In this document: positions 1 through 10,202 of the stretch, piece by piece
Layout: the number at the start of each line of letters is the position of its first letter
Position numbering within the stretch: the first letter of the stretch is position 1
UHGV virus genome: UHGV-0155057
DNA from: a virus
DNA length: 10,202 bases
Strand: one strand, 5' to 3'
Position numbers and translations under genes: made by a program
Notes under the pieces: model-generated
Database searches by the model: none
Seen by the model: the letters and a program-made list of their open reading frames with translations, nothing else
What the model was told of the DNA's origin: nothing

Positions 1-22
1 AATTGAAAATAATAACGTGATT

Positions 23-51
23 AAAGAGCGCCAACAAGGCGCTCTTTTTTT
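23..51. terminator. Bidirectional rho-independent terminator hairpin at the 3' end of the tailspike gene
   Basis: Inverted repeat 23-32 / 38-47 (aaagagcgcc ... ggcgctcttt), 10-bp stem with 5-nt loop aacaa, followed on the plus strand by a T-run through 51 and preceded by an A-run. Tailspike stop codon (complement of 50-52) abuts the stem. The U-tract is good on the plus strand and weaker on the minus strand. Confidence 0.5.
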
Positions 52-2032
52 AAAATCCAACGTTATCGTCCAATACAGCACCAGTGCCTGTAGAGTTAAC
101 TCCATCTGCAACGCTATTCCATCTTGTCCCGATAACCGTGTTATTCACACCTGCTTCACGCACTGCGGAACCTGAACCACCAGATGATGAAATAGTTGAA
201 TTTCTTAACTGAATACCTCTTGATTTTACGTCTATATAGATTCCGGCCTGAGATGTATTGGAGTAATCAAAGTTACTTATTGAGTTACCTGAAGCTATTA
301 CGGCAATACTGTTCTCAAATCTTAACCCCTCCATACGTGTATTTCTAATAACGTTATTCGACACAATACCAATAGTTAGACCAACAATAAGTATTCCTTG
401 CGTGTTATTAGATAAACCTCTTGTGCCTGCATTATCAACAATATTGTTTGAGATATTAAACCCGTTAAAATTATTTGTTACCTCGTCCCTGTATACGTAA
501 ATTCCAGCGATGGTAGAATCAGTTATCGTATTACCAGTTATGACAATATCTGTCATGTTTTGGCTTTCCCATTCTCCTGCGGCTCCATACACTCTTATTC
601 CGCGTTTGCAGTTTGTTATTGTATTTCCACTAACTACGTGTCCCTTGCAGTTTAGATCACCAAAAAAGATACCATCATCTCCGGATGAAAGTTTATTGTT
701 TTCGATGCGACTAAAGTCACATCTTTGGTTATCGATAGCGTTACCTAAGAATCCTTCTATCGTGTTTCCTGATGATGAGAAGTGTTTTTGGCTTTGGGCG
801 CTTACACCCTGATTATATGGATATCCTGGTTTACCTGATATATAACAATCTTTTACGCTGTTGTAGTATGCATAAGATTCGTTAAGTTCAGGATATGTAT
901 ATGGCTGTCTAAAAAAAACTCCCCAATTGCATGAACTAAAATAACAATCTTTTACAGTGCAACCTGAAACCCCGTCAAATATTATAGTTGTTCTGTCGTA
1001 ATCTATTCCATCATTTCCACAGTTATTGGCGAAACATTTTTCAATTGTTACTCGAACACAGAAAAGATTATTATCATAGTCTCCAGATACTCCTACAAAT
1101 GGTTTTTTAAGGTCAGTCGCTCTGCATTTGTAGATGTGTATATCAGAAAGACCAGCGTTGACAATTACCCCTCTGCTTGTTAATCCATTGGAACCATCGA
1201 AAATAATGTTTTCTATTGCCGAATTACTACCTGTAAATCTCAGCATAACGGCATTGCTTGCTTTCGACTCAGTTATTGTTGCATTTTTAAATGTTTTACC
1301 ATGCTGAATTTGTATACCATTACCTGATACAAGGTATGTGTTTGCAACACCATCAATATTGCTTGATGAAGCAATTGCATTATTAACAGCTTCCGTGTCA
1401 TCAGTAATACCGTCTCCATAAGCTCCAAACATCAATGGGTTTACTACATCAGCATTAATGCGTAACCAAGCCGAGCCACCAACAGTTTTAACTATAGTCC
1501 CGTTGTTATCAGAGTAAGATTCACCATGTAAAACAGCGCGAAATCTACCACCACCAATCCCTGTTCCATCTGTGTGTTGCTTAAGAGTTATTATTTGGCC
1601 ATCAACCGTTGGCTCTATTGTTCGTAATGTGACAATGTCTGGACATACTCCTATATATTTTTGCCCATCAAAAGAAGAGAGTCTCTGCTCAAGCTGATCC
1701 GGGTCATACTTCAGCACATTAGGAAAATAGAACTGCTGCGCACCGTACGCATCATAAACAGCCATAGAATGGCCTTGCACAGTTACGAATTTGGCAATCT
1801 GTCCGTTATATACAGGATAACCAGCAGTGTTAATGATGATTGGTTGCGATACAGGAACGTGAGAGCCGTCTTCGTTCTCCACATAAACCTGAATCTGGTT
1901 TTCAGGATTTACAGGGTCAGTGTCAATTTTACCGATATAAATTTTGCCATTGGCTACAGCTTTAAAAGAACGAGCCATAGTGAAGAGTTGAGAAGGCATG
2001 CTTACCACAACATTTGCGGTGATATCTGACAT
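50..2032 (-). CDS. Phage tailspike protein: P22 gp9-type N-terminal head-binding domain plus a divergent right-handed beta-helix receptor-binding/depolymerase domain (660 aa)
   Basis: The track ORF 50-2080 contains [70 protein letters not shown], which from memory closely matches the first ~110 residues of P22 tailspike ([13 protein letters not shown]...[25 protein letters not shown]...). I trimmed the start to the ATG at complement 2030-2032 ([10 protein letters not shown]), which has GGAG 8 nt upstream on the minus strand (tggagcaatgaaATG). The remainder is rich in N/G/S/T/I/V repeats typical of parallel beta-helix tailspikes. Confidence 0.85.
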
Positions 2033-2057
2033 TTCATTGCTCCAGACGAATGATATG

Positions 2058-2080
2058 ATGCAACCACGATGTGATTGCAT
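2058..2080. promoter_or_regulatory. Candidate operator: 23-bp imperfect palindrome in the divergent tailspike/mnt intergenic region
   Basis: ATGCAACCAC-GAT-GTGATTGCAT: the 10-nt arms match 9/10 as reverse complements, centred at 2069. It lies between the tailspike ATG (2032) and the mnt-like start (2154). In P22 the Mnt operator is a near-symmetric site overlapping a promoter in the equivalent region. No promoter hexamers could be assigned confidently. Confidence 0.35.
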
Positions 2081-2153
2081 ACCGAAATGGTACTATTGAG
2101 TATTTATCCAGTAGGTTACGATGCCATTCCACCCAACTGGTGAGGCATCAAGG

Positions 2154-2414
2154 ATGTACAGCAAATACGACGAGGCGCAGTTTCACTTGAGACTTCCGCA
2201 TGAACTCCACGCGAAAATTAAACAGCGTGCGAAGATGAATAACAGATCGCTGAACTCAGAGATAATTGCAGCGATTGAGGAATCATTGGATAAACAAAGC
2301 TCTGCATCAGTTTACATTGACGATGCAGAGCTTATGGCAGAACAACAATCTGATATGGTTAAGAAAATTGTCTTTGATACGCTCAAGGAGCTATATAAAA
2401 AAGACAGCAACTAA
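2154..2414 (+). CDS. mnt: Mnt-like ribbon-helix-helix (Arc/MetJ family) transcriptional repressor (86 aa)
   Basis: The translation MYSKYDEAQFHLRLPHELHAKIKQRAKMNNRSLNSEIIAAIEESLDK...DDAELMAEQQSDMVKKIVFDTLKELYKKDSN aligns by eye with P22 Mnt as I recall it (...RMPMEVREKLKFRAEANGRSMNSELLQIVQDALSK...NDAERLADEQSELVKKMVFDTLKDLYKKTT). Start chosen at ATG 2154 (GGTGAGG 8 nt upstream) rather than the track start at 2121, to match Mnt length. It is transcribed opposite to the late operon, as in P22. Confidence 0.75.
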   Translation: MYSKYDEAQFHLRLPHELHAKIKQRAKMNNRSLNSEIIAAIEESLDKQSSASVYIDDAELMAEQQSDMVKKIVFDTLKELYKKDSN

Positions 2415-2434
2415 CCATCCATTACGGAGGATTT

Positions 2435-2512
2435 ATGCAAAGAGATATGATGAATATTGCGTTCTACATATTTGGTTTTTGCACGTTCCTGGTGTTTGAA
2501 AAGCTATTCTGA
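2435..2512 (+). CDS. Possible 25-aa hydrophobic peptide (MQRDMMNIAFYIFGFCTFLVFEKLF) immediately downstream of mnt; speculative
   Basis: ATG at 2435 is preceded by CGGAGG (2425-2430, short 4-nt spacer), 21 nt after the mnt stop. The peptide has a strongly hydrophobic core resembling a single transmembrane segment. It sits where P22 carries sieA, and its 3' end overlaps the convergent gp16-like stop. No homology evidence. Confidence 0.25.
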   Translation: MQRDMMNIAFYIFGFCTFLVFEKLF

Positions 2513-4501
2513 CAACGCATCAGACTTAGCCCCCTGCGTCAGAGCGTTAATTGCCTTTTGTGCCTGCTGCATTGCTTTCTCAAAGGCTGTTGATCCGCGT
2601 GGGGTGTTTGCCATTCGGAGCATTGCATTTCTGAATGGTTCGCTCTCATAGGCGCGAGTAAGAAGTCCGTAGCTTACTGCTGCGCCAGTTGTCGCTGGGT
2701 TCATTGCCGTCCCATACCCAATAATGAACGGGATAGTTTGCTGCCCTGTAGGTGTTGTTACTGCCGCTTTTGCAGCCTGCTGCGTGGATTGCAGGTAGTT
2801 TTTTAATCCATTCAGATAAGCAGCGTCCTGCCCCTTAAATGTGATGCCAGTCTGGTTTTGCAGGATGTTAAGCTGCCGAAGGAACTGGTCAGGGGAACCA
2901 CCTGATTTCTCCATCGCCTTTCCAATGATGCCATTGCGCATTTGCGCCCTGCCAACACGACCAACTGAGTTATACAGAGTCTTAATTTCCGATTTGTTCT
3001 TGCTGAATAGCATGTTGTTGACAACTTCTGGCGTCAGATCGCCTTTCATGAGAACATTCTTCAGCCTGGTATTCTTGAGTTTCGCTGCTTCGTCAGCATA
3101 GACGGCATTGGCCTGCTGATATTTACGGAGAGTATCGTTGCCAAGATTCTGACCAATGGCACCATTGATATCGTCGGTCATTGCCTTGTAAACGCGCTGA
3201 ATGGCAGCATCGGAACGGTTTGGTAACACTGGTCGCTCACCCTTCACGTCCATTCTGAACTGGCTGCGCAGATCGCTTAATTGCTTCAAATCCAGATTTA
3301 CCGGACCATCAGGACCAGCATTGCGAACAAGCTCATCACGATAGGACTGAAGTTTTGAAATAGTCTCGTTATCAGCAACCTTACCAAGCTTCTGCAGGTT
3401 AGATATTTCTGTATCAATCTGCTGAATTGCTCTTGCAGGCTGAATGTTTATTCCCGCCATAGCATTCTGAACCTGCTCCAGTCGATTTCCTGCAGCGCGA
3501 CGAATTCCTGATGTTTTCGCTTTAAGGCTGTCAATAACAACCGCTGGATCATACTCACCGAATTTATCAGCAAATCTCTGAACCAACTGGCTTCTCGCTT
3601 CCTGTTGCGTTGCTCTCATTCCGCTTGTGCCAGCCAGGGGGATATTTTCTGCTGTCGTTTGCGCCATTTTTCCGACGCGGGAAGTAGGCTGTAACAGGTC
3701 GGTGGTGTGCAGAGGCACTCCTTCACGCTCTGCAAATCTGATAGCTTGCTGCGCTTCTGGTGCAATAGCACCACGAACGCCACGATAAGCAGCGCCTAAT
3801 CCACGTCCGGCAGCGTTAATAGCGCCGCCAGCCAGAACGCCAACGCCTAAATCGGTAGCGAGTGCTTCCGCATCATCTTTCGCACTATTTGCAGCAAGTG
3901 ACCCGACTGCGTTTTCAGCGAGAAGGCGAGTTGCACCCTGAGCGATTCTACCAGCGAGTGTTGGTGCCTGTGTTGCCGCTCTCTCAATGCCAGCAGGAGT
4001 GAGGTAAGGCAATGCCTCAGAAAATACCCTGCCCTCTGTAGTTTGTGGAGTCAGCGCGCCTTGCTGAAGGCCAAAGTCCTGCTCTAATCCCTGCGTTGTT
4101 ACTCGTGGCGCTGGGTGATATGTCCCATCGCCAATTCCGAGTTTACCGCCAGCCCAAGCCGCCGCGCTTGTTACAGCATCGGCAACTGATGCAGGTATGT
4201 TTGCCACGTTCACGCCAGCCTGCACCAGTCCGCGACCAGTCTCTTTTACTGCTTCACCAAGATCAGACATAAATCCACTTTGCTGTGGTTGTTGCTGTGC
4301 TACTGGTTGTTGTGTCTCCACTGGCTGCACAGATGGCAATGGATAGGCAGCATAGAAAGCTTGCTTAGCCTGCTCTGCATTTTCTCCGGCTTGCGGGGCA
4401 ACGACTTCATTGAAGTATTGCTCCTGAGCCTGCGCTTTTTGTTCTGGTGCTAACGCCTGATACTGTGGAGAGGCGATAACATCTTTCCATGCTTTAGCCA
4501 T
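2504..4501 (-). CDS. Phage ejection (DNA-transfer/injection) protein, P22 gp16-like by synteny (665 aa)
   Basis: Long minus-strand ORF with an Ala/Gly/Gln-rich composition typical of podovirus ejection proteins. It is the last late gene before the mnt/tailspike region, the position of gene 16 in P22. Its start overlaps the upstream stop as TAATG (complement of 4499-4503), indicating translational coupling. Confidence 0.65.
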   Translation of the reverse strand: MAKAWKDVIASPQYQALAPEQKAQAQEQYFNEVVAPQAGENAEQAKQAFYAAYPLPSVQPVETQQPVAQQQPQQSGFMSDLGEAVKETGRGLVQAGVNVANIPASVADAVTSAAAWAGGKLGIGDGTYHPAPRVTTQGLEQDFGLQQGALTPQTTEGRVFSEALPYLTPAGIERAATQAPTLAGRIAQGATRLLAENAVGSLAANSAKDDAEALATDLGVGVLAGGAINAAGRGLGAAYRGVRGAIAPEAQQAIRFAEREGVPLHTTDLLQPTSRVGKMAQTTAENIPLAGTSGMRATQQEARSQLVQRFADKFGEYDPAVVIDSLKAKTSGIRRAAGNRLEQVQNAMAGINIQPARAIQQIDTEISNLQKLGKVADNETISKLQSYRDELVRNAGPDGPVNLDLKQLSDLRSQFRMDVKGERPVLPNRSDAAIQRVYKAMTDDINGAIGQNLGNDTLRKYQQANAVYADEAAKLKNTRLKNVLMKGDLTPEVVNNMLFSKNKSEIKTLYNSVGRVGRAQMRNGIIGKAMEKSGGSPDQFLRQLNILQNQTGITFKGQDAAYLNGLKNYLQSTQQAAKAAVTTPTGQQTIPFIIGYGTAMNPATTGAAVSYGLLTRAYESEPFRNAMLRMANTPRGSTAFEKAMQQAQKAINALTQGAKSDALSE

Positions 4502-5616
4502 TAATCACCCCATAGTGAAGAAAAGTTACTGCTGGCTGCTGGCTGTGATACCTGTGCAGGTTGAGATTGCTGCCGCTGAGATTTACCAACATTAACGTTA
4601 TATTGTTGGTTGTAATTGTTGGTGTATTCCTGAATCTCACGAATCGACTGCTGCATAGCCTCCGGGCTTGAATAGTCAACCTGCGGCATCCCCTGAAAAT
4701 ACATCTTCGCTTCTGCAACGGTGTTAATACCACTGGCACCCATGTCCCTTGCTGCTGCCACCCCCTGATTCTGCATTCTTCCCTGAATACGTTGTGCTGA
4801 GTTATATAACTGGCGCTGCTCTTTTCCTGTTAATCGGCTGCGAACATCAGCACCAATTGCCGGGTTACCTGCACCGCCTGTCATTCCTGTCATGAAATCG
4901 AGAGCAGAAGCGTCTGCATTTGCGATCGCGTCGATATCCTTCTTCATGGCATAGTTTTGTGCTGATGCAGACGATGTTGCAGGCGCTGCGATTGAACTGG
5001 CAGGAACGCGAACCATATTCCCCTCGTTGTCGATGCCTTCGTAGAACGCATTAGCCCCAGCGCCGTGAAGTTTCCCGCCTACCGTTACAGTTCTGCCATC
5101 TGATAACTGAACTGTACGCTCATCATTACCAGCGGTTCCTCTTGTTGACGCTCTCTGCATTGCCAAATCCTGCCCGCGTCGCGCAGTAGAAGCAGATAAA
5201 TCCTGACCGCGCATCGTGATGTTCTGACCTCGTGCTGTTAGCGCCTCGCCAGCCTGATTGCTGCGGATTGTCTCTGCAAGTTTTCCGCGATCAATCTCAC
5301 GCCCAACGATTCTGTCTTGCGCCTGAAAATATTGTTCTGGACCAAGAGCAGCCATTCCAAGGTGATCAACAAACTCACCAAATCCTGAAGGATTCTGCTG
5401 ATACATCTGAGCAACGTTATTAGGGTCAACACCGACGCGAGTCAGTTCCTTGGCGTTGTTTTGCAGCCATGATTGCATTGCTTCTGGAGACGATGACGCA
5501 AGGCGTGCGCCAGCCGCTAAGGTGCCGATAGAATTACGCTGGTCTTCATCAATGAATCCCATGCCTTTACGAACGGATTCAATCTGGTCTGGATATTGAG
5601 TAGCCAACTGACGCAA
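4501..5616 (-). CDS. Phage ejection protein, P22 gp20-like, apparently 5'-truncated (likely gene remnant)
   Basis: The minus-strand frame is open only up to 5640 (in-frame stop at complement 5641-5643). The track start at 5616 is TTG and no ATG follows until codon 19. The longest possible product is about 379 aa against roughly 430-470 aa remembered for gp20 homologues. Its 3' end is coupled to the gp16-like start. Assignment is by synteny and composition only. Confidence 0.5.
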
Positions 5617-5640
5617 AGCACCGCGATGGCAAGGTGTGGG
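5604..5640. other. Putative deletion/recombination junction where a 5'-truncated late gene meets a 5'-truncated early-left gene head-to-head
   Basis: The plus-strand recombinase frame opens only at 5604 (in-frame TAG at 5601-5603) and the minus-strand gp20-like frame closes at 5640. Both genes lack their expected N-termini and the two open frames overlap within this 37 bp. Confidence 0.5.
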
Positions 5641-6254
5641 CTATGGTGCTGGCTTATGTCACGAACCGGGCAATCATGAAACGCCTGGACGATGTTTGTG
5701 GCAAAGCAGGATGGCGCAATGAATACCGCGACATTCCCAACAACGGCGGCGTTGAATGCGGCATATCAATAAAGATTGATTCCGAATGGGTAACCAAATG
5801 GGATGCTGCTGAAAACACGCAGGTAGAAGCCGTCAAAGGTGGTCGTTCAGGTGCAATGAAGCGCGCTGCCGTTCAGTGGGGAATCGGTCGGTATCTGTAT
5901 AACCTTGAGGAAGGTTTCGCACAAACATCTCTCGACAAAAAGCAGGGATGGCACAGGGCAAAACTCAAGGATGGAACAGGATTTTACTGGCTCCCTCCAT
6001 CGCTGCCAGGCTGGGCAATCCCAGCATCAGATAACAAACCATCACCAGAAAATACCAACCAGAAATCTCCATCGGTTGACTGCGAGCAAATCCTGAAAGA
6101 CTTCAGCGATTATGCGTCAACAGAAACTGACAAGAAAAAACTCATCGAGCGTTATCAGCGTGACTGGCAATTAATGGCTGGCAACGAGGAGGCGCAGGCT
6201 AAATGCGTTCAGGTAATGAACATCAGAGTTAACGAACTAAAACAGGCGGCATAG
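5634..6254 (+). CDS. Rad52/Sak-family single-strand annealing protein (phage recombinase), apparently N-terminally truncated
   Basis: Contains [21 protein letters not shown] and [23 protein letters not shown], which I recognise as the conserved core of Rad52-like phage annealing proteins. The frame opens only at 5604 and roughly 25-35 N-terminal residues appear missing. Possible starts are GTG 5634 (track) or ATG 5643, which has AAGG 8 nt upstream. Confidence 0.6.
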
Positions 6255-6770
6255 ATGGCAAGCAGAGGCGTAAATAAGGTGATCATTATTGGTCGCCTTG
6301 GGCATGATCCAGAAATCAGATATTCACCATCAGGAACGGCATTTGCAAACCTTACAGTTGCTACGTCAGAACAATGGCGTGATAAGCAAACTGGAGAGCA
6401 AAAGGAGCAGACGGAGTGGCACCGTGTGGTAATGAGCGGGAAACTGGCAGAAATTGCCAGCGAATATCTGCGAAAAGGCTCTGAGGTTTATCTTGAAGGA
6501 AAATTGCGGACAAGAAAATGGCAGGATCAAAGCGGACAGGATCGGTTCACTACCGAAGTTATCGTGGGCGTTGGTGGAACCATGCAAATGCTTGGTGGCA
6601 AGCAAGGAAGCAATGAACAGTCTTCACCTCAGCGAAATAACGGCCAGCAACAAAGACAGCAATCTCAGCAGCATGGGAATCACAGCGAACCACCTGTGGA
6701 TTTTGACGACGATATACCCTTTGCGCCAGTAACTCTCCCCTTCCCTCGTCACGCTATTCACGCAATTTAA
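6255..6770 (+). CDS. ssb: Single-stranded DNA-binding protein (SSB) with a 15-residue extension beyond the canonical C-terminal DDDIPF
   Basis: [98 protein letters not shown]...DFDDDIPF closely matches E. coli SSB across the OB fold and acidic tip. The ATG at 6255 directly follows the upstream stop. The ORF continues as [15 protein letters not shown] (6723-6767) before TAA at 6768-6770. Confidence 0.9.
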
Positions 6771-6778
6771 GGACTTAC

Positions 6779-7327
6779 ATGAATCACTTGATGGTTGACC
6801 TTGAAACAATGGGCAACGGGCCATACGCGCCTGTTATTTCTATTGGGGCGGTATTCTTTGACCCGAATACCGGAGAAACAGGAGAAGAGTTCTCGGTAAA
6901 TATCTCGCTTGAGTCATCAATGCGATATCGGGCGCGTCCTGACGCTTCAACGATTTTATGGTGGATGGAACAGAGTGAAGAAGCCAGAAAATCGCTAACC
7001 AGCAACACTCAAGAGCTTTCAACGGCTCTTTCATGGTTATCTGAATTCATCATAAAGAACGCTAACCACAAATTCGTTCAGGTTTGGGGGAATGGAGCAT
7101 CATTTGACTGCGTTATTCTCCGAAACAGTTATTCGCTGACAGGGCAGCCAGTTCCGTGGCAGTGGTGGAATGACCGCGACGTAAGAACAATCGTCGAACT
7201 TGGGAAGGTAATAGGATTCGACCCTAAGCGAGATATGCCATTCAAAGGAACTCGCCACAACGCGCTTGATGATGCCATTCACCAAGCCAAATACGTTTCA
7301 GCGATCTGGAAAAAGTTAGCTAAATAA
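6779..7327 (+). CDS. DEDDh-type 3'-5' exonuclease (DnaQ-like fold), 182 aa
   Basis: Exo motifs are readable: MVDLETMG (Exo I, D-x-E), VWGNGASFDCVIL (Exo II) and TRHNALDDAIHQAKY (Exo III, H-x3-D). AAGGA RBS sits 6-7 nt upstream of the ATG at 6779. Confidence 0.8.
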   Translation: MNHLMVDLETMGNGPYAPVISIGAVFFDPNTGETGEEFSVNISLESSMRYRARPDASTILWWMEQSEEARKSLTSNTQELSTALSWLSEFIIKNANHKFVQVWGNGASFDCVILRNSYSLTGQPVPWQWWNDRDVRTIVELGKVIGFDPKRDMPFKGTRHNALDDAIHQAKYVSAIWKKLAK

Positions 7328-7343
7328 TCAACAGGAGAAAACC

Positions 7344-7637
7344 ATGCCAGCGCCTCTGTATGGTGCGGATGACCCGCGCCGCTGTTCCGGCAATTCCGTA
7401 TCGGAGGTGCTGGATAAATTCAGAAAAAACTACGACCTGATAATGTCGCTACCGCAGGAAACGAAAGAGGAAAAGGAATTTCGCCATTGTATATGGCTTG
7501 CAGAGAAAGAAGAACGCGAGCGAATTTACCAGACATCAATCCGACCATTCCGCAAAGCCACATATACCCACTTCCCTGAAATTGACCCGCGCCTGCGTAA
7601 TTACCGCTCACGCTATGGCGCTATCAGTAATGACTGA
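7344..7637 (+). CDS. Hypothetical early-left accessory protein (97 aa)
   Basis: ATG at 7344 with AGGAG 7 nt upstream. Charged, protein-like composition, same strand and tightly packed with its neighbours. No family recognised. Confidence 0.6.
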   Translation: MPAPLYGADDPRRCSGNSVSEVLDKFRKNYDLIMSLPQETKEEKEFRHCIWLAEKEERERIYQTSIRPFRKATYTHFPEIDPRLRNYRSRYGAISND

Positions 7638-7647
7638 GGAATTAACA

Positions 7648-7938
7648 ATGAAAACAATGAAGCTAAACATCGACCTCGGAAAATACGTTATTACCGGAAC
7701 CAAACACGATCTGATTCTTAGCGAAAGAGGAATTATCAAAGAAGGCGAGAATGCAGGGAAAGAAACACTAAGCCGTATCGGTTATTACAGCAAGTTTGAG
7801 CATCTGGTTAAAGAATTATGCAACCGTGAAATCCTGTTATCTCAGGCGCAGACGCTACAGGATATTCAGCAACATATCGAGACTTTAGGTGTGTCACTTA
7901 GCATGGCTATTGACCAGTTAGTGGAGAGTAAATCATGA
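7648..7938 (+). CDS. Hypothetical early-left accessory protein (96 aa)
   Basis: I chose ATG 7648 ([17 protein letters not shown]...), which has GAGGA 7 nt upstream and begins 11 nt after the upstream stop. The longer track ORF from 7498 would overlap the preceding gene by 140 nt in another frame. Confidence 0.6.
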
Positions 7939-8099
7939 GAGGACTTGCATACAATCCCGGCATTCTTCCGGCAGAAATGATTATTCGCCAACGCGTAAAG
8001 CCAATGCCATCGAGAGAGGAATTGCTTAAAAGAAATAGTTTCGGTTCTGTTAATGACAACAAATATCTGAATGCGATATGGCGGAGTGGGAAGAAATGA
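7935..8099 (+). CDS. Hypothetical small protein (54 aa; below the track's apparent size cutoff)
   Basis: The start ATG overlaps the upstream stop as ATGA (7935-7938) and the stop overlaps the next start as ATGA (8096-8099). Translation is [54 protein letters not shown]. Support is coupling and context only. Confidence 0.4.
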
Positions 8100-8692
8100 A
8101 ACAAATGTCACTAATTGAGATGGATGGATTTCTGAAAGGTAAATGCATCCCACGAGATTTAAAGGTTAACGAAACAAACGCTGAATATCTGGTGCGTAAA
8201 TTTGCTGAAGCGGAGGCCAAGTGCGCGGCGCTGGCAGCGGAGAATACGGGGCTGAAGTCTGGCGCTATGGACGAAATCAAGGTTATCAACCGTGGAGGGC
8301 AGGCATATTGTGTAAAAGATGGAGTGCAAGTTAATCCCATGTATGCAAGAGGGTGGAATGACTATCGCGCAAAGTCTATGCAATCATACACCCCAGCCAC
8401 CGATGCTTTCCTGGCTGGAGTGCGGGCCAGCTCCATTCCTGAAGGTTACGTGCTTGTACCTCAACAAATTTTTCTCAAACCATCCGACATTGAATCTATT
8501 TGCTCTCAATGTGGTGACGGTCATGAATCTGGGTACGGTGATTTTACTGATGGGCTGCTGTGGATTGGCAACATTCAATGTGACGACGGAAGTATTGTCC
8601 ACGGACTGCATATCTCATCAGCCGATTACTCAGAGGAAGGCGGTGTAACAGTTTGCGAGTTCGACGCAGGCATGTGCATCAAAGGAGAGTGA
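8096..8692 (+). CDS. Hypothetical phage early protein (198 aa) with a coiled-coil-like N-terminal region and a Cys-rich C-terminal region
   Basis: ATG 8096 is coupled to the upstream stop; an alternative ATG at 8078 lacks an RBS. The C-terminal region carries CSQCGDGH...QCDDGS...VCEFDAGMC, suggesting possible metal binding. No family recognised with confidence. Confidence 0.6.
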
Positions 8693-8693
8693 T

Positions 8694-9377
8694 ATGAGCA
8701 CTATCACTAAAGAACGTATCGAATTGTTCATTAAATCCCCGCTTAAAAACGGGCTTACCCGTGGCGAACAAATGGAACTGGCACGGATTGCTCTGGCATC
8801 GCTGGAAGCTGAAAAGGTAACTCTCTATCGCGAGCGAAATCCCTACAATGGCATGACGACCGGATGGCAGGAATTGACCGAGCAGGAATACGAGTTTGTC
8901 AAAGATAACGCCAGTGAAAACGCCGAATTTCGTACTGTGTACACCGCACCGCCAGCGCCGGTAGTACCTGCTGCATTACCTGAGAACGACGATGAGGACG
9001 GGCAGGACATTGATTATCTTGAGCCATCTGAAGTTTACGCGCTTGGGCGAACAGCTGGCTGGAACGCCTGCCGTGCTGCCATGCTTCAGGGTAAATCCGA
9101 ACAACCACAAAACGCACAACAAAATATTCCGGAAAATATTCCCGGTGGCAACTCTCCGGTAACTCCGGATGGTTGGATAAGCTGTAGTGAGCGAATGCCG
9201 GAAGAAACGGGTGACATTATTGTTGTTTCGGATGGCATTGTAATGTCAGGGATTTCTTATTCTCGTCGTGACGGGTTCTATATGGCCGCATTGGAGTACG
9301 ACGACGACGAACCAATTGACGGTGTAACCCACTGGATGCCTCTACCAGAACCGCCGCAGGAGGTTAACGGTGGCTAA
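8694..9377 (+). CDS. Eaa-like early protein with a C-terminal DUF551-type domain (227 aa)
   Basis: AGGAG 6 nt upstream of ATG 8694. The C-terminal segment PDGWISCSERMPEE...DGVTHWMPLPEPP resembles the DUF551 signature seen in prophage Eaa proteins, recalled from memory. An acidic linker precedes it. Confidence 0.65.
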   Translation: MSTITKERIELFIKSPLKNGLTRGEQMELARIALASLEAEKVTLYRERNPYNGMTTGWQELTEQEYEFVKDNASENAEFRTVYTAPPAPVVPAALPENDDEDGQDIDYLEPSEVYALGRTAGWNACRAAMLQGKSEQPQNAQQNIPENIPGGNSPVTPDGWISCSERMPEETGDIIVVSDGIVMSGISYSRRDGFYMAALEYDDDEPIDGVTHWMPLPEPPQEVNGG

Positions 9378-9654
9378 CCTGCAACTTGCCGTTAAAGGTG
9401 AATACTTCGATGCCATGATTCGCAGAGAGAAAACAGAAGAGTATCGCCTGTGTAATGACTATTGGAATAAGCGAATTATGTTCCGGGAGTATGACCGCCT
9501 GATTATCACAAAGGGATATCCGAAGCGCGACGACTACAGCCGTAGAATTGACGTCCCGTATGACGGATATGAAATAAAGACAATCACACATCCACACTTC
9601 GGCGATAAACCGGTAAAGGTATTCGCGATAAAGGTGAATATCGGCAATGAATAA
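9370..9654 (+). CDS. ASCH / PUA-like (DUF3850-type) domain protein (94 aa)
   Basis: GTG start at 9370 with GGAGG 7 nt upstream, overlapping the upstream gene by 8 nt. The N-terminus (L.VKGEYFDAMIRREKTEEYRLCND) fits the ASCH-type K-x-x-E-x-R pattern and the small beta-barrel length. Confidence 0.65.
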   Translation: MANLQLAVKGEYFDAMIRREKTEEYRLCNDYWNKRIMFREYDRLIITKGYPKRDDYSRRIDVPYDGYEIKTITHPHFGDKPVKVFAIKVNIGNE

Positions 9655-9688
9655 CAATCCTCGCACTCGCGGGGATTTCTTTTATCTG

Positions 9689-9714
9689 AACTCGCTACGG
9701 CGAGTTTTGTTTTA
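9689..9714 (+). terminator. Putative weak intrinsic terminator or attenuator
   Basis: Hairpin aaCTCGC-tacg-GCGAGtt followed by the T-rich tract TTTTGTTTT. The GC stem is only 5 bp, so this is weak. Confidence 0.3.
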
Positions 9715-9726
9715 TGGAGATGATAA

Positions 9727-9894
9727 ATGCACTTCCGAGTCACAGGAGAATGGAATGGAGAGCCATTCAACAGAGTTATCGAAGCAGAGAACATCAACGA
9801 CTGCTATGACCACTGGATGCTATGGGCGCAGATAGCACATGCAGACATAACCAATATTCGAATTGAAGAACTGAAAGAACACCAAGCCGCCTGA
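9727..9894 (+). CDS. Hypothetical small protein (55 aa) between two terminator-like hairpins
   Basis: ATG 9727 with GGAG 7 nt upstream. Translation is MHFRVTGEWNGEPFNRVIEAENINDCYDHWMLWAQIAHADITNIRIEELKEHQAA. The TGA stop (9892-9894) lies in the loop of the downstream terminator. Preferred over the overlapping track ORF 9647-9835. Confidence 0.4.
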   Translation: MHFRVTGEWNGEPFNRVIEAENINDCYDHWMLWAQIAHADITNIRIEELKEHQAA

Positions 9895-9909
9895 TGGCGG
9901 TTTATTTTT
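9884..9909 (+). terminator. Rho-independent terminator at the end of the early-left gene block
   Basis: Stem GCCGCC (9886-9891), loop TGAT, GGCGG(T) (9896-9901) with flanking A:T pairs, followed by TTTATTTTT. Confidence 0.55.
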
Positions 9910-9916
9910 GCCTGAT

Positions 9917-9932
9917 TTGCAGGTTCGATTCC
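9917..9932. other. tRNA T-arm-like 16-mer (TTGCAGGTTCGATTCC); possible attachment-site core remnant, not a tRNA gene
   Basis: Contains the GGTTCGATTCC T-loop consensus with a 5' stem half, but no matching 3' T-stem, acceptor stem or upstream tRNA body. From memory it resembles the T-arm of an arginine tRNA (argW-type) used as an integration site by P22-like/KplE1-type elements. Confidence 0.3.
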
Positions 9933-9951
9933 CTATTCGGAGATAGCACTC

Positions 9952-10152
9952 ATGCAACACGAACTACAACCTGATTCACTGGTTGATTTGAAATTCATCA
10001 TGGCTGATACTGGCTTTGGTAAAACCTTCATCTATGACCGGATTAAGTCCGGCGACCTGCCTAAAGCCAAAGTTATCCACGGGCGAGCAAGATGGTTATA
10101 TCGTGACCATTGTGAATTCAAAAATAAGCTCTTAAGCCGCGCCAATGGGTAA
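9952..10152 (+). CDS. xis: Excisionase / recombination directionality factor, AlpA-family winged helix, TorI-like (66 aa)
   Basis: GGAG 9 nt upstream of ATG 9952. The translation (..LVDLKFIMADTGFGKTFIYDRIKSGDLPKAKVIHGRARWLYRDHCEFKNKLL..) matches the excisionase pattern of a helix, I/FYxxI/LKxGxxPK, then a G-R-x-x-RW wing. Its size and position at the prophage end are as for TorI of KplE1 and the Sf6/HK620 excisionases. Confidence 0.8.
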   Translation: MQHELQPDSLVDLKFIMADTGFGKTFIYDRIKSGDLPKAKVIHGRARWLYRDHCEFKNKLLSRANG

Positions 10153-10202
10153 AATAGCGGGTAAAATATTTCTCACATCTCAAAAACACCATTCCAATCA
10201 AT

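Follow-up and report, generated by a model that had tools for sequence, protein, structure and literature searches.

The window, by which we mean the whole stretch of 10,202 nt of UHGV virus genome UHGV-0155057 (with positions counted on the full stretch), contains the tailspike gene of an Sf6/P22-like (Lederbergvirus-type) prophage at E. coli argW, together with its neighbors (Table 1). The gene called on E. coli scaffolds is 100% identical to the window gene. Its ATG at position 2032 has a GGAG 8 nt upstream, and a 676-amino-acid reading from an ATG at 2080 is unlikely because the Shine-Dalgarno sequence precedes 2032 and those homologues that carry a head-binding domain all have 660 amino acids. 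Along the prophage, argW is followed by int, the acyltransferase, the tailspike, mnt, gp16, a truncated gp20, a truncated erf, ssb, and the ea genes. The tailspike gene lies downstream of truncated gp20-like, gp16-like, and mnt genes, as in a P22-type late operon. The mnt-like gene (called as 86 amino acids on L001) is divergent from the tailspike gene, with neither arc nor ant between them. An Rfam scan of the window returned no family at gathering score, and NCBIfam profiles gave only a generic beta-helix repeat match on the tailspike.

Table 1. Features of the tailspike locus, by position in the window
Feature	Position	Strand	Basis
GC-rich hairpin between the convergent tailspike and acyltransferase genes	23-47	.	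RNA fold -17.8 kcal/mol, z -4.26
Tailspike gene, 660 codons plus TAA stop at 50-52	50-2032	-	ORF list and translation
P22-type head-binding (virion anchor) domain, residues 1-115, 42.9% GC	1688-2032	-	Pfam PF09008, Sf6/P22 matches
D3'-like beta domain, residues 116-236, Pfam PF27114 Phage_tail_beta	1325-1687	-	TSP2 match, PF27114 precomputed
Right-handed parallel beta-helix, predicted polysaccharide-binding/cleaving, residues 237-660, 37.3% GC	53-1324	-	
Internal recombination patch defining the allele, residues 361-660	53-952	-	Allele comparison
Invariant polar cluster, predicted active site	593-862	-	Family conservation
mnt-like Arc/Mnt repressor gene, start 2154 more likely	2121-2414	+	Pfam Arc E 1.2e-14, Repressor_Mnt E 4.7e-12
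gp16-like ejection-protein gene, intact	2504-4501	-	PHROG 770 DNA transfer protein E 2.6e-238
gp20-like ejection-protein gene, lacking ~87 N-terminal codons	4501-5616	-	Pfam Inj_translocase, Sf6 alignment
Junction of ~27-kb prophage deletion	5622-5627	.	blastn against Sf6 and Sf6 annotation

The prophage lacks ~27 kb, from P22 gene 20 through erf. At the junction, the truncated gp20 homologue (whose Pfam Inj_translocase match is confined to profile positions 83-217) abuts a 5'-truncated erf/Rad52-like gene, and the stretches that align with Sf6 genes 12 and 28 share 6 nt, across which one illegitimate deletion removed the missing segment. This loss takes in the immunity, replication, lysis, head, and tail genes as well as the first parts of the early-left operon and of the gp20 homologue, and the prophage therefore cannot build a virion. 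An assembly artifact at this site was rejected, as two independent assemblies show exactly this junction. The remnant was seen on just 4 contigs, which likely represent one clone or sample, and the two loci examined have the identical junction. In other E. coli, argW is occupied by apparently intact prophages that share this tailspike, acyltransferase, and int, and two of the loci (L008 and L009) have the full set of coat, gp4, gp10, gp26, gp7, gp20, and gp16 genes upstream of this tailspike. The deletion is probably recent, with the tailspike as a still-intact leftover.

The amino-terminal part of the tailspike is a canonical virion anchor. Pfam Head_binding (PF09008) matches residues 1-113 over its full profile (1-113/113, E 2.5e-67), and in phmmer searches of PDB sequences, residues 1-115 are near-identical to Sf6 gp14 (E 1.5e-63) and also match P22 gp9 (E 7e-51), in agreement with a preliminary description that had limited the resemblance to P22 gp9 to the first ~110 residues. 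This part would plug the spike into a P22-type tail. At the DNA level, its coding sequence shares 87% identity with Sf6 and 95-98% with many E. coli prophages, and this homology ends at positions 1674-1695 (codons 113-119) in comparisons with Sf6 and 1,156 complete E. coli genomes. The break falls just past the YDPDQ motif, directly after which the mosaic boundary of P22-like phages has been described (PMC2629481). A megablast of the receptor-domain DNA against complete E. coli genomes matched the head-binding part alone. Similarly, phmmer found no full-length alignment of the receptor domain to the P22 or Sf6 endorhamnosidases: the alignments end at about residue 115-152, and later segments have E values of 14 or worse. 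Relatives of the same receptor domain in Enterobacter genomes and metagenomic phage contigs carry other N-termini (Tail_spike_N, Calx-beta, or none recognized).

Between anchor and helix lies a further domain, for which we use the term D3' from PMC7506556. Residues 118-236 match positions 255-371 of the CBA120 tailspike TSP2 (E 1.9e-32), and an FGAxGDGxTDD cap motif marks the end of the domain. This domain alone, at 55-62% identity, recurs in tailspikes with other beta-helices (P0060-P0068; IME10/Huey/Louie). Judged from these sequence matches, residues 116-236 are a separately exchangeable module common to CBA120 TSP2 and many other tailspikes, one that would act as an adapter between anchor and helix. 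The helix is itself mosaic. Relative to E. coli alleles P0002-P0015, identity is 96-99% over residues 116-360 but only 73-86% over residues 361-660. In the comparison with L005, dS is 0.67 across the whole beta-helix (residues 237-660), and identity is back at 99.5% in the downstream acyltransferase. A second exchange within the beta-helix, near residue 360, would have made the present allele. The gene had initially been portrayed as a fusion of two parts, which is accurate as to its mosaicism but too simple as to its structure, given at least three modules (residues 1-115, residues 116-236, and the helix) plus the internal patch.

Base composition changes along with homology. The head-binding part has a GC content of 42.9%, whereas residues 116-660 are at 37.9% (GC3 of 27.0%), compared with 50.8% in the gp16-like gene and 50.2% in the truncated gp20-like gene (GC3 of ~44%). 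GC content is therefore far from uniform over the window: the remaining sequence averages 48.1%, and its lowest 1,635-nt stretch is still at 45.3%. Of the contrast first proposed from hand counts, 38% against 53%, the value for the receptor part is correct, but the ejection genes are at 50-51%, with local peaks of 55-56%. Together, the homology break and the GC difference bear out the initial view of a mosaic tailspike with a conserved anchor and a divergent, AT-rich receptor domain.

Low GC could also reflect the amino acid composition of an Asn/Ser/Thr/Ile/Gly-rich beta-helix, or a local mutational bias, rather than foreign origin. These five residues are indeed abundant in the protein, and the receptor domains of Sf6 and HK620 likewise lie slightly below their backbones (44-46% versus 48-51% GC), although not as low as the 38% of the window domain. 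However, the GC3 of 27% versus ~44% in the ejection genes locates the bias at synonymous sites, and a 70%-identical homologue on a 44-kb metagenomic phage contig has a GC content of 49% (GC3 of 49.5%), such that low GC stems from the history of the lineage and is not demanded by the fold. Moreover, GC falls at exactly the point, codons 113-119, where DNA homology to Sf6 and the E. coli prophages is lost, and low GC runs on into the unrelated adjoining acyltransferase gene. The synonymous-site and homologue comparisons have already largely refuted a compositional origin, which we consider quite improbable.

That adjoining gene, which encodes an Acyl_transf_3 protein at 29.6% GC, lies just beyond the window, is convergent with the tailspike gene, and is followed by int and then tRNA-Arg(CCT). 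Six loci (L001, L005, and L007-L010) have both this gene and a tailspike of this type, and homology to Sf6 is absent from tailspike codon 113 all the way to the int stop. Receptor domain and acyltransferase constitute a single low-GC cassette of 2.8 kb (~30-38% GC) that extends from the head-binding domain to int, and which, relative to Sf6, would have been swapped through recombination, one breakpoint lying at the head-binding end and the other at the int stop codon. The idea that a low-GC module came from another source is thus sustained by the coincidence of GC drop and homology break, but the segment is larger than the receptor domain that had been proposed. By its inferred role, the acyltransferase presumably modifies the same polysaccharide that the tailspike recognizes, which would block superinfection. 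It is not recognizably similar to Sf6 Oac (best BLASTP E value of 0.013), gave no tblastn hit among 50,697 phage records, and yielded nothing in NCBIfam. The hairpin between the two convergent genes, found by eye and by folding, is likely a bidirectional terminator; a terminator is annotated at the corresponding place in Sf6, and the consensus terminator scan missed the hairpin because its T-run is short.

The remainder of the protein is, as had been described, a different beta-helix-type domain: residues 237-660 form the C-terminal right-handed parallel beta-helix that is characteristic of P22-like tailspikes. In a model of the monomer, the helix strands continue to the last residue, with no separate C-terminal domain behind them, and the likeness to the Sf6 receptor domain is confined to the level of the fold (Foldseek, 4urr; TM of 0.40). 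Thirteen positions (N391, Q408, S411, Q415, F428, N431, D434, D453, F456, G458, D459, C475, and R480) are 100% conserved in 52 family members, down to ~30% identity. They occupy four successive rungs, which align with the TSP2 active-site region 568-600, and their spacing of 19-25 residues corresponds to one rung per turn in the strands of the model, which suggests, for the monomer as modeled, that they would cluster in space. D434, D453, and D459, with R480 and N391/Q408/Q415 on adjacent rungs, are most likely the catalytic center, for which acid/base glycoside hydrolase chemistry is the most likely prediction. By analogy with all characterized tailspikes of this architecture, the protein should assemble as a homotrimer, binding and cleaving a polysaccharide of the host surface that is most likely O-antigen, although the target might instead be capsule or another glycan. 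Because the receptor domain differs from that of P22, a different polysaccharide specificity is a reasonable inference.

Two other activities can be weighed against glycoside hydrolysis. The helix may be a polysaccharide lyase acting by beta-elimination on a uronic-acid-containing capsule, colanic acid, or O-antigen, with D434/D453/D459 binding Ca2+ or neutralizing the carboxylate and R480 serving as the base. The invariance of these four residues is compatible with an acidic site plus an Arg/Lys Bronsted base, but searches gave no significant sequence match to lyase families (the sole Pfam hint, at an E value of 0.008, was under the cut-off), and we view a lyase as a tenable, if rather unlikely, alternative. 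Some tailspike-like proteins are deacetylases or mere binders, and the receptor domain might accordingly just bind its glycan or strip a substituent as an esterase or deacetylase, leaving the backbone uncut. Yet no SGNH or other esterase domain was found in Pfam, PHROG, and NCBIfam-type profile searches, and a strictly invariant carboxylate cluster in 52 diverse homologues is the expected look of a glycan-cleaving center, making a noncleaving function quite improbable.

That the tailspike gene is intact in a prophage incapable of forming virions might suggest that it, perhaps along with the acyltransferase, has been kept by selection to serve the bacterium, e.g., by remodeling its own surface glycan in the manner of WceF. 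WceF (6tgf) matches residues 7-218, including the head-binding-like part (E 3.4e-21), and therefore domestication has occurred at least once in this tailspike lineage. But WceF of Pantoea stewartii is a chromosomal, secreted, tailspike-like glycan hydrolase within an exopolysaccharide gene cluster, whereas the window gene resides in a prophage remnant, and no secretion signal was noticed in its protein on inspection by eye. The tailspike copies in apparently intact prophages are 98.4-98.8% identical in nucleotide sequence (23-31 nt and 5-7 amino acid differences), so that intactness is not in itself a sign of selection, and as this divergence matches that of the flanking chromosome (~98.7%), no selection is needed to explain it. 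In addition, the late promoter region is deleted, a consensus scan around the tailspike detected fewer promoter-like sites than in shuffled controls and no convincing tailspike promoter, and the remnant's few contigs likely trace to a single clone or sample. The earlier remark that the gene survives although the head genes are lost is accurate as a description, given the gp20/erf junction, but it is no evidence of selective retention, which we regard as highly improbable. We give equally little credence to an extended version, in which the host keeps the int-acyltransferase-tailspike-mnt-gp16 block as an early, WceF-like domestication and exchange of half the helix (residues 361-660) within a constant frame retunes its specificity. 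In our assessment, the locus as a whole is very probably best explained as a modular glycan-cleaving tailspike, part of it borne on a swapped low-GC cassette, in a prophage that has lost ~27 kb.

This receptor-domain type has no solved structure. No relative above 35% identity was found in 50,697 deposited phage genomes, none of 5,426 complete E. coli genomes has the type, and the beta-helix family is small, with 37 clusters among 1.84 billion representatives. The mosaic itself is of the textbook kind, and the finding is ordinary and conceptually nothing new: anchor/receptor-domain mosaicism in P22-like phages has been described since at least 2008 (PMC2629481; PMC10408124), and there is ample documentation of anchor and receptor-domain swapping, of low-GC serotype cassettes, and of prophage decay. 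Tailspike receptor domains are, however, the main determinants of the O- and K-serotypes that a podovirus can infect, and catalogued receptor domains serve serotype prediction, diagnostics, and engineered phages; to this catalogue, the window tailspike would add one uncharacterized specificity and its matching acyltransferase.

Among known systems, the closest are the P22-like tailspikes (P22 gp9, Sf6 gp14, HK620 gp9, CUS-3, and epsilon34), with which the window protein has in common the anchor (residues 1-115, near-identical to that of Sf6), a C-terminal beta-helix, and a gene position after the ejection-protein genes and before an O-antigen-modification gene and int. Unlike these tailspikes, it places a D3'-like domain between the anchor and the beta-helix, ends with the helix itself rather than with a further C-terminal domain, and bears a receptor domain without significant sequence similarity to theirs. 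Sf6 gene 14 and oac (gene 15) have the same layout of receptor domain, terminator hairpin, convergent membrane Acyl_transf_3 gene, int, and argW, although the two acyltransferases share only their family. The receptor portion instead resembles TSP2 (ORF211) of the Kuttervirus CBA120, an O157-specific glycosidase (PDB 5w6p and 6w4q) that has both D3' and a homologous D3 beta-helix. The catalytic residues of TSP2 are Asp506, Glu568, and Asp571 (PMC7506556). In the hmmsearch alignment, these columns are occupied by S, T, and G in the window protein, with E426 one column off D571 (at this low identity, a one-residue shift is possible); the TSP2 residues were therefore rejected as the window active site, which is not transferable by homology. 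The anchor of TSP2 also differs, consisting of TSP-complex assembly domains, and its D4 domain is absent from the window protein, which ends at about TSP2 position 702 of 921. With another anchor, other catalytic residues, and no D4, the specificity of the window tailspike is, as predicted from its sequence, certainly different from that of TSP2.

The tailspike gene, the longest leftward open reading frame of the window, starts with the ATG at 2032, which GGAG precedes by 8 nt, and ends with the TAA at 50–52, encoding 660 amino acids. An in-frame ATG at 2080, which would add 16 residues (676 in all), was rejected: every homologue with the same N-terminus has 660 residues, and the span of 50–2032 in the preliminary description is therefore correct. 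The window corresponds with 100% identity to the reverse strand (positions 12032–1831) of locus L001, found by exact-protein look-up among E. coli scaffolds, and NCBI already lists the product as "phage tailspike protein."

Only the N-terminus of this protein resembles P22, as had been proposed. A complete Head_binding domain occupies residues 1–113 (Pfam, E of 2.5e-67), and residues 1–115 align with Sf6 gp14 (E of 1.5e-63) and P22 gp9 (E of 7e-51) among PDB sequences; past about residue 115, these alignments collapse (later segments, E of 14 or worse), leaving no full-length alignment of the receptor domain with the P22/Sf6 endorhamnosidase tailspikes. In DNA, the head-binding part is 87% identical to Sf6, and of 5,426 complete E. 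coli genomes, 1,156 carry prophages that match it at 95–98% identity. Both similarities end at window 1674–1695 (codons 113–119), and the remaining 1.6 kb of the gene has no match in any of those genomes. WceF (PDB 6tgf), an exopolysaccharide enzyme of Pantoea stewartii, matches residues 7–218 (window 1379–2014; E of 3.4e-21), a span that takes in the head-binding-like region, and offers a precedent for the domestication of a tailspike of the same lineage.

The tailspike has more than two parts. Residues 118–236 match the glycosidase TSP2 (tailspike protein 2 of CBA120; residues 14–130 of PDB 5w6p and 255–371 of 6w4q, E of ~1e-32 among PDB sequences) in a fold module named D3' in the description of TSP2 (PMC7506556), and this region corresponds to Pfam PF27114. 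The D3'-like domain alone is common to tailspikes with quite different helices, at 55–62% identity (e.g., homologues P0060–P0068, and those of phages IME10, Huey, Louie, and Dewey, over residues 1–221, and SEN22, over residues 1–253), which argues that it is exchanged as a unit of its own. Residues 237–660 are a right-handed parallel beta-helix, the type of receptor domain initially suggested: an AlphaFold2 model of residues 116–660, built with 55 homologues, has a mean pLDDT of 93.7, a pTM of 0.90, and three-strand rungs that are regular up to the final residue. Whereas TSP2 has a D4 domain, the tailspike is without any equivalent extra C-terminal domain. The helix family is small: when 1.84 billion cluster representatives were scanned in full with HMMER, 37 proteins matched at E≤1e-3 and only 7 at E≤1e-30.

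The GC content is 42.9% in the head-binding part and 37.9% in residues 116–660 (GC3, 27.0%), against 48.1% in the rest of the window, where no other 1,635-nt stretch falls below 45.3%. The gp16-like and truncated gp20-like genes have 50.8% and 50.2% GC, respectively, with a GC3 of ~44% in both. Earlier hand counts of 38% versus 53% were close, the comparator lying at 50–51% with local peaks of 55–56%; composition is, in any case, not uniform across the window. The AT bias is strongest at synonymous sites (GC3 of 27% versus 44%), and the drop begins at the homology breakpoint and continues into the unrelated, adjoining acyltransferase gene, in keeping with the suggestion that the module came from another source; as far as such inference goes, its low GC is a sign of foreign origin. 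Since a 70%-identical homologue with a different N-terminus, on a 44-kb metagenomic phage contig, has a GC of 48.8% and a GC3 of 49.5%, the fold does not require AT-richness. The latter module (L003 6001–8019, and likewise in L004) matches its own phage in composition (49% GC), and genes for a tape-measure protein, a family A DNA polymerase, and an SNF2 helicase are also present on the ~44-kb contig. Among homologues, the receptor module follows other N-terminal anchors of at least three kinds (Tail_spike_N, Calx-beta plus Tail_spike_N, and none recognized), and homologues with a source name are mostly from Enterobacter genomes, the rest being run or metagenome assemblies.

A further breakpoint lies inside the helix. 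The 660-residue E. coli alleles P0002–P0015 share 96–99% identity with the window protein across residues 116–360 but only 73–86% across residues 361–660, the second half of the helix. In the copy at locus L005, nucleotide identity is 99.2% over codons 116–236 and 83.5% over codons 237–660 (dS of 0.67, dN/dS of 0.13), and the acyltransferase gene directly downstream is again 99.5% identical. Such a divergent stretch between near-identical flanks argues that a patch of ~900 nt (window 53–952, residues 361–660) was exchanged by recombination within the cassette; no closer donor for it was found in a collection of 5.8 billion proteins.

Thirteen helix residues (N391, Q408, S411, Q415, F428, N431, D434, D453, F456, G458, D459, C475, and R480) are strictly invariant among 52 homologues, down to ~30% identity. 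They recur every 19–25 residues, about one rung, and from this spacing should be stacked along one helix face. They align to the TSP2 rungs that hold its experimentally defined active-site region, E568, D571, and R594 (PMC7506556), although the catalytic D506, E568, and D571 of TSP2 are replaced by S, T, and G at the aligned positions. Because they are invariant and lie on these rungs, D434, D453, and D459 are predicted to form the glycan-cleaving center, to which E426 and R480 may also contribute. Its chemistry is most likely acid/base hydrolysis, by analogy with the nearest relative and with the characterized P22-like tailspikes, all of which are, to our knowledge, hydrolases. Three Asp with an Arg are, however, reminiscent of pectate-lyase sites, making a lyase a real alternative to the hydrolase that these relatives favor.

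Features of the tailspike cassette and prophage remnant (window coordinates unless a locus is named)
Feature	Position	Remarks
Hairpin	23–47	Between convergent tailspike and acyltransferase; -17.8 kcal/mol, z -4.3
Acyl_transf_3 membrane acyltransferase	L001 12013–13032	Convergent with tailspike; 29.6% GC
Deletion junction	5622–5627 (context 4501–6254)	6-nt overlap of Sf6 gene 12 and gene 28 alignments
ORF matching PHROG labeled "replication initiation protein"	7498–7938	
Ea22-like ORF	8078–8692	
DUF551	8694–9377	
94-aa ORF	9370–9654	Family phrog_625

The gene order in L001 (yfdC-like, tRNA-Arg(CCT) [argW], int, Acyl_transf_3, tailspike, mnt, gp16-like, truncated gp20-like, truncated erf/Rad52-like, ssb, exonuclease, abc2, ea-type genes, DUF551, and a LysR-family host gene) is that of the Sf6 prophage, whose attP lies upstream of int. 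Sf6 homology is lost at tailspike codon 113 and returns exactly at the int stop codon, and the replaced 2,836 bp hold the receptor domain, a strong hairpin, and the acyltransferase gene, of which the first 20 nt of the window are the 3' end, the remainder lying just outside. The hairpin (ten pairs, seven in a GC-rich core), which stands between an A-run and a short T-run, probably acts as a terminator in both directions; a consensus terminator scan missed it. A search of 50,697 phage records gave no match to the acyltransferase. It always accompanies this tailspike type, 99.5% identical even where the C-terminal half of the tailspike differs. Five other E. coli loci (L005 and L007–L010) have the same tailspike, acyltransferase, and int trio at argW, whereas the late and immI regions upstream differ (ant/arc present or absent; needle and gp16 types varying), which argues that the cassette moves as a whole and its backbone is mosaic. 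Here, an mnt-like repressor gene (window 2033–2414 region) and the tailspike gene diverge directly, with neither arc nor ant between them and no clear promoter or operator identified; among relatives with the same tailspike, L005 and L007 have arc and ant, and L008 and L009 lack them.

That head genes are lost, as previously noted, is borne out by alignment to Sf6, which shows a deletion of ~27 kb on the Sf6 map. The gp20 homologue matches only positions 83–217 of the 218-position Inj_translocase profile: window 5203–5627 is Sf6 gene 12 with the first 262 nt missing, and window 5622–6709 is Sf6 gene 28 (erf-like) without the first 75 nt, placing a gp20 homologue short of ~87 N-terminal codons head-to-head with an erf/Rad52-like gene short of ~25. 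The overlap of the alignments suggests illegitimate recombination at microhomology. The deletion took the beginning of the early-left operon; the genes for immunity, replication, lysis, terminase, portal, and coat; gene 7; and the tail genes 4, 10, and 26. This prophage cannot make particles. The rest of the early-left region (window 6255–10202), with ssb, an Rv2179c-like exonuclease, and abc2 (anti-RecBCD), appears intact. Between the tailspike and its copies in apparently intact prophages there are only 23–31 nt and 5–7 amino acid differences, an identity equal to that of the flanking chromosome (~98.7%); its intactness thus needs no special explanation and is not evidence of domestication.

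Uneven GC and the truncated P22/Sf6 alignments confirm the mosaic observation and, with the refinements above, support its interpretation. Sf6 and HK620 are also GC-poor at the cassette position, but less so (receptor domain and oac of Sf6, 44.3% and 41.8%; receptor domain and modification gene of HK620, 45.7% and 32.5%), and Sf6 Oac is not recognizably related to the acyltransferase beyond the same broad Pfam family. That P22-like phages conserve residues 1–115 while their C-terminal receptor domains are unrelated was set out in 2008 (PMC2629481), and Lederbergvirus receptor domains are systematically associated with host O-serogroup, are transferred horizontally across phage genera, and have O-antigen-modification genes behind the tailspike gene (PMC10408124). 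The tailspike is a new example of a very well known kind.

Follow-up and report, generated by a model that had tools for sequence, protein, structure and literature searches.

The region at positions 2033-2512 of the stretch of DNA analysed here (UHGV virus genome UHGV-0155057, 10,202 nucleotides, referred to below as the window) is an 'ant moron' in minimal form, belonging to a P22-like (Lederbergvirus) prophage: mnt, the core of the control region and a small ORF of 25 aa are retained, and arc and ant are gone. It is fairly likely that this is an mnt-only ant moron in which Mnt acts at a predicted 17-bp dyad and a 23-bp palindrome in the spacer forms a hairpin on the tailspike side. Ant morons that retain mnt alone were described in 2008 for ST64T and ST104 (Villafane et al., PMC2629481), where they consist of mnt and a small gene of unassigned function between genes 16 and 9, and have also been described for phage L (bioRxiv 10.1101/2020.10.05.325894). 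Among P22-like ant morons this arrangement is common and has been recognised before; it is not the new, rewired immI circuit that the original prediction had proposed.

The gene order, consisting of tailspike (-), mnt (+), the small ORF (+) and gene 16 (-), matches that of P22, with mnt placed between the homologues of genes 16 and 9 and transcribed opposite to the late operon. The tailspike protein carries a Pfam Head_binding domain (E=2.5e-67) and a beta-helix domain. Because profile positions 1-113 of Head_binding cover residues 1-113 counted from position 2032, this start is real, and a longer ORF from 2080 was rejected, its start being merely an upstream in-frame ATG within the palindrome. 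Upstream of the start, CTGGAGCA is conserved across the tailspike leaders of P22-like phages. The tailspike and mnt are separated by exactly 121 bp (2033-2153), as had been predicted, and neither an arc nor an ant ORF occurs between the tailspike and gene 16 or anywhere else in the window. The ant moron is bounded on its other side by the end of the gene 16 homologue, and the interval from 2033 to 2503 contains nothing but mnt and the 25-aa ORF, which is the content of an mnt-only ant moron. The 25-aa ORF is probably co-transcribed with mnt, and in most related loci it is open and conserved and shows synonymous changes; it has no Pfam or PHROG match, and kinship to P22 orf59a was rejected. The window is a deleted, defective prophage remnant with a fusion of gene 20' to a Rad52-like gene', so that late transcription would not reach the tailspike in this genome. 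The features of the region are listed in Table 1.

Table 1. Features of the mnt-only ant moron and its borders (positions in the window)
Feature	Position	Strand	Details
Tailspike gene (P22 gene 9 homologue)	50..2032	-	start ATG 2032-2030, MSDITANV...
Candidate alternative promoter toward mnt	2026..2059	+	CTGACA-17-AATGAT (2026-2054), overlapping TGaTATGAT (2051-2059)
Shine-Dalgarno GGAG of tailspike	2040..2043	-	7 nt before ATG; read from sequence
23-bp palindrome, probable stem-loop of late mRNA leader	2058..2080	-	AUGCAAUCA(C)-AUC-(G)UGGUUGCAU
Probable Mnt operator, 17-bp dyad	2078..2094	.	CATACCGA-A-ATGGTACT; 8+1+8, centre 2086; P22 Omnt orthologue
Pmnt homologue	2096..2122	+	TTGAGT (2096-2101), 15-bp spacer, TACGAT (2117-2122); alignment
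P22 Pant vestige, degenerate	2101..2127	-	ATGGCA (2127-2122), 15 bp, TAAATA (2106-2101)
mnt homologue	2154-2414	+	86 aa, recognition strand AQFHLRLP
Small ORF, 25 aa, hydrophobic	2435..2512	+	MQRDMMNIAFYIFGFCTFLVFEKLF; GGAGG RBS 2426-2430
Gene 16 homologue (DNA transfer / ejection protein)	2504..4501	-	PHROG phrog_770, E=2.6e-238

The mnt ORF is an Mnt-type phage repressor gene with both Mnt domains present. Homology searches, which confirmed its predicted membership of the Mnt/Arc family, detected an Arc-like ribbon-helix-helix domain (Pfam Arc PF03869, E=8.6e-15, residues 7-49) and a C-terminal Mnt tetramerisation coiled coil (Pfam Repressor_Mnt PF11423, E=4.8e-12, residues 57-82), and the solved Mnt structures 1MNT (E=5.5e-18, residues 6-79) and 1QEY (E=1.8e-7) match the 86-aa protein. 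The identity to P22 Mnt is 47.5%. An upstream ATG at 2121, giving the 97-aa form annotated in phage Sf101, was rejected as the start of mnt in favour of 2154; the extension is closed by stops or out of frame in SE1, L092 and L093, and PGAP annotates the 86-aa form. In RefSeq and PHROG the family, including P22 mnt itself, is labelled 'partition protein ATPase', which is wrong. Around 98% of the mnt copies (n=162) are intact. The overall pN/pS of mnt is 0.31, and in the ribbon-helix-helix domain it is approximately 0.10 (pS=0.0995, pN=0.0102, roughly 160 copies). This domain is thus under purifying selection and mnt is a retained orphan regulator, an option that the original prediction had offered as its alternative and that fits these counts.

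Matches to the module were found in 464 of 5426 complete E. coli genomes, and it is approximately 97% nucleotide-identical in phages Sf101 (NC_027398) and IME10 (NC_019501). Both phages share with the window the palindrome, in the variant forms ATGCAACCATGATGTGATTGCAT (Sf101) and ATGCAATCATGATGTGATTGCAT (IME10), the 17-mer of the dyad, mnt and the tailspike head-binding domain. The 25-aa ORF is absent from Sf101, unlike the window. IME10 has no annotation for mnt, and in Sf101 the gene carries the wrong label 'partition protein ATPase'; neither the Sf101 paper nor the Kapi1 paper mentions mnt. The window is a deleted remnant, but Sf101 and IME10 are complete phage genome records, and so prophage decay alone does not account for the arrangement. 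In SE1, L and VSe13, mnt likewise faces the tailspike. Among approximately 125 loci, no Mnt or operator of the type with recognition strand QFHLR, as in the window, adjoins arc or ant, and on the left every examined QFHLR locus is bordered by the tailspike or an HNH insert. Apparent 'arc' matches at related loci proved to be the ribbon-helix-helix domain of Mnt, and the long intergenic classes (654, 728 and 660 bp), considered as sites of arc/ant, hold HNH homing-endonuclease genes instead.

In P22, immI is ordered mnt - Omnt/Oarc/Pant/Pmnt - arc - ant - gene 9. The window resembles it in its two-domain Mnt, in the position of mnt between genes 16 and 9 and against the late operon, in a 17-bp dyad immediately preceding ATTGAG (-35), and in CTCAATAG beside the Pant -10 position. 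Unlike P22, the window is without arc, ant, sar and sieA, its Pant is decayed, Oarc has shrunk to a CAGTAG vestige, the spacer of Pmnt is 15 bp and the tailspike begins 45 bp from the dyad, so that the complete immI circuit, mnt-arc-ant with a divergent Pant under Mnt, is not present. The recognition strand is QFHLR in the window and HFNFR in P22, with GTACCAT-like and GGTCCAC half-sites, respectively. As in ST64T, ST104, L and SE1, mnt and one small gene lie between genes 16 and 9, and as in SE1-type morons mnt faces the tailspike over approximately 130 bp (135 bp in SE1), the putative dyad operator and the Pmnt homologue are kept and Pant is lost. SE1-type morons differ in Mnt specificity (QFNLR with the perfect palindrome AAGACCAC-G-GTGGTCTT), in their leader hairpin, which is of the P22 type (CCGUAGCC..), and in the accompanying small gene, which is orf59a-like or orf62.

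Positions 2078-2153, which make up the right two-thirds of the spacer, are orthologous to the Omnt / Pmnt / Pant control region of P22; the P22 operator and promoter positions used here are those annotated in RefSeq. Proteins of the ribbon-helix-helix family recognise a dyad operator through a two-stranded antiparallel sheet. Arc and the window protein share the beta-strand motif x-Q-F-x-L-R-x-P (PQFNLRWP in Arc, AQFHLRLP in the window), but the central residue is His in the window protein and Asn in Arc, there is no Arc-type operator, and, unlike Arc, the window protein has the Mnt-type C-terminal coiled coil that would lead to a tetramer on one 17-bp site. MAFFT places the 17-mer in the same columns as P22 AGGTCCACCGTGGACCT and SE1 AAGACCACGGTGGTCTT, and an invariant ATTG follows it directly in all three. 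Nearly all examined loci encoding a QFHLR-type Mnt contain the 17-mer, across intergenic classes, and among them divergent QFHLR Mnt proteins have a copy that is the perfect palindrome GTACCAAAATGGTAC. Operator and recognition strand also co-vary, HFNFR occurring with AGGTCCAC, QFNLR with AAGACCAC and QFHLR with (A/C)(G/A)TACC(A/G)(A/T). In the window itself, the symmetry of the 17-mer is weak (4/8 half-site positions, TACC-N5-GGTA), and its left half reads TACA rather than TACC in 7/76 related loci. The 15-nt core pattern has one full match in the window and one in the whole Sf101 genome; further copies in both, as other Mnt targets, were limited to weaker matches at chance level. On this comparative evidence, the dyad at 2078-2094 is probably the Mnt operator.

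The original prediction had placed the operator at the 23-bp palindrome, ATGCAACCAC-GAT-GTGATTGCAT. The palindrome is present, with 9/10 arm positions complementary, but as the Mnt operator it did not hold up, since it is missing at loci with an identical recognition strand. It is restricted to the 121-bp intergenic haplotype and insertion derivatives thereof, and outside this haplotype it was not found in IMG/VR; the one exception in context, L185, has an IS2 insertion alongside the palindrome. It is absent, with the QFHLR strand present, from the 135-bp class, phage VSe13, L092-L094, L220, L237 and others. The arms can be read as 9+5+9 or 10+3+10, and the CC cores lie 2 bp wider apart than in the P22 operator. 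Variation is found at 8/23 palindrome positions versus approximately 24% elsewhere, so conservation is no better than in the flanks, and the version with 10-bp arms, as in the window, is rare (2/75 loci). An operator is expected to occur wherever its cognate strand occurs and to have 8+1+8 geometry, and the palindrome shows neither. It is therefore probably not the Mnt operator, as far as sequence comparison can tell.

The palindrome is probably an RNA hairpin of the tailspike message. On the strand of the tailspike mRNA it forms a 9-10 bp stem with its 3' end (2058) 25 nt upstream of the ATG, and the predicted fold is -11.8 kcal/mol (z=-4.0) on the - strand and -7.9 kcal/mol (z=-2.7) on the + strand. 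Across 18 variants, standard pairs occupy 97.5% of pair cells on the - strand and the stem transitions are all G.U-compatible on that strand only, although these are closely related sequences representing approximately 4-8 events, in which each transition is 50% likely to be G.U-compatible on the - strand. Analogous hairpins are found at the same position in P22, SE1/L, N7, Sf6, L092, L094, L234, L238, L244 and L265, and the divergent leader L069 has no clear hairpin. Leader hairpins are defined here, informally, by a 3' end approximately 25-28 nt upstream of the gene 9 ATG and by wobble pairs valid on the mRNA-sense strand only, and the stem-loop of the window shows both properties. For the other leaders, the 6 pairs given by RNAalifold include one compensatory pair and the alternations GC:7/GU:6 and CG:8/UG:5. 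Fold energies computed over whole leader segments did not discriminate between sense and antisense (sense more stable in 14/23 types), and therefore the pair-level counts were relied on. A limited literature search found no earlier description of a P22-like tailspike leader hairpin. An intrinsic terminator was rejected, as no terminator-like site was found in 1900-2700 on either strand; no U-tract follows the palindrome on either strand. An Rfam scan of 1800-2700 returned only two chance-level matches (E=4 and E=4.9), below the gathering score.

In the explanation considered fairly likely, a Mnt tetramer would bind the single 17-bp dyad abutting the -35 of the Pmnt homologue, and not the 23-bp palindrome. 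With the antirepressor gone, the job remaining for Mnt would be the control of the prophage-expressed mnt-smORF unit (mnt with the 25-aa ORF), antisense to the late operon, and Mnt would also occlude any leftward initiation surviving at the Pant vestige. The palindrome would function on the tailspike side as a late-mRNA stem-loop, the local form of the P22-like leader hairpin, and may contribute to mRNA processing or stability where the moron has its downstream boundary.

That the palindrome is functionless, a chance or hitch-hiking feature of a recombinant junction between a tailspike-leader module and the mnt module, is unlikely. The statistical weight of the palindrome alone is modest, with 3 distinct palindromes of such quality in the window versus 2.4 expected in shuffles. 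All occurrences fall within a single haplotype block of 95-99% identity, the right arm contains the module junction with the 135-bp class (approximately 2075-2078), and positions in the palindrome vary at least as densely as those flanking it. However, only 122 of 5000 shuffles of the 121-bp spacer yielded such a palindrome (p ~0.024), and L090, with a Mnt 87% identical, keeps a palindrome through a two-sided change (ATTCAAT..ATTGAAT). Moreover, all 9 pairs are retained on the - strand in 74/75 loci, and the hairpins that P22, Sf6 and other leaders have at this position are non-homologous, with the GC/GU and CG/UG alternation and the compensatory pair speaking against a chance origin.

Another possibility, which is quite unlikely, assigns the palindrome to the mnt side. 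Relatives have a 17-bp Pmnt spacer (TTGTTG-17-TACGAT, TTGTGG-17-TATGAT, TTGTTG-17-TATCAT; P22 TTGAGA-17-TATCAT), and in the window a 2-bp deletion shortens it to 15 bp. We infer the activity of the Pmnt homologue from its sequence, and given this short spacer, mnt may be transcribed from elsewhere. The deletion would have crippled Pmnt, and a new upstream promoter would drive mnt. The palindrome would then lie at approximately +1 to +20 of the transcript, either stabilising its 5' end as a hairpin or serving as an additional Mnt site of low affinity, and would lead, together with the 17-mer (approximately +12 to +28), to negative autoregulation. The sole promoter-like call within 2000-2200 is CTGACA-17-AATGAT, a speculative candidate for this promoter, as is the overlapping TGaTATGAT; the motif GATATGAT is common to all three intergenic types with a 15-bp Pmnt spacer and absent from 17-bp-spacer types, and the left arm GCAACCAT, read by eye, matches 5/8 positions of the operator half-site AGTACCAT. 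The promoter match of 9/12 is, however, no better than chance density (0.5 sites expected per 200 bp), and since the three 15-bp-spacer types share ancestry, the correlation with GATATGAT is not independent. The per-pair counts also favour the - strand (97.5% paired versus approximately 86% on the + strand), and the + strand hairpin has a C.A mismatch in 57/75 loci.

It is similarly doubtful that the orphan Mnt is retained for a job other than antirepressor silencing, in either of two forms taken jointly. In the 121-bp haplotype, Mnt would negatively autoregulate the new upstream promoter transcribing through the 17-mer and would thereby set the level of the prophage-expressed 25-aa membrane peptide, whereas P22-style Mnt leaves or helps Pmnt from approximately -45. 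Alternatively, Mnt bound 45 bp from the tailspike start would act as a roadblock and, jointly with the leader hairpin, set how much late-operon read-through enters the tailspike gene.

Against a promoter reading into the tailspike, as originally predicted, stands a scan that called none on the - strand in the window, SE1 or L008 and that recovered both P22 promoters, Pant (11/12) and Pmnt (10/12), where they are annotated; the Pant vestige, which matches P22 TTGACA-17-TATATT by position and is followed by CTCAATAG as in P22, was not called. The earlier model, in which the palindrome is the operator and Mnt controls a spacer promoter into the tailspike with gene 9 replacing arc-ant, has P22-like geometry (37 bp from palindrome centre to tailspike ATG versus 28 bp from Omnt to arc ATG in P22), an inner CCAC..GTG resembling P22 CCAC-C-GTGG, linkage of the palindrome to this mnt in 76/76 cases (IMG/VR) and the precedent that some transcription reaches P22 gene 9 through the ant moron (PMC2629481), but is highly improbable given the loci with an identical recognition strand that lack the palindrome, its wider half-site spacing, arms no better conserved than their flanks and rare 10-bp-arm version, and the degenerate Pant-homologous hexamers.

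For the mnt-only ant moron with Mnt at the dyad and a hairpin on the tailspike side, the operator is to be sought at 2078-2094 and not at the palindrome, which alters which probes and reporters would inform. In either form of the reading in which the orphan Mnt is retained for another job, HFNFR, QFNLR and QFHLR, together with the operators that co-vary with them, would provide a naturally occurring set of specificity swaps for recognition by ribbon-helix-helix proteins. In the phage L study the question was already raised whether an mnt of this kind is a remnant or has acquired a new function (bioRxiv 10.1101/2020.10.05.325894), and purifying selection without an adjacent antirepressor gene in any locus sharpens this question on the role of the orphan Mnt. 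P22-like tailspike genes have a hairpin, conserved in structure but variable in sequence, approximately 25 nt upstream of the start codon, and this leader hairpin could bear on the dosage of the tailspike downstream of an antisense-transcribed moron.

The window is part of a P22-like (Lederbergvirus) prophage, in which an Mnt-like repressor gene had been predicted to face the tailspike gene. This prediction was borne out: the 86-aa ORF matches the Pfam families Arc (E=8.6e-15) and Repressor_Mnt (E=4.8e-12) and the solved structures 1MNT (Mnt N-terminal domain, E=5.5e-18) and 1QEY (Mnt tetramerisation domain, E=1.8e-7), and its product is 47.5% identical to P22 Mnt. The 121-bp distance to the tailspike gene and the palindrome in this spacer are also present in the sequence, and no arc or ant ORF is found between the tailspike gene and gene 16 or elsewhere in the window; the original observation is therefore correct. 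Taken alone, the palindrome carries modest statistical weight: three palindromes of this quality occur in the window against 2.4 expected, and the chance of one within the 121-bp spacer is p ~0.024.

Features of the mnt-tailspike region in the window, with corresponding operators and leader hairpins of relatives
Feature	Position	Strand	Sequence or evidence
Palindrome past tailspike stop	23-47		perfect 10-bp arms, AAAGAGCGCC-TTGTT-GGCGCTCTTT
Tailspike gene	50-2032	-	product begins MSDITANV; Pfam Head_binding profile matches residues 1-113 end to end
Promoter scan call	2026-2054	+	CTGACA-17-AATGAT
Overlapping motif	2051-2059		TGaTATGAT
Palindrome	2058-2080		ATGCAACCAC-GAT-GTGATTGCAT; sequence symmetry
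Candidate Mnt operator, 17-bp dyad	2078-2094		CATACCGA-A-ATGGTACT then ATTGAGT
P22 mnt operator			AGGTCCAC-C-GTGGACCT then ATTGAGA
SE1/L dyad			AAGACCAC-G-GTGGTCTT then ATTGTGG
Pmnt homologue	2096-2122		TTGAGT-15-TACGAT
Inverted repeat at mnt Shine-Dalgarno	2120-2149		GATGCC...GGCATC
mnt homologue, 86 aa	2154-2414	+	121 bp from tailspike; Pfam, structure and P22 Mnt matches
Inverted repeat in mnt	2297-2308 + 2322-2333		perfect 12-bp arms, AAGCTCTGCATC / GATGCAGAGCTT, 13 nt between
25-aa hydrophobic small ORF	2435-2512	+	MQRDMMNIAFYIFGFCTFLVFEKLF; 3' of mnt; GGAGG ribosome-binding site 2426-2430
Gene 16	2504-4501	-	PHROG DNA transfer protein
Leader hairpin of P22, N7, 135-bp class			CCGUAGC-CAU-GCUGCGG
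Leader hairpin of related locus L234			CCGCAGC-UCU-GCUGUGG
Leader hairpin of related locus L238			CCGCAGA-CCUGC-UCUGUGG
Leader hairpin of related locus L244			CCGCAAGG-..-CCUUGCGG
Leader hairpin of Sf6			CCGGACAGG-UUGCAU-CUUGUCCGG

The genes between gene 16 and the tailspike gene form the ant moron, which in P22 holds mnt, arc and ant. Ant morons retaining just mnt have already been described (Villafane et al. 2008, PMC2629481), and the window module is a new E. coli/Shigella-type member of this known class. Two sequenced phages, IME10 and Sf101, carry the module at ~97% identity; the mnt homologue is without annotation in the former and labelled 'partition protein ATPase' in the latter (NC_027398 gp14). 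This label, also given to PHROG phrog_795 and RefSeq NC_002371 (P22 mnt itself), is a propagated misannotation of the Mnt family. The module is matched in 464 of 5426 complete E. coli genomes, where PGAP names the gene adjoining the tailspike 'Arc family DNA-binding protein'. In the Salmonella phages SE1, L and VSe13, mnt likewise faces the tailspike gene, ~130 bp away, and neither arc nor ant intervenes. Of 90 related loci taken from IMG/VR and genomes, none has arc or ant; their mnt-tailspike spacer is 121 bp in 65 and 135 bp in 7, with a few singletons, and in the longer classes of 654, 728 and 660 bp the tailspike gene has an HNH homing-endonuclease gene inserted at ~codon 5. At least three different HNH genes occupy this position on the opposite strand (loci L010, L030 and L075; phage Kapi1, L101 1356-1856), every insertion has left beside the spacer a duplicate of the original tailspike start as a remnant (GTGATATCTGACAT), and the 5' end of the tailspike gene has the look of a hotspot for homing. 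In VSe13 (L003, 3295-3585), a 96-aa 'antirepressor protein' ORF between mnt and gene 16, on the late-operon strand, resembles a fragment from the C-terminus of Ant and may be left over from a once complete immI region.

The 23-bp palindrome had been proposed as a candidate Mnt operator, which comparison of the spacers argues against. Sequence common to the spacer classes is confined to the stretch from ~2075 (TTRCAT/ACC...) rightward up to the mnt ATG, and the palindrome is limited to the 121-bp haplotype; it is missing in the 135-bp class, VSe13 and the Citrobacter, Buttiauxella and Serratia relatives, all with the identical recognition strand ...DEAQFHLRL.... A 17-bp dyad directly 5' of an invariant ATTG is common to the 121-bp haplotype and all of these relatives and is favoured instead. 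In the MAFFT alignment, this dyad shares its columns with the annotated P22 mnt operator and the perfect palindrome of SE1/L, and the half-site varies with the recognition strand: HFNFR (P22) occurs with AGGTCCAC, QFNLR (SE1/L; the same motif in Arc) with AAGACCAC, and QFHLR with (A/C)(G/A)TACC(A/G)(A/T). The QFHLR pairing is also observed in a far more divergent protein lineage (MEELETQFHLRLP...), with the perfect operator GTACCAAAATGGTAC followed by TTGTTG-17-TATCAT. Because the dyad aligns with the P22 operator, tracks the recognition strand and is the sole full match in the window, as also in the whole Sf101 genome, the Mnt operator is probably located at 2078-2094. The symmetry of the window dyad is only 4/8, and TACA is present in its left half in 7 of 76 close relatives. 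Decay is seen at two loci: in L185 (~1204-1300), IS2 is inserted right after the palindrome, within the 17-mer, and in a Citrobacter locus (L094, 3001-3015) a stop at mnt codon 5 is accompanied by a degraded dyad (ATAGTAC).

Several observations suggest, though not strongly, that the palindrome is a tailspike-leader hairpin in its local form. The - strand, sense for late and tailspike mRNA, gives the fold AUGCAAUCA(C)-AUC-(G)UGGUUGCAU at -11.8 kcal/mol (z=-4.0), against -7.9 kcal/mol (z=-2.7) on the + strand. In the commonest allele, present at 57 of 75 loci, C2064 faces A2074; as DNA symmetry or in + strand RNA this is a mismatch, whereas - strand RNA has a U.G pair here. On the - strand only, G.U also results from the one-sided transitions 2072 T>C, 2073 G>A and 2077 G>A, the changes 2064 C>T or 2074 A>G bring back Watson-Crick pairs, and in locus L090 the stem is preserved by a two-sided change. 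Across 18 distinct, closely related variants, representing only ~4-8 independent informative events, standard pairs make up 97.5% of pair cells on the - strand and ~86% on the + strand, the latter calculated from the identical per-pair counts. A stem-loop of differing sequence is found at this place in other P22-like phages, its 3' end lying 25-28 nt upstream of the tailspike ATG. RNAalifold of 13 leaders returned 6 pairs (GC:7/GU:6, CG:8/UG:5, one compensatory pair), with wobble pairs valid in the mRNA sense only; the divergent leader L069 has no clear hairpin. The palindrome matches no Rfam family, and a terminator scan ruled it out as a terminator. Lying downstream of the antisense-transcribed moron, the leader hairpin may help to process the tailspike message or to stabilise its 5' end. 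A- and T-runs border the separate palindrome past the tailspike stop; this palindrome resembles an intrinsic terminator for both directions.

The promoter proposed to read into the tailspike gene was not recovered. The consensus scan, in which P22 Pant (TTGACA-17-TATATT) scores 11/12 and Pmnt (TTGAGA-17-TATCAT) 10/12, both at annotated coordinates, detected no - strand promoter-like site in the window or in the SE1 and L008 spacers. The Pant-homologous position in the window reads ATGGCA-15-TAAATA, then CTCAATAG as in P22, and is a decayed Pant vestige. Relatives keep the Pmnt homologue, with differing spacer sequences (TTGTTG-17-TACGAT, TTGTGG-17-TATGAT, TTGTTG-17-TATCAT). A 2-bp deletion (GGTTACGAT vs GGTTTTACGAT) reduces the homologue's spacer to 15 bp in the 121-bp haplotype and also shortens the overlapping Pant vestige; 17 bp is retained in all other Mnt lineages examined. 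The single scan call, just 5' of the palindrome, might be a replacement promoter for mnt, though one such match is about the chance expectation. The inverted repeat flanking the mnt Shine-Dalgarno overlaps the -10-like TACGAT with its left arm and is kept, with variable spacing, in SE1 and the Buttiauxella and Serratia relatives; it would occur in late (antisense) RNA or upstream-promoter transcripts, not in Pmnt-homologue RNA.

In the window, gene 20 (ejection protein) is 5'-truncated (Pfam Inj_translocase profile 83-217 aligns to residues 1-134) and adjoins a 5'-truncated Rad52/Erf-like recombinase gene, whereas the two genes lie roughly 25 kb apart in IME10; the junction at 5615/5616 (window 5600-5640) is a deletion joint. 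The element is without immC, replication, lysis and head genes, and the early-left operon makes up the remainder of the window, closing with a small C-terminal ORF that presumably matches TorI, the KplE1 excisionase. The nearest genome, E. coli PSJ-12, has a similarly but differently decayed element at the argW/intS (KplE1/CPS-53) site. The window copy thus belongs to a defective prophage without late promoter and antiterminator. Tailspike expression from it would depend on local initiation, and no evidence for such initiation toward the tailspike was found in the window copy.

Copies of mnt are intact in ~98% of 162 cases, and most alleles flagged as non-intact by script represent a variant with a longer C-terminus rather than a disruption. 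The pN/pS ratio is 0.31 overall, and the RHH domain has pS=0.0995 and pN=0.0102 (ratio ~0.10), indicating that the DNA-binding domain is maintained by selection, though no adjacent target gene is left. With arc and ant gone, this favours the alternative that mnt is retained as an orphan regulator. The rewired-circuit interpretation is supported in part: the Mnt family and the orphan alternative stand, whereas neither the operator assignment nor a tailspike-directed promoter is supported. The simplest remaining role of Mnt would be to control its own transcription unit, including the conserved 25-aa ORF; it may also occlude residual leftward initiation and could conceivably be a roadblock to reading through from the late operon into the tailspike gene. 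For P22, an influence of Mnt and Arc on read-through has been a matter of speculation (Villafane et al., PMC2629481). In most related loci the 25-aa ORF is open and conserved, and the changes it carries include synonymous ones; it is missing in Sf101, has no family match, is unrelated to P22 orf59a and may encode a prophage-expressed membrane peptide. The inverted repeat within mnt lies in the linker-coding region, with 10 bp retained in most E. coli alleles, and is absent in VSe13, SE1 and P22. The main interest of the locus lies in the probable relocation of the operator, the natural Mnt specificity series and the suggested conserved tailspike-leader hairpin.

Follow-up and report, generated by a model that had tools for sequence, protein, structure and literature searches.

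KplE1 (CPS-53) of Escherichia coli K-12 occupies the argW tRNA-Arg site, with intS and torI at its opposite ends (PMC3509656, PMC2951348). It shares its recombination module with HK620 and Sf6, and it excises upon expression of TorI (PMC3509656). Other P22-like remnants of E. coli are centrally deleted, at argW in strains S1, SZQ1 and FDAARGOS_1248 and in the thrS-pfkB region in EC24. They show the same pattern of decay, in which the middle is gone and the two ends, one with tailspike/gp16 and the other with torI or int, are kept. In S1, a 312-nt fragment of gp20 is joined to a truncated Erf gene; in FDAARGOS_1248, a gp14 fragment adjoins a gene for an ASCH-domain protein; in SZQ1, a gp7 fragment lies near torI; and in EC24, a truncated gp20 and a tail-gene fragment lie beside a full-length Rad52 gene. 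As all breakpoints differ, from one another and from the one described here, these deletions are independent events.

We analyzed a 10,202-nucleotide stretch of the viral genome UHGV-0155057, hereafter called the window. With a probability of about 0.9, it represents most of a 12.7-kb defective P22-like (Sf6/HK620-type) prophage integrated in E. coli at the tRNA gene argW and generated by a single internal deletion of ~25.4 kb, from one CGCGAT hexamer to another. The element resembles KplE1 in its attachment site, in the placement of intS and torI and in its size, both being ~10-13 kb long and unable to make virions. It differs from KplE1 in its cargo, i.e., a P22-type tailspike, mnt, gp16, a truncated gp20 and a Rad52/SSB/exonuclease/Abc2 early-left module. 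Moreover, its deletion scar is still legible, as two truncated genes and a 6-bp microhomology. As in strain S1, a gp20 fragment and a truncated recombinase gene are fused head to head.

Organization of the element

The features of the window are listed in Table 1. The full element is found on a longer contig, L007, which carries tRNA-Arg(CCT), the adjoining intS for a 385-aa integrase, torI and a gene for an acyltransferase. Of these, argW and intS lie outside the window, as do the att sites, with attR ~20-40 bp past its end. A 16-bp direct repeat, ATGGTGTCCCCTGCAG, forms the att core and is present at both ends of the element, 12,695 bp apart. The element is placed coherently between dsdC and argW/yfdC, and the dsd genes beside it share 99.3% identity with those of E. 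coli. Having int and xis at opposite prophage ends is the Sf6/HK620/KplE1 arrangement at argW, and the TorI-type recombination directionality factor, IntS, att core repeats and argW insertion together identify the recombination module of that group.

Table 1 Features of the window. Early-left accessory genes were called and matched to Pfam on L007 (window position = 14502 - L007 position).
Feature	Position	Strand	Description
Tailspike gene	50..2032	-	Intact, 660 aa; P22-type head-binding N-terminus and beta-helix receptor-binding part; Pfam Head_binding, Phage_tail_beta, Beta_helix (identical gene in L007)
Mnt/Arc-family repressor gene	2154..2414	+	86 aa as called, 97 aa from upstream ATG; Pfam Arc, Repressor_Mnt (identical gene in L007)
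gp16-type DNA ejection protein gene	2504..4501	-	Intact, 665 aa; Pfam Phage_P22_gp16; length as in phage Gally and B25FEP; 96% nucleotide identity
gp20-type ejection gene, 5'-truncated	4501..5627	-	Residues 89-462 of 462 kept; homology to Gally, B25FEP and SZQ1 stops at 5627
Deletion junction CGCGAT	5622..5627	.	6-bp microhomology common to both parental genes; three-way alignments
Rad52/Rad22-family annealing-protein gene, 5'-truncated	5622..6254	+	Residues 25-235 of 235 kept; native ATG and SD lost
SSB gene	6255..6770	+	Intact, 171 aa; Pfam SSB
3'-5' exonuclease gene (Rv2179c-like)	6779..7327	+	Intact, 182 aa; length as in mEpX2 and B25FEP
Abc2-type anti-RecBCD gene	7344..7637	+	97 aa; Pfam Anti-RecBCD_p2
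Early-left accessory genes	7648..9894	+	DUF5405 7648-7938; DUF2737 7935-8099; 198-aa ORF 8096-8692
Early-left accessory genes, continued		+	DUF551 8694-9377; 94-aa ORF 9370-9654; 55-aa ORF 9727-9894
torI, excisionase (recombination directionality factor) of the argW module	9952..10152	+	TorI 100% identical to RefSeq-annotated TorI; PMC3509656

Between the att repeats of L007 there are no repressor, replication, lysis, terminase, portal or coat genes, which bears out the proposal of the initial annotation that the remnant is probably not inducible as a virion. Apart from the two genes at the junction, all ORFs of the 12.7-kb remnant are intact. Similarity of the tailspike to E. coli tailspikes is confined to window positions 1690-2048; the exact protein was found in remnants only, and no intact prophage with the same tailspike was found. 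Relatives' copies of the Mnt/Arc-family gene are annotated as 'Arc family DNA-binding protein'.

Truncation of the two junction genes

The gp20-type and Rad52-type frames overlap at 5604-5640, exactly where they had been predicted to collide, and the initial annotation was also right in stating that both genes lack their 5' ends. On the minus strand, the gp20-type ORF (4501..5616; 371 aa, TTG start) belongs to a frame that stays open to 5640, with a stop codon at 5641-5643, and continues for 8 codons into foreign sequence. BLASTP against the full-length gp20 of phage Gally (462 aa) aligned residues 89-462 with 98% identity, leaving 88 N-terminal residues missing. On the plus strand, the Rad52-type ORF (5634..6254; 206 aa, GTG start) lies in a frame open from 5604, after a stop codon at 5601-5603. 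Its BLASTP alignment with the full-length Rad52-family protein of mEpX2 (235 aa) covers residues 23-235 with 99% identity; true homology begins at R25, so that 24 codons are lost. Neither protein therefore aligns with its homologue over the full length.

Both genes are cut within their Pfam domains. Inj_translocase (PF16928) scores 139.4 bits in the window against a gathering cutoff of 29.7, over profile positions 82-217 of 218, whereas full-length gp20 matches positions 1-217. Rad52_Rad22 (PF04098) scores 76.2 bits (cutoff 20.3) over positions 19-153, compared with 91.9 bits and positions 7-153 for the full-length homologue. Small as it is, the loss deprives the Rad52-family gene of its ribosome-binding site and start codon, and its domain of the first conserved portion. 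Searches of PDB sequences with the gp20-type and Rad52-family proteins gave no usable match for either.

An ATG at 5643, preceded by AAGGTG, lies within the Rad52 stump and yields the 203-aa product given by gene callers. Judged from the variation among 119 viral contigs with the same Rad52 allele, however, the 235-aa start is the real start of this gene, because its ATG is invariant, the GAGGTG upstream of it is largely conserved (a few haplotypes vary, at 3 of 6 positions), codons 14-26 show synonymous changes only, and a mosaic boundary lies directly upstream of the ATG. The 203-aa form as a short native isoform was rejected on the basis of the N-terminal Pfam coverage and the pattern of variation by codon position.

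Position and size of the deletion

On either side of the junction, the window is collinear with the intact 39-kb argW prophage of E. coli B25FEP (NZ_CM177971.1), and its orientation is unchanged: window positions 2434-5627 correspond to L006 41652-38459 and positions 5615-6709 to L006 13056-11963, on the same strand. This P22-like (Lederbergvirus; Sf6/HK620-type) prophage has the gene order, orientation and attachment site of the remnant, and 96-98% nucleotide identity to it over gp16-gp20, Rad52-SSB, exonuclease-Abc2 and torI. Unlike the remnant, it encodes gp20 and Rad52 at full length (462 and 235 aa, respectively), and 25.4 kb separate its CGCGAT sites; the two also differ in the receptor-binding domain of the tailspike and in the gene for O-antigen modification. 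The segment missing from the window contains, in B25FEP, the immunity, replication, nin, lysis, terminase and head genes, the needle gene and gp7/gp14, in agreement with the modules that had been expected to be absent. The two hexamers are 25,414 bp apart in B25FEP, within the 25-30 kb first estimated, but the size of the deletion is approximate because its direct ancestor is unsampled and the mapping was made on a relative of 96-97% identity. Collinear distant flanks, truncated junction genes and the absence of essential lytic and lysogenic modules between the att sites characterize a defective prophage formed by internal deletion, the origin initially proposed.

In three-way alignments, gp20-type homology reaches 5627 and Rad52-type homology begins at 5622, so that CGCGAT is common to both. 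The hexamer is conserved at the Rad52-side parental site in 118 of the 119 viral contigs and at the gp20-side site in all four relatives (4/4). It is thus a direct repeat present at both parental sites and left in one copy at 5622-5627, as expected of a microhomology deletion. In a simulation with random breakpoint pairs in the intact relative, microhomology of at least 6 bp arose with P = 0.0016. Either microhomology or an IS scar had been envisaged for the region of frame overlap; the former is present, and an IS scar was rejected as all junction bases are parental. Every base at 5590-5665 was assigned to one parent or the other, with no filler bases or IS sequence, and no target-site duplication was found at the junction.

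The junction recurs with 100% identity in L005, L007, L009, L018/L021, L023 and two contigs of 0.2-1 Mb. Several samples yielded it, in at least six contigs made with different assemblers in different projects (ENA samples SAMN06115426 and SAMN06115437, a Logan assembly, ERZ28018806/UEQJ01 and the two large contigs), so that it is not an assembly artefact. None of 5,426 complete E. coli genomes, 50,697 phage records or the one-genome-per-species contigs contains it, and neither do the 119 viral contigs, all of which have the intact site. Adjacency of gp20 and Rad52 genes was found in no intact phage or prophage among the complete E. coli genomes, phage records and viral contigs.

Proposed mechanism

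The alignments establish the deletion, where it ends on either side and the microhomology: CGCGAT in the gp20 ejection gene was joined to the identical, directly repeated CGCGAT in the Rad52-family gene, with loss of gp7, gp14, the needle, head completion, coat, scaffold, portal, terminase and lysis genes, Q, nin, the replication genes, cro/cI/N and cIII/kil. We infer a single event of illegitimate recombination, mediated by the microhomology and independent of RecA (slippage or end joining). Six base pairs are short for slippage across 25 kb, which counts against this explanation.

The deletion leaves two divergent operon stumps, from which the native PL and Q-dependent late promoters are gone. 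A promoter scan near the junction found fewer sigma-70-like sites than in shuffled sequence, none of them positioned to drive either stump. Expression of the early-left genes in the remnant is doubtful, because the cI-cro immunity region, the expected site of PL, lies within the deletion and no convincing promoter was found near the junction.

Alternative origins of the junction

The Rad52 hexamer is directly bordered by an IS1 end or an IS10 end in other, unrelated assemblies, which leaves room for an IS-assisted multi-step history or for a local hot spot. Three independent rearrangement endpoints, the deletion, an IS1 insertion and an IS10 insertion, thereby fall within ~15 bp in different lineages. 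It seems unlikely that the 5' region of the Rad52 gene (window 5622-5636) is a hot spot of breakage or strand transfer, and that the 12.7-kb remnant is no neutral debris but has perhaps been kept, still able to excise, for the functions of TorI and of its acyltransferase gene.

An IS-assisted or multi-step origin has a low probability. In such a scheme IS1 would have inserted beside CGCGAT in both genes, followed by deletion between the two IS1 copies and excision of IS1 between the CGCGAT repeats; alternatively, smaller deletions would have succeeded one another. An IS1 terminus does abut CGCGATGGCAAGG at the exact junction position in contig L017, contig L019 starts at GATGGCAAGG, and an IS10 end abuts GGCAAAGTG directly after the hexamer in L016; stepwise decay is also known in the lineage, a further 2,456 bp being gone from L008. 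The IS-bearing loci, however, carry SNPs relative to the window and other genes downstream, and are therefore separate lineages; neither their IS1 nor their IS10 junction is present in the 5,426 complete genomes. The scheme calls for at least three events, besides an insertion of IS1 in gp20 by coincidence, and it must account for a window junction devoid of IS sequence and target-site duplication. Adjacent deletions promoted by IS1 or IS10 resemble the present one in being large and ending at a fixed point, but they leave the IS at the junction, where the window has none.

A native arrangement, in which a viable phage would have a boundary between mosaic modules here or both genes would naturally occur as short isoforms, is refuted by the analyses made and retains very little probability. 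It would fit the high mosaicism of lambdoid phages and the fact that the 203-aa Rad52 product is called even in intact contexts, e.g., in L015. Against it, conserved Pfam profile positions are missing from both proteins, the 235-aa start is backed by the conservation described above, the canonical upstream sequence is present in 119/119 viral contigs, none of the 50,697 phage records covers at least 80% of the region, and genes for the head, packaging, lysis, replication and immunity are all missing from the 12.7-kb element. Finally, a chimeric assembly of two prophage fragments mis-joined at a short repeat has a negligible chance, for although the junction coincides with a 6-bp repeat and the window comes from a metagenome scaffold, 6 bp is far below any assembler k-mer, the same junction was recovered by different assemblers and projects, and the element has a coherent chromosomal setting.

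Implications

A deletion between CGCGAT repeats represents ordinary prophage decay, of a kind that is well known although this instance is new. The remnant is a KplE1-like defective prophage for which virion formation, replication, packaging and lysis are impossible. By analogy with KplE1 it may still excise, because intS, torI and both att cores are kept, and its acyltransferase gene could be a conversion gene comparable to oac of Sf6.

The finding has little importance beyond annotation. Both junction ORFs, for which gene callers now give 203-aa and 353/371-aa proteins, deserve annotation as pseudogenes, and it would be wrong to count the remnant among inducible prophages. It would provide a base-pair-resolved example of how a P22-like prophage turns into a KplE1-like cryptic element in one step and, together with the other independently deleted argW remnants, could serve as input for a survey of deletion breakpoints in prophage decay.

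Organization of the remnant

Gene order was built from the list of ORFs together with gene calls and Pfam matches on L007, which derives from a public 70-kb metagenome scaffold and whose positions 14501..4300 (reverse strand) are 100% identical to the window. ORFs other than the pair at the junction are intact, with lengths equal to those of their homologues.

Coordinates of the features in the window
Feature	Position	Strand
Tailspike	50-2032	-
Mnt/Arc-family repressor	2154-2414	+
gp16 ejection protein	2504-4501	-
gp20-type ejection gene (Inj_translocase)	4501-5616	-
Rad52/Rad22-family gene	5634/5643-6254	+
SSB	6255-6770	+
3'-5' exonuclease	6779-7327	+
Abc2 anti-RecBCD	7344-7637	+
Early-left accessory genes (six, small)	7648-9894	+
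torI	9952-10152	+

The receptor-binding part of the tailspike (window 50-1690) gave zero megablast matches across 5,426 complete genomes of E. coli; its top phage-protein match has about 31-35% identity (Enterobacter phage tail fibres), and the exact tailspike protein is recorded solely in copies of the present remnant. Window 5985-6095, corresponding to residues 129-164 of the full-length Rad52 homologue, bears a weak, non-significant likeness to Prp40 WW domains (E ~0.1).

On L007, the remnant sits between dsdC and argW/yfdC; the dsd flank shares 99.3% identity with E. coli. Copies of the direct repeat ATGGTGTCCCCTGCAG, 12,695 bp apart, mark the two ends of the remnant, and its genes beyond the window are an Acyl_transf_3 gene and, adjoining tRNA-Arg(CCT), a gene for a 385-aa integrase. 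Just 5' of torI (window 9917-9932; L007:4570-4585), 16 nt of the argW T-arm region, GGAATCGAACCTGCAA, are repeated exactly; this copy is distinct from the 16-bp att core repeat close to the end of the prophage.

Truncation of the two junction genes

The gp20 and Rad52 stumps diverge from the junction with zero intergenic DNA. The gp20 frame is open up to 5640 and the Rad52 frame from 5604, matching exactly the collision within 5604-5640 described in the initial annotation. The proposed loss of both 5' ends is borne out by alignments that begin at residue 89 of the 462-aa gp20 of phage Gally (98% identity) and at residue 23-25 of the 235-aa Rad52-family protein of phage mEpX2 (99% identity). 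Pfam coverage is likewise reduced, to profile positions 82-217 for Inj_translocase (1-217 in the full-length protein) and 19-153 for Rad52_Rad22 (7-153).

Gene callers assign the Rad52 gene a 203-aa product starting at ATG 5643, behind AAGGTG (window 5631-5645). The same call is made when the upstream sequence is intact (L015; intact prophages L012-L015), and databases hold this mis-started version. The 235-aa start was examined in 119 IMG/VR contigs with the same Rad52 allele. Its ATG is invariant, the preceding GAGGTG is largely conserved (a few haplotypes vary, at 3/6 positions), codons 14-26 show synonymous variation only, and sequence mosaicism sets in just 5' of the ATG. Together, these features show that the window's copy of the gene is truly 5'-truncated; it lacks its start codon, ribosome-binding site and 24 codons.

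A 25-kb deletion at a 6-bp microhomology

In a three-way comparison of the window with both parental sites of an intact relative, gp20-type sequence extends through 5627 and Rad52-type sequence begins at 5622, the two sharing the hexamer CGCGAT. A search for microhomology or IS scars at 5604-5640 had been proposed; this hexamer was found, with neither filler nor IS sequence at the junction. Gally, SZQ1, B25FEP and FDAARGOS_1248 all have the hexamer at the gp20 site, as do 118 of the 119 viral contigs at the Rad52 site. When 200,000 breakpoint pairs were drawn at random from the intact prophage, microhomology of at least 6 bp arose with P = 0.0016.

The intact relative at argW, in E. coli B25FEP, reads torI, early-left genes, Rad52, kil, cIII; cI, cro, cII, replication, nin, Q, lysis; terminase, portal, scaffold, coat, gp4, gp10, needle, gp14, gp7; gp20, gp16, tailspike, O-antigen gene, intS and tRNA-Arg. 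Both halves of the window are collinear with it on the same strand. In this relative, 25,414 bp separate the two copies of CGCGAT, in agreement with the 25-30 kb anticipated, and the immunity, replication, lysis, terminase and head genes presumed lost all lie between gp20 and Rad52. The remnant (12.7 kb) and the deleted segment (25.4 kb) sum to ~38 kb, which is normal for a P22-like genome. The truncations, the hexamer and the collinear relative show a simple, large internal prophage deletion, probably made by a single RecA-independent illegitimate recombination event.

An IS-assisted, multi-step origin is retained at low probability because IS ends unexpectedly coincide with the hexamer: L017 has an IS1 end that meets CGCGAT at the identical nucleotide (L017:1-40), contig L019, probably another case of an IS1 terminus at the hexamer, begins at GATGGCAAGG (L019:1-10), and an IS10 end abuts the base following the hexamer in L016 (L016:60-135). 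These loci differ from the window in SNPs and gene content and are therefore independent lineages, and neither IS junction was found in complete genomes. Among assemblies with this Rad52 allele, the window deletion, IS1 and IS10 provide three independent endpoints within ~15 bp (window 5622-5636), which may reflect coincidence or a local hot spot.

The junction itself recurs identically in a contig from a human-gut metagenome (L005), two ENA samples belonging to a single project (SAMN06115426, SAMN06115437), the Logan assembly SRR5106316, ERZ28018806 and two 0.2-1 Mb contigs, which rules out an assembly chimera. It was not found in the 5,426 complete E. coli genomes, 50,697 phage records or a one-genome-per-species set; with the truncations, this rules out native gp20-Rad52 adjacency. 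The arrangement is therefore genuine, though rare, and belongs to a single lineage. Copies of the remnant are at most a few SNPs apart, which indicates a recent event, not demonstrable selection.

GCA_044468065.1 (L008) carries the same remnant with flanks 99.9% identical and a further 2,456 bp gone (window 5106-7561; L008:9397-9399), from inside the gp20 stump to just past Abc2, with a 3-bp (ATA) overlap. The gap arose either through a second, nested deletion or through a larger deletion of independent origin.

Expression and relation to known remnants

The deleted segment includes both the cI-cro immunity region, the expected site of PL, and the region of the Q-dependent late promoter. Consensus-like sites were fewer than in shuffled sequence, and the promoter scan gave no suitably placed promoter for the stumps. 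Expression of the early-left accessory genes is thus doubtful. Plausible surviving expressed genes, from their own promoters, are mnt, intS, the acyltransferase gene and perhaps torI.

By location and recombination module, the closest known system is KplE1, the defective argW prophage of K-12. The argW recombination module is conserved and common to KplE1, HK620 and Sf6, and TorI is 100% identical to RefSeq TorI. Excision of KplE1 needs no more than TorI expression (PMC3509656).

P22-like remnants whose central deletions differ from this one are present in at least four more E. coli strains (L025:6820-7300, L024:8639-9032, L004:10815-11276, L001:8001-9589); those of S1, SZQ1, FDAARGOS_1248 and EC24 are independent, with different breakpoints. 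Strain S1 (L025) has its own head-to-head fusion, of a gp20 fragment (labeled "acyltransferase" in RefSeq) with a truncated ERF recombinase gene. The present remnant is a further instance of a well-known kind, the cryptic prophage formed by internal deletion.

Follow-up and report, generated by a model that had tools for sequence, protein, structure and literature searches.

A conserved peptide tail beyond the internal DFDDDIPF tip of a lambdoid prophage SSB, shared with unrelated proteins of Gammaproteobacteria mobile elements

In the textbook view, the free C-terminal Phe of SSB serves universally as the handle by which more than a dozen proteins of genome maintenance bind. The partners of SSB bury this residue, and a basic lip on them anchors the alpha-carboxyl group (PMC10164576). 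In phage T7, the tails of the SSB and of the helicase-primase share one polymerase site (PMC12339929). The SSB-2 protein of phage HK620 (HkaK) has the tail NDYPPF, which stimulates the cognate annealase Sak4 (PMC5928155). According to a 2025 survey, the lambdoid 'SSB-1' group has been without experimental study (PMC12315714).

The DNA analyzed here, called the window below, is the whole stretch of 10,202 nucleotides of the UHGV virus genome UHGV-0155057. Its ssb gene and the surrounding features are listed below.

4501-5616, minus strand: gp20-like ejection gene, 5'-truncated, which meets the truncated annealase gene at the junction
5617-5633, no strand: junction left by the deletion in the prophage remnant; the BLAST match is interrupted at about 5627/5628, and the genes on both sides are truncated
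5634-6254, plus strand: single-strand annealing protein gene of the Rad52/Rad22 family, 5'-truncated (Pfam PF04098 match from profile position 29), abutting ssb
6255-6770, plus strand: ssb, 171 aa plus stop, a bacterial-type SSB of the lambdoid recombination module ('SSB-1')
6255-6590, plus strand: OB-fold DNA-binding and tetramerisation domain, residues 1-112 (PF00436 match, pN/pS 0.15)
6591-6698, plus strand: Gln/Pro-rich disordered linker, residues 113-148 (pLDDT about 30, pN/pS 0.49, length variable among homologues)
6699-6722, plus strand: acidic SSB-Ct tip DFDDDIPF, internal, residues 149-156, read directly from the sequence (pN/pS 0.046)
6723-6767, plus strand: post-tip tail of 15 residues, residues 157-171 (in 116/120 closest homologues, pN/pS 0.17)
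6768-6773, plus strand: TAA stop of ssb (6768-6770) overlapping the AAGGA RBS (6769-6773) of the next gene, read from the sequence
6779-7327, plus strand: DnaQ-like 3'-5' exonuclease, Rv2179c-like (Pfam PF16473, E=3e-73), with its ATG at 6779
7344-7637, plus strand: Abc2 anti-RecBCD protein (Pfam PF11043, E=6e-65)

The window SSB resembles E. coli SSB, whose SSB-Ct reads MDFDDDIPF, in having a homologous OB fold, a disordered linker and an identical DFDDDIPF. However, E. coli SSB ends at the Phe, whereas the window SSB has 15 conserved residues beyond it, so the basic-lip contact cannot form as described. The gp2.5 and gp4 proteins of T7 have one C-terminal peptide common to SSB and primase/helicase, and the same sharing was found in Mydovirus phages. 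The T7 tails end in an aromatic residue without a post-aromatic extension, whereas the tip and tail described here extend past it, and lambdoid phages of the window type, unlike T7, encode no polymerase or gp4-like helicase. HK620 SSB-2 is, like the window SSB, a phage SSB encoded beside a single-strand annealing protein, but it has a different SSB fold, a terminal tip and no tail; the tailed SSB instead pairs with three annealase families. Phages Sf6 (gene 27/gene 26) and ES18 (gp48/gp47) have the same locus and the same ssb allele as the window, with 98% identity in Sf6. In Sf6 an endonuclease cassette splits the gene and in ES18 the tip is free and tail DNA is absent, whereas the window ssb is unbroken and tailed.

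The ssb product matched Pfam PF00436 (E=2e-38 over residues 6-105) and phrog_44 (E=3e-69), and its OB fold was 78.6% identical to that of E. coli SSB over that domain. The ssb genes of Sf6, ECP1 and HZ41 had 97-98% nucleotide identity to the 516-nt gene of the window. The tip codons at 6699-6722 (GAT TTT GAC GAC GAT ATA CCC TTT) encode DFDDDIPF, and the tail codons at 6723-6767 follow directly (GCG CCA GTA ACT CTC CCC TTC CCT CGT CAC GCT ATT CAC GCA ATT). The Phe of the tip is thus not C-terminal and its alpha-carboxylate is not free; 15 codons lie between it and the stop. A preliminary description of this DNA had reported that the frame continues for 15 residues past DDDIPF, and both its coordinates and its peptide were exact, with no stop after the Phe codon. 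It had also proposed an alignment with related ssb genes, in which the stop was located exactly 15 codons past the Phe in every tailed relative examined; the extension is therefore not a chance read-through. A Met-to-Val change unique to the window SSB lies directly ahead of the tip. The AlphaFold2 model of the SSB had a mean pLDDT of 53, with values below 40 in the tail and about 30 in the linker, and contained no ordered tail.

The gene order of Rad52-like annealase, ssb, DnaQ-like exonuclease and abc2 places the gene in the lambdoid 'SSB-1' position, as a homologue of the Sf6/ES18 SSB. Full-length relatives of the annealase have 231-235 aa. The genes between the ejection gene and the annealase in P22-like phages have been lost, which we take to amount to about 25-30 kb on the assumption of the standard P22 gene order. 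E. coli EC24 contains an independent, similar remnant. The decay of this prophage is real, and it is unrelated to the tail.

The identical tail was found in the viable phages mEp235, epsilon34, HK75, ECP1 and HZ41, and in mEp235, mEpX2, epsilon34, g341c and HK75 it is attached to far more diverged ssb alleles. In a database of 5.8 billion proteins, 116 of the 120 closest homologues carried the tail; these came from Escherichia, several Klebsiella species, Citrobacter and Salmonella, and their tail consensus was [AS]P[VI]TLPFPRH[ATV][IVM][HY][AV][IL]. A degenerate DNA pattern of the tail matched at least 120 IMG/VR viral contigs, all with the SSB tip, then the tail, then a stop at codon 15. These contigs have no host names, and named records of phages, plasmids and genomes served to infer the host range. 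When one genome per species was searched with a tail-only pattern, matches were confined, apart from apparent chance matches, to Enterobacteriaceae (Escherichia, Citrobacter, Enterobacter, Lelliottia, Kluyvera, Buttiauxella and Pseudescherichia). The context was always tip, tail and stop, or a fusion to an endonuclease ORF, and the other matches were chance-like. The 48-nt tail segment was present in 404 of 5426 complete E. coli genomes. Since the DNA patterns fixed some tail residues, invariance at those positions is partly built in, and the set of 120 homologues and the pN/pS values are less biased.

These records bear on the simplest explanation of the extension, namely that it arose by an error of sequencing or assembly, or by loss of the stop codon as the prophage decayed. 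The window prophage is indeed a deletion remnant, and the unique Met-to-Val change beside the tip fits such a history. Against this, hundreds of independent records of phages, prophages and plasmids have the tail, some of them from isolated phages that are viable; its length is fixed, and purifying selection acts on it. The sequence error considered in the preliminary description is refuted by the identical tail in these records. Its second suggestion, a lost stop in a decaying prophage, was correct as to the remnant and wrong as to the stop, given the viable phages and the selection on the tail. The extension is conserved in related intact phages, the finding that the same description had said would exclude error and decay, and we assign this explanation next to no probability. 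The accompanying statement that most phage SSBs end at DDDIPF also needs correcting, because a large share of the SSBs encoded by Gammaproteobacteria mobile elements is tailed.

Selection was estimated as pN/pS summed over 21 pairs, with K. aerogenes, K. variicola, a metagenomic contig, Salmonella Agona and Citrobacter as the diverged lineages. The values over these pairs were 0.150 for the OB fold, 0.488 for the linker, 0.046 for the tip and 0.168 for the tail. The tip value was the lowest in the protein although the tip is internal, and the tail value was close to that of the OB fold at a tail pS of 0.47. The 40 nt past the ssb stop were unrelated among the diverged lineages. Because synonymous sites vary while the amino acids are kept and the DNA past the stop is unrelated, these values show that purifying selection acts on the tail at the peptide level and that the internal tip is under the strongest constraint in the protein.

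The strong constraint on the tip despite its capping was unexpected under a simple inactivation by capping.

At the DNA level, 44 of 44 tail bases were identical between phages whose ssb bodies differed by 20-25%. In a sliding comparison of the window with mEp235, the upstream annealase and the tip, tail, exonuclease and abc2 were 95-100% identical, and the ssb body (OB fold and linker, about 6264-6700) was a swapped divergent allele with 45-82% identity. A DNA-level role of the tail was rejected on this pattern, in which both flanks are 95-100% identical and the ssb body alone is swapped. The tail DNA contained no Rfam family, promoter, terminator or unusual RNA fold (folding z-score -0.03). 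A general 'boundary sequence' of lambdoid mosaics was also rejected, as the 48-nt segment is restricted to the ssb locus.

The tail is not confined to this ssb lineage. Among SSB-family cluster representatives, about a dozen had an internal tip and a short extension. With a DDIPF-APIGL pattern, at least 120 more viral contigs were matched; their tails comprised 62 distinct sequences, almost always of 14-15 residues, such as APIGLPYPRHAIYVI, APIGLMYPRHLINVV, APIGLPFPRHALHAL and APIGLQYPALLMCM. The consensus of the distinct 15-residue tails was A-P-[IV]-[GT]-L-[PQM]-[FYH]-[PG]-[RK]-[HLN]-x-[IL]-[HYN]-x-[IL]-COOH. The length distribution peaked at 15 and 14, and positions 12 and 15 were I/L. The window tail opens with A-P-V-T-L right after the P-F of the tip, in agreement with the family start A/S-P-[IV]-[GT]-L; its centre F-P-R-H agrees with the aromatic-[PG]-[RK]-[HLN] segment, and its 15 residues with a terminal Ile agree with the length of 14-15 residues and the aliphatic end of the family. 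Its nearest relative on an unrelated body was the tail APIGLPFPRHALHAL of a phrog_743-type SSB. By sequence, the window tail is clearly a member of this post-tip tail family, which was defined in the present analysis.

The family was found on at least seven protein bodies unrelated by BLAST (phrog_44, 743, 112, 239, 4477, 2544 and 24909). The SSB-type bodies were the classical SSB (phrog_44), phrog_743, which is weakly DUF669-like, and a Gp2.5-like SSB/annealing protein (phrog_112); phrog_4477, 2544 and 24909 are of unknown function. A T7-gp4-like primase/helicase of Mydovirus ends with DDDTPF-APIGLQYAKHAIYVI, and a 407-residue SSB-like protein of the same phage also has the tip and tail. The tailed helicase was present in at least 30 Vequintavirinae records. 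In KB57, a close relative, the helicase ends exactly with DDDTPF and a stop, which is a second natural polymorphism between a free and a capped tip. The carriers of the family included temperate phages, virulent phages, phage-plasmids and conjugative plasmids; 132 plasmid records had the tail, of which 101 were predicted to be conjugative. The conjugative-plasmid variant IGHGYGVCRKAIYAIS retains the R-x-A-I-Y-A-[IL] half alone. A search with the C-terminal region of P0261 gave no matches, and the MGLGYDTARSAIYAL variant consisted of one representative and a similar conjugative-plasmid tail. A pattern for one 11-residue peptide gave no viral matches, and the canonical tip was the sole match in the PDB sequence search. 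These comparisons indicate that the tip and tail are a portable two-part C-terminal module on unrelated ssDNA-handling proteins of Gammaproteobacteria mobile elements.

The boundary between tip and tail is also a site of endonuclease insertion. The ssb match was broken by about 450 bp in Sf6, IME10, N7, CurroJimenez and Huey. In Sf6, gene 27 (ssb) ends at a recoded NFDDSDIPF and a stop, followed by the HNH endonuclease gene 26, and the gene 26 ORF ends with 14 tail residues. In a search with gp26, the usual end of this HNH family was WHKHNKPIY plus a short variable tail, and within the family the 14 tail residues were restricted to copies inserted at ssb. A second HNH lineage, 47% identical, splits ssb at the same codon and supplies NFDDEIPF and a stop. 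Because the HNH family has no such tail outside ssb, the tail is the SSB's own, with homing-endonuclease cassettes inserting exactly at the Phe|Ala boundary. An origin of the tail as a deletion scar from an endonuclease was rejected for the same absence of the tail outside ssb. When E. coli genomes were sampled at even intervals, ssb carried about 73% of the tail segments and an endonuclease ORF about 27%. The ES18-type loci have a free tip and a different HNH gene, and when checked for a remnant of tail DNA they contained none beyond chance. Free-tip alleles are viable in Sf6, IME10, N7 and ES18 for the SSB and in KB57 for the helicase, so the tail is dispensable for plaque growth. The module is also carried by rV5 gp209 and a Pseudomonas phage protein, and in both a zinc-finger/HNH gene begins inside the tail-coding DNA.

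This association could mean that the tail DNA is mainly a homing site or co-conversion tract and that the peptide is tolerated. HNH genes lie between tip and tail in Sf6, IME10, N7 and the 47%-identical lineage; they start within the tail DNA in rV5 and PsgM04F, and an endonuclease gene is directly downstream of the tailed gene in K54_rec4, GAP31 and KE23. The endonuclease cassettes furthermore carry a recoded tip. However, most tailed genes, including that of the window, have no endonuclease nearby, and the free synonymous variation in a tail whose amino acids are kept is the opposite of a constraint on a DNA target. Endonucleases that target a conserved coding motif explain the association better, and a tract with a tolerated peptide is highly improbable.

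The tail is a genuine, ancestral and selected C-terminal motif, as established by its existence, conservation, selection, portability and on/off polymorphism. For its function, we propose a portable docking peptide by which partner choice is redirected, with a probability of about 50%. The tail would remove the free alpha-carboxylate of the terminal Phe, which is the anchor for the 'basic lip' of canonical SSB partners. Because this contact would be abolished, generic docking to the host hub would be lost or weakened. Instead, a single partner common to the tailed proteins would recognise the tail specifically, in trans, as a docking peptide. Since the bodies are unrelated, docking within the same protein is unlikely and recognition in trans most probable. 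Three annealase families (Rad52, ERF and Sak4-like) were found ahead of tailed ssb genes, and an exonuclease, Abc2, an endonuclease or an unknown gene was found downstream. With three annealase families, no single phage neighbour can be the partner, and because the phage-encoded neighbours vary, a host-encoded partner would be the most economical and the most likely one. Altered partner recruitment was the third reading offered in the preliminary description, and it is the direction to which the evidence points. The tails shared by SSB and helicase-primase in T7 are a precedent for such docking, and HK620 is one for an SSB tail that drives its annealase. Against the docking model stand the viable free-tip alleles, the strong constraint on a capped tip and the lack of an ordered tail in the structure model.

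Two more local roles were considered. The tail as an adaptor for the adjoining annealase was weakened by the three unrelated annealase families that precede tailed ssb genes. That the tail docks onto the body that carries it is unlikely with bodies so unrelated, and the AlphaFold2 model was uninformative on this point.

The tail might instead be a mere mask of the Phe carboxylate, with which the SSB would coat ssDNA without recruiting ExoI, RecJ, RecQ and PriA, or while starving them, and so protect recombination and replication intermediates. The canonical docking mode does require a free alpha-carboxyl group, and two unrelated proteins each have natural alleles whose switch from free to capped lies exactly at the Phe|Ala junction. 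However, a steric block needs only a few residues of any sequence, not 14-15 residues with about 10 positions conserved across large evolutionary distances. The tail is too conserved, and is on too many unrelated proteins, to be a mask alone; masking also accounts neither for the tip and tail on a primase/helicase nor for the strongest constraint falling on a capped tip, and we consider it unlikely. Cleavage after Phe156 would free the canonical tip, which would account both for tip conservation and for the working free-tip alleles, and a ClpX-like C-terminal tag would likewise give a timed control of the SSB. The extreme C-terminus of the tails is always aliphatic with basic residues ahead, and it resembles the end of MuA, where RRKKAI-COOH is a documented ClpX degron. 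The likeness is limited to 2-3 residues, as the window tail ends with R-H-A-I-H-A-I and matches RRKKAI in the final A-I and one Arg. It is also hard to explain why virulent phages would tag an essential primase/helicase and SSB for degradation; no protease was associated with the loci examined, and SSB processing had no precedent in the literature searched. A degron or pro-peptide is thus distinctly unlikely. The beta-clamp-binding motif is Q-L-x-L-x-[LF], and the tails have a similar hydrophobic spacing in P-V-T-L-P-F and P-I-G-L-x-[YF]. In place of the Gln, 50 of the 54 distinct 15-residue tails have Pro, so the tails do not match the motif, and the resemblance is a lead only.

Beyond the docking peptide, we tentatively suggest that tip and tail together form a private address label, fitted to whatever ssDNA-binding protein or helicase-primase an element employs, and that this label may dock the element's proteins onto, or inhibit, one host factor that the free-tip SSB of the host engages differently. 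Such a label would be an element-specific second layer of the hub, possibly toggled by the homing endonucleases at the boundary.

An SSB-Ct interaction motif with a conserved and portable post-tip extension appears to be new, on a protein that is otherwise a bacterial-type SSB in every respect. The only prior trace was a remark in the Sf6 record for gene 26, '14 contiguous amino acids identical to E. coli SSB protein'. The literature searched, including full text, held no description of the tail, although subscription journals may hold one, and the accessible reviews and papers on plasmid SSBs did not mention it.

Tails of this kind should not be marked as frameshifts or lost stops in annotation. 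The natural isogenic pairs with free and capped tips, namely Sf6 versus ECP1 or HZ41 and KB57 versus K54_rec4, make the question of their function directly testable. The Phe handle of SSB is internal in many phage and plasmid proteins, and these are widespread. If the tail selects a partner, these proteins would show how mobile elements join the SSB hub of their host or shield themselves from it, which would bear on recombineering, in which the matching of annealase and SSB tail limits portability, on the establishment of plasmids after conjugation and on the sensing of phage SSBs by defence systems.

The prophage in the window was found to be a deletion remnant, with its junction at about 5617-5633, within the region 4501-6254. 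Two truncated genes met at this point:

Lower-coordinate side of the junction at about 5617-5633, minus strand: gp20-like DNA-ejection gene, 5'-truncated
Higher-coordinate side of the junction, plus strand: Rad52/Rad22 annealase gene, 5'-truncated

Between the gp20-like ejection gene and the annealase gene there are usually genes for the virion, lysis, replication and immunity. Because the truncated forms of these two genes abut, that whole set is absent from the window prophage. A similar remnant, independent of this one, was found in E. coli EC24. Among public records, enterobacterial prophage sequence was also present in contigs named as Chryseobacterium sp. 18061 and as an Actinomycetes MAG (L161 and L154), where it is probably contamination.

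The ssb body (6264-6700) was 45-82% identical to that of phage mEp235, with flanks at 95-100%. By this comparison, the body of the window's ssb is a mosaic allele that has been swapped relative to mEp235, with crossover points in the first ssb codons and in the tip region. Just before the tip, in the stretch corresponding to EPPMDF, the window carries GTG (Val) at 6696-6698, a codon that is ATG (Met) in 57 of 58 distinct related genes. This Val may reflect drift in a defective prophage. An imperfect tandem repeat of 9 nt (CACGCTATT / CACGCAATT) makes up the last six codons of the tail (6750-6767) and accounts for the peptide HAI-HAI. The IPF codons of the tip also resemble the LPF codons of the tail (ATACCCTTT / CTCCCCTTC). 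This likeness hints at an origin by local duplication.

C-terminal variants were also seen at the following loci:

Plasmid pSA20141895.1, 3542-6434: conjugative-plasmid SSB with variant tail, and topoisomerase gene
Klebsiella phage KB57, 1-1557, and phage K54_rec4, 518-2581: Mydovirus primase/helicase pair

The plasmid SSB carried a variant post-tip tail of 16 residues (IGHGYGVCRKAIYAIS), and a type IA topoisomerase gene lay immediately downstream. In E. coli, the known partners of the SSB tip include topoisomerase III. The KB57 primase/helicase ended in a free tip, exactly DDDTPF-stop; its close relative in K54_rec4 continued with APIGLQYAKHAIYVI after the tip, and an HNH gene came next. In the public records, a primase/helicase fragment of K45PH128C2 (1496-2584) is labelled 'ribonucleotide reductase small subunit', and a classical tailed SSB gene of Vibrio phage 1.016.O (about 1460-2081) lies unannotated beneath a minus-strand 'TMhelix' ORF.

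Endonuclease genes were located at the tip and tail DNA of several loci:

Sf6, 1501-2463: zinc-finger/HNH homing-endonuclease insertion in ssb
L162/L163 (comparison loci), 2024-2968: zinc-finger/HNH homing-endonuclease insertion in ssb
rV5, 2644-2672: endonuclease gene start within tail-coding DNA
Pseudomonas phage PsgM04F, 2647-2675: endonuclease gene start within tail-coding DNA

The ssb insertions belong to two lineages, 47% identical to each other, which share one insertion point at the exact tip|tail codon boundary. Each lineage supplies a recoded tip and stop, and both end their own ORF with the 14 tail codons and stop that they borrow. In L162 the annealase gene and ssb were additionally separated by an inserted HNH_3 gene. 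Chimeric ORFs in which endonuclease fragments are fused either to SSB or to the exonuclease encoded downstream (P0144, P0173, P0180, P0183, P0131 and P0134) are evidently deletion derivatives, showing how the inserted endonuclease genes decay. The rV5 and PsgM04F endonuclease genes are read in a different frame from the upstream module-bearing gene in whose tail DNA they begin. Since they begin there, their position suggests that the conserved tip/tail coding sequence is a homing target of these endonucleases across very different phages.

Follow-up and report, generated by a model that had tools for sequence, protein, structure and literature searches.

An abc2-led recombination gene module with a mosaic EaE/YfdS/Oad2-family gene in an allele of the Escherichia coli prophage CPS-53/KplE1

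We analyzed a 10,202-nucleotide stretch of DNA (UHGV virus genome UHGV-0155057), here called the window, and focused on the region from 7344 to 8692. The window (∼10 kb) is an allele of the E. coli cryptic prophage CPS-53/KplE1, located between argW-intS and torI-dsdC, and the flanks of this allele comprise intS, dsdC, dsdX, dsdA and emrYK-evgAS. All of the features given with coordinates below are on the plus strand. Upstream of the focal region lie the recombination genes of the shared operon, namely a 5′-truncated Rad52/Erf-like annealing protein (5634–6254; Pfam PF04098), which matches phrog_1097 from profile position 31 only and has an intact homologue of 235 aa (L094, positions 2317–3024), an SSB (6255–6770; PF00436) and an Rv2179c-like 3′–5′ exonuclease (6779–7327; Pfam PF16473). 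The downstream accessory region opens with a DUF551 protein (8694–9377), followed by a 94-aa phrog_625 protein (9370–9654), a 55-aa phrog_676 protein (9727–9894) and the TorI excisionase (9952–10152), which is 100% identical to K-12 b4501 and matches PDB entry 1z4h (E 6.6e-43). Terminator-like hairpins were found at 9656–9677, 9688–9707 and 9884–9903. An inversion was considered as an account of int and torI standing at opposite ends and was discarded, this being the normal CPS-53/KplE1 layout.

The focal region holds four co-directional ORFs of 97, 96, 54 and 198 aa, whose coordinates we re-read directly from the sequence: ORF1 (7344–7637), ORF2 (7648–7938), ORF3 (7935–8099) and ORF4 (8096–8692). 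The close packing described in the first-pass annotation was reproduced, with a spacing of 10 nt between ORF1 and ORF2 and ATGA stop/start overlaps at 7935–7938 (ORF2/ORF3) and 8096–8099 (ORF3/ORF4). So was the ribosome-binding site proposed for each ORF, Shine-Dalgarno-like motifs being located 6–9 nt 5′ of all four ATGs (AGGAG at 7333–7337, GAGG at 7636–7639, GGAG at 7923–7926 and GGAG at 8083–8086, respectively). The ORF4 start at 8096 is further backed by homologues that open with MKQM. Pairwise dN/dS against diverged homologues was 0.07–0.43 across the four genes, which is indicative of purifying selection and supports real coding genes. The limits of the supposed self-contained cassette proved arbitrary, since equally tight coupling spans 6255–9654, where the successive intergenic gaps are 0, 8, 16, 10, −4, −4, 1 and −8 nt. 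Rfam, repeat and inverted-repeat scans of the region revealed nothing embedded, and no ORF matched an NCBIfam profile or a PADLOC defence-system model. It had also been stated that none of the four proteins matches a nameable family; ORF1, ORF2 and ORF3 match Pfam PF11043, PF17399 and PF10930, respectively, and ORF4 matches eight PHROG families.

ORF1 aligned with PF11043 over positions 1–97 of 97 (E 6.2e-65, 215.9 bits, cut-off 25), with phrog_656, labelled 'abc2 anti-RecBCD' (E 4e-55), and with PDB chain 8b1t_A over residues 1–97 (E 2.8e-59). It is 99% identical to HK446 gp30 and has 95% amino acid identity to P22 abc2 in the NG86 alignment. Residues 1–64 are identical to the P22 Abc2 chain in 8b1t_A and A65S is the sole change before residue 67, so that the RecC-binding helices (residues 3–66 in 8B1T) are conserved, and Pro68, the PpiB substrate, is kept. 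The dN/dS of this gene was 0.10–0.35. ORF1 is, by homology, Abc2, the P22-type anti-RecBCD protein 2, and is predicted to bind RecC; clear homology to a characterized phage protein, which the first-pass annotation had named as grounds for rejecting its proposal, was found for the first gene of the four. Abc2 binds RecC and steers RecBCD to phage recombination instead of plainly blocking it, the helicase and nuclease activities of RecBCD being largely retained (eLife 2022, PMC9836394).

ORF2 matched DUF5405 (PF17399; 25.8 bits, cut-off 21.6) and is 99% identical to HK446 gp29, with further homologues in Sf6 (gp24), ES18 (gp45) and P2-like phages. Its AF2 model had a pLDDT of 88.6 and Foldseek matched it to DUF5405 proteins (TM 0.74–0.82, E 5e-8), while the sequence search of the PDB was empty. 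The label 'replication initiation protein' (phrog_154, RefSeq) was not adopted, as no similarity in fold or sequence to a characterized initiator was found, and identity with P22 Abc1 was rejected for want of similarity. A literature search on DUF5405 and P2 orf83 returned nothing functional. ORF3 covered DUF2737 (PF10930) at positions 1–53 of 53 (E 8.6e-31, 106 bits, cut-off 25), is 98% identical to HK446 gp28 and 75% identical to P22 Orf56, has a further counterpart in HK97 gp38, and showed a dN/dS of 0.13–0.21. It had no match in the PDB sequence search, and the literature search on DUF2737 returned one incidental mention.

ORF4 is a mosaic. A YfdS-like N-module (aa 1–46) is followed by a coiled coil with a variable middle (47–98), a 13-residue hinge (99–111), a C-terminal domain (aa 112–189) and an Ea22-like tail of 9 aa. 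Residues 3–46 are 77% identical to K-12 YfdS, the middle region is 33% identical to P22 EaE, and HK446 gp27 (Oad2) is 44% identical over aa 1–111, with no similarity beyond aa 111. The N-module, the coiled coil and the TPATDAFLA hinge are all common to ORF4 and Oad2, and the hinge residues T102, D103, F105 and L106 are invariant in the alignment (A1) that displays this modular build. On these features, together with a position immediately 3′ of DUF2737 in the abc2-xis region, ORF4 is classed by sequence as a member of the EaE/YfdS/Oad2 family. Its AF2 model, built from a 37-sequence alignment, had a pLDDT of 52, with a helix at 28–58 as the better-modelled exception, and was too poor to be used for fold comparison; the PDB sequence search was again empty.

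The C-terminal part of ORF4 (aa 112–198; 8429–8689) carries a domain that is mobile and spans about 80 aa. It is 87.5% identical to the C-terminus of BTP1 EaE, and its close relatives (≥76% identity), all named hypothetical, occur in Salmonella, Escherichia, Citrobacter and Hafnia. We found the domain in 335 representative clusters (E≤1e-3), placed C-terminally, N-terminally or in the middle of proteins of 75–476 aa, with DUF551 (2), Lar (1) and DnaJ_CXXCXGXG (1) as Pfam partners. Its conserved motifs are P122, CGDG (139–142), DG (152–153), G158, DG (164–165), GLH (170–172), EEG (180–182) and EF (188–189). The N-terminal and middle part of ORF4 is evolving faster than this domain, with a dN/dS of 0.43 against 0.07. 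The C-terminus had been described as Cys-rich, and five of its last 63 residues are indeed Cys, but among 148 sequences of the domain family just C139 is conserved (95%); H172 (78%), H169 (59%), C136 (54%), C187 (25%) and H143 (16%) are less so, and C162 and C195 show no conservation. A zinc finger or other conserved metal site was rejected, as four conserved Cys/His ligands were not found in these sequences.

The window copy of the module has suffered a central deletion, which removed PL, N and the immunity, replication and head genes and left the first gene of the operon 5′-truncated. With PL and N deleted and this first gene truncated, expression in the window copy is doubtful. Chances are about even that the four ORFs are here silent relics of a decaying prophage, without current function. 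In line with this reading, a scan of the plus strand of 5400–10202, which rests on a simple consensus only, detected no sigma-70-like promoter, and a sister allele (L004) lacks rad52, ssb, exo and most of abc2. On the other hand, all four reading frames are intact, and ORFs 2–4 are 100% identical between two independently deleted alleles. CPS-53 genes of K-12 are expressed under some conditions. An identical ORF4 is also present in an apparently complete prophage (L005).

As to what the genes encode, we consider it quite probable that ORFs 1–4 form the promoter-distal part of an early-left recombination/anti-RecBCD module of lambdoid (P22/Sf6/HK446) type, together with the first genes of the variable 'ea' accessory region, preserved in a CPS-53/KplE1 remnant, and that the module couples Abc2 to an anti-guard function. 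Abc2 would manipulate RecBCD, the product of the downstream Oad2-family gene would neutralize a host 'guard' system that senses this manipulation, and the swappable C-terminal domain would determine the guard, or guard allele, that is targeted. The precedent is HK446 gp27, or Oad2, which directly binds and inhibits the P2 OLD nuclease, an abortive-infection tRNase that fires once RecBCD is compromised (2026 preprint, unreviewed); the authors of the preprint describe Oad2 as a relative of P22 EaE. The earlier expectation that this early-left region would hold host-takeover or anti-defence genes is borne out, insofar as ORF1 encodes Abc2, which hijacks RecBCD, and ORF4 falls in the family of an OLD inhibitor.

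Membership in the Oad2 family is no predictor of anti-OLD activity, as the HK75 homologue of Oad2 (54% identity) does not inhibit OLD (2026 preprint). ORF4 does not share the C-terminal region of HK446 gp27 and, given this unlike domain, its target is probably other than P2 OLD itself. We tentatively propose, as an idea that we ourselves regard as doubtful, that the ORF4 C-terminal domain (CGDG...GLH...EEG..EF) may be a new anti-defence specificity module on the Oad2/EaE scaffold, inhibiting a RecBCD-guarding or other immune system unlike P2 OLD, and that Oad2-family proteins may need the invariably adjacent DUF2737 protein as a partner or regulator. In the accessory-gene libraries of Silas et al., Abc2 was present and sequences like ORF2, ORF3 and ORF4 were not found.

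Lambda-type Ea22 proteins, too, count among the family members, and these are tied to lysogeny decisions, not to anti-defence (PMC10834534). ORF4 might be an Ea22-like regulator, which would form a coiled-coil oligomer, bind a host protein through its C-terminal domain and bias the lysis-lysogeny choice instead of blocking a defence. Its three-part layout of short N-domain, coiled coil and C-terminal domain resembles that of lambda Ea22 (PMC10834534), the AF2 helix at aa 28–58 fits such a layout, the PGAP pipeline labels some relatives 'ead/Ea22-like', the final 9 aa are similar to the Ea22 tail, and the gene occupies the equivalent genome region (abc2-xis compared with exo-xis). Against this, the BLASTP match to lambda Ea22 was confined to the 9-aa tail and not significant (E 0.089), the PDB search gave nothing, and the closest characterized relative of ORF4 is Oad2, with demonstrated anti-OLD activity. 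We regard a regulator of this kind as unlikely.

Gene order around abc2 bears on two further readings. The stable core is abc2, DUF2737 and an Oad2-family gene, in that order, and ORF2 (DUF5405) is an optional insert. The order of all four genes is identical in HK446 (gp30–gp27) and ES18 (g46–g43), Sf6 has the first three in matching order (25-24-23), and P22, BTP1 and HK97 have the matching order minus DUF5405. In viral loci, DUF2737 followed abc2 in 75 of 77 and an Oad2-family N-module stood directly after DUF2737 in 76 of 79, in samples consisting mostly of near-identical modules (Abc2 ≥98% and DUF2737 ≥94% identical), so that the linkage could reflect recent common descent. A scan of genome contigs with Abc2 gave 6 loci, too few for statistics.

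This linkage could mean that ORF3, and perhaps ORF2, are recombination cofactors of Abc2/RecBCD or of the phage recombinase, not anti-defence proteins. Such a role would agree with the retention of the abc2-DUF2737 pair in P22, BTP1, HK97 and ES18, with the presence of DUF2737 after abc2 even where Abc2 has diverged to 74–76% identity (L094 and L005), and with the finding that Abc2 is unstable by itself and requires partners (PMC9836394). However, Abc2 was missing from 10 of the 80 DUF2737 loci, DUF2737 is more tightly linked to the downstream Oad2-family gene, neither the RecBCD-Abc2-PpiB structure (PMC9836394) nor the HK620 recombineering assays needed such a factor, and homologues of ORF2 occur in P2-like phages, which lack Abc2. 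A cofactor role seems improbable to us.

The original proposal of a self-contained cassette of four novel, family-less and co-inherited proteins, forming a new host-takeover or anti-defence unit, is very improbable: the translational coupling is tight, two proteins and the ORF4 C-terminal domain are without known function, and HK446 and ES18 share the four-gene order, but the lead protein is Abc2, with a solved structure, ORF2 and ORF3 have Pfam DUF assignments, the coupling reaches well past the four genes, and the genes do not co-occur as a unit, with DUF5405 in 16 of the 77 Abc2 loci, the ORF4 C-terminal domain in none of these and none of 80 DUF2737-centred viral loci, and the middle segment of ORF4 in 5 of 80. 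Among 5426 E. coli genomes, 5 matched ≥80% of the 1349 nt, and no phage record did. The Oad2 C-terminus was itself found in just one of the 77 Abc2-centred and one of the 80 DUF2737-centred loci.

The module is ordinary and largely known, and its lead gene Abc2 is well studied. Some interest is retained by the target of ORF4 and by DUF2737. The abc2/DUF2737/Oad2-family triplet, conserved among P22-like and lambdoid phages, places a manipulator of an immune hub beside a modular family with one member recently reported to disarm a guard (OLD) that senses the manipulation. ORF4 adds to this family a variant with a naturally swapped domain. Learning what ORF4 targets and what DUF2737 does would aid in charting the ways in which phages combine 'trigger' with 'anti-guard' functions.

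Compared with known systems, the closest counterpart is HK446 (JQ086372.1), in which gp30-gp29-gp28-gp27 (Abc2, DUF5405, DUF2737 and Oad2) match ORFs 1–4 in order, spacing and orientation. The differences are in ORF4, where residues 112–198 form an unrelated domain in place of the last 43 aa of HK446 Oad2 and the middle segment also differs, and upstream of abc2, where the window has the Rad52-like protein, SSB and exonuclease and HK446 has gp33, Erf and gp31. The corresponding genes are abc2, orf56 and eaE in P22 (NC_002371) and abc2, BTP1_026 and eaE in BTP1, both without DUF5405 and both with Abc1 upstream, which is absent from the window. P22 EaE has the coiled-coil and hinge region in common with ORF4 and differs in the N-terminus and C-terminal domain, whereas BTP1 EaE (136 aa) has the same C-terminal domain as ORF4 without the YfdS-like N-module. 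Lambda Ea22, encoded between the recombination genes and xis, has a similar tail but a different C-terminal domain, the NMR structure of which is available (Goddard et al. 2024, PMC10834534), and its reported role is pro-lysogenic. The K-12 CPS-53/KplE1 prophage (argW-intS ... yfdS-yfdT-torI-dsdC) shares the chromosomal locus and end genes with the window; its interior consists of gtrABS, tail-fibre remnants and yfdK-yfdT, without abc2, DUF5405 or DUF2737, whereas that of the window allele consists of oac, tailspike, gp16, gp20′, recombination genes and abc2. Finally, lambda Gam and T7 gp5.9, like Abc2, target RecBCD and are encoded beside a phage recombinase, but these two act as mimics of DNA, blocking the DNA-binding site, while Abc2 instead binds RecC (PMC9836394).

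The four genes, all on the + strand, were read as ORF1 (7344-7637, 97 aa), ORF2 (7648-7938, 96 aa), ORF3 (7935-8099, 54 aa) and ORF4 (8096-8692, 198 aa). A 10-nt gap separates ORF1 and ORF2, ATGA overlaps join ORF2 to ORF3 (7935-7938) and ORF3 to ORF4 (8096-8099), and a Shine-Dalgarno-like motif lies 6-9 nt 5' of every start; the reading frames, overlaps, short gap and ribosome-binding sites described in the first-pass annotation were thus borne out. Its view of the four ORFs as a bounded cassette was not, as the same coupling runs on past both ends. The SSB gene starts 1 nt past the stop of the Rad52-like gene, with the exonuclease gene 8 nt on and ORF1 16 nt further on, and 3' of ORF4 the following gene begins after 1 nt and the gene after that overlaps by 8 nt. 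Because equally tight packing extends to both sides, the ORF1-ORF4 boundary is arbitrary. A scan of the + strand detected neither a promoter-like site within 5400-10202 nor a terminator-like hairpin between 6835 and 9262, an interval containing ORF1-ORF4; no Rfam family on either strand and no meaningful repeat was found in the ORF1-ORF4 region.

The annotation had also left all four proteins without a nameable family; the genes proved real but their novelty was misjudged, ORF1 corresponding to a protein that has been characterised and structurally solved, and ORF2 and ORF3 to catalogued DUFs. ORF1 was matched end to end by PF11043 ('Bacteriophage P22, anti-RecBCD protein 2'; Pfam, E 6e-65) and by the chain in PDB 8B1T/8B1U (E 2.8e-59), and is 95% identical to P22 abc2 in a codon alignment. 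Its residues 1-64 are identical to the solved chain and Pro68 is kept, and on these matches we assign ORF1 as Abc2, with near-identity that includes the binding region. Abc2 homologues have been shown to bind RecC and PpiB and to redirect RecBCD, with Pro68 located in the active site of the host PpiB (PMC9836394). ORF2 matched PF17399 at 25.8 bits (cut-off 21.6) and phrog_154, which identifies it as a DUF5405 protein by homology; its homologues include Sf6 gp24, ES18 gp45 and HK446 gp29, and others with ~35% identity were found in P2-like phages beside a TraR/DksA-like gene and replication gene A. Relatives of DUF5405 by fold were seen in Bacillus, Cellulophaga and Lactobacillus phages. For the widespread label of this family as 'replication initiation protein' (PHROGs, RefSeq), we found no visible experimental or structural basis. 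ORF3, with a PF10930 match (E 9e-31) and 75% identity to P22 Orf56, belongs to DUF2737, for which no recorded function was found in the literature.

ORF4 had no match in Pfam or NCBIfam, and the alignment of its family indicated a clearly modular protein. The protein opens with a module of ~46 aa that shares 77% identity with the N-terminal end of E. coli K-12 YfdS; next come a coiled coil whose length varies, a middle segment that is itself variable, a near-invariant 13-residue hinge and a C-terminal domain of ~80 aa. BTP1 EaE (87.5% identity) and numerous Salmonella prophage proteins of 136 aa carry this last domain too. When aa 112-198 were used as the query in a full HMMER scan covering 1.84 billion representative proteins, 335 clusters were retrieved; the domain was C-terminal in most and N-terminal or internal in others, with DUF551 or Lar as an occasional partner domain. 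Its conserved positions are rich in glycine and acidic residues (P122, CGDG, DG, G158, DG, GLH, EEG, EF). The reported Cys-rich C-terminus stood only as far as cysteines are present: among 148 copies, C139 (95%) is the only conserved cysteine, H172, C136 and C187 were kept in 78%, 54% and 25%, respectively, C162 and C195 are not conserved, and no set of four conserved metal ligands is present. With a pLDDT of 52, the AF2 model of ORF4 was too poor for fold classification. An Ea22-like role in the lysogeny decision was considered, as ORF4 ends (aa 190-198, window 8666-8692) in DAGMCIKGE, resembling the lambda Ea22 tail DAGIRIKGE; no similarity to Ea22 was found beyond these nine residues, and most relatives of the C-terminal domain end in ...AAQLRKGG... 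instead. The tail is probably a mosaic or recombination joint in the last codons of the gene.

We then surveyed 77 viral contigs with Abc2 and at least 1.5 kb downstream. DUF2737 was found downstream in 75 of them, the ORF4-type N-terminal module in 50, DUF5405 in 16, the C-terminus of Oad2 (HK446 gp27) in one and the ORF4 C-terminal domain in none, so that the four genes did not co-occur as a set. In the contigs centred on DUF2737 (L098-L177), Abc2 lay just upstream in 70/80, and a gene encoding the YfdS/Oad2 N-terminal module began at the DUF2737 stop in 76/79 viral contigs, a tighter linkage than that to abc2. The pattern was kept where Abc2 had diverged to 74-76% identity (loci L094 and L005) and also in P22, BTP1, ES18 and HK97. 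Coverage of 80% or more of the 1349 nt was seen in only 5 of the 5426 complete E. coli genomes and in no phage record. From these counts, the stable unit is abc2, an optional DUF5405, DUF2737 and a gene of the Oad2 family in which shuffling affects the middle and C-terminal modules. Near-identical modules dominate both samples, and the linkage may therefore partly reflect shared descent. ORF2 and ORF3 were considered as recombination cofactors, for which the position of DUF2737 behind Abc2 would speak; its closer linkage to the N-module gene points elsewhere, and DUF2737 and the Oad2-family gene may form a functional pair. DUF2737 may act together with Abc2 or, alternatively, with the Oad2-family protein.

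Downstream, the DUF551 gene (8694-9377, +) encodes a 227-aa mosaic matching 13 different PHROG families piecewise, and is tightly coupled to a gene for a 94-aa phrog_625 protein (9370-9654, +); both are drawn from the shuffled accessory pool to which ORF4 belongs. DUF551 was also seen fused to the ORF4 C-terminal domain in other proteins. Three terminator-like hairpins with T-runs (+; 9656-9707, 9884-9903) lie 3' of the 94-aa and 55-aa genes, and the early-left operon probably ends at them, before torI.

An exact-sequence look-up of ORF4 placed the window in E. coli-type chromosomes, in the order yfdC, intS, oac, tailspike (-), mnt/arc-like, gp16 (-) and gp20' (-), then, right of a junction, 'rad52, ssb, exo, abc2, DUF5405, DUF2737, ORF4, DUF551, 94 aa, 55 aa, torI, dsdC, dsdX, dsdA, emrYK and evgAS. 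The tailspike (50-2080, -) combines an N-terminal head-binding region of the P22 type with a beta-helix receptor domain, the latter unlike most database relatives, with E. coli genome matches starting only at ~1690; an Arc/Mnt-like ribbon-helix-helix gene (2121-2414, +) adjoins it. A 66-aa ORF (9952-10152, +) is 100% identical to K-12 TorI (PDB 1Z4H), the CPS-53/KplE1 excisionase. In K-12 this site is occupied by CPS-53/KplE1, with intS at one end and torI at the other, which makes the window an alternative allele of that cryptic prophage at argW-dsdC, with internal genes quite different from those of K-12. At the junction (~5627/5628), a gp20-like ejection-protein gene (4501-5616, -) meets the Rad52/Erf-like gene (5634-6254, +), both 5'-truncated. 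Tail-gene matches end at 5627 in all genomes, and the Rad52-like gene lacks ~29 N-terminal codons relative to an intact 235-aa copy (L094 2317-3024), its protein matching phrog_1097 from position 31; thus a central deletion removed PL, N and the immunity, replication, lysis and head genes, and with it the native promoter of the operon was lost. In the related prophage L094, a 159-aa ORF (3508-3987) whose Cys/His motifs are, by reading of the sequence, those typically seen in HNH endonucleases is inserted at the SSB gene 3' end, separating the conserved C-terminal tail of SSB from the rest, and looks like a homing-endonuclease insertion. In a sister allele (L004, 9380-9553, GCA_044468065.1), a further deletion relative to window 5634-7637 has taken out rad52, ssb, exo and the first 73 codons of abc2, the last 24 abc2 codons remaining and ORF2-ORF4 still being 100% identical to those of the window, a sign that decay of this cryptic prophage is ongoing and independent. 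The chances that ORF1-ORF4 are silent in this remnant appear evenly balanced. That they are non-functional relics was considered as a rival reading. Pairwise Nei-Gojobori dN/dS with diverged homologues was 0.10-0.35 for ORF1, 0.12 for ORF2, 0.13-0.21 for ORF3, 0.07 for the ORF4 C-terminal domain and 0.43 for its N/middle part versus Oad2, showing purifying selection and supporting real protein-coding genes. An identical ORF4 was found in an apparently complete prophage (L005), so live phages carry the gene as well.

ORF4 is a new domain combination in a family whose first functional member has only just been described. In a July 2026 preprint (10.64898/2026.07.10.737580), Oad2 alone relieved the toxic effect of P2 OLD nuclease in delta-recB cells, restored plating of an OLD-sensitive phage, formed a stable complex with OLD and blocked its tRNA cleavage; the authors relate Oad2 to P22 EaE and place it in a recombination-linked hotspot adjoining RecBCD manipulators. 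The HK75 homologue, with 54% identity, did not inhibit OLD (same preprint), which implies narrow specificity, and anti-OLD activity is therefore not assumable for ORF4. OLD senses loss of RecBCD function. We tentatively suggest, with somewhat less than even confidence, that ORF4 would be an anti-guard or anti-defence protein retargeted by its swapped C-terminal domain. The remaining value of the region lies in the target of ORF4 and in the conserved pairing of DUF2737 with the Oad2 family.

In phage HK446 (JQ086372.1), gp30-gp29-gp28-gp27 are arranged exactly as ORF1-ORF4, with identities of 99% (ORF1/gp30), 99% (ORF2/gp29) and 98% (ORF3/gp28). The last 87 aa of ORF4 are unrelated to the last 43 aa of Oad2, whereas aa 1-111 align with 44% identity, the first 38 aa and the hinge being near-identical, so that sequence comparison shows ORF4 to have partial homology to, and identical synteny with, Oad2.

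Follow-up and report, generated by a model that had tools for sequence, protein, structure and literature searches.

A T-arm fragment of argW in the torI leader of a P22-like prophage is almost certainly not the attachment core and possibly a regulatory site

Introduction

In elements that integrate into tRNA genes, the block of identity shared with the host normally runs from the crossover to where the tRNA has its 3' end. The virus genome UHGV-0155057 (10,202 nucleotides; "the window" denotes this whole stretch of analysed DNA) carries a short piece of a tRNA T-arm, TTGCAGGTTCGATTCC, in the leader of an excisionase gene. Is this 16-mer the core of the attachment site, and does the excisionase gene lie inside or outside the element? 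The original prediction, made from the DNA letters, considered an attachment core possible, pointed out that its position upstream of xis might leave xis outside the element, and named a relic of an earlier or tandem integration as a further possibility.

Results

A deleted prophage with a KplE1-type recombination module

The gene content of the window was determined with Pfam and BLAST (Table 1). A P22-like tailspike gene, whose match to the endosialidase N-terminal extension falls below threshold (25.7 bits, cut-off 26.3), is followed by two ejection-protein genes, the first of which (ORF 2504-4501) had no Pfam match at E <= 0.001. The second, of the gp16 type, is joined head-to-head with a Rad52-family recombinase gene that may itself be 5'-truncated; SSB, exonuclease and further early-left genes follow, ending at torI. 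The junction at about 5614/5615 (window 5560-5700) was spanned by none of 5426 complete E. coli genomes, and the arrangement looks like an internal deletion of the head, lysis, replication and immunity regions. Since no complete E. coli genome spans the junction, we regard the window as a deleted, defective P22-like prophage that extends from the tailspike to the attR-proximal end.

The right end of the window is the recombination module of KplE1 (CPS-53), HK620, Sf6 and CUS-3, with IntS, TorI and attL/attR at argW. A module of the KplE1 type had been predicted, and the adjacent genes are indeed of the IntS/TorI type that targets argW. RefSeq names the product of the excisionase gene 'response regulator inhibitor TorI', and the protein is 100% identical to many TorI proteins in the databases. 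The leader is the same as in K-12, including an identical 16-mer, as are the GGGTAAAAT repeats, and the order RDF-attP-int (RDF, recombination directionality factor) is that of Sf6. The 16-mer is likewise identical in a lysogen, in Sf6 and in CUS-3.

Within the excisionase leader, the 16-mer forms the first element of the TorI/IntS module at its extreme left edge, between torI and the last early-left ORF with its terminator hairpin. This hairpin closes the early-left block, matches the 'tL4 terminator' annotated in HK022 (X51962) and is the mosaic boundary with the recombination module: homology to HK022 and Stx phages ends at about window position 9907-9910, and lambda-type xis modules part from the window directly after the T-run. 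Downstream of an ORF that ends at 9654, and before the last early-left ORF, come two more terminator-like hairpins, arranged in tandem at 9656-9677 and 9688-9707; counting 9884-9903, the + strand has three such hairpins within 250 nt upstream of torI. The scan of both strands over 9600-10202 gave five terminator-like sites, with 0.7 expected.

Table 1 Features of the window and of other loci
Feature	Locus	Position	Strand	Basis or remark
P22-like tailspike gene	window	50-2080	-	P22 head-binding domain and beta-helix
Ejection-protein gene, 665 aa	window	2504-4501	-	BLAST: among Sf6 'DNA transfer protein' genes
gp16-type ejection-protein gene, 5'-truncated	window	4501-5616	-	Pfam Inj_translocase from profile position 83
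Rad52-family recombinase gene	window	5634-6254	+	Pfam match from profile position 29
Last early-left ORF, 55 codons	window	9727-9894	+	followed by terminator hairpin
Terminator-like hairpin AAGCCGCC-TGAT-GGCGGTTT with T-run	window	9884-9912 (hairpin 9884-9903)	+	terminator scan
16-mer TTGCAGGTTCGATTCC	window	9917-9932	+	argW nt 46-61; 'attR core' in CUS-3; within 'pI' and 'bsq2' in Sf6
T-loop box GGTTCGATTCC	window	9922-9932	+	phylogenetic footprint, from aligned leaders, inside the 16-mer; contains GTTCG
Shine-Dalgarno sequence GGAGA of torI	window	9939-9943	+	direct reading; conserved in alignment A3
torI, 66 aa, excisionase/RDF	window	9952-10152	+	ORF list, RefSeq
Two direct GGGTAAAAT repeats	window	10147-10167	+	overlap the torI stop codon and continue past it
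P-arm inverted repeat (example)	L089	~2755-2790		present in all diverged loci
P-arm inverted repeat (example)	L003	3231-3270		present in all diverged loci
int-upstream box	L091	2928		
int-upstream box	L099	2929		
int-upstream box	L102	2929		
int-upstream box	L117	1928		
int-upstream box	L112	2776		

The 16-mer is a piece of argW

The 16-mer is the sole match to its sequence in the window when up to three mismatches are allowed. It is identical at 16/16 positions to nt 46-61 of E. coli argW, the 75-nt gene of tRNA-Arg(CCU), which reads ...GGGCTAATTGCAGGTTCGATTCCTGCAGGGGACACCA (L008 728-802). These nucleotides begin with the last two bases of the variable loop, run through the 5' strand of the T-stem and the T-loop, and end two bases into the 3' strand of the stem. 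Identity stops after C61, with CTATTCGG in place of TGCAGGGG, and neither a complete T-arm with the acceptor 3' strand nor a cloverleaf is present at the site. ARAGORN detected no tRNA in the window, which makes the 16-mer an orphan fragment. The predicted orphan T-arm fragment between the early-left block and xis is therefore there in sequence and position, and its assignment to an arginine tRNA of the argW type was correct. By arithmetic estimate, 2 x 10.2 kb should contain an exact 16-mer about 5e-6 times; as the match is, moreover, to the very tRNA that the adjacent module targets, chance can be excluded.

The attachment core lies beyond torI

The crossover core of KplE1 is CTGCAGGGGACACCAT (PMC2951348). 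This sequence lies about 108 nt downstream of torI; the window ends with ...CAATCAAT, about 24 nt short of it, and intS lies beyond the left end of the window. Alignment A1 shows no break in collinearity among K-12, the AF26 lysogen, Sf6 and the window between the 16-mer and the end of torI, and the first three remain collinear via the two GGGTAAAAT repeats to the core. Comparison with an empty-site strain had been proposed for locating attL and attR; in the present comparison of lysogen, phage and chromosome, the sequences, that is the dsdC side on one hand and the P' arm and int on the other, diverge only after CTGCAGGGGACACCAT, and not at the 16-mer.

The same picture was obtained from 79 torI loci in IMG/VR, of which 29 stop at the torI stop codon and about 50 extend to the core. 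In those that reach that far, torI is followed at a constant offset by the core CTGCAGGGGACA (up to ...CCA in most), and this in turn by many differing right flanks. The 16-mer in these loci is always flanked by torI on the right and by phage early DNA on the left. The commonest right flank of the core in the E. coli-type loci is GATACCCTTCAAACGAAATCTACC...GTAAAAGATGGGTTTGG and not the dsdC-side sequence of K-12; it may belong to another element that often lies downstream of these prophages at argW.

An identity of 16/16 to argW is what would be expected between the attP and attB copies of a core, and a 16-bp direct repeat does flank the prophage body. The search for such a repeat, also proposed at the outset, thus returned a second copy at the other prophage end, which is argW itself at attL, the box standing at the right end. 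The CUS-3 record even labels both copies as cores. Against a prophage that would end at the 16-mer and exclude torI stands, besides the divergence after CTGCAGGGGACACCAT, the fact that torI and the P arm are packaged in phage genomes such as Sf6, whose virion DNA contains box, torI, core and int contiguously. For excision in vitro, a 135-bp attR suffices that lacks the 16-mer, its left primer being the 3' end of torI (PMC3509656); the published recombination assays (PMC2951348, PMC3509656) thus argue against the 16-mer as the core. Recombinants between the two copies were not found either: a chimeric query of argW(1-61) and the torI leader was covered to at least 80% in none of the 5426 complete E. 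coli genomes.

The 16-mer is therefore almost certainly not the attachment core, and the opposite reading, which the junction comparisons already refute, retains practically no probability. As the real core lies downstream of torI, the xis/torI gene is within the element, and the concern that it might fall outside is unfounded. IntS arm-type sites share TAAA, and the attR substrate used in vitro starts at CTCTTAAGCCGCGCCAATGG, window 10128-10147 (PMC2951348, PMC3509656). The two GGGTAAAAT repeats, kept in all diverged modules, are presumably the IntS arm-type sites of the P arm and would mark the start of the functional attR.

Ends and annotations in the CUS-3 and Sf6 records

The CUS-3 record (CP000711) begins with an 'attL core' and ends with an 'attR core', both of which are the 16-mer. 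In CP000711.1 they correspond to the argW T-arm (L002 1-16) and to the copy in the torI leader (L001 2018-2033). They are a real direct repeat, but one of the two is simply argW. The true core CTGCAGGGGACACCAT is found at L002 16-31, and the left end of CUS-3 continues as TGCAGGGGACACCATTTATCAGTTCGCTCCC..., which is the P' arm of KplE1 and Sf6, so CUS-3 shares the KplE1-type module; its attL runs on as TGCAGGGGACACCATTTATCAGTTCG..., identical to that P' arm, which speaks against the 16-mer as a core. Since its ends were set by the wrong 16-bp repeat, the record is missing torI and the P arm at the right, and at the left it begins 15 nt too early. Judging from the CUS-3-like lysogen AF26 (L007), used here as a surrogate for the RS218 chromosome, the true right end should include both.

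In Sf6, 'pI; possible integrase expression promoter' is annotated over L003 2944-2971, box included. The Sf6 annotation 'bsq2', which follows HK620, belongs to the 'boundary sequences' at lambdoid mosaic junctions and starts at this same junction; the 16-mer lies 5-8 nt inside the joint at which unrelated early-left or lambda-type xis modules meet the torI module. The bsq2 feature differs in that it spans the whole 240-bp torI region and is annotated without the tRNA identity or the cross-genus footprint described below.

A footprint across Enterobacterales

TorI homologues at 51-86% identity were compared from loci in many Enterobacterales. In nearly all of them the core (A/T/C)TG(C/T)AGGG(G/A)AC(A/G)CCA follows the RDF stop codon by about 90 nt (L102, L110 and L126 deviate), so these modules target an argW-type tRNA; every TorI-family module with a readable core targets an argW-type 3' end. 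The next relatives of TorI are AlpA proteins with 32-38% identity, and the one examined, L127, lies beside a tRNA-Lys gene, differs in gene order and lacks the box.

Upstream of the RDF start, the central part of the 16-mer recurs as (C/A)AGGTTCGATT(C/T)C in the 12 module lineages of alignment A3, whose RDF proteins are 70-86% identical. It was found in E. coli, Enterobacter, Atlantibacter, a MAG, Serratia, Citrobacter, Pantoea, Edwardsiella, P. stewartii, Hafnia and Cedecea, with GTTCG 28-29 nt before the RDF ATG in most lineages (35 nt in Serratia) and the Shine-Dalgarno sequence 11-12 nt after the box in most. Among the non-coding columns of A3, 9924-9930 and 9932 alone (TTCGATT.C) are invariant, eight within nine columns, and the GG at 9922-9923 is present in 11 of the 12 sequences. 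Mean pairwise identity amounts to 0.94 in the box, compared with 0.32 upstream of it, 0.60 in the spacer with the Shine-Dalgarno sequence and 0.66 in the first nine codons.

Lineages differ in the stem bases 5' of the box (GCAGG, CCAGG, ACAGG, ATAGG, GCCGG), although all modules target a tRNA that ends in TGCAGGGGAC(A/G)CCA, their cores implying a GCAGG T-stem in the hosts. Because these bases vary while the end of the target tRNA is constant, the constraint appears to act on the box itself and not on tRNA identity. Tracking of the host tRNA by the box stem, through gene conversion or target mimicry, was rejected on the same grounds, as the cores imply GCAGG where boxes have CCAGG, ACAGG, ATAGG or GCCGG.

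No box was found in Klebsiella, whose RDF gene overlaps the one before it, in Dryocola, where a clean deletion between terminator and Shine-Dalgarno sequence removes it, or in Cronobacter, Mixta, Rahnella, Tatumella, Rouxiella and L125; in L124 and Xenorhabdus it has decayed. Being absent or decayed in about ten lineages, it is dispensable. The 79 near-identical E. coli-type loci contained five singleton variants in the 16-mer, some of them inside GTTCG, and thus gave no sign of extra constraint at shallow depth. By comparison of the leaders, GGTTCGATTCC is a phylogenetic footprint, and the box is likely to be functionally constrained; its central 11-13 nt, (CA)GGTTCGATTCC, seem to be under purifying selection in many lineages.

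Origin from the attachment site

In KplE1-type attP sites a degraded T-arm occupies the 16 nt left of TGCAGGGG (TGCTGAGTTCGATGTA in Serratia, GCTTCAAGTAGATGTC in E. coli), of which most lineages retain a degraded TTCGATGT left of the core; the corresponding stretch of attB is the 16-mer itself. L125 (51% identity), the most distant of the TorI-family modules, has cCAGGTTCGATTCC and TGTAGGGGACACCA contiguous in its attP, so that the same 13-mer adjoins the core, and has no leader box. Because the T-arm is contiguous in that attP, the leader box of the other modules can be understood as a second, paralogous copy of the T-arm of the att site. That it is an extra copy also follows from the T-loop-like remnant TTCGATGT which attP retains on its own account.

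We consider the 16-mer very likely to be derived from argW or the att site. The box would have originated by duplication or rearrangement of the T-arm segment of att, possibly through duplication of the att region or a deletion within a tandem array at the argW hotspot, where tandem neighbour elements are visible. Like displaced or duplicated tRNA 3' fragments at other att sites, it stems from the target tRNA, whose orientation it shares. It differs from them in that it is the segment 5' of the crossover (5' T-stem and T-loop) without the 3' end, and in that it lies about 310 bp from the core, across the RDF gene and the P arm, and not at a junction of element and chromosome.

Two other histories were considered and rejected. 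That torI was inserted into an unbroken tRNA 3' half does not fit with an attP that keeps its own T-loop-like TTCGATGT directly left of the core. A leader that is, from box to ATG, a decayed argW 3' half would require GGAGATAGCAC to correspond to GGGGACACCAT; the match is 7/11 with a 2-nt gap, its GGAG is the Shine-Dalgarno sequence, and it is not significant.

Past the end of the window, the P arm of the diverged loci contains a conserved inverted repeat, CCCCTGCA-N16-TGCAGGGG, with a fixed spacing of 16 nt (Table 1); its two arms enclose the degraded T-arm. Where the tRNA differs, compensating changes occur in Rouxiella (CCCCTACA/TGTAGGGG) and Edwardsiella (TCCCTGCA/TGCAGGGA); the change in Rahnella is uncompensated. 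The repeat may be an extra core-type site or a cruciform. Furthermore, every KplE1-type attP has GT(A/C/T) where the tRNA has TCC (TTCGATGTnTGCAGGGG vs TTCGATTCCTGCAGGGG). This invariant difference of two bases breaks the T-stem in attR; L125 does not have it, and its T-arm is intact.

Candidate functions of the box

From its conservation, the box is most likely a cis-acting protein-binding site, for which TorI is the leading candidate. Binding of TorI to the GTTCG in the torI leader would result in autoregulation of the excisionase. According to Panis et al., excision of KplE1-type prophages is controlled mainly through expression of the RDF, and an RDF operator in the RDF leader would exert feedback on this main control point. 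GTTCG at 9923-9927 is the core pentamer of TorI sites as defined in PMC2951348, where TorI no longer repressed PintS once GTTCG/GATCG/GTCCG in sites I3-I5 had been changed to CAAGC. By the coordinates in that study, sites I1-I5 on attL are the 8-mers CAGTTCGC, CAGTCCGC, CAGTTCGT, TGGTTCGC and CAGATCGT. The box 8-mer AGGTTCGA agrees with I4 (TGGTTCGC) at 6/8 positions, the pattern being (C/T)(A/G)GTTCG(C/T), and with flanks, AGGTTCGATTC against TGGTTCGCTTC, at 9/11. The box adjoins a gene of the module, as I3-I5 adjoin PintS, and the P' arm of Cedecea has the same array of three GTTCG adjoining TTGACA.

There are also differences from the mapped sites. These form cooperative arrays with 10-20 nt phasing, whereas the box is solitary: no second GTTCG occurs between terminator and torI, and the next ones are on the P' arm, outside the window. 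The box is located 5' of torI and not on an att arm. It has A after GTTCG, where all ten array sites of E. coli and Cedecea have C or T. The invariant block continues for 5 nt (ATTCC) past the TorI 8-mer, which recognition by TorI alone does not explain. A scan of 9600-10202 detected no sigma-70-like promoter near the box. We therefore put forward only tentatively, as a reading that may or may not hold, that the 16-mer is an att-derived, paralogous, non-core segment whose central box is a candidate TorI operator coupling torI expression to the recombination proteins.

A close second candidate for binding the box is IntS, through its core-binding domain. It is conceivable, if unlikely, that the box is a copy of the left (B-type) core half-site in attB, bound by the core-binding/catalytic domain as an auxiliary or decoy site, which for example could loop to the arm-type sites of the P arm 230 nt downstream and modulate torI expression or directionality. 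The identity block of attP and attB starts with (C)TGCAGG, and directly left of it attB reads GGTTCGATTCC, which is the box; its invariance would then follow from that of the host tRNA. Most lineages have TTCGATGT at the equivalent position of attP, and L125 has the full T-arm there, which suggests that this integrase family may read T-loop DNA. However, the site left of the core in attP varies far more than the box (GTAGATGT, TTAGATGT, TTCGGCGT, TTCGAAGT), which would be odd for a decoy of the same protein, and the box is 230 nt from the nearest arm sites and is not needed for excision in vitro (PMC3509656).

A scar without present function, left by a tandem or earlier integration or when att was duplicated, would fit the position of a tRNA-derived 16-mer exactly at the boundary of a mosaic module, its dispensability in vitro, its loss or decay in many lineages and the ancestral-like arrangement of L125, and tandem elements occur at the argW hotspot. 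Decay comparable to that of the flanks would be expected of a neutral relic, yet 8/11 positions do not vary in 12 lineages with leaders that are otherwise 32-60% identical, and we judge this explanation to be rather improbable. Of the relic that had been suggested originally, the derivation finds support in the 13-mer that is part of a long att identity block in L125; the box is too conserved for a neutral one.

The box could act in the RNA, if UUCGA(UUCC) in the leader paired with the U(C/U)GGAG of the Shine-Dalgarno region and attenuated translation of the excisionase. In the minimum free energy structure of the E. coli leader, UUCGA (9924-9928) is paired with UCGGA (9937-9941), RNAalifold pairs the 3' half of the box with the Shine-Dalgarno sequence in 9-11 of the 12 sequences, and their spacing is nearly fixed. 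But the consensus energy is -1.1 kcal/mol with a covariation term of about 0, the helix comprises 4-5 bp with G-U pairs, and both partners may be invariant for other reasons. All Rfam matches of the leader were far below the gathering scores, STnc130 on the minus strand with 24 bits vs 55 and a gap over the box. Such an RNA element thus has little probability. Two further structures were rejected: long-range pairing of UUGCAGG in the leader with CUGCAG of the core is possible in E. coli and unconserved in other lineages, and a T-arm-like hairpin (GACAGG...CCTGTC) is perfect in Edwardsiella and P. stewartii, absent elsewhere and forms no consensus structure.

That a sigma-70 promoter spans the box and drives torI and int, as 'pI' in the HK620 and Sf6 annotations would imply, is very doubtful: TTGCCT upstream is a fair -35, but the scan of 9600-10202 gave nothing promoter-like, the putative -10 (CCCTAT/CTATTC) is a poor one and unconserved across lineages while the box, its supposed 'spacer', is conserved, and the Shine-Dalgarno sequence is too close to leave room for a start site.

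Similar boxes upstream of integrase genes

Solitary (C/G)(G/A)GTTCGA(T/A) boxes (CGGTTCGAT) also stand upstream of argW-specific int genes in five loci (Table 1). They lie after the core, between direct and inverted arm-type repeats and about 20-25 nt before the int ATG, at a constant +427/428 from the RDF ATG in four of the five. The arm repeats differ by locus (ACGGGTA, GGGGCA, GATGGTA, GTGTATA) and none matches the GGGTAAA sites of the P arm; because of this mismatch these are probably tandem neighbour elements at argW, which have a T-loop-like box in the int promoter in common. For the same reason the Hafnia-type int downstream of the core was rejected as the cognate partner of the RDF; it more likely belongs to a tandem neighbour.

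Discussion

The module itself is already known, as is the 16-mer under other names, namely as 'attR core' in CUS-3 and within 'pI' and 'bsq2' in Sf6. New with respect to the accessible literature are the finding that the att-core annotation is wrong, the box as a cross-genus footprint, and the 13-mer within the att identity block of L125. In the accessible papers on the KplE1 module, attL, attR, intS and torI are what defines it, protein sites were mapped only on attL and the 135-bp attR, and the leader box is unmentioned (PMC2951348, PMC3509656). How torI is regulated is not described in these open-access papers, and a full-text literature search for the 16-mer string found nothing.

The element boundary is thereby fixed, with torI in the prophage and attR just past the window. 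The mis-set ends of CUS-3 (CP000711) can mislead the calling of prophage boundaries at the argW hotspot.

A wider and rather speculative view is that the RDF, the core-binding domain of the integrase or both read the T-loop DNA of the target tRNA (GGTTCGAT), and that a piece of att was duplicated as a feedback operator. If this were true, an att-site sequence would have been recycled as regulatory DNA, the identity of the box to an invariant host tRNA across genera would be explained, and the CGGTTCGAT boxes upstream of int would be the same device. The analysis is a modest addition to a known system, consisting of a candidate regulatory site and a correction of boundary annotation, and the conserved, att-derived box in the torI leader offers a concrete candidate for the control of excision.
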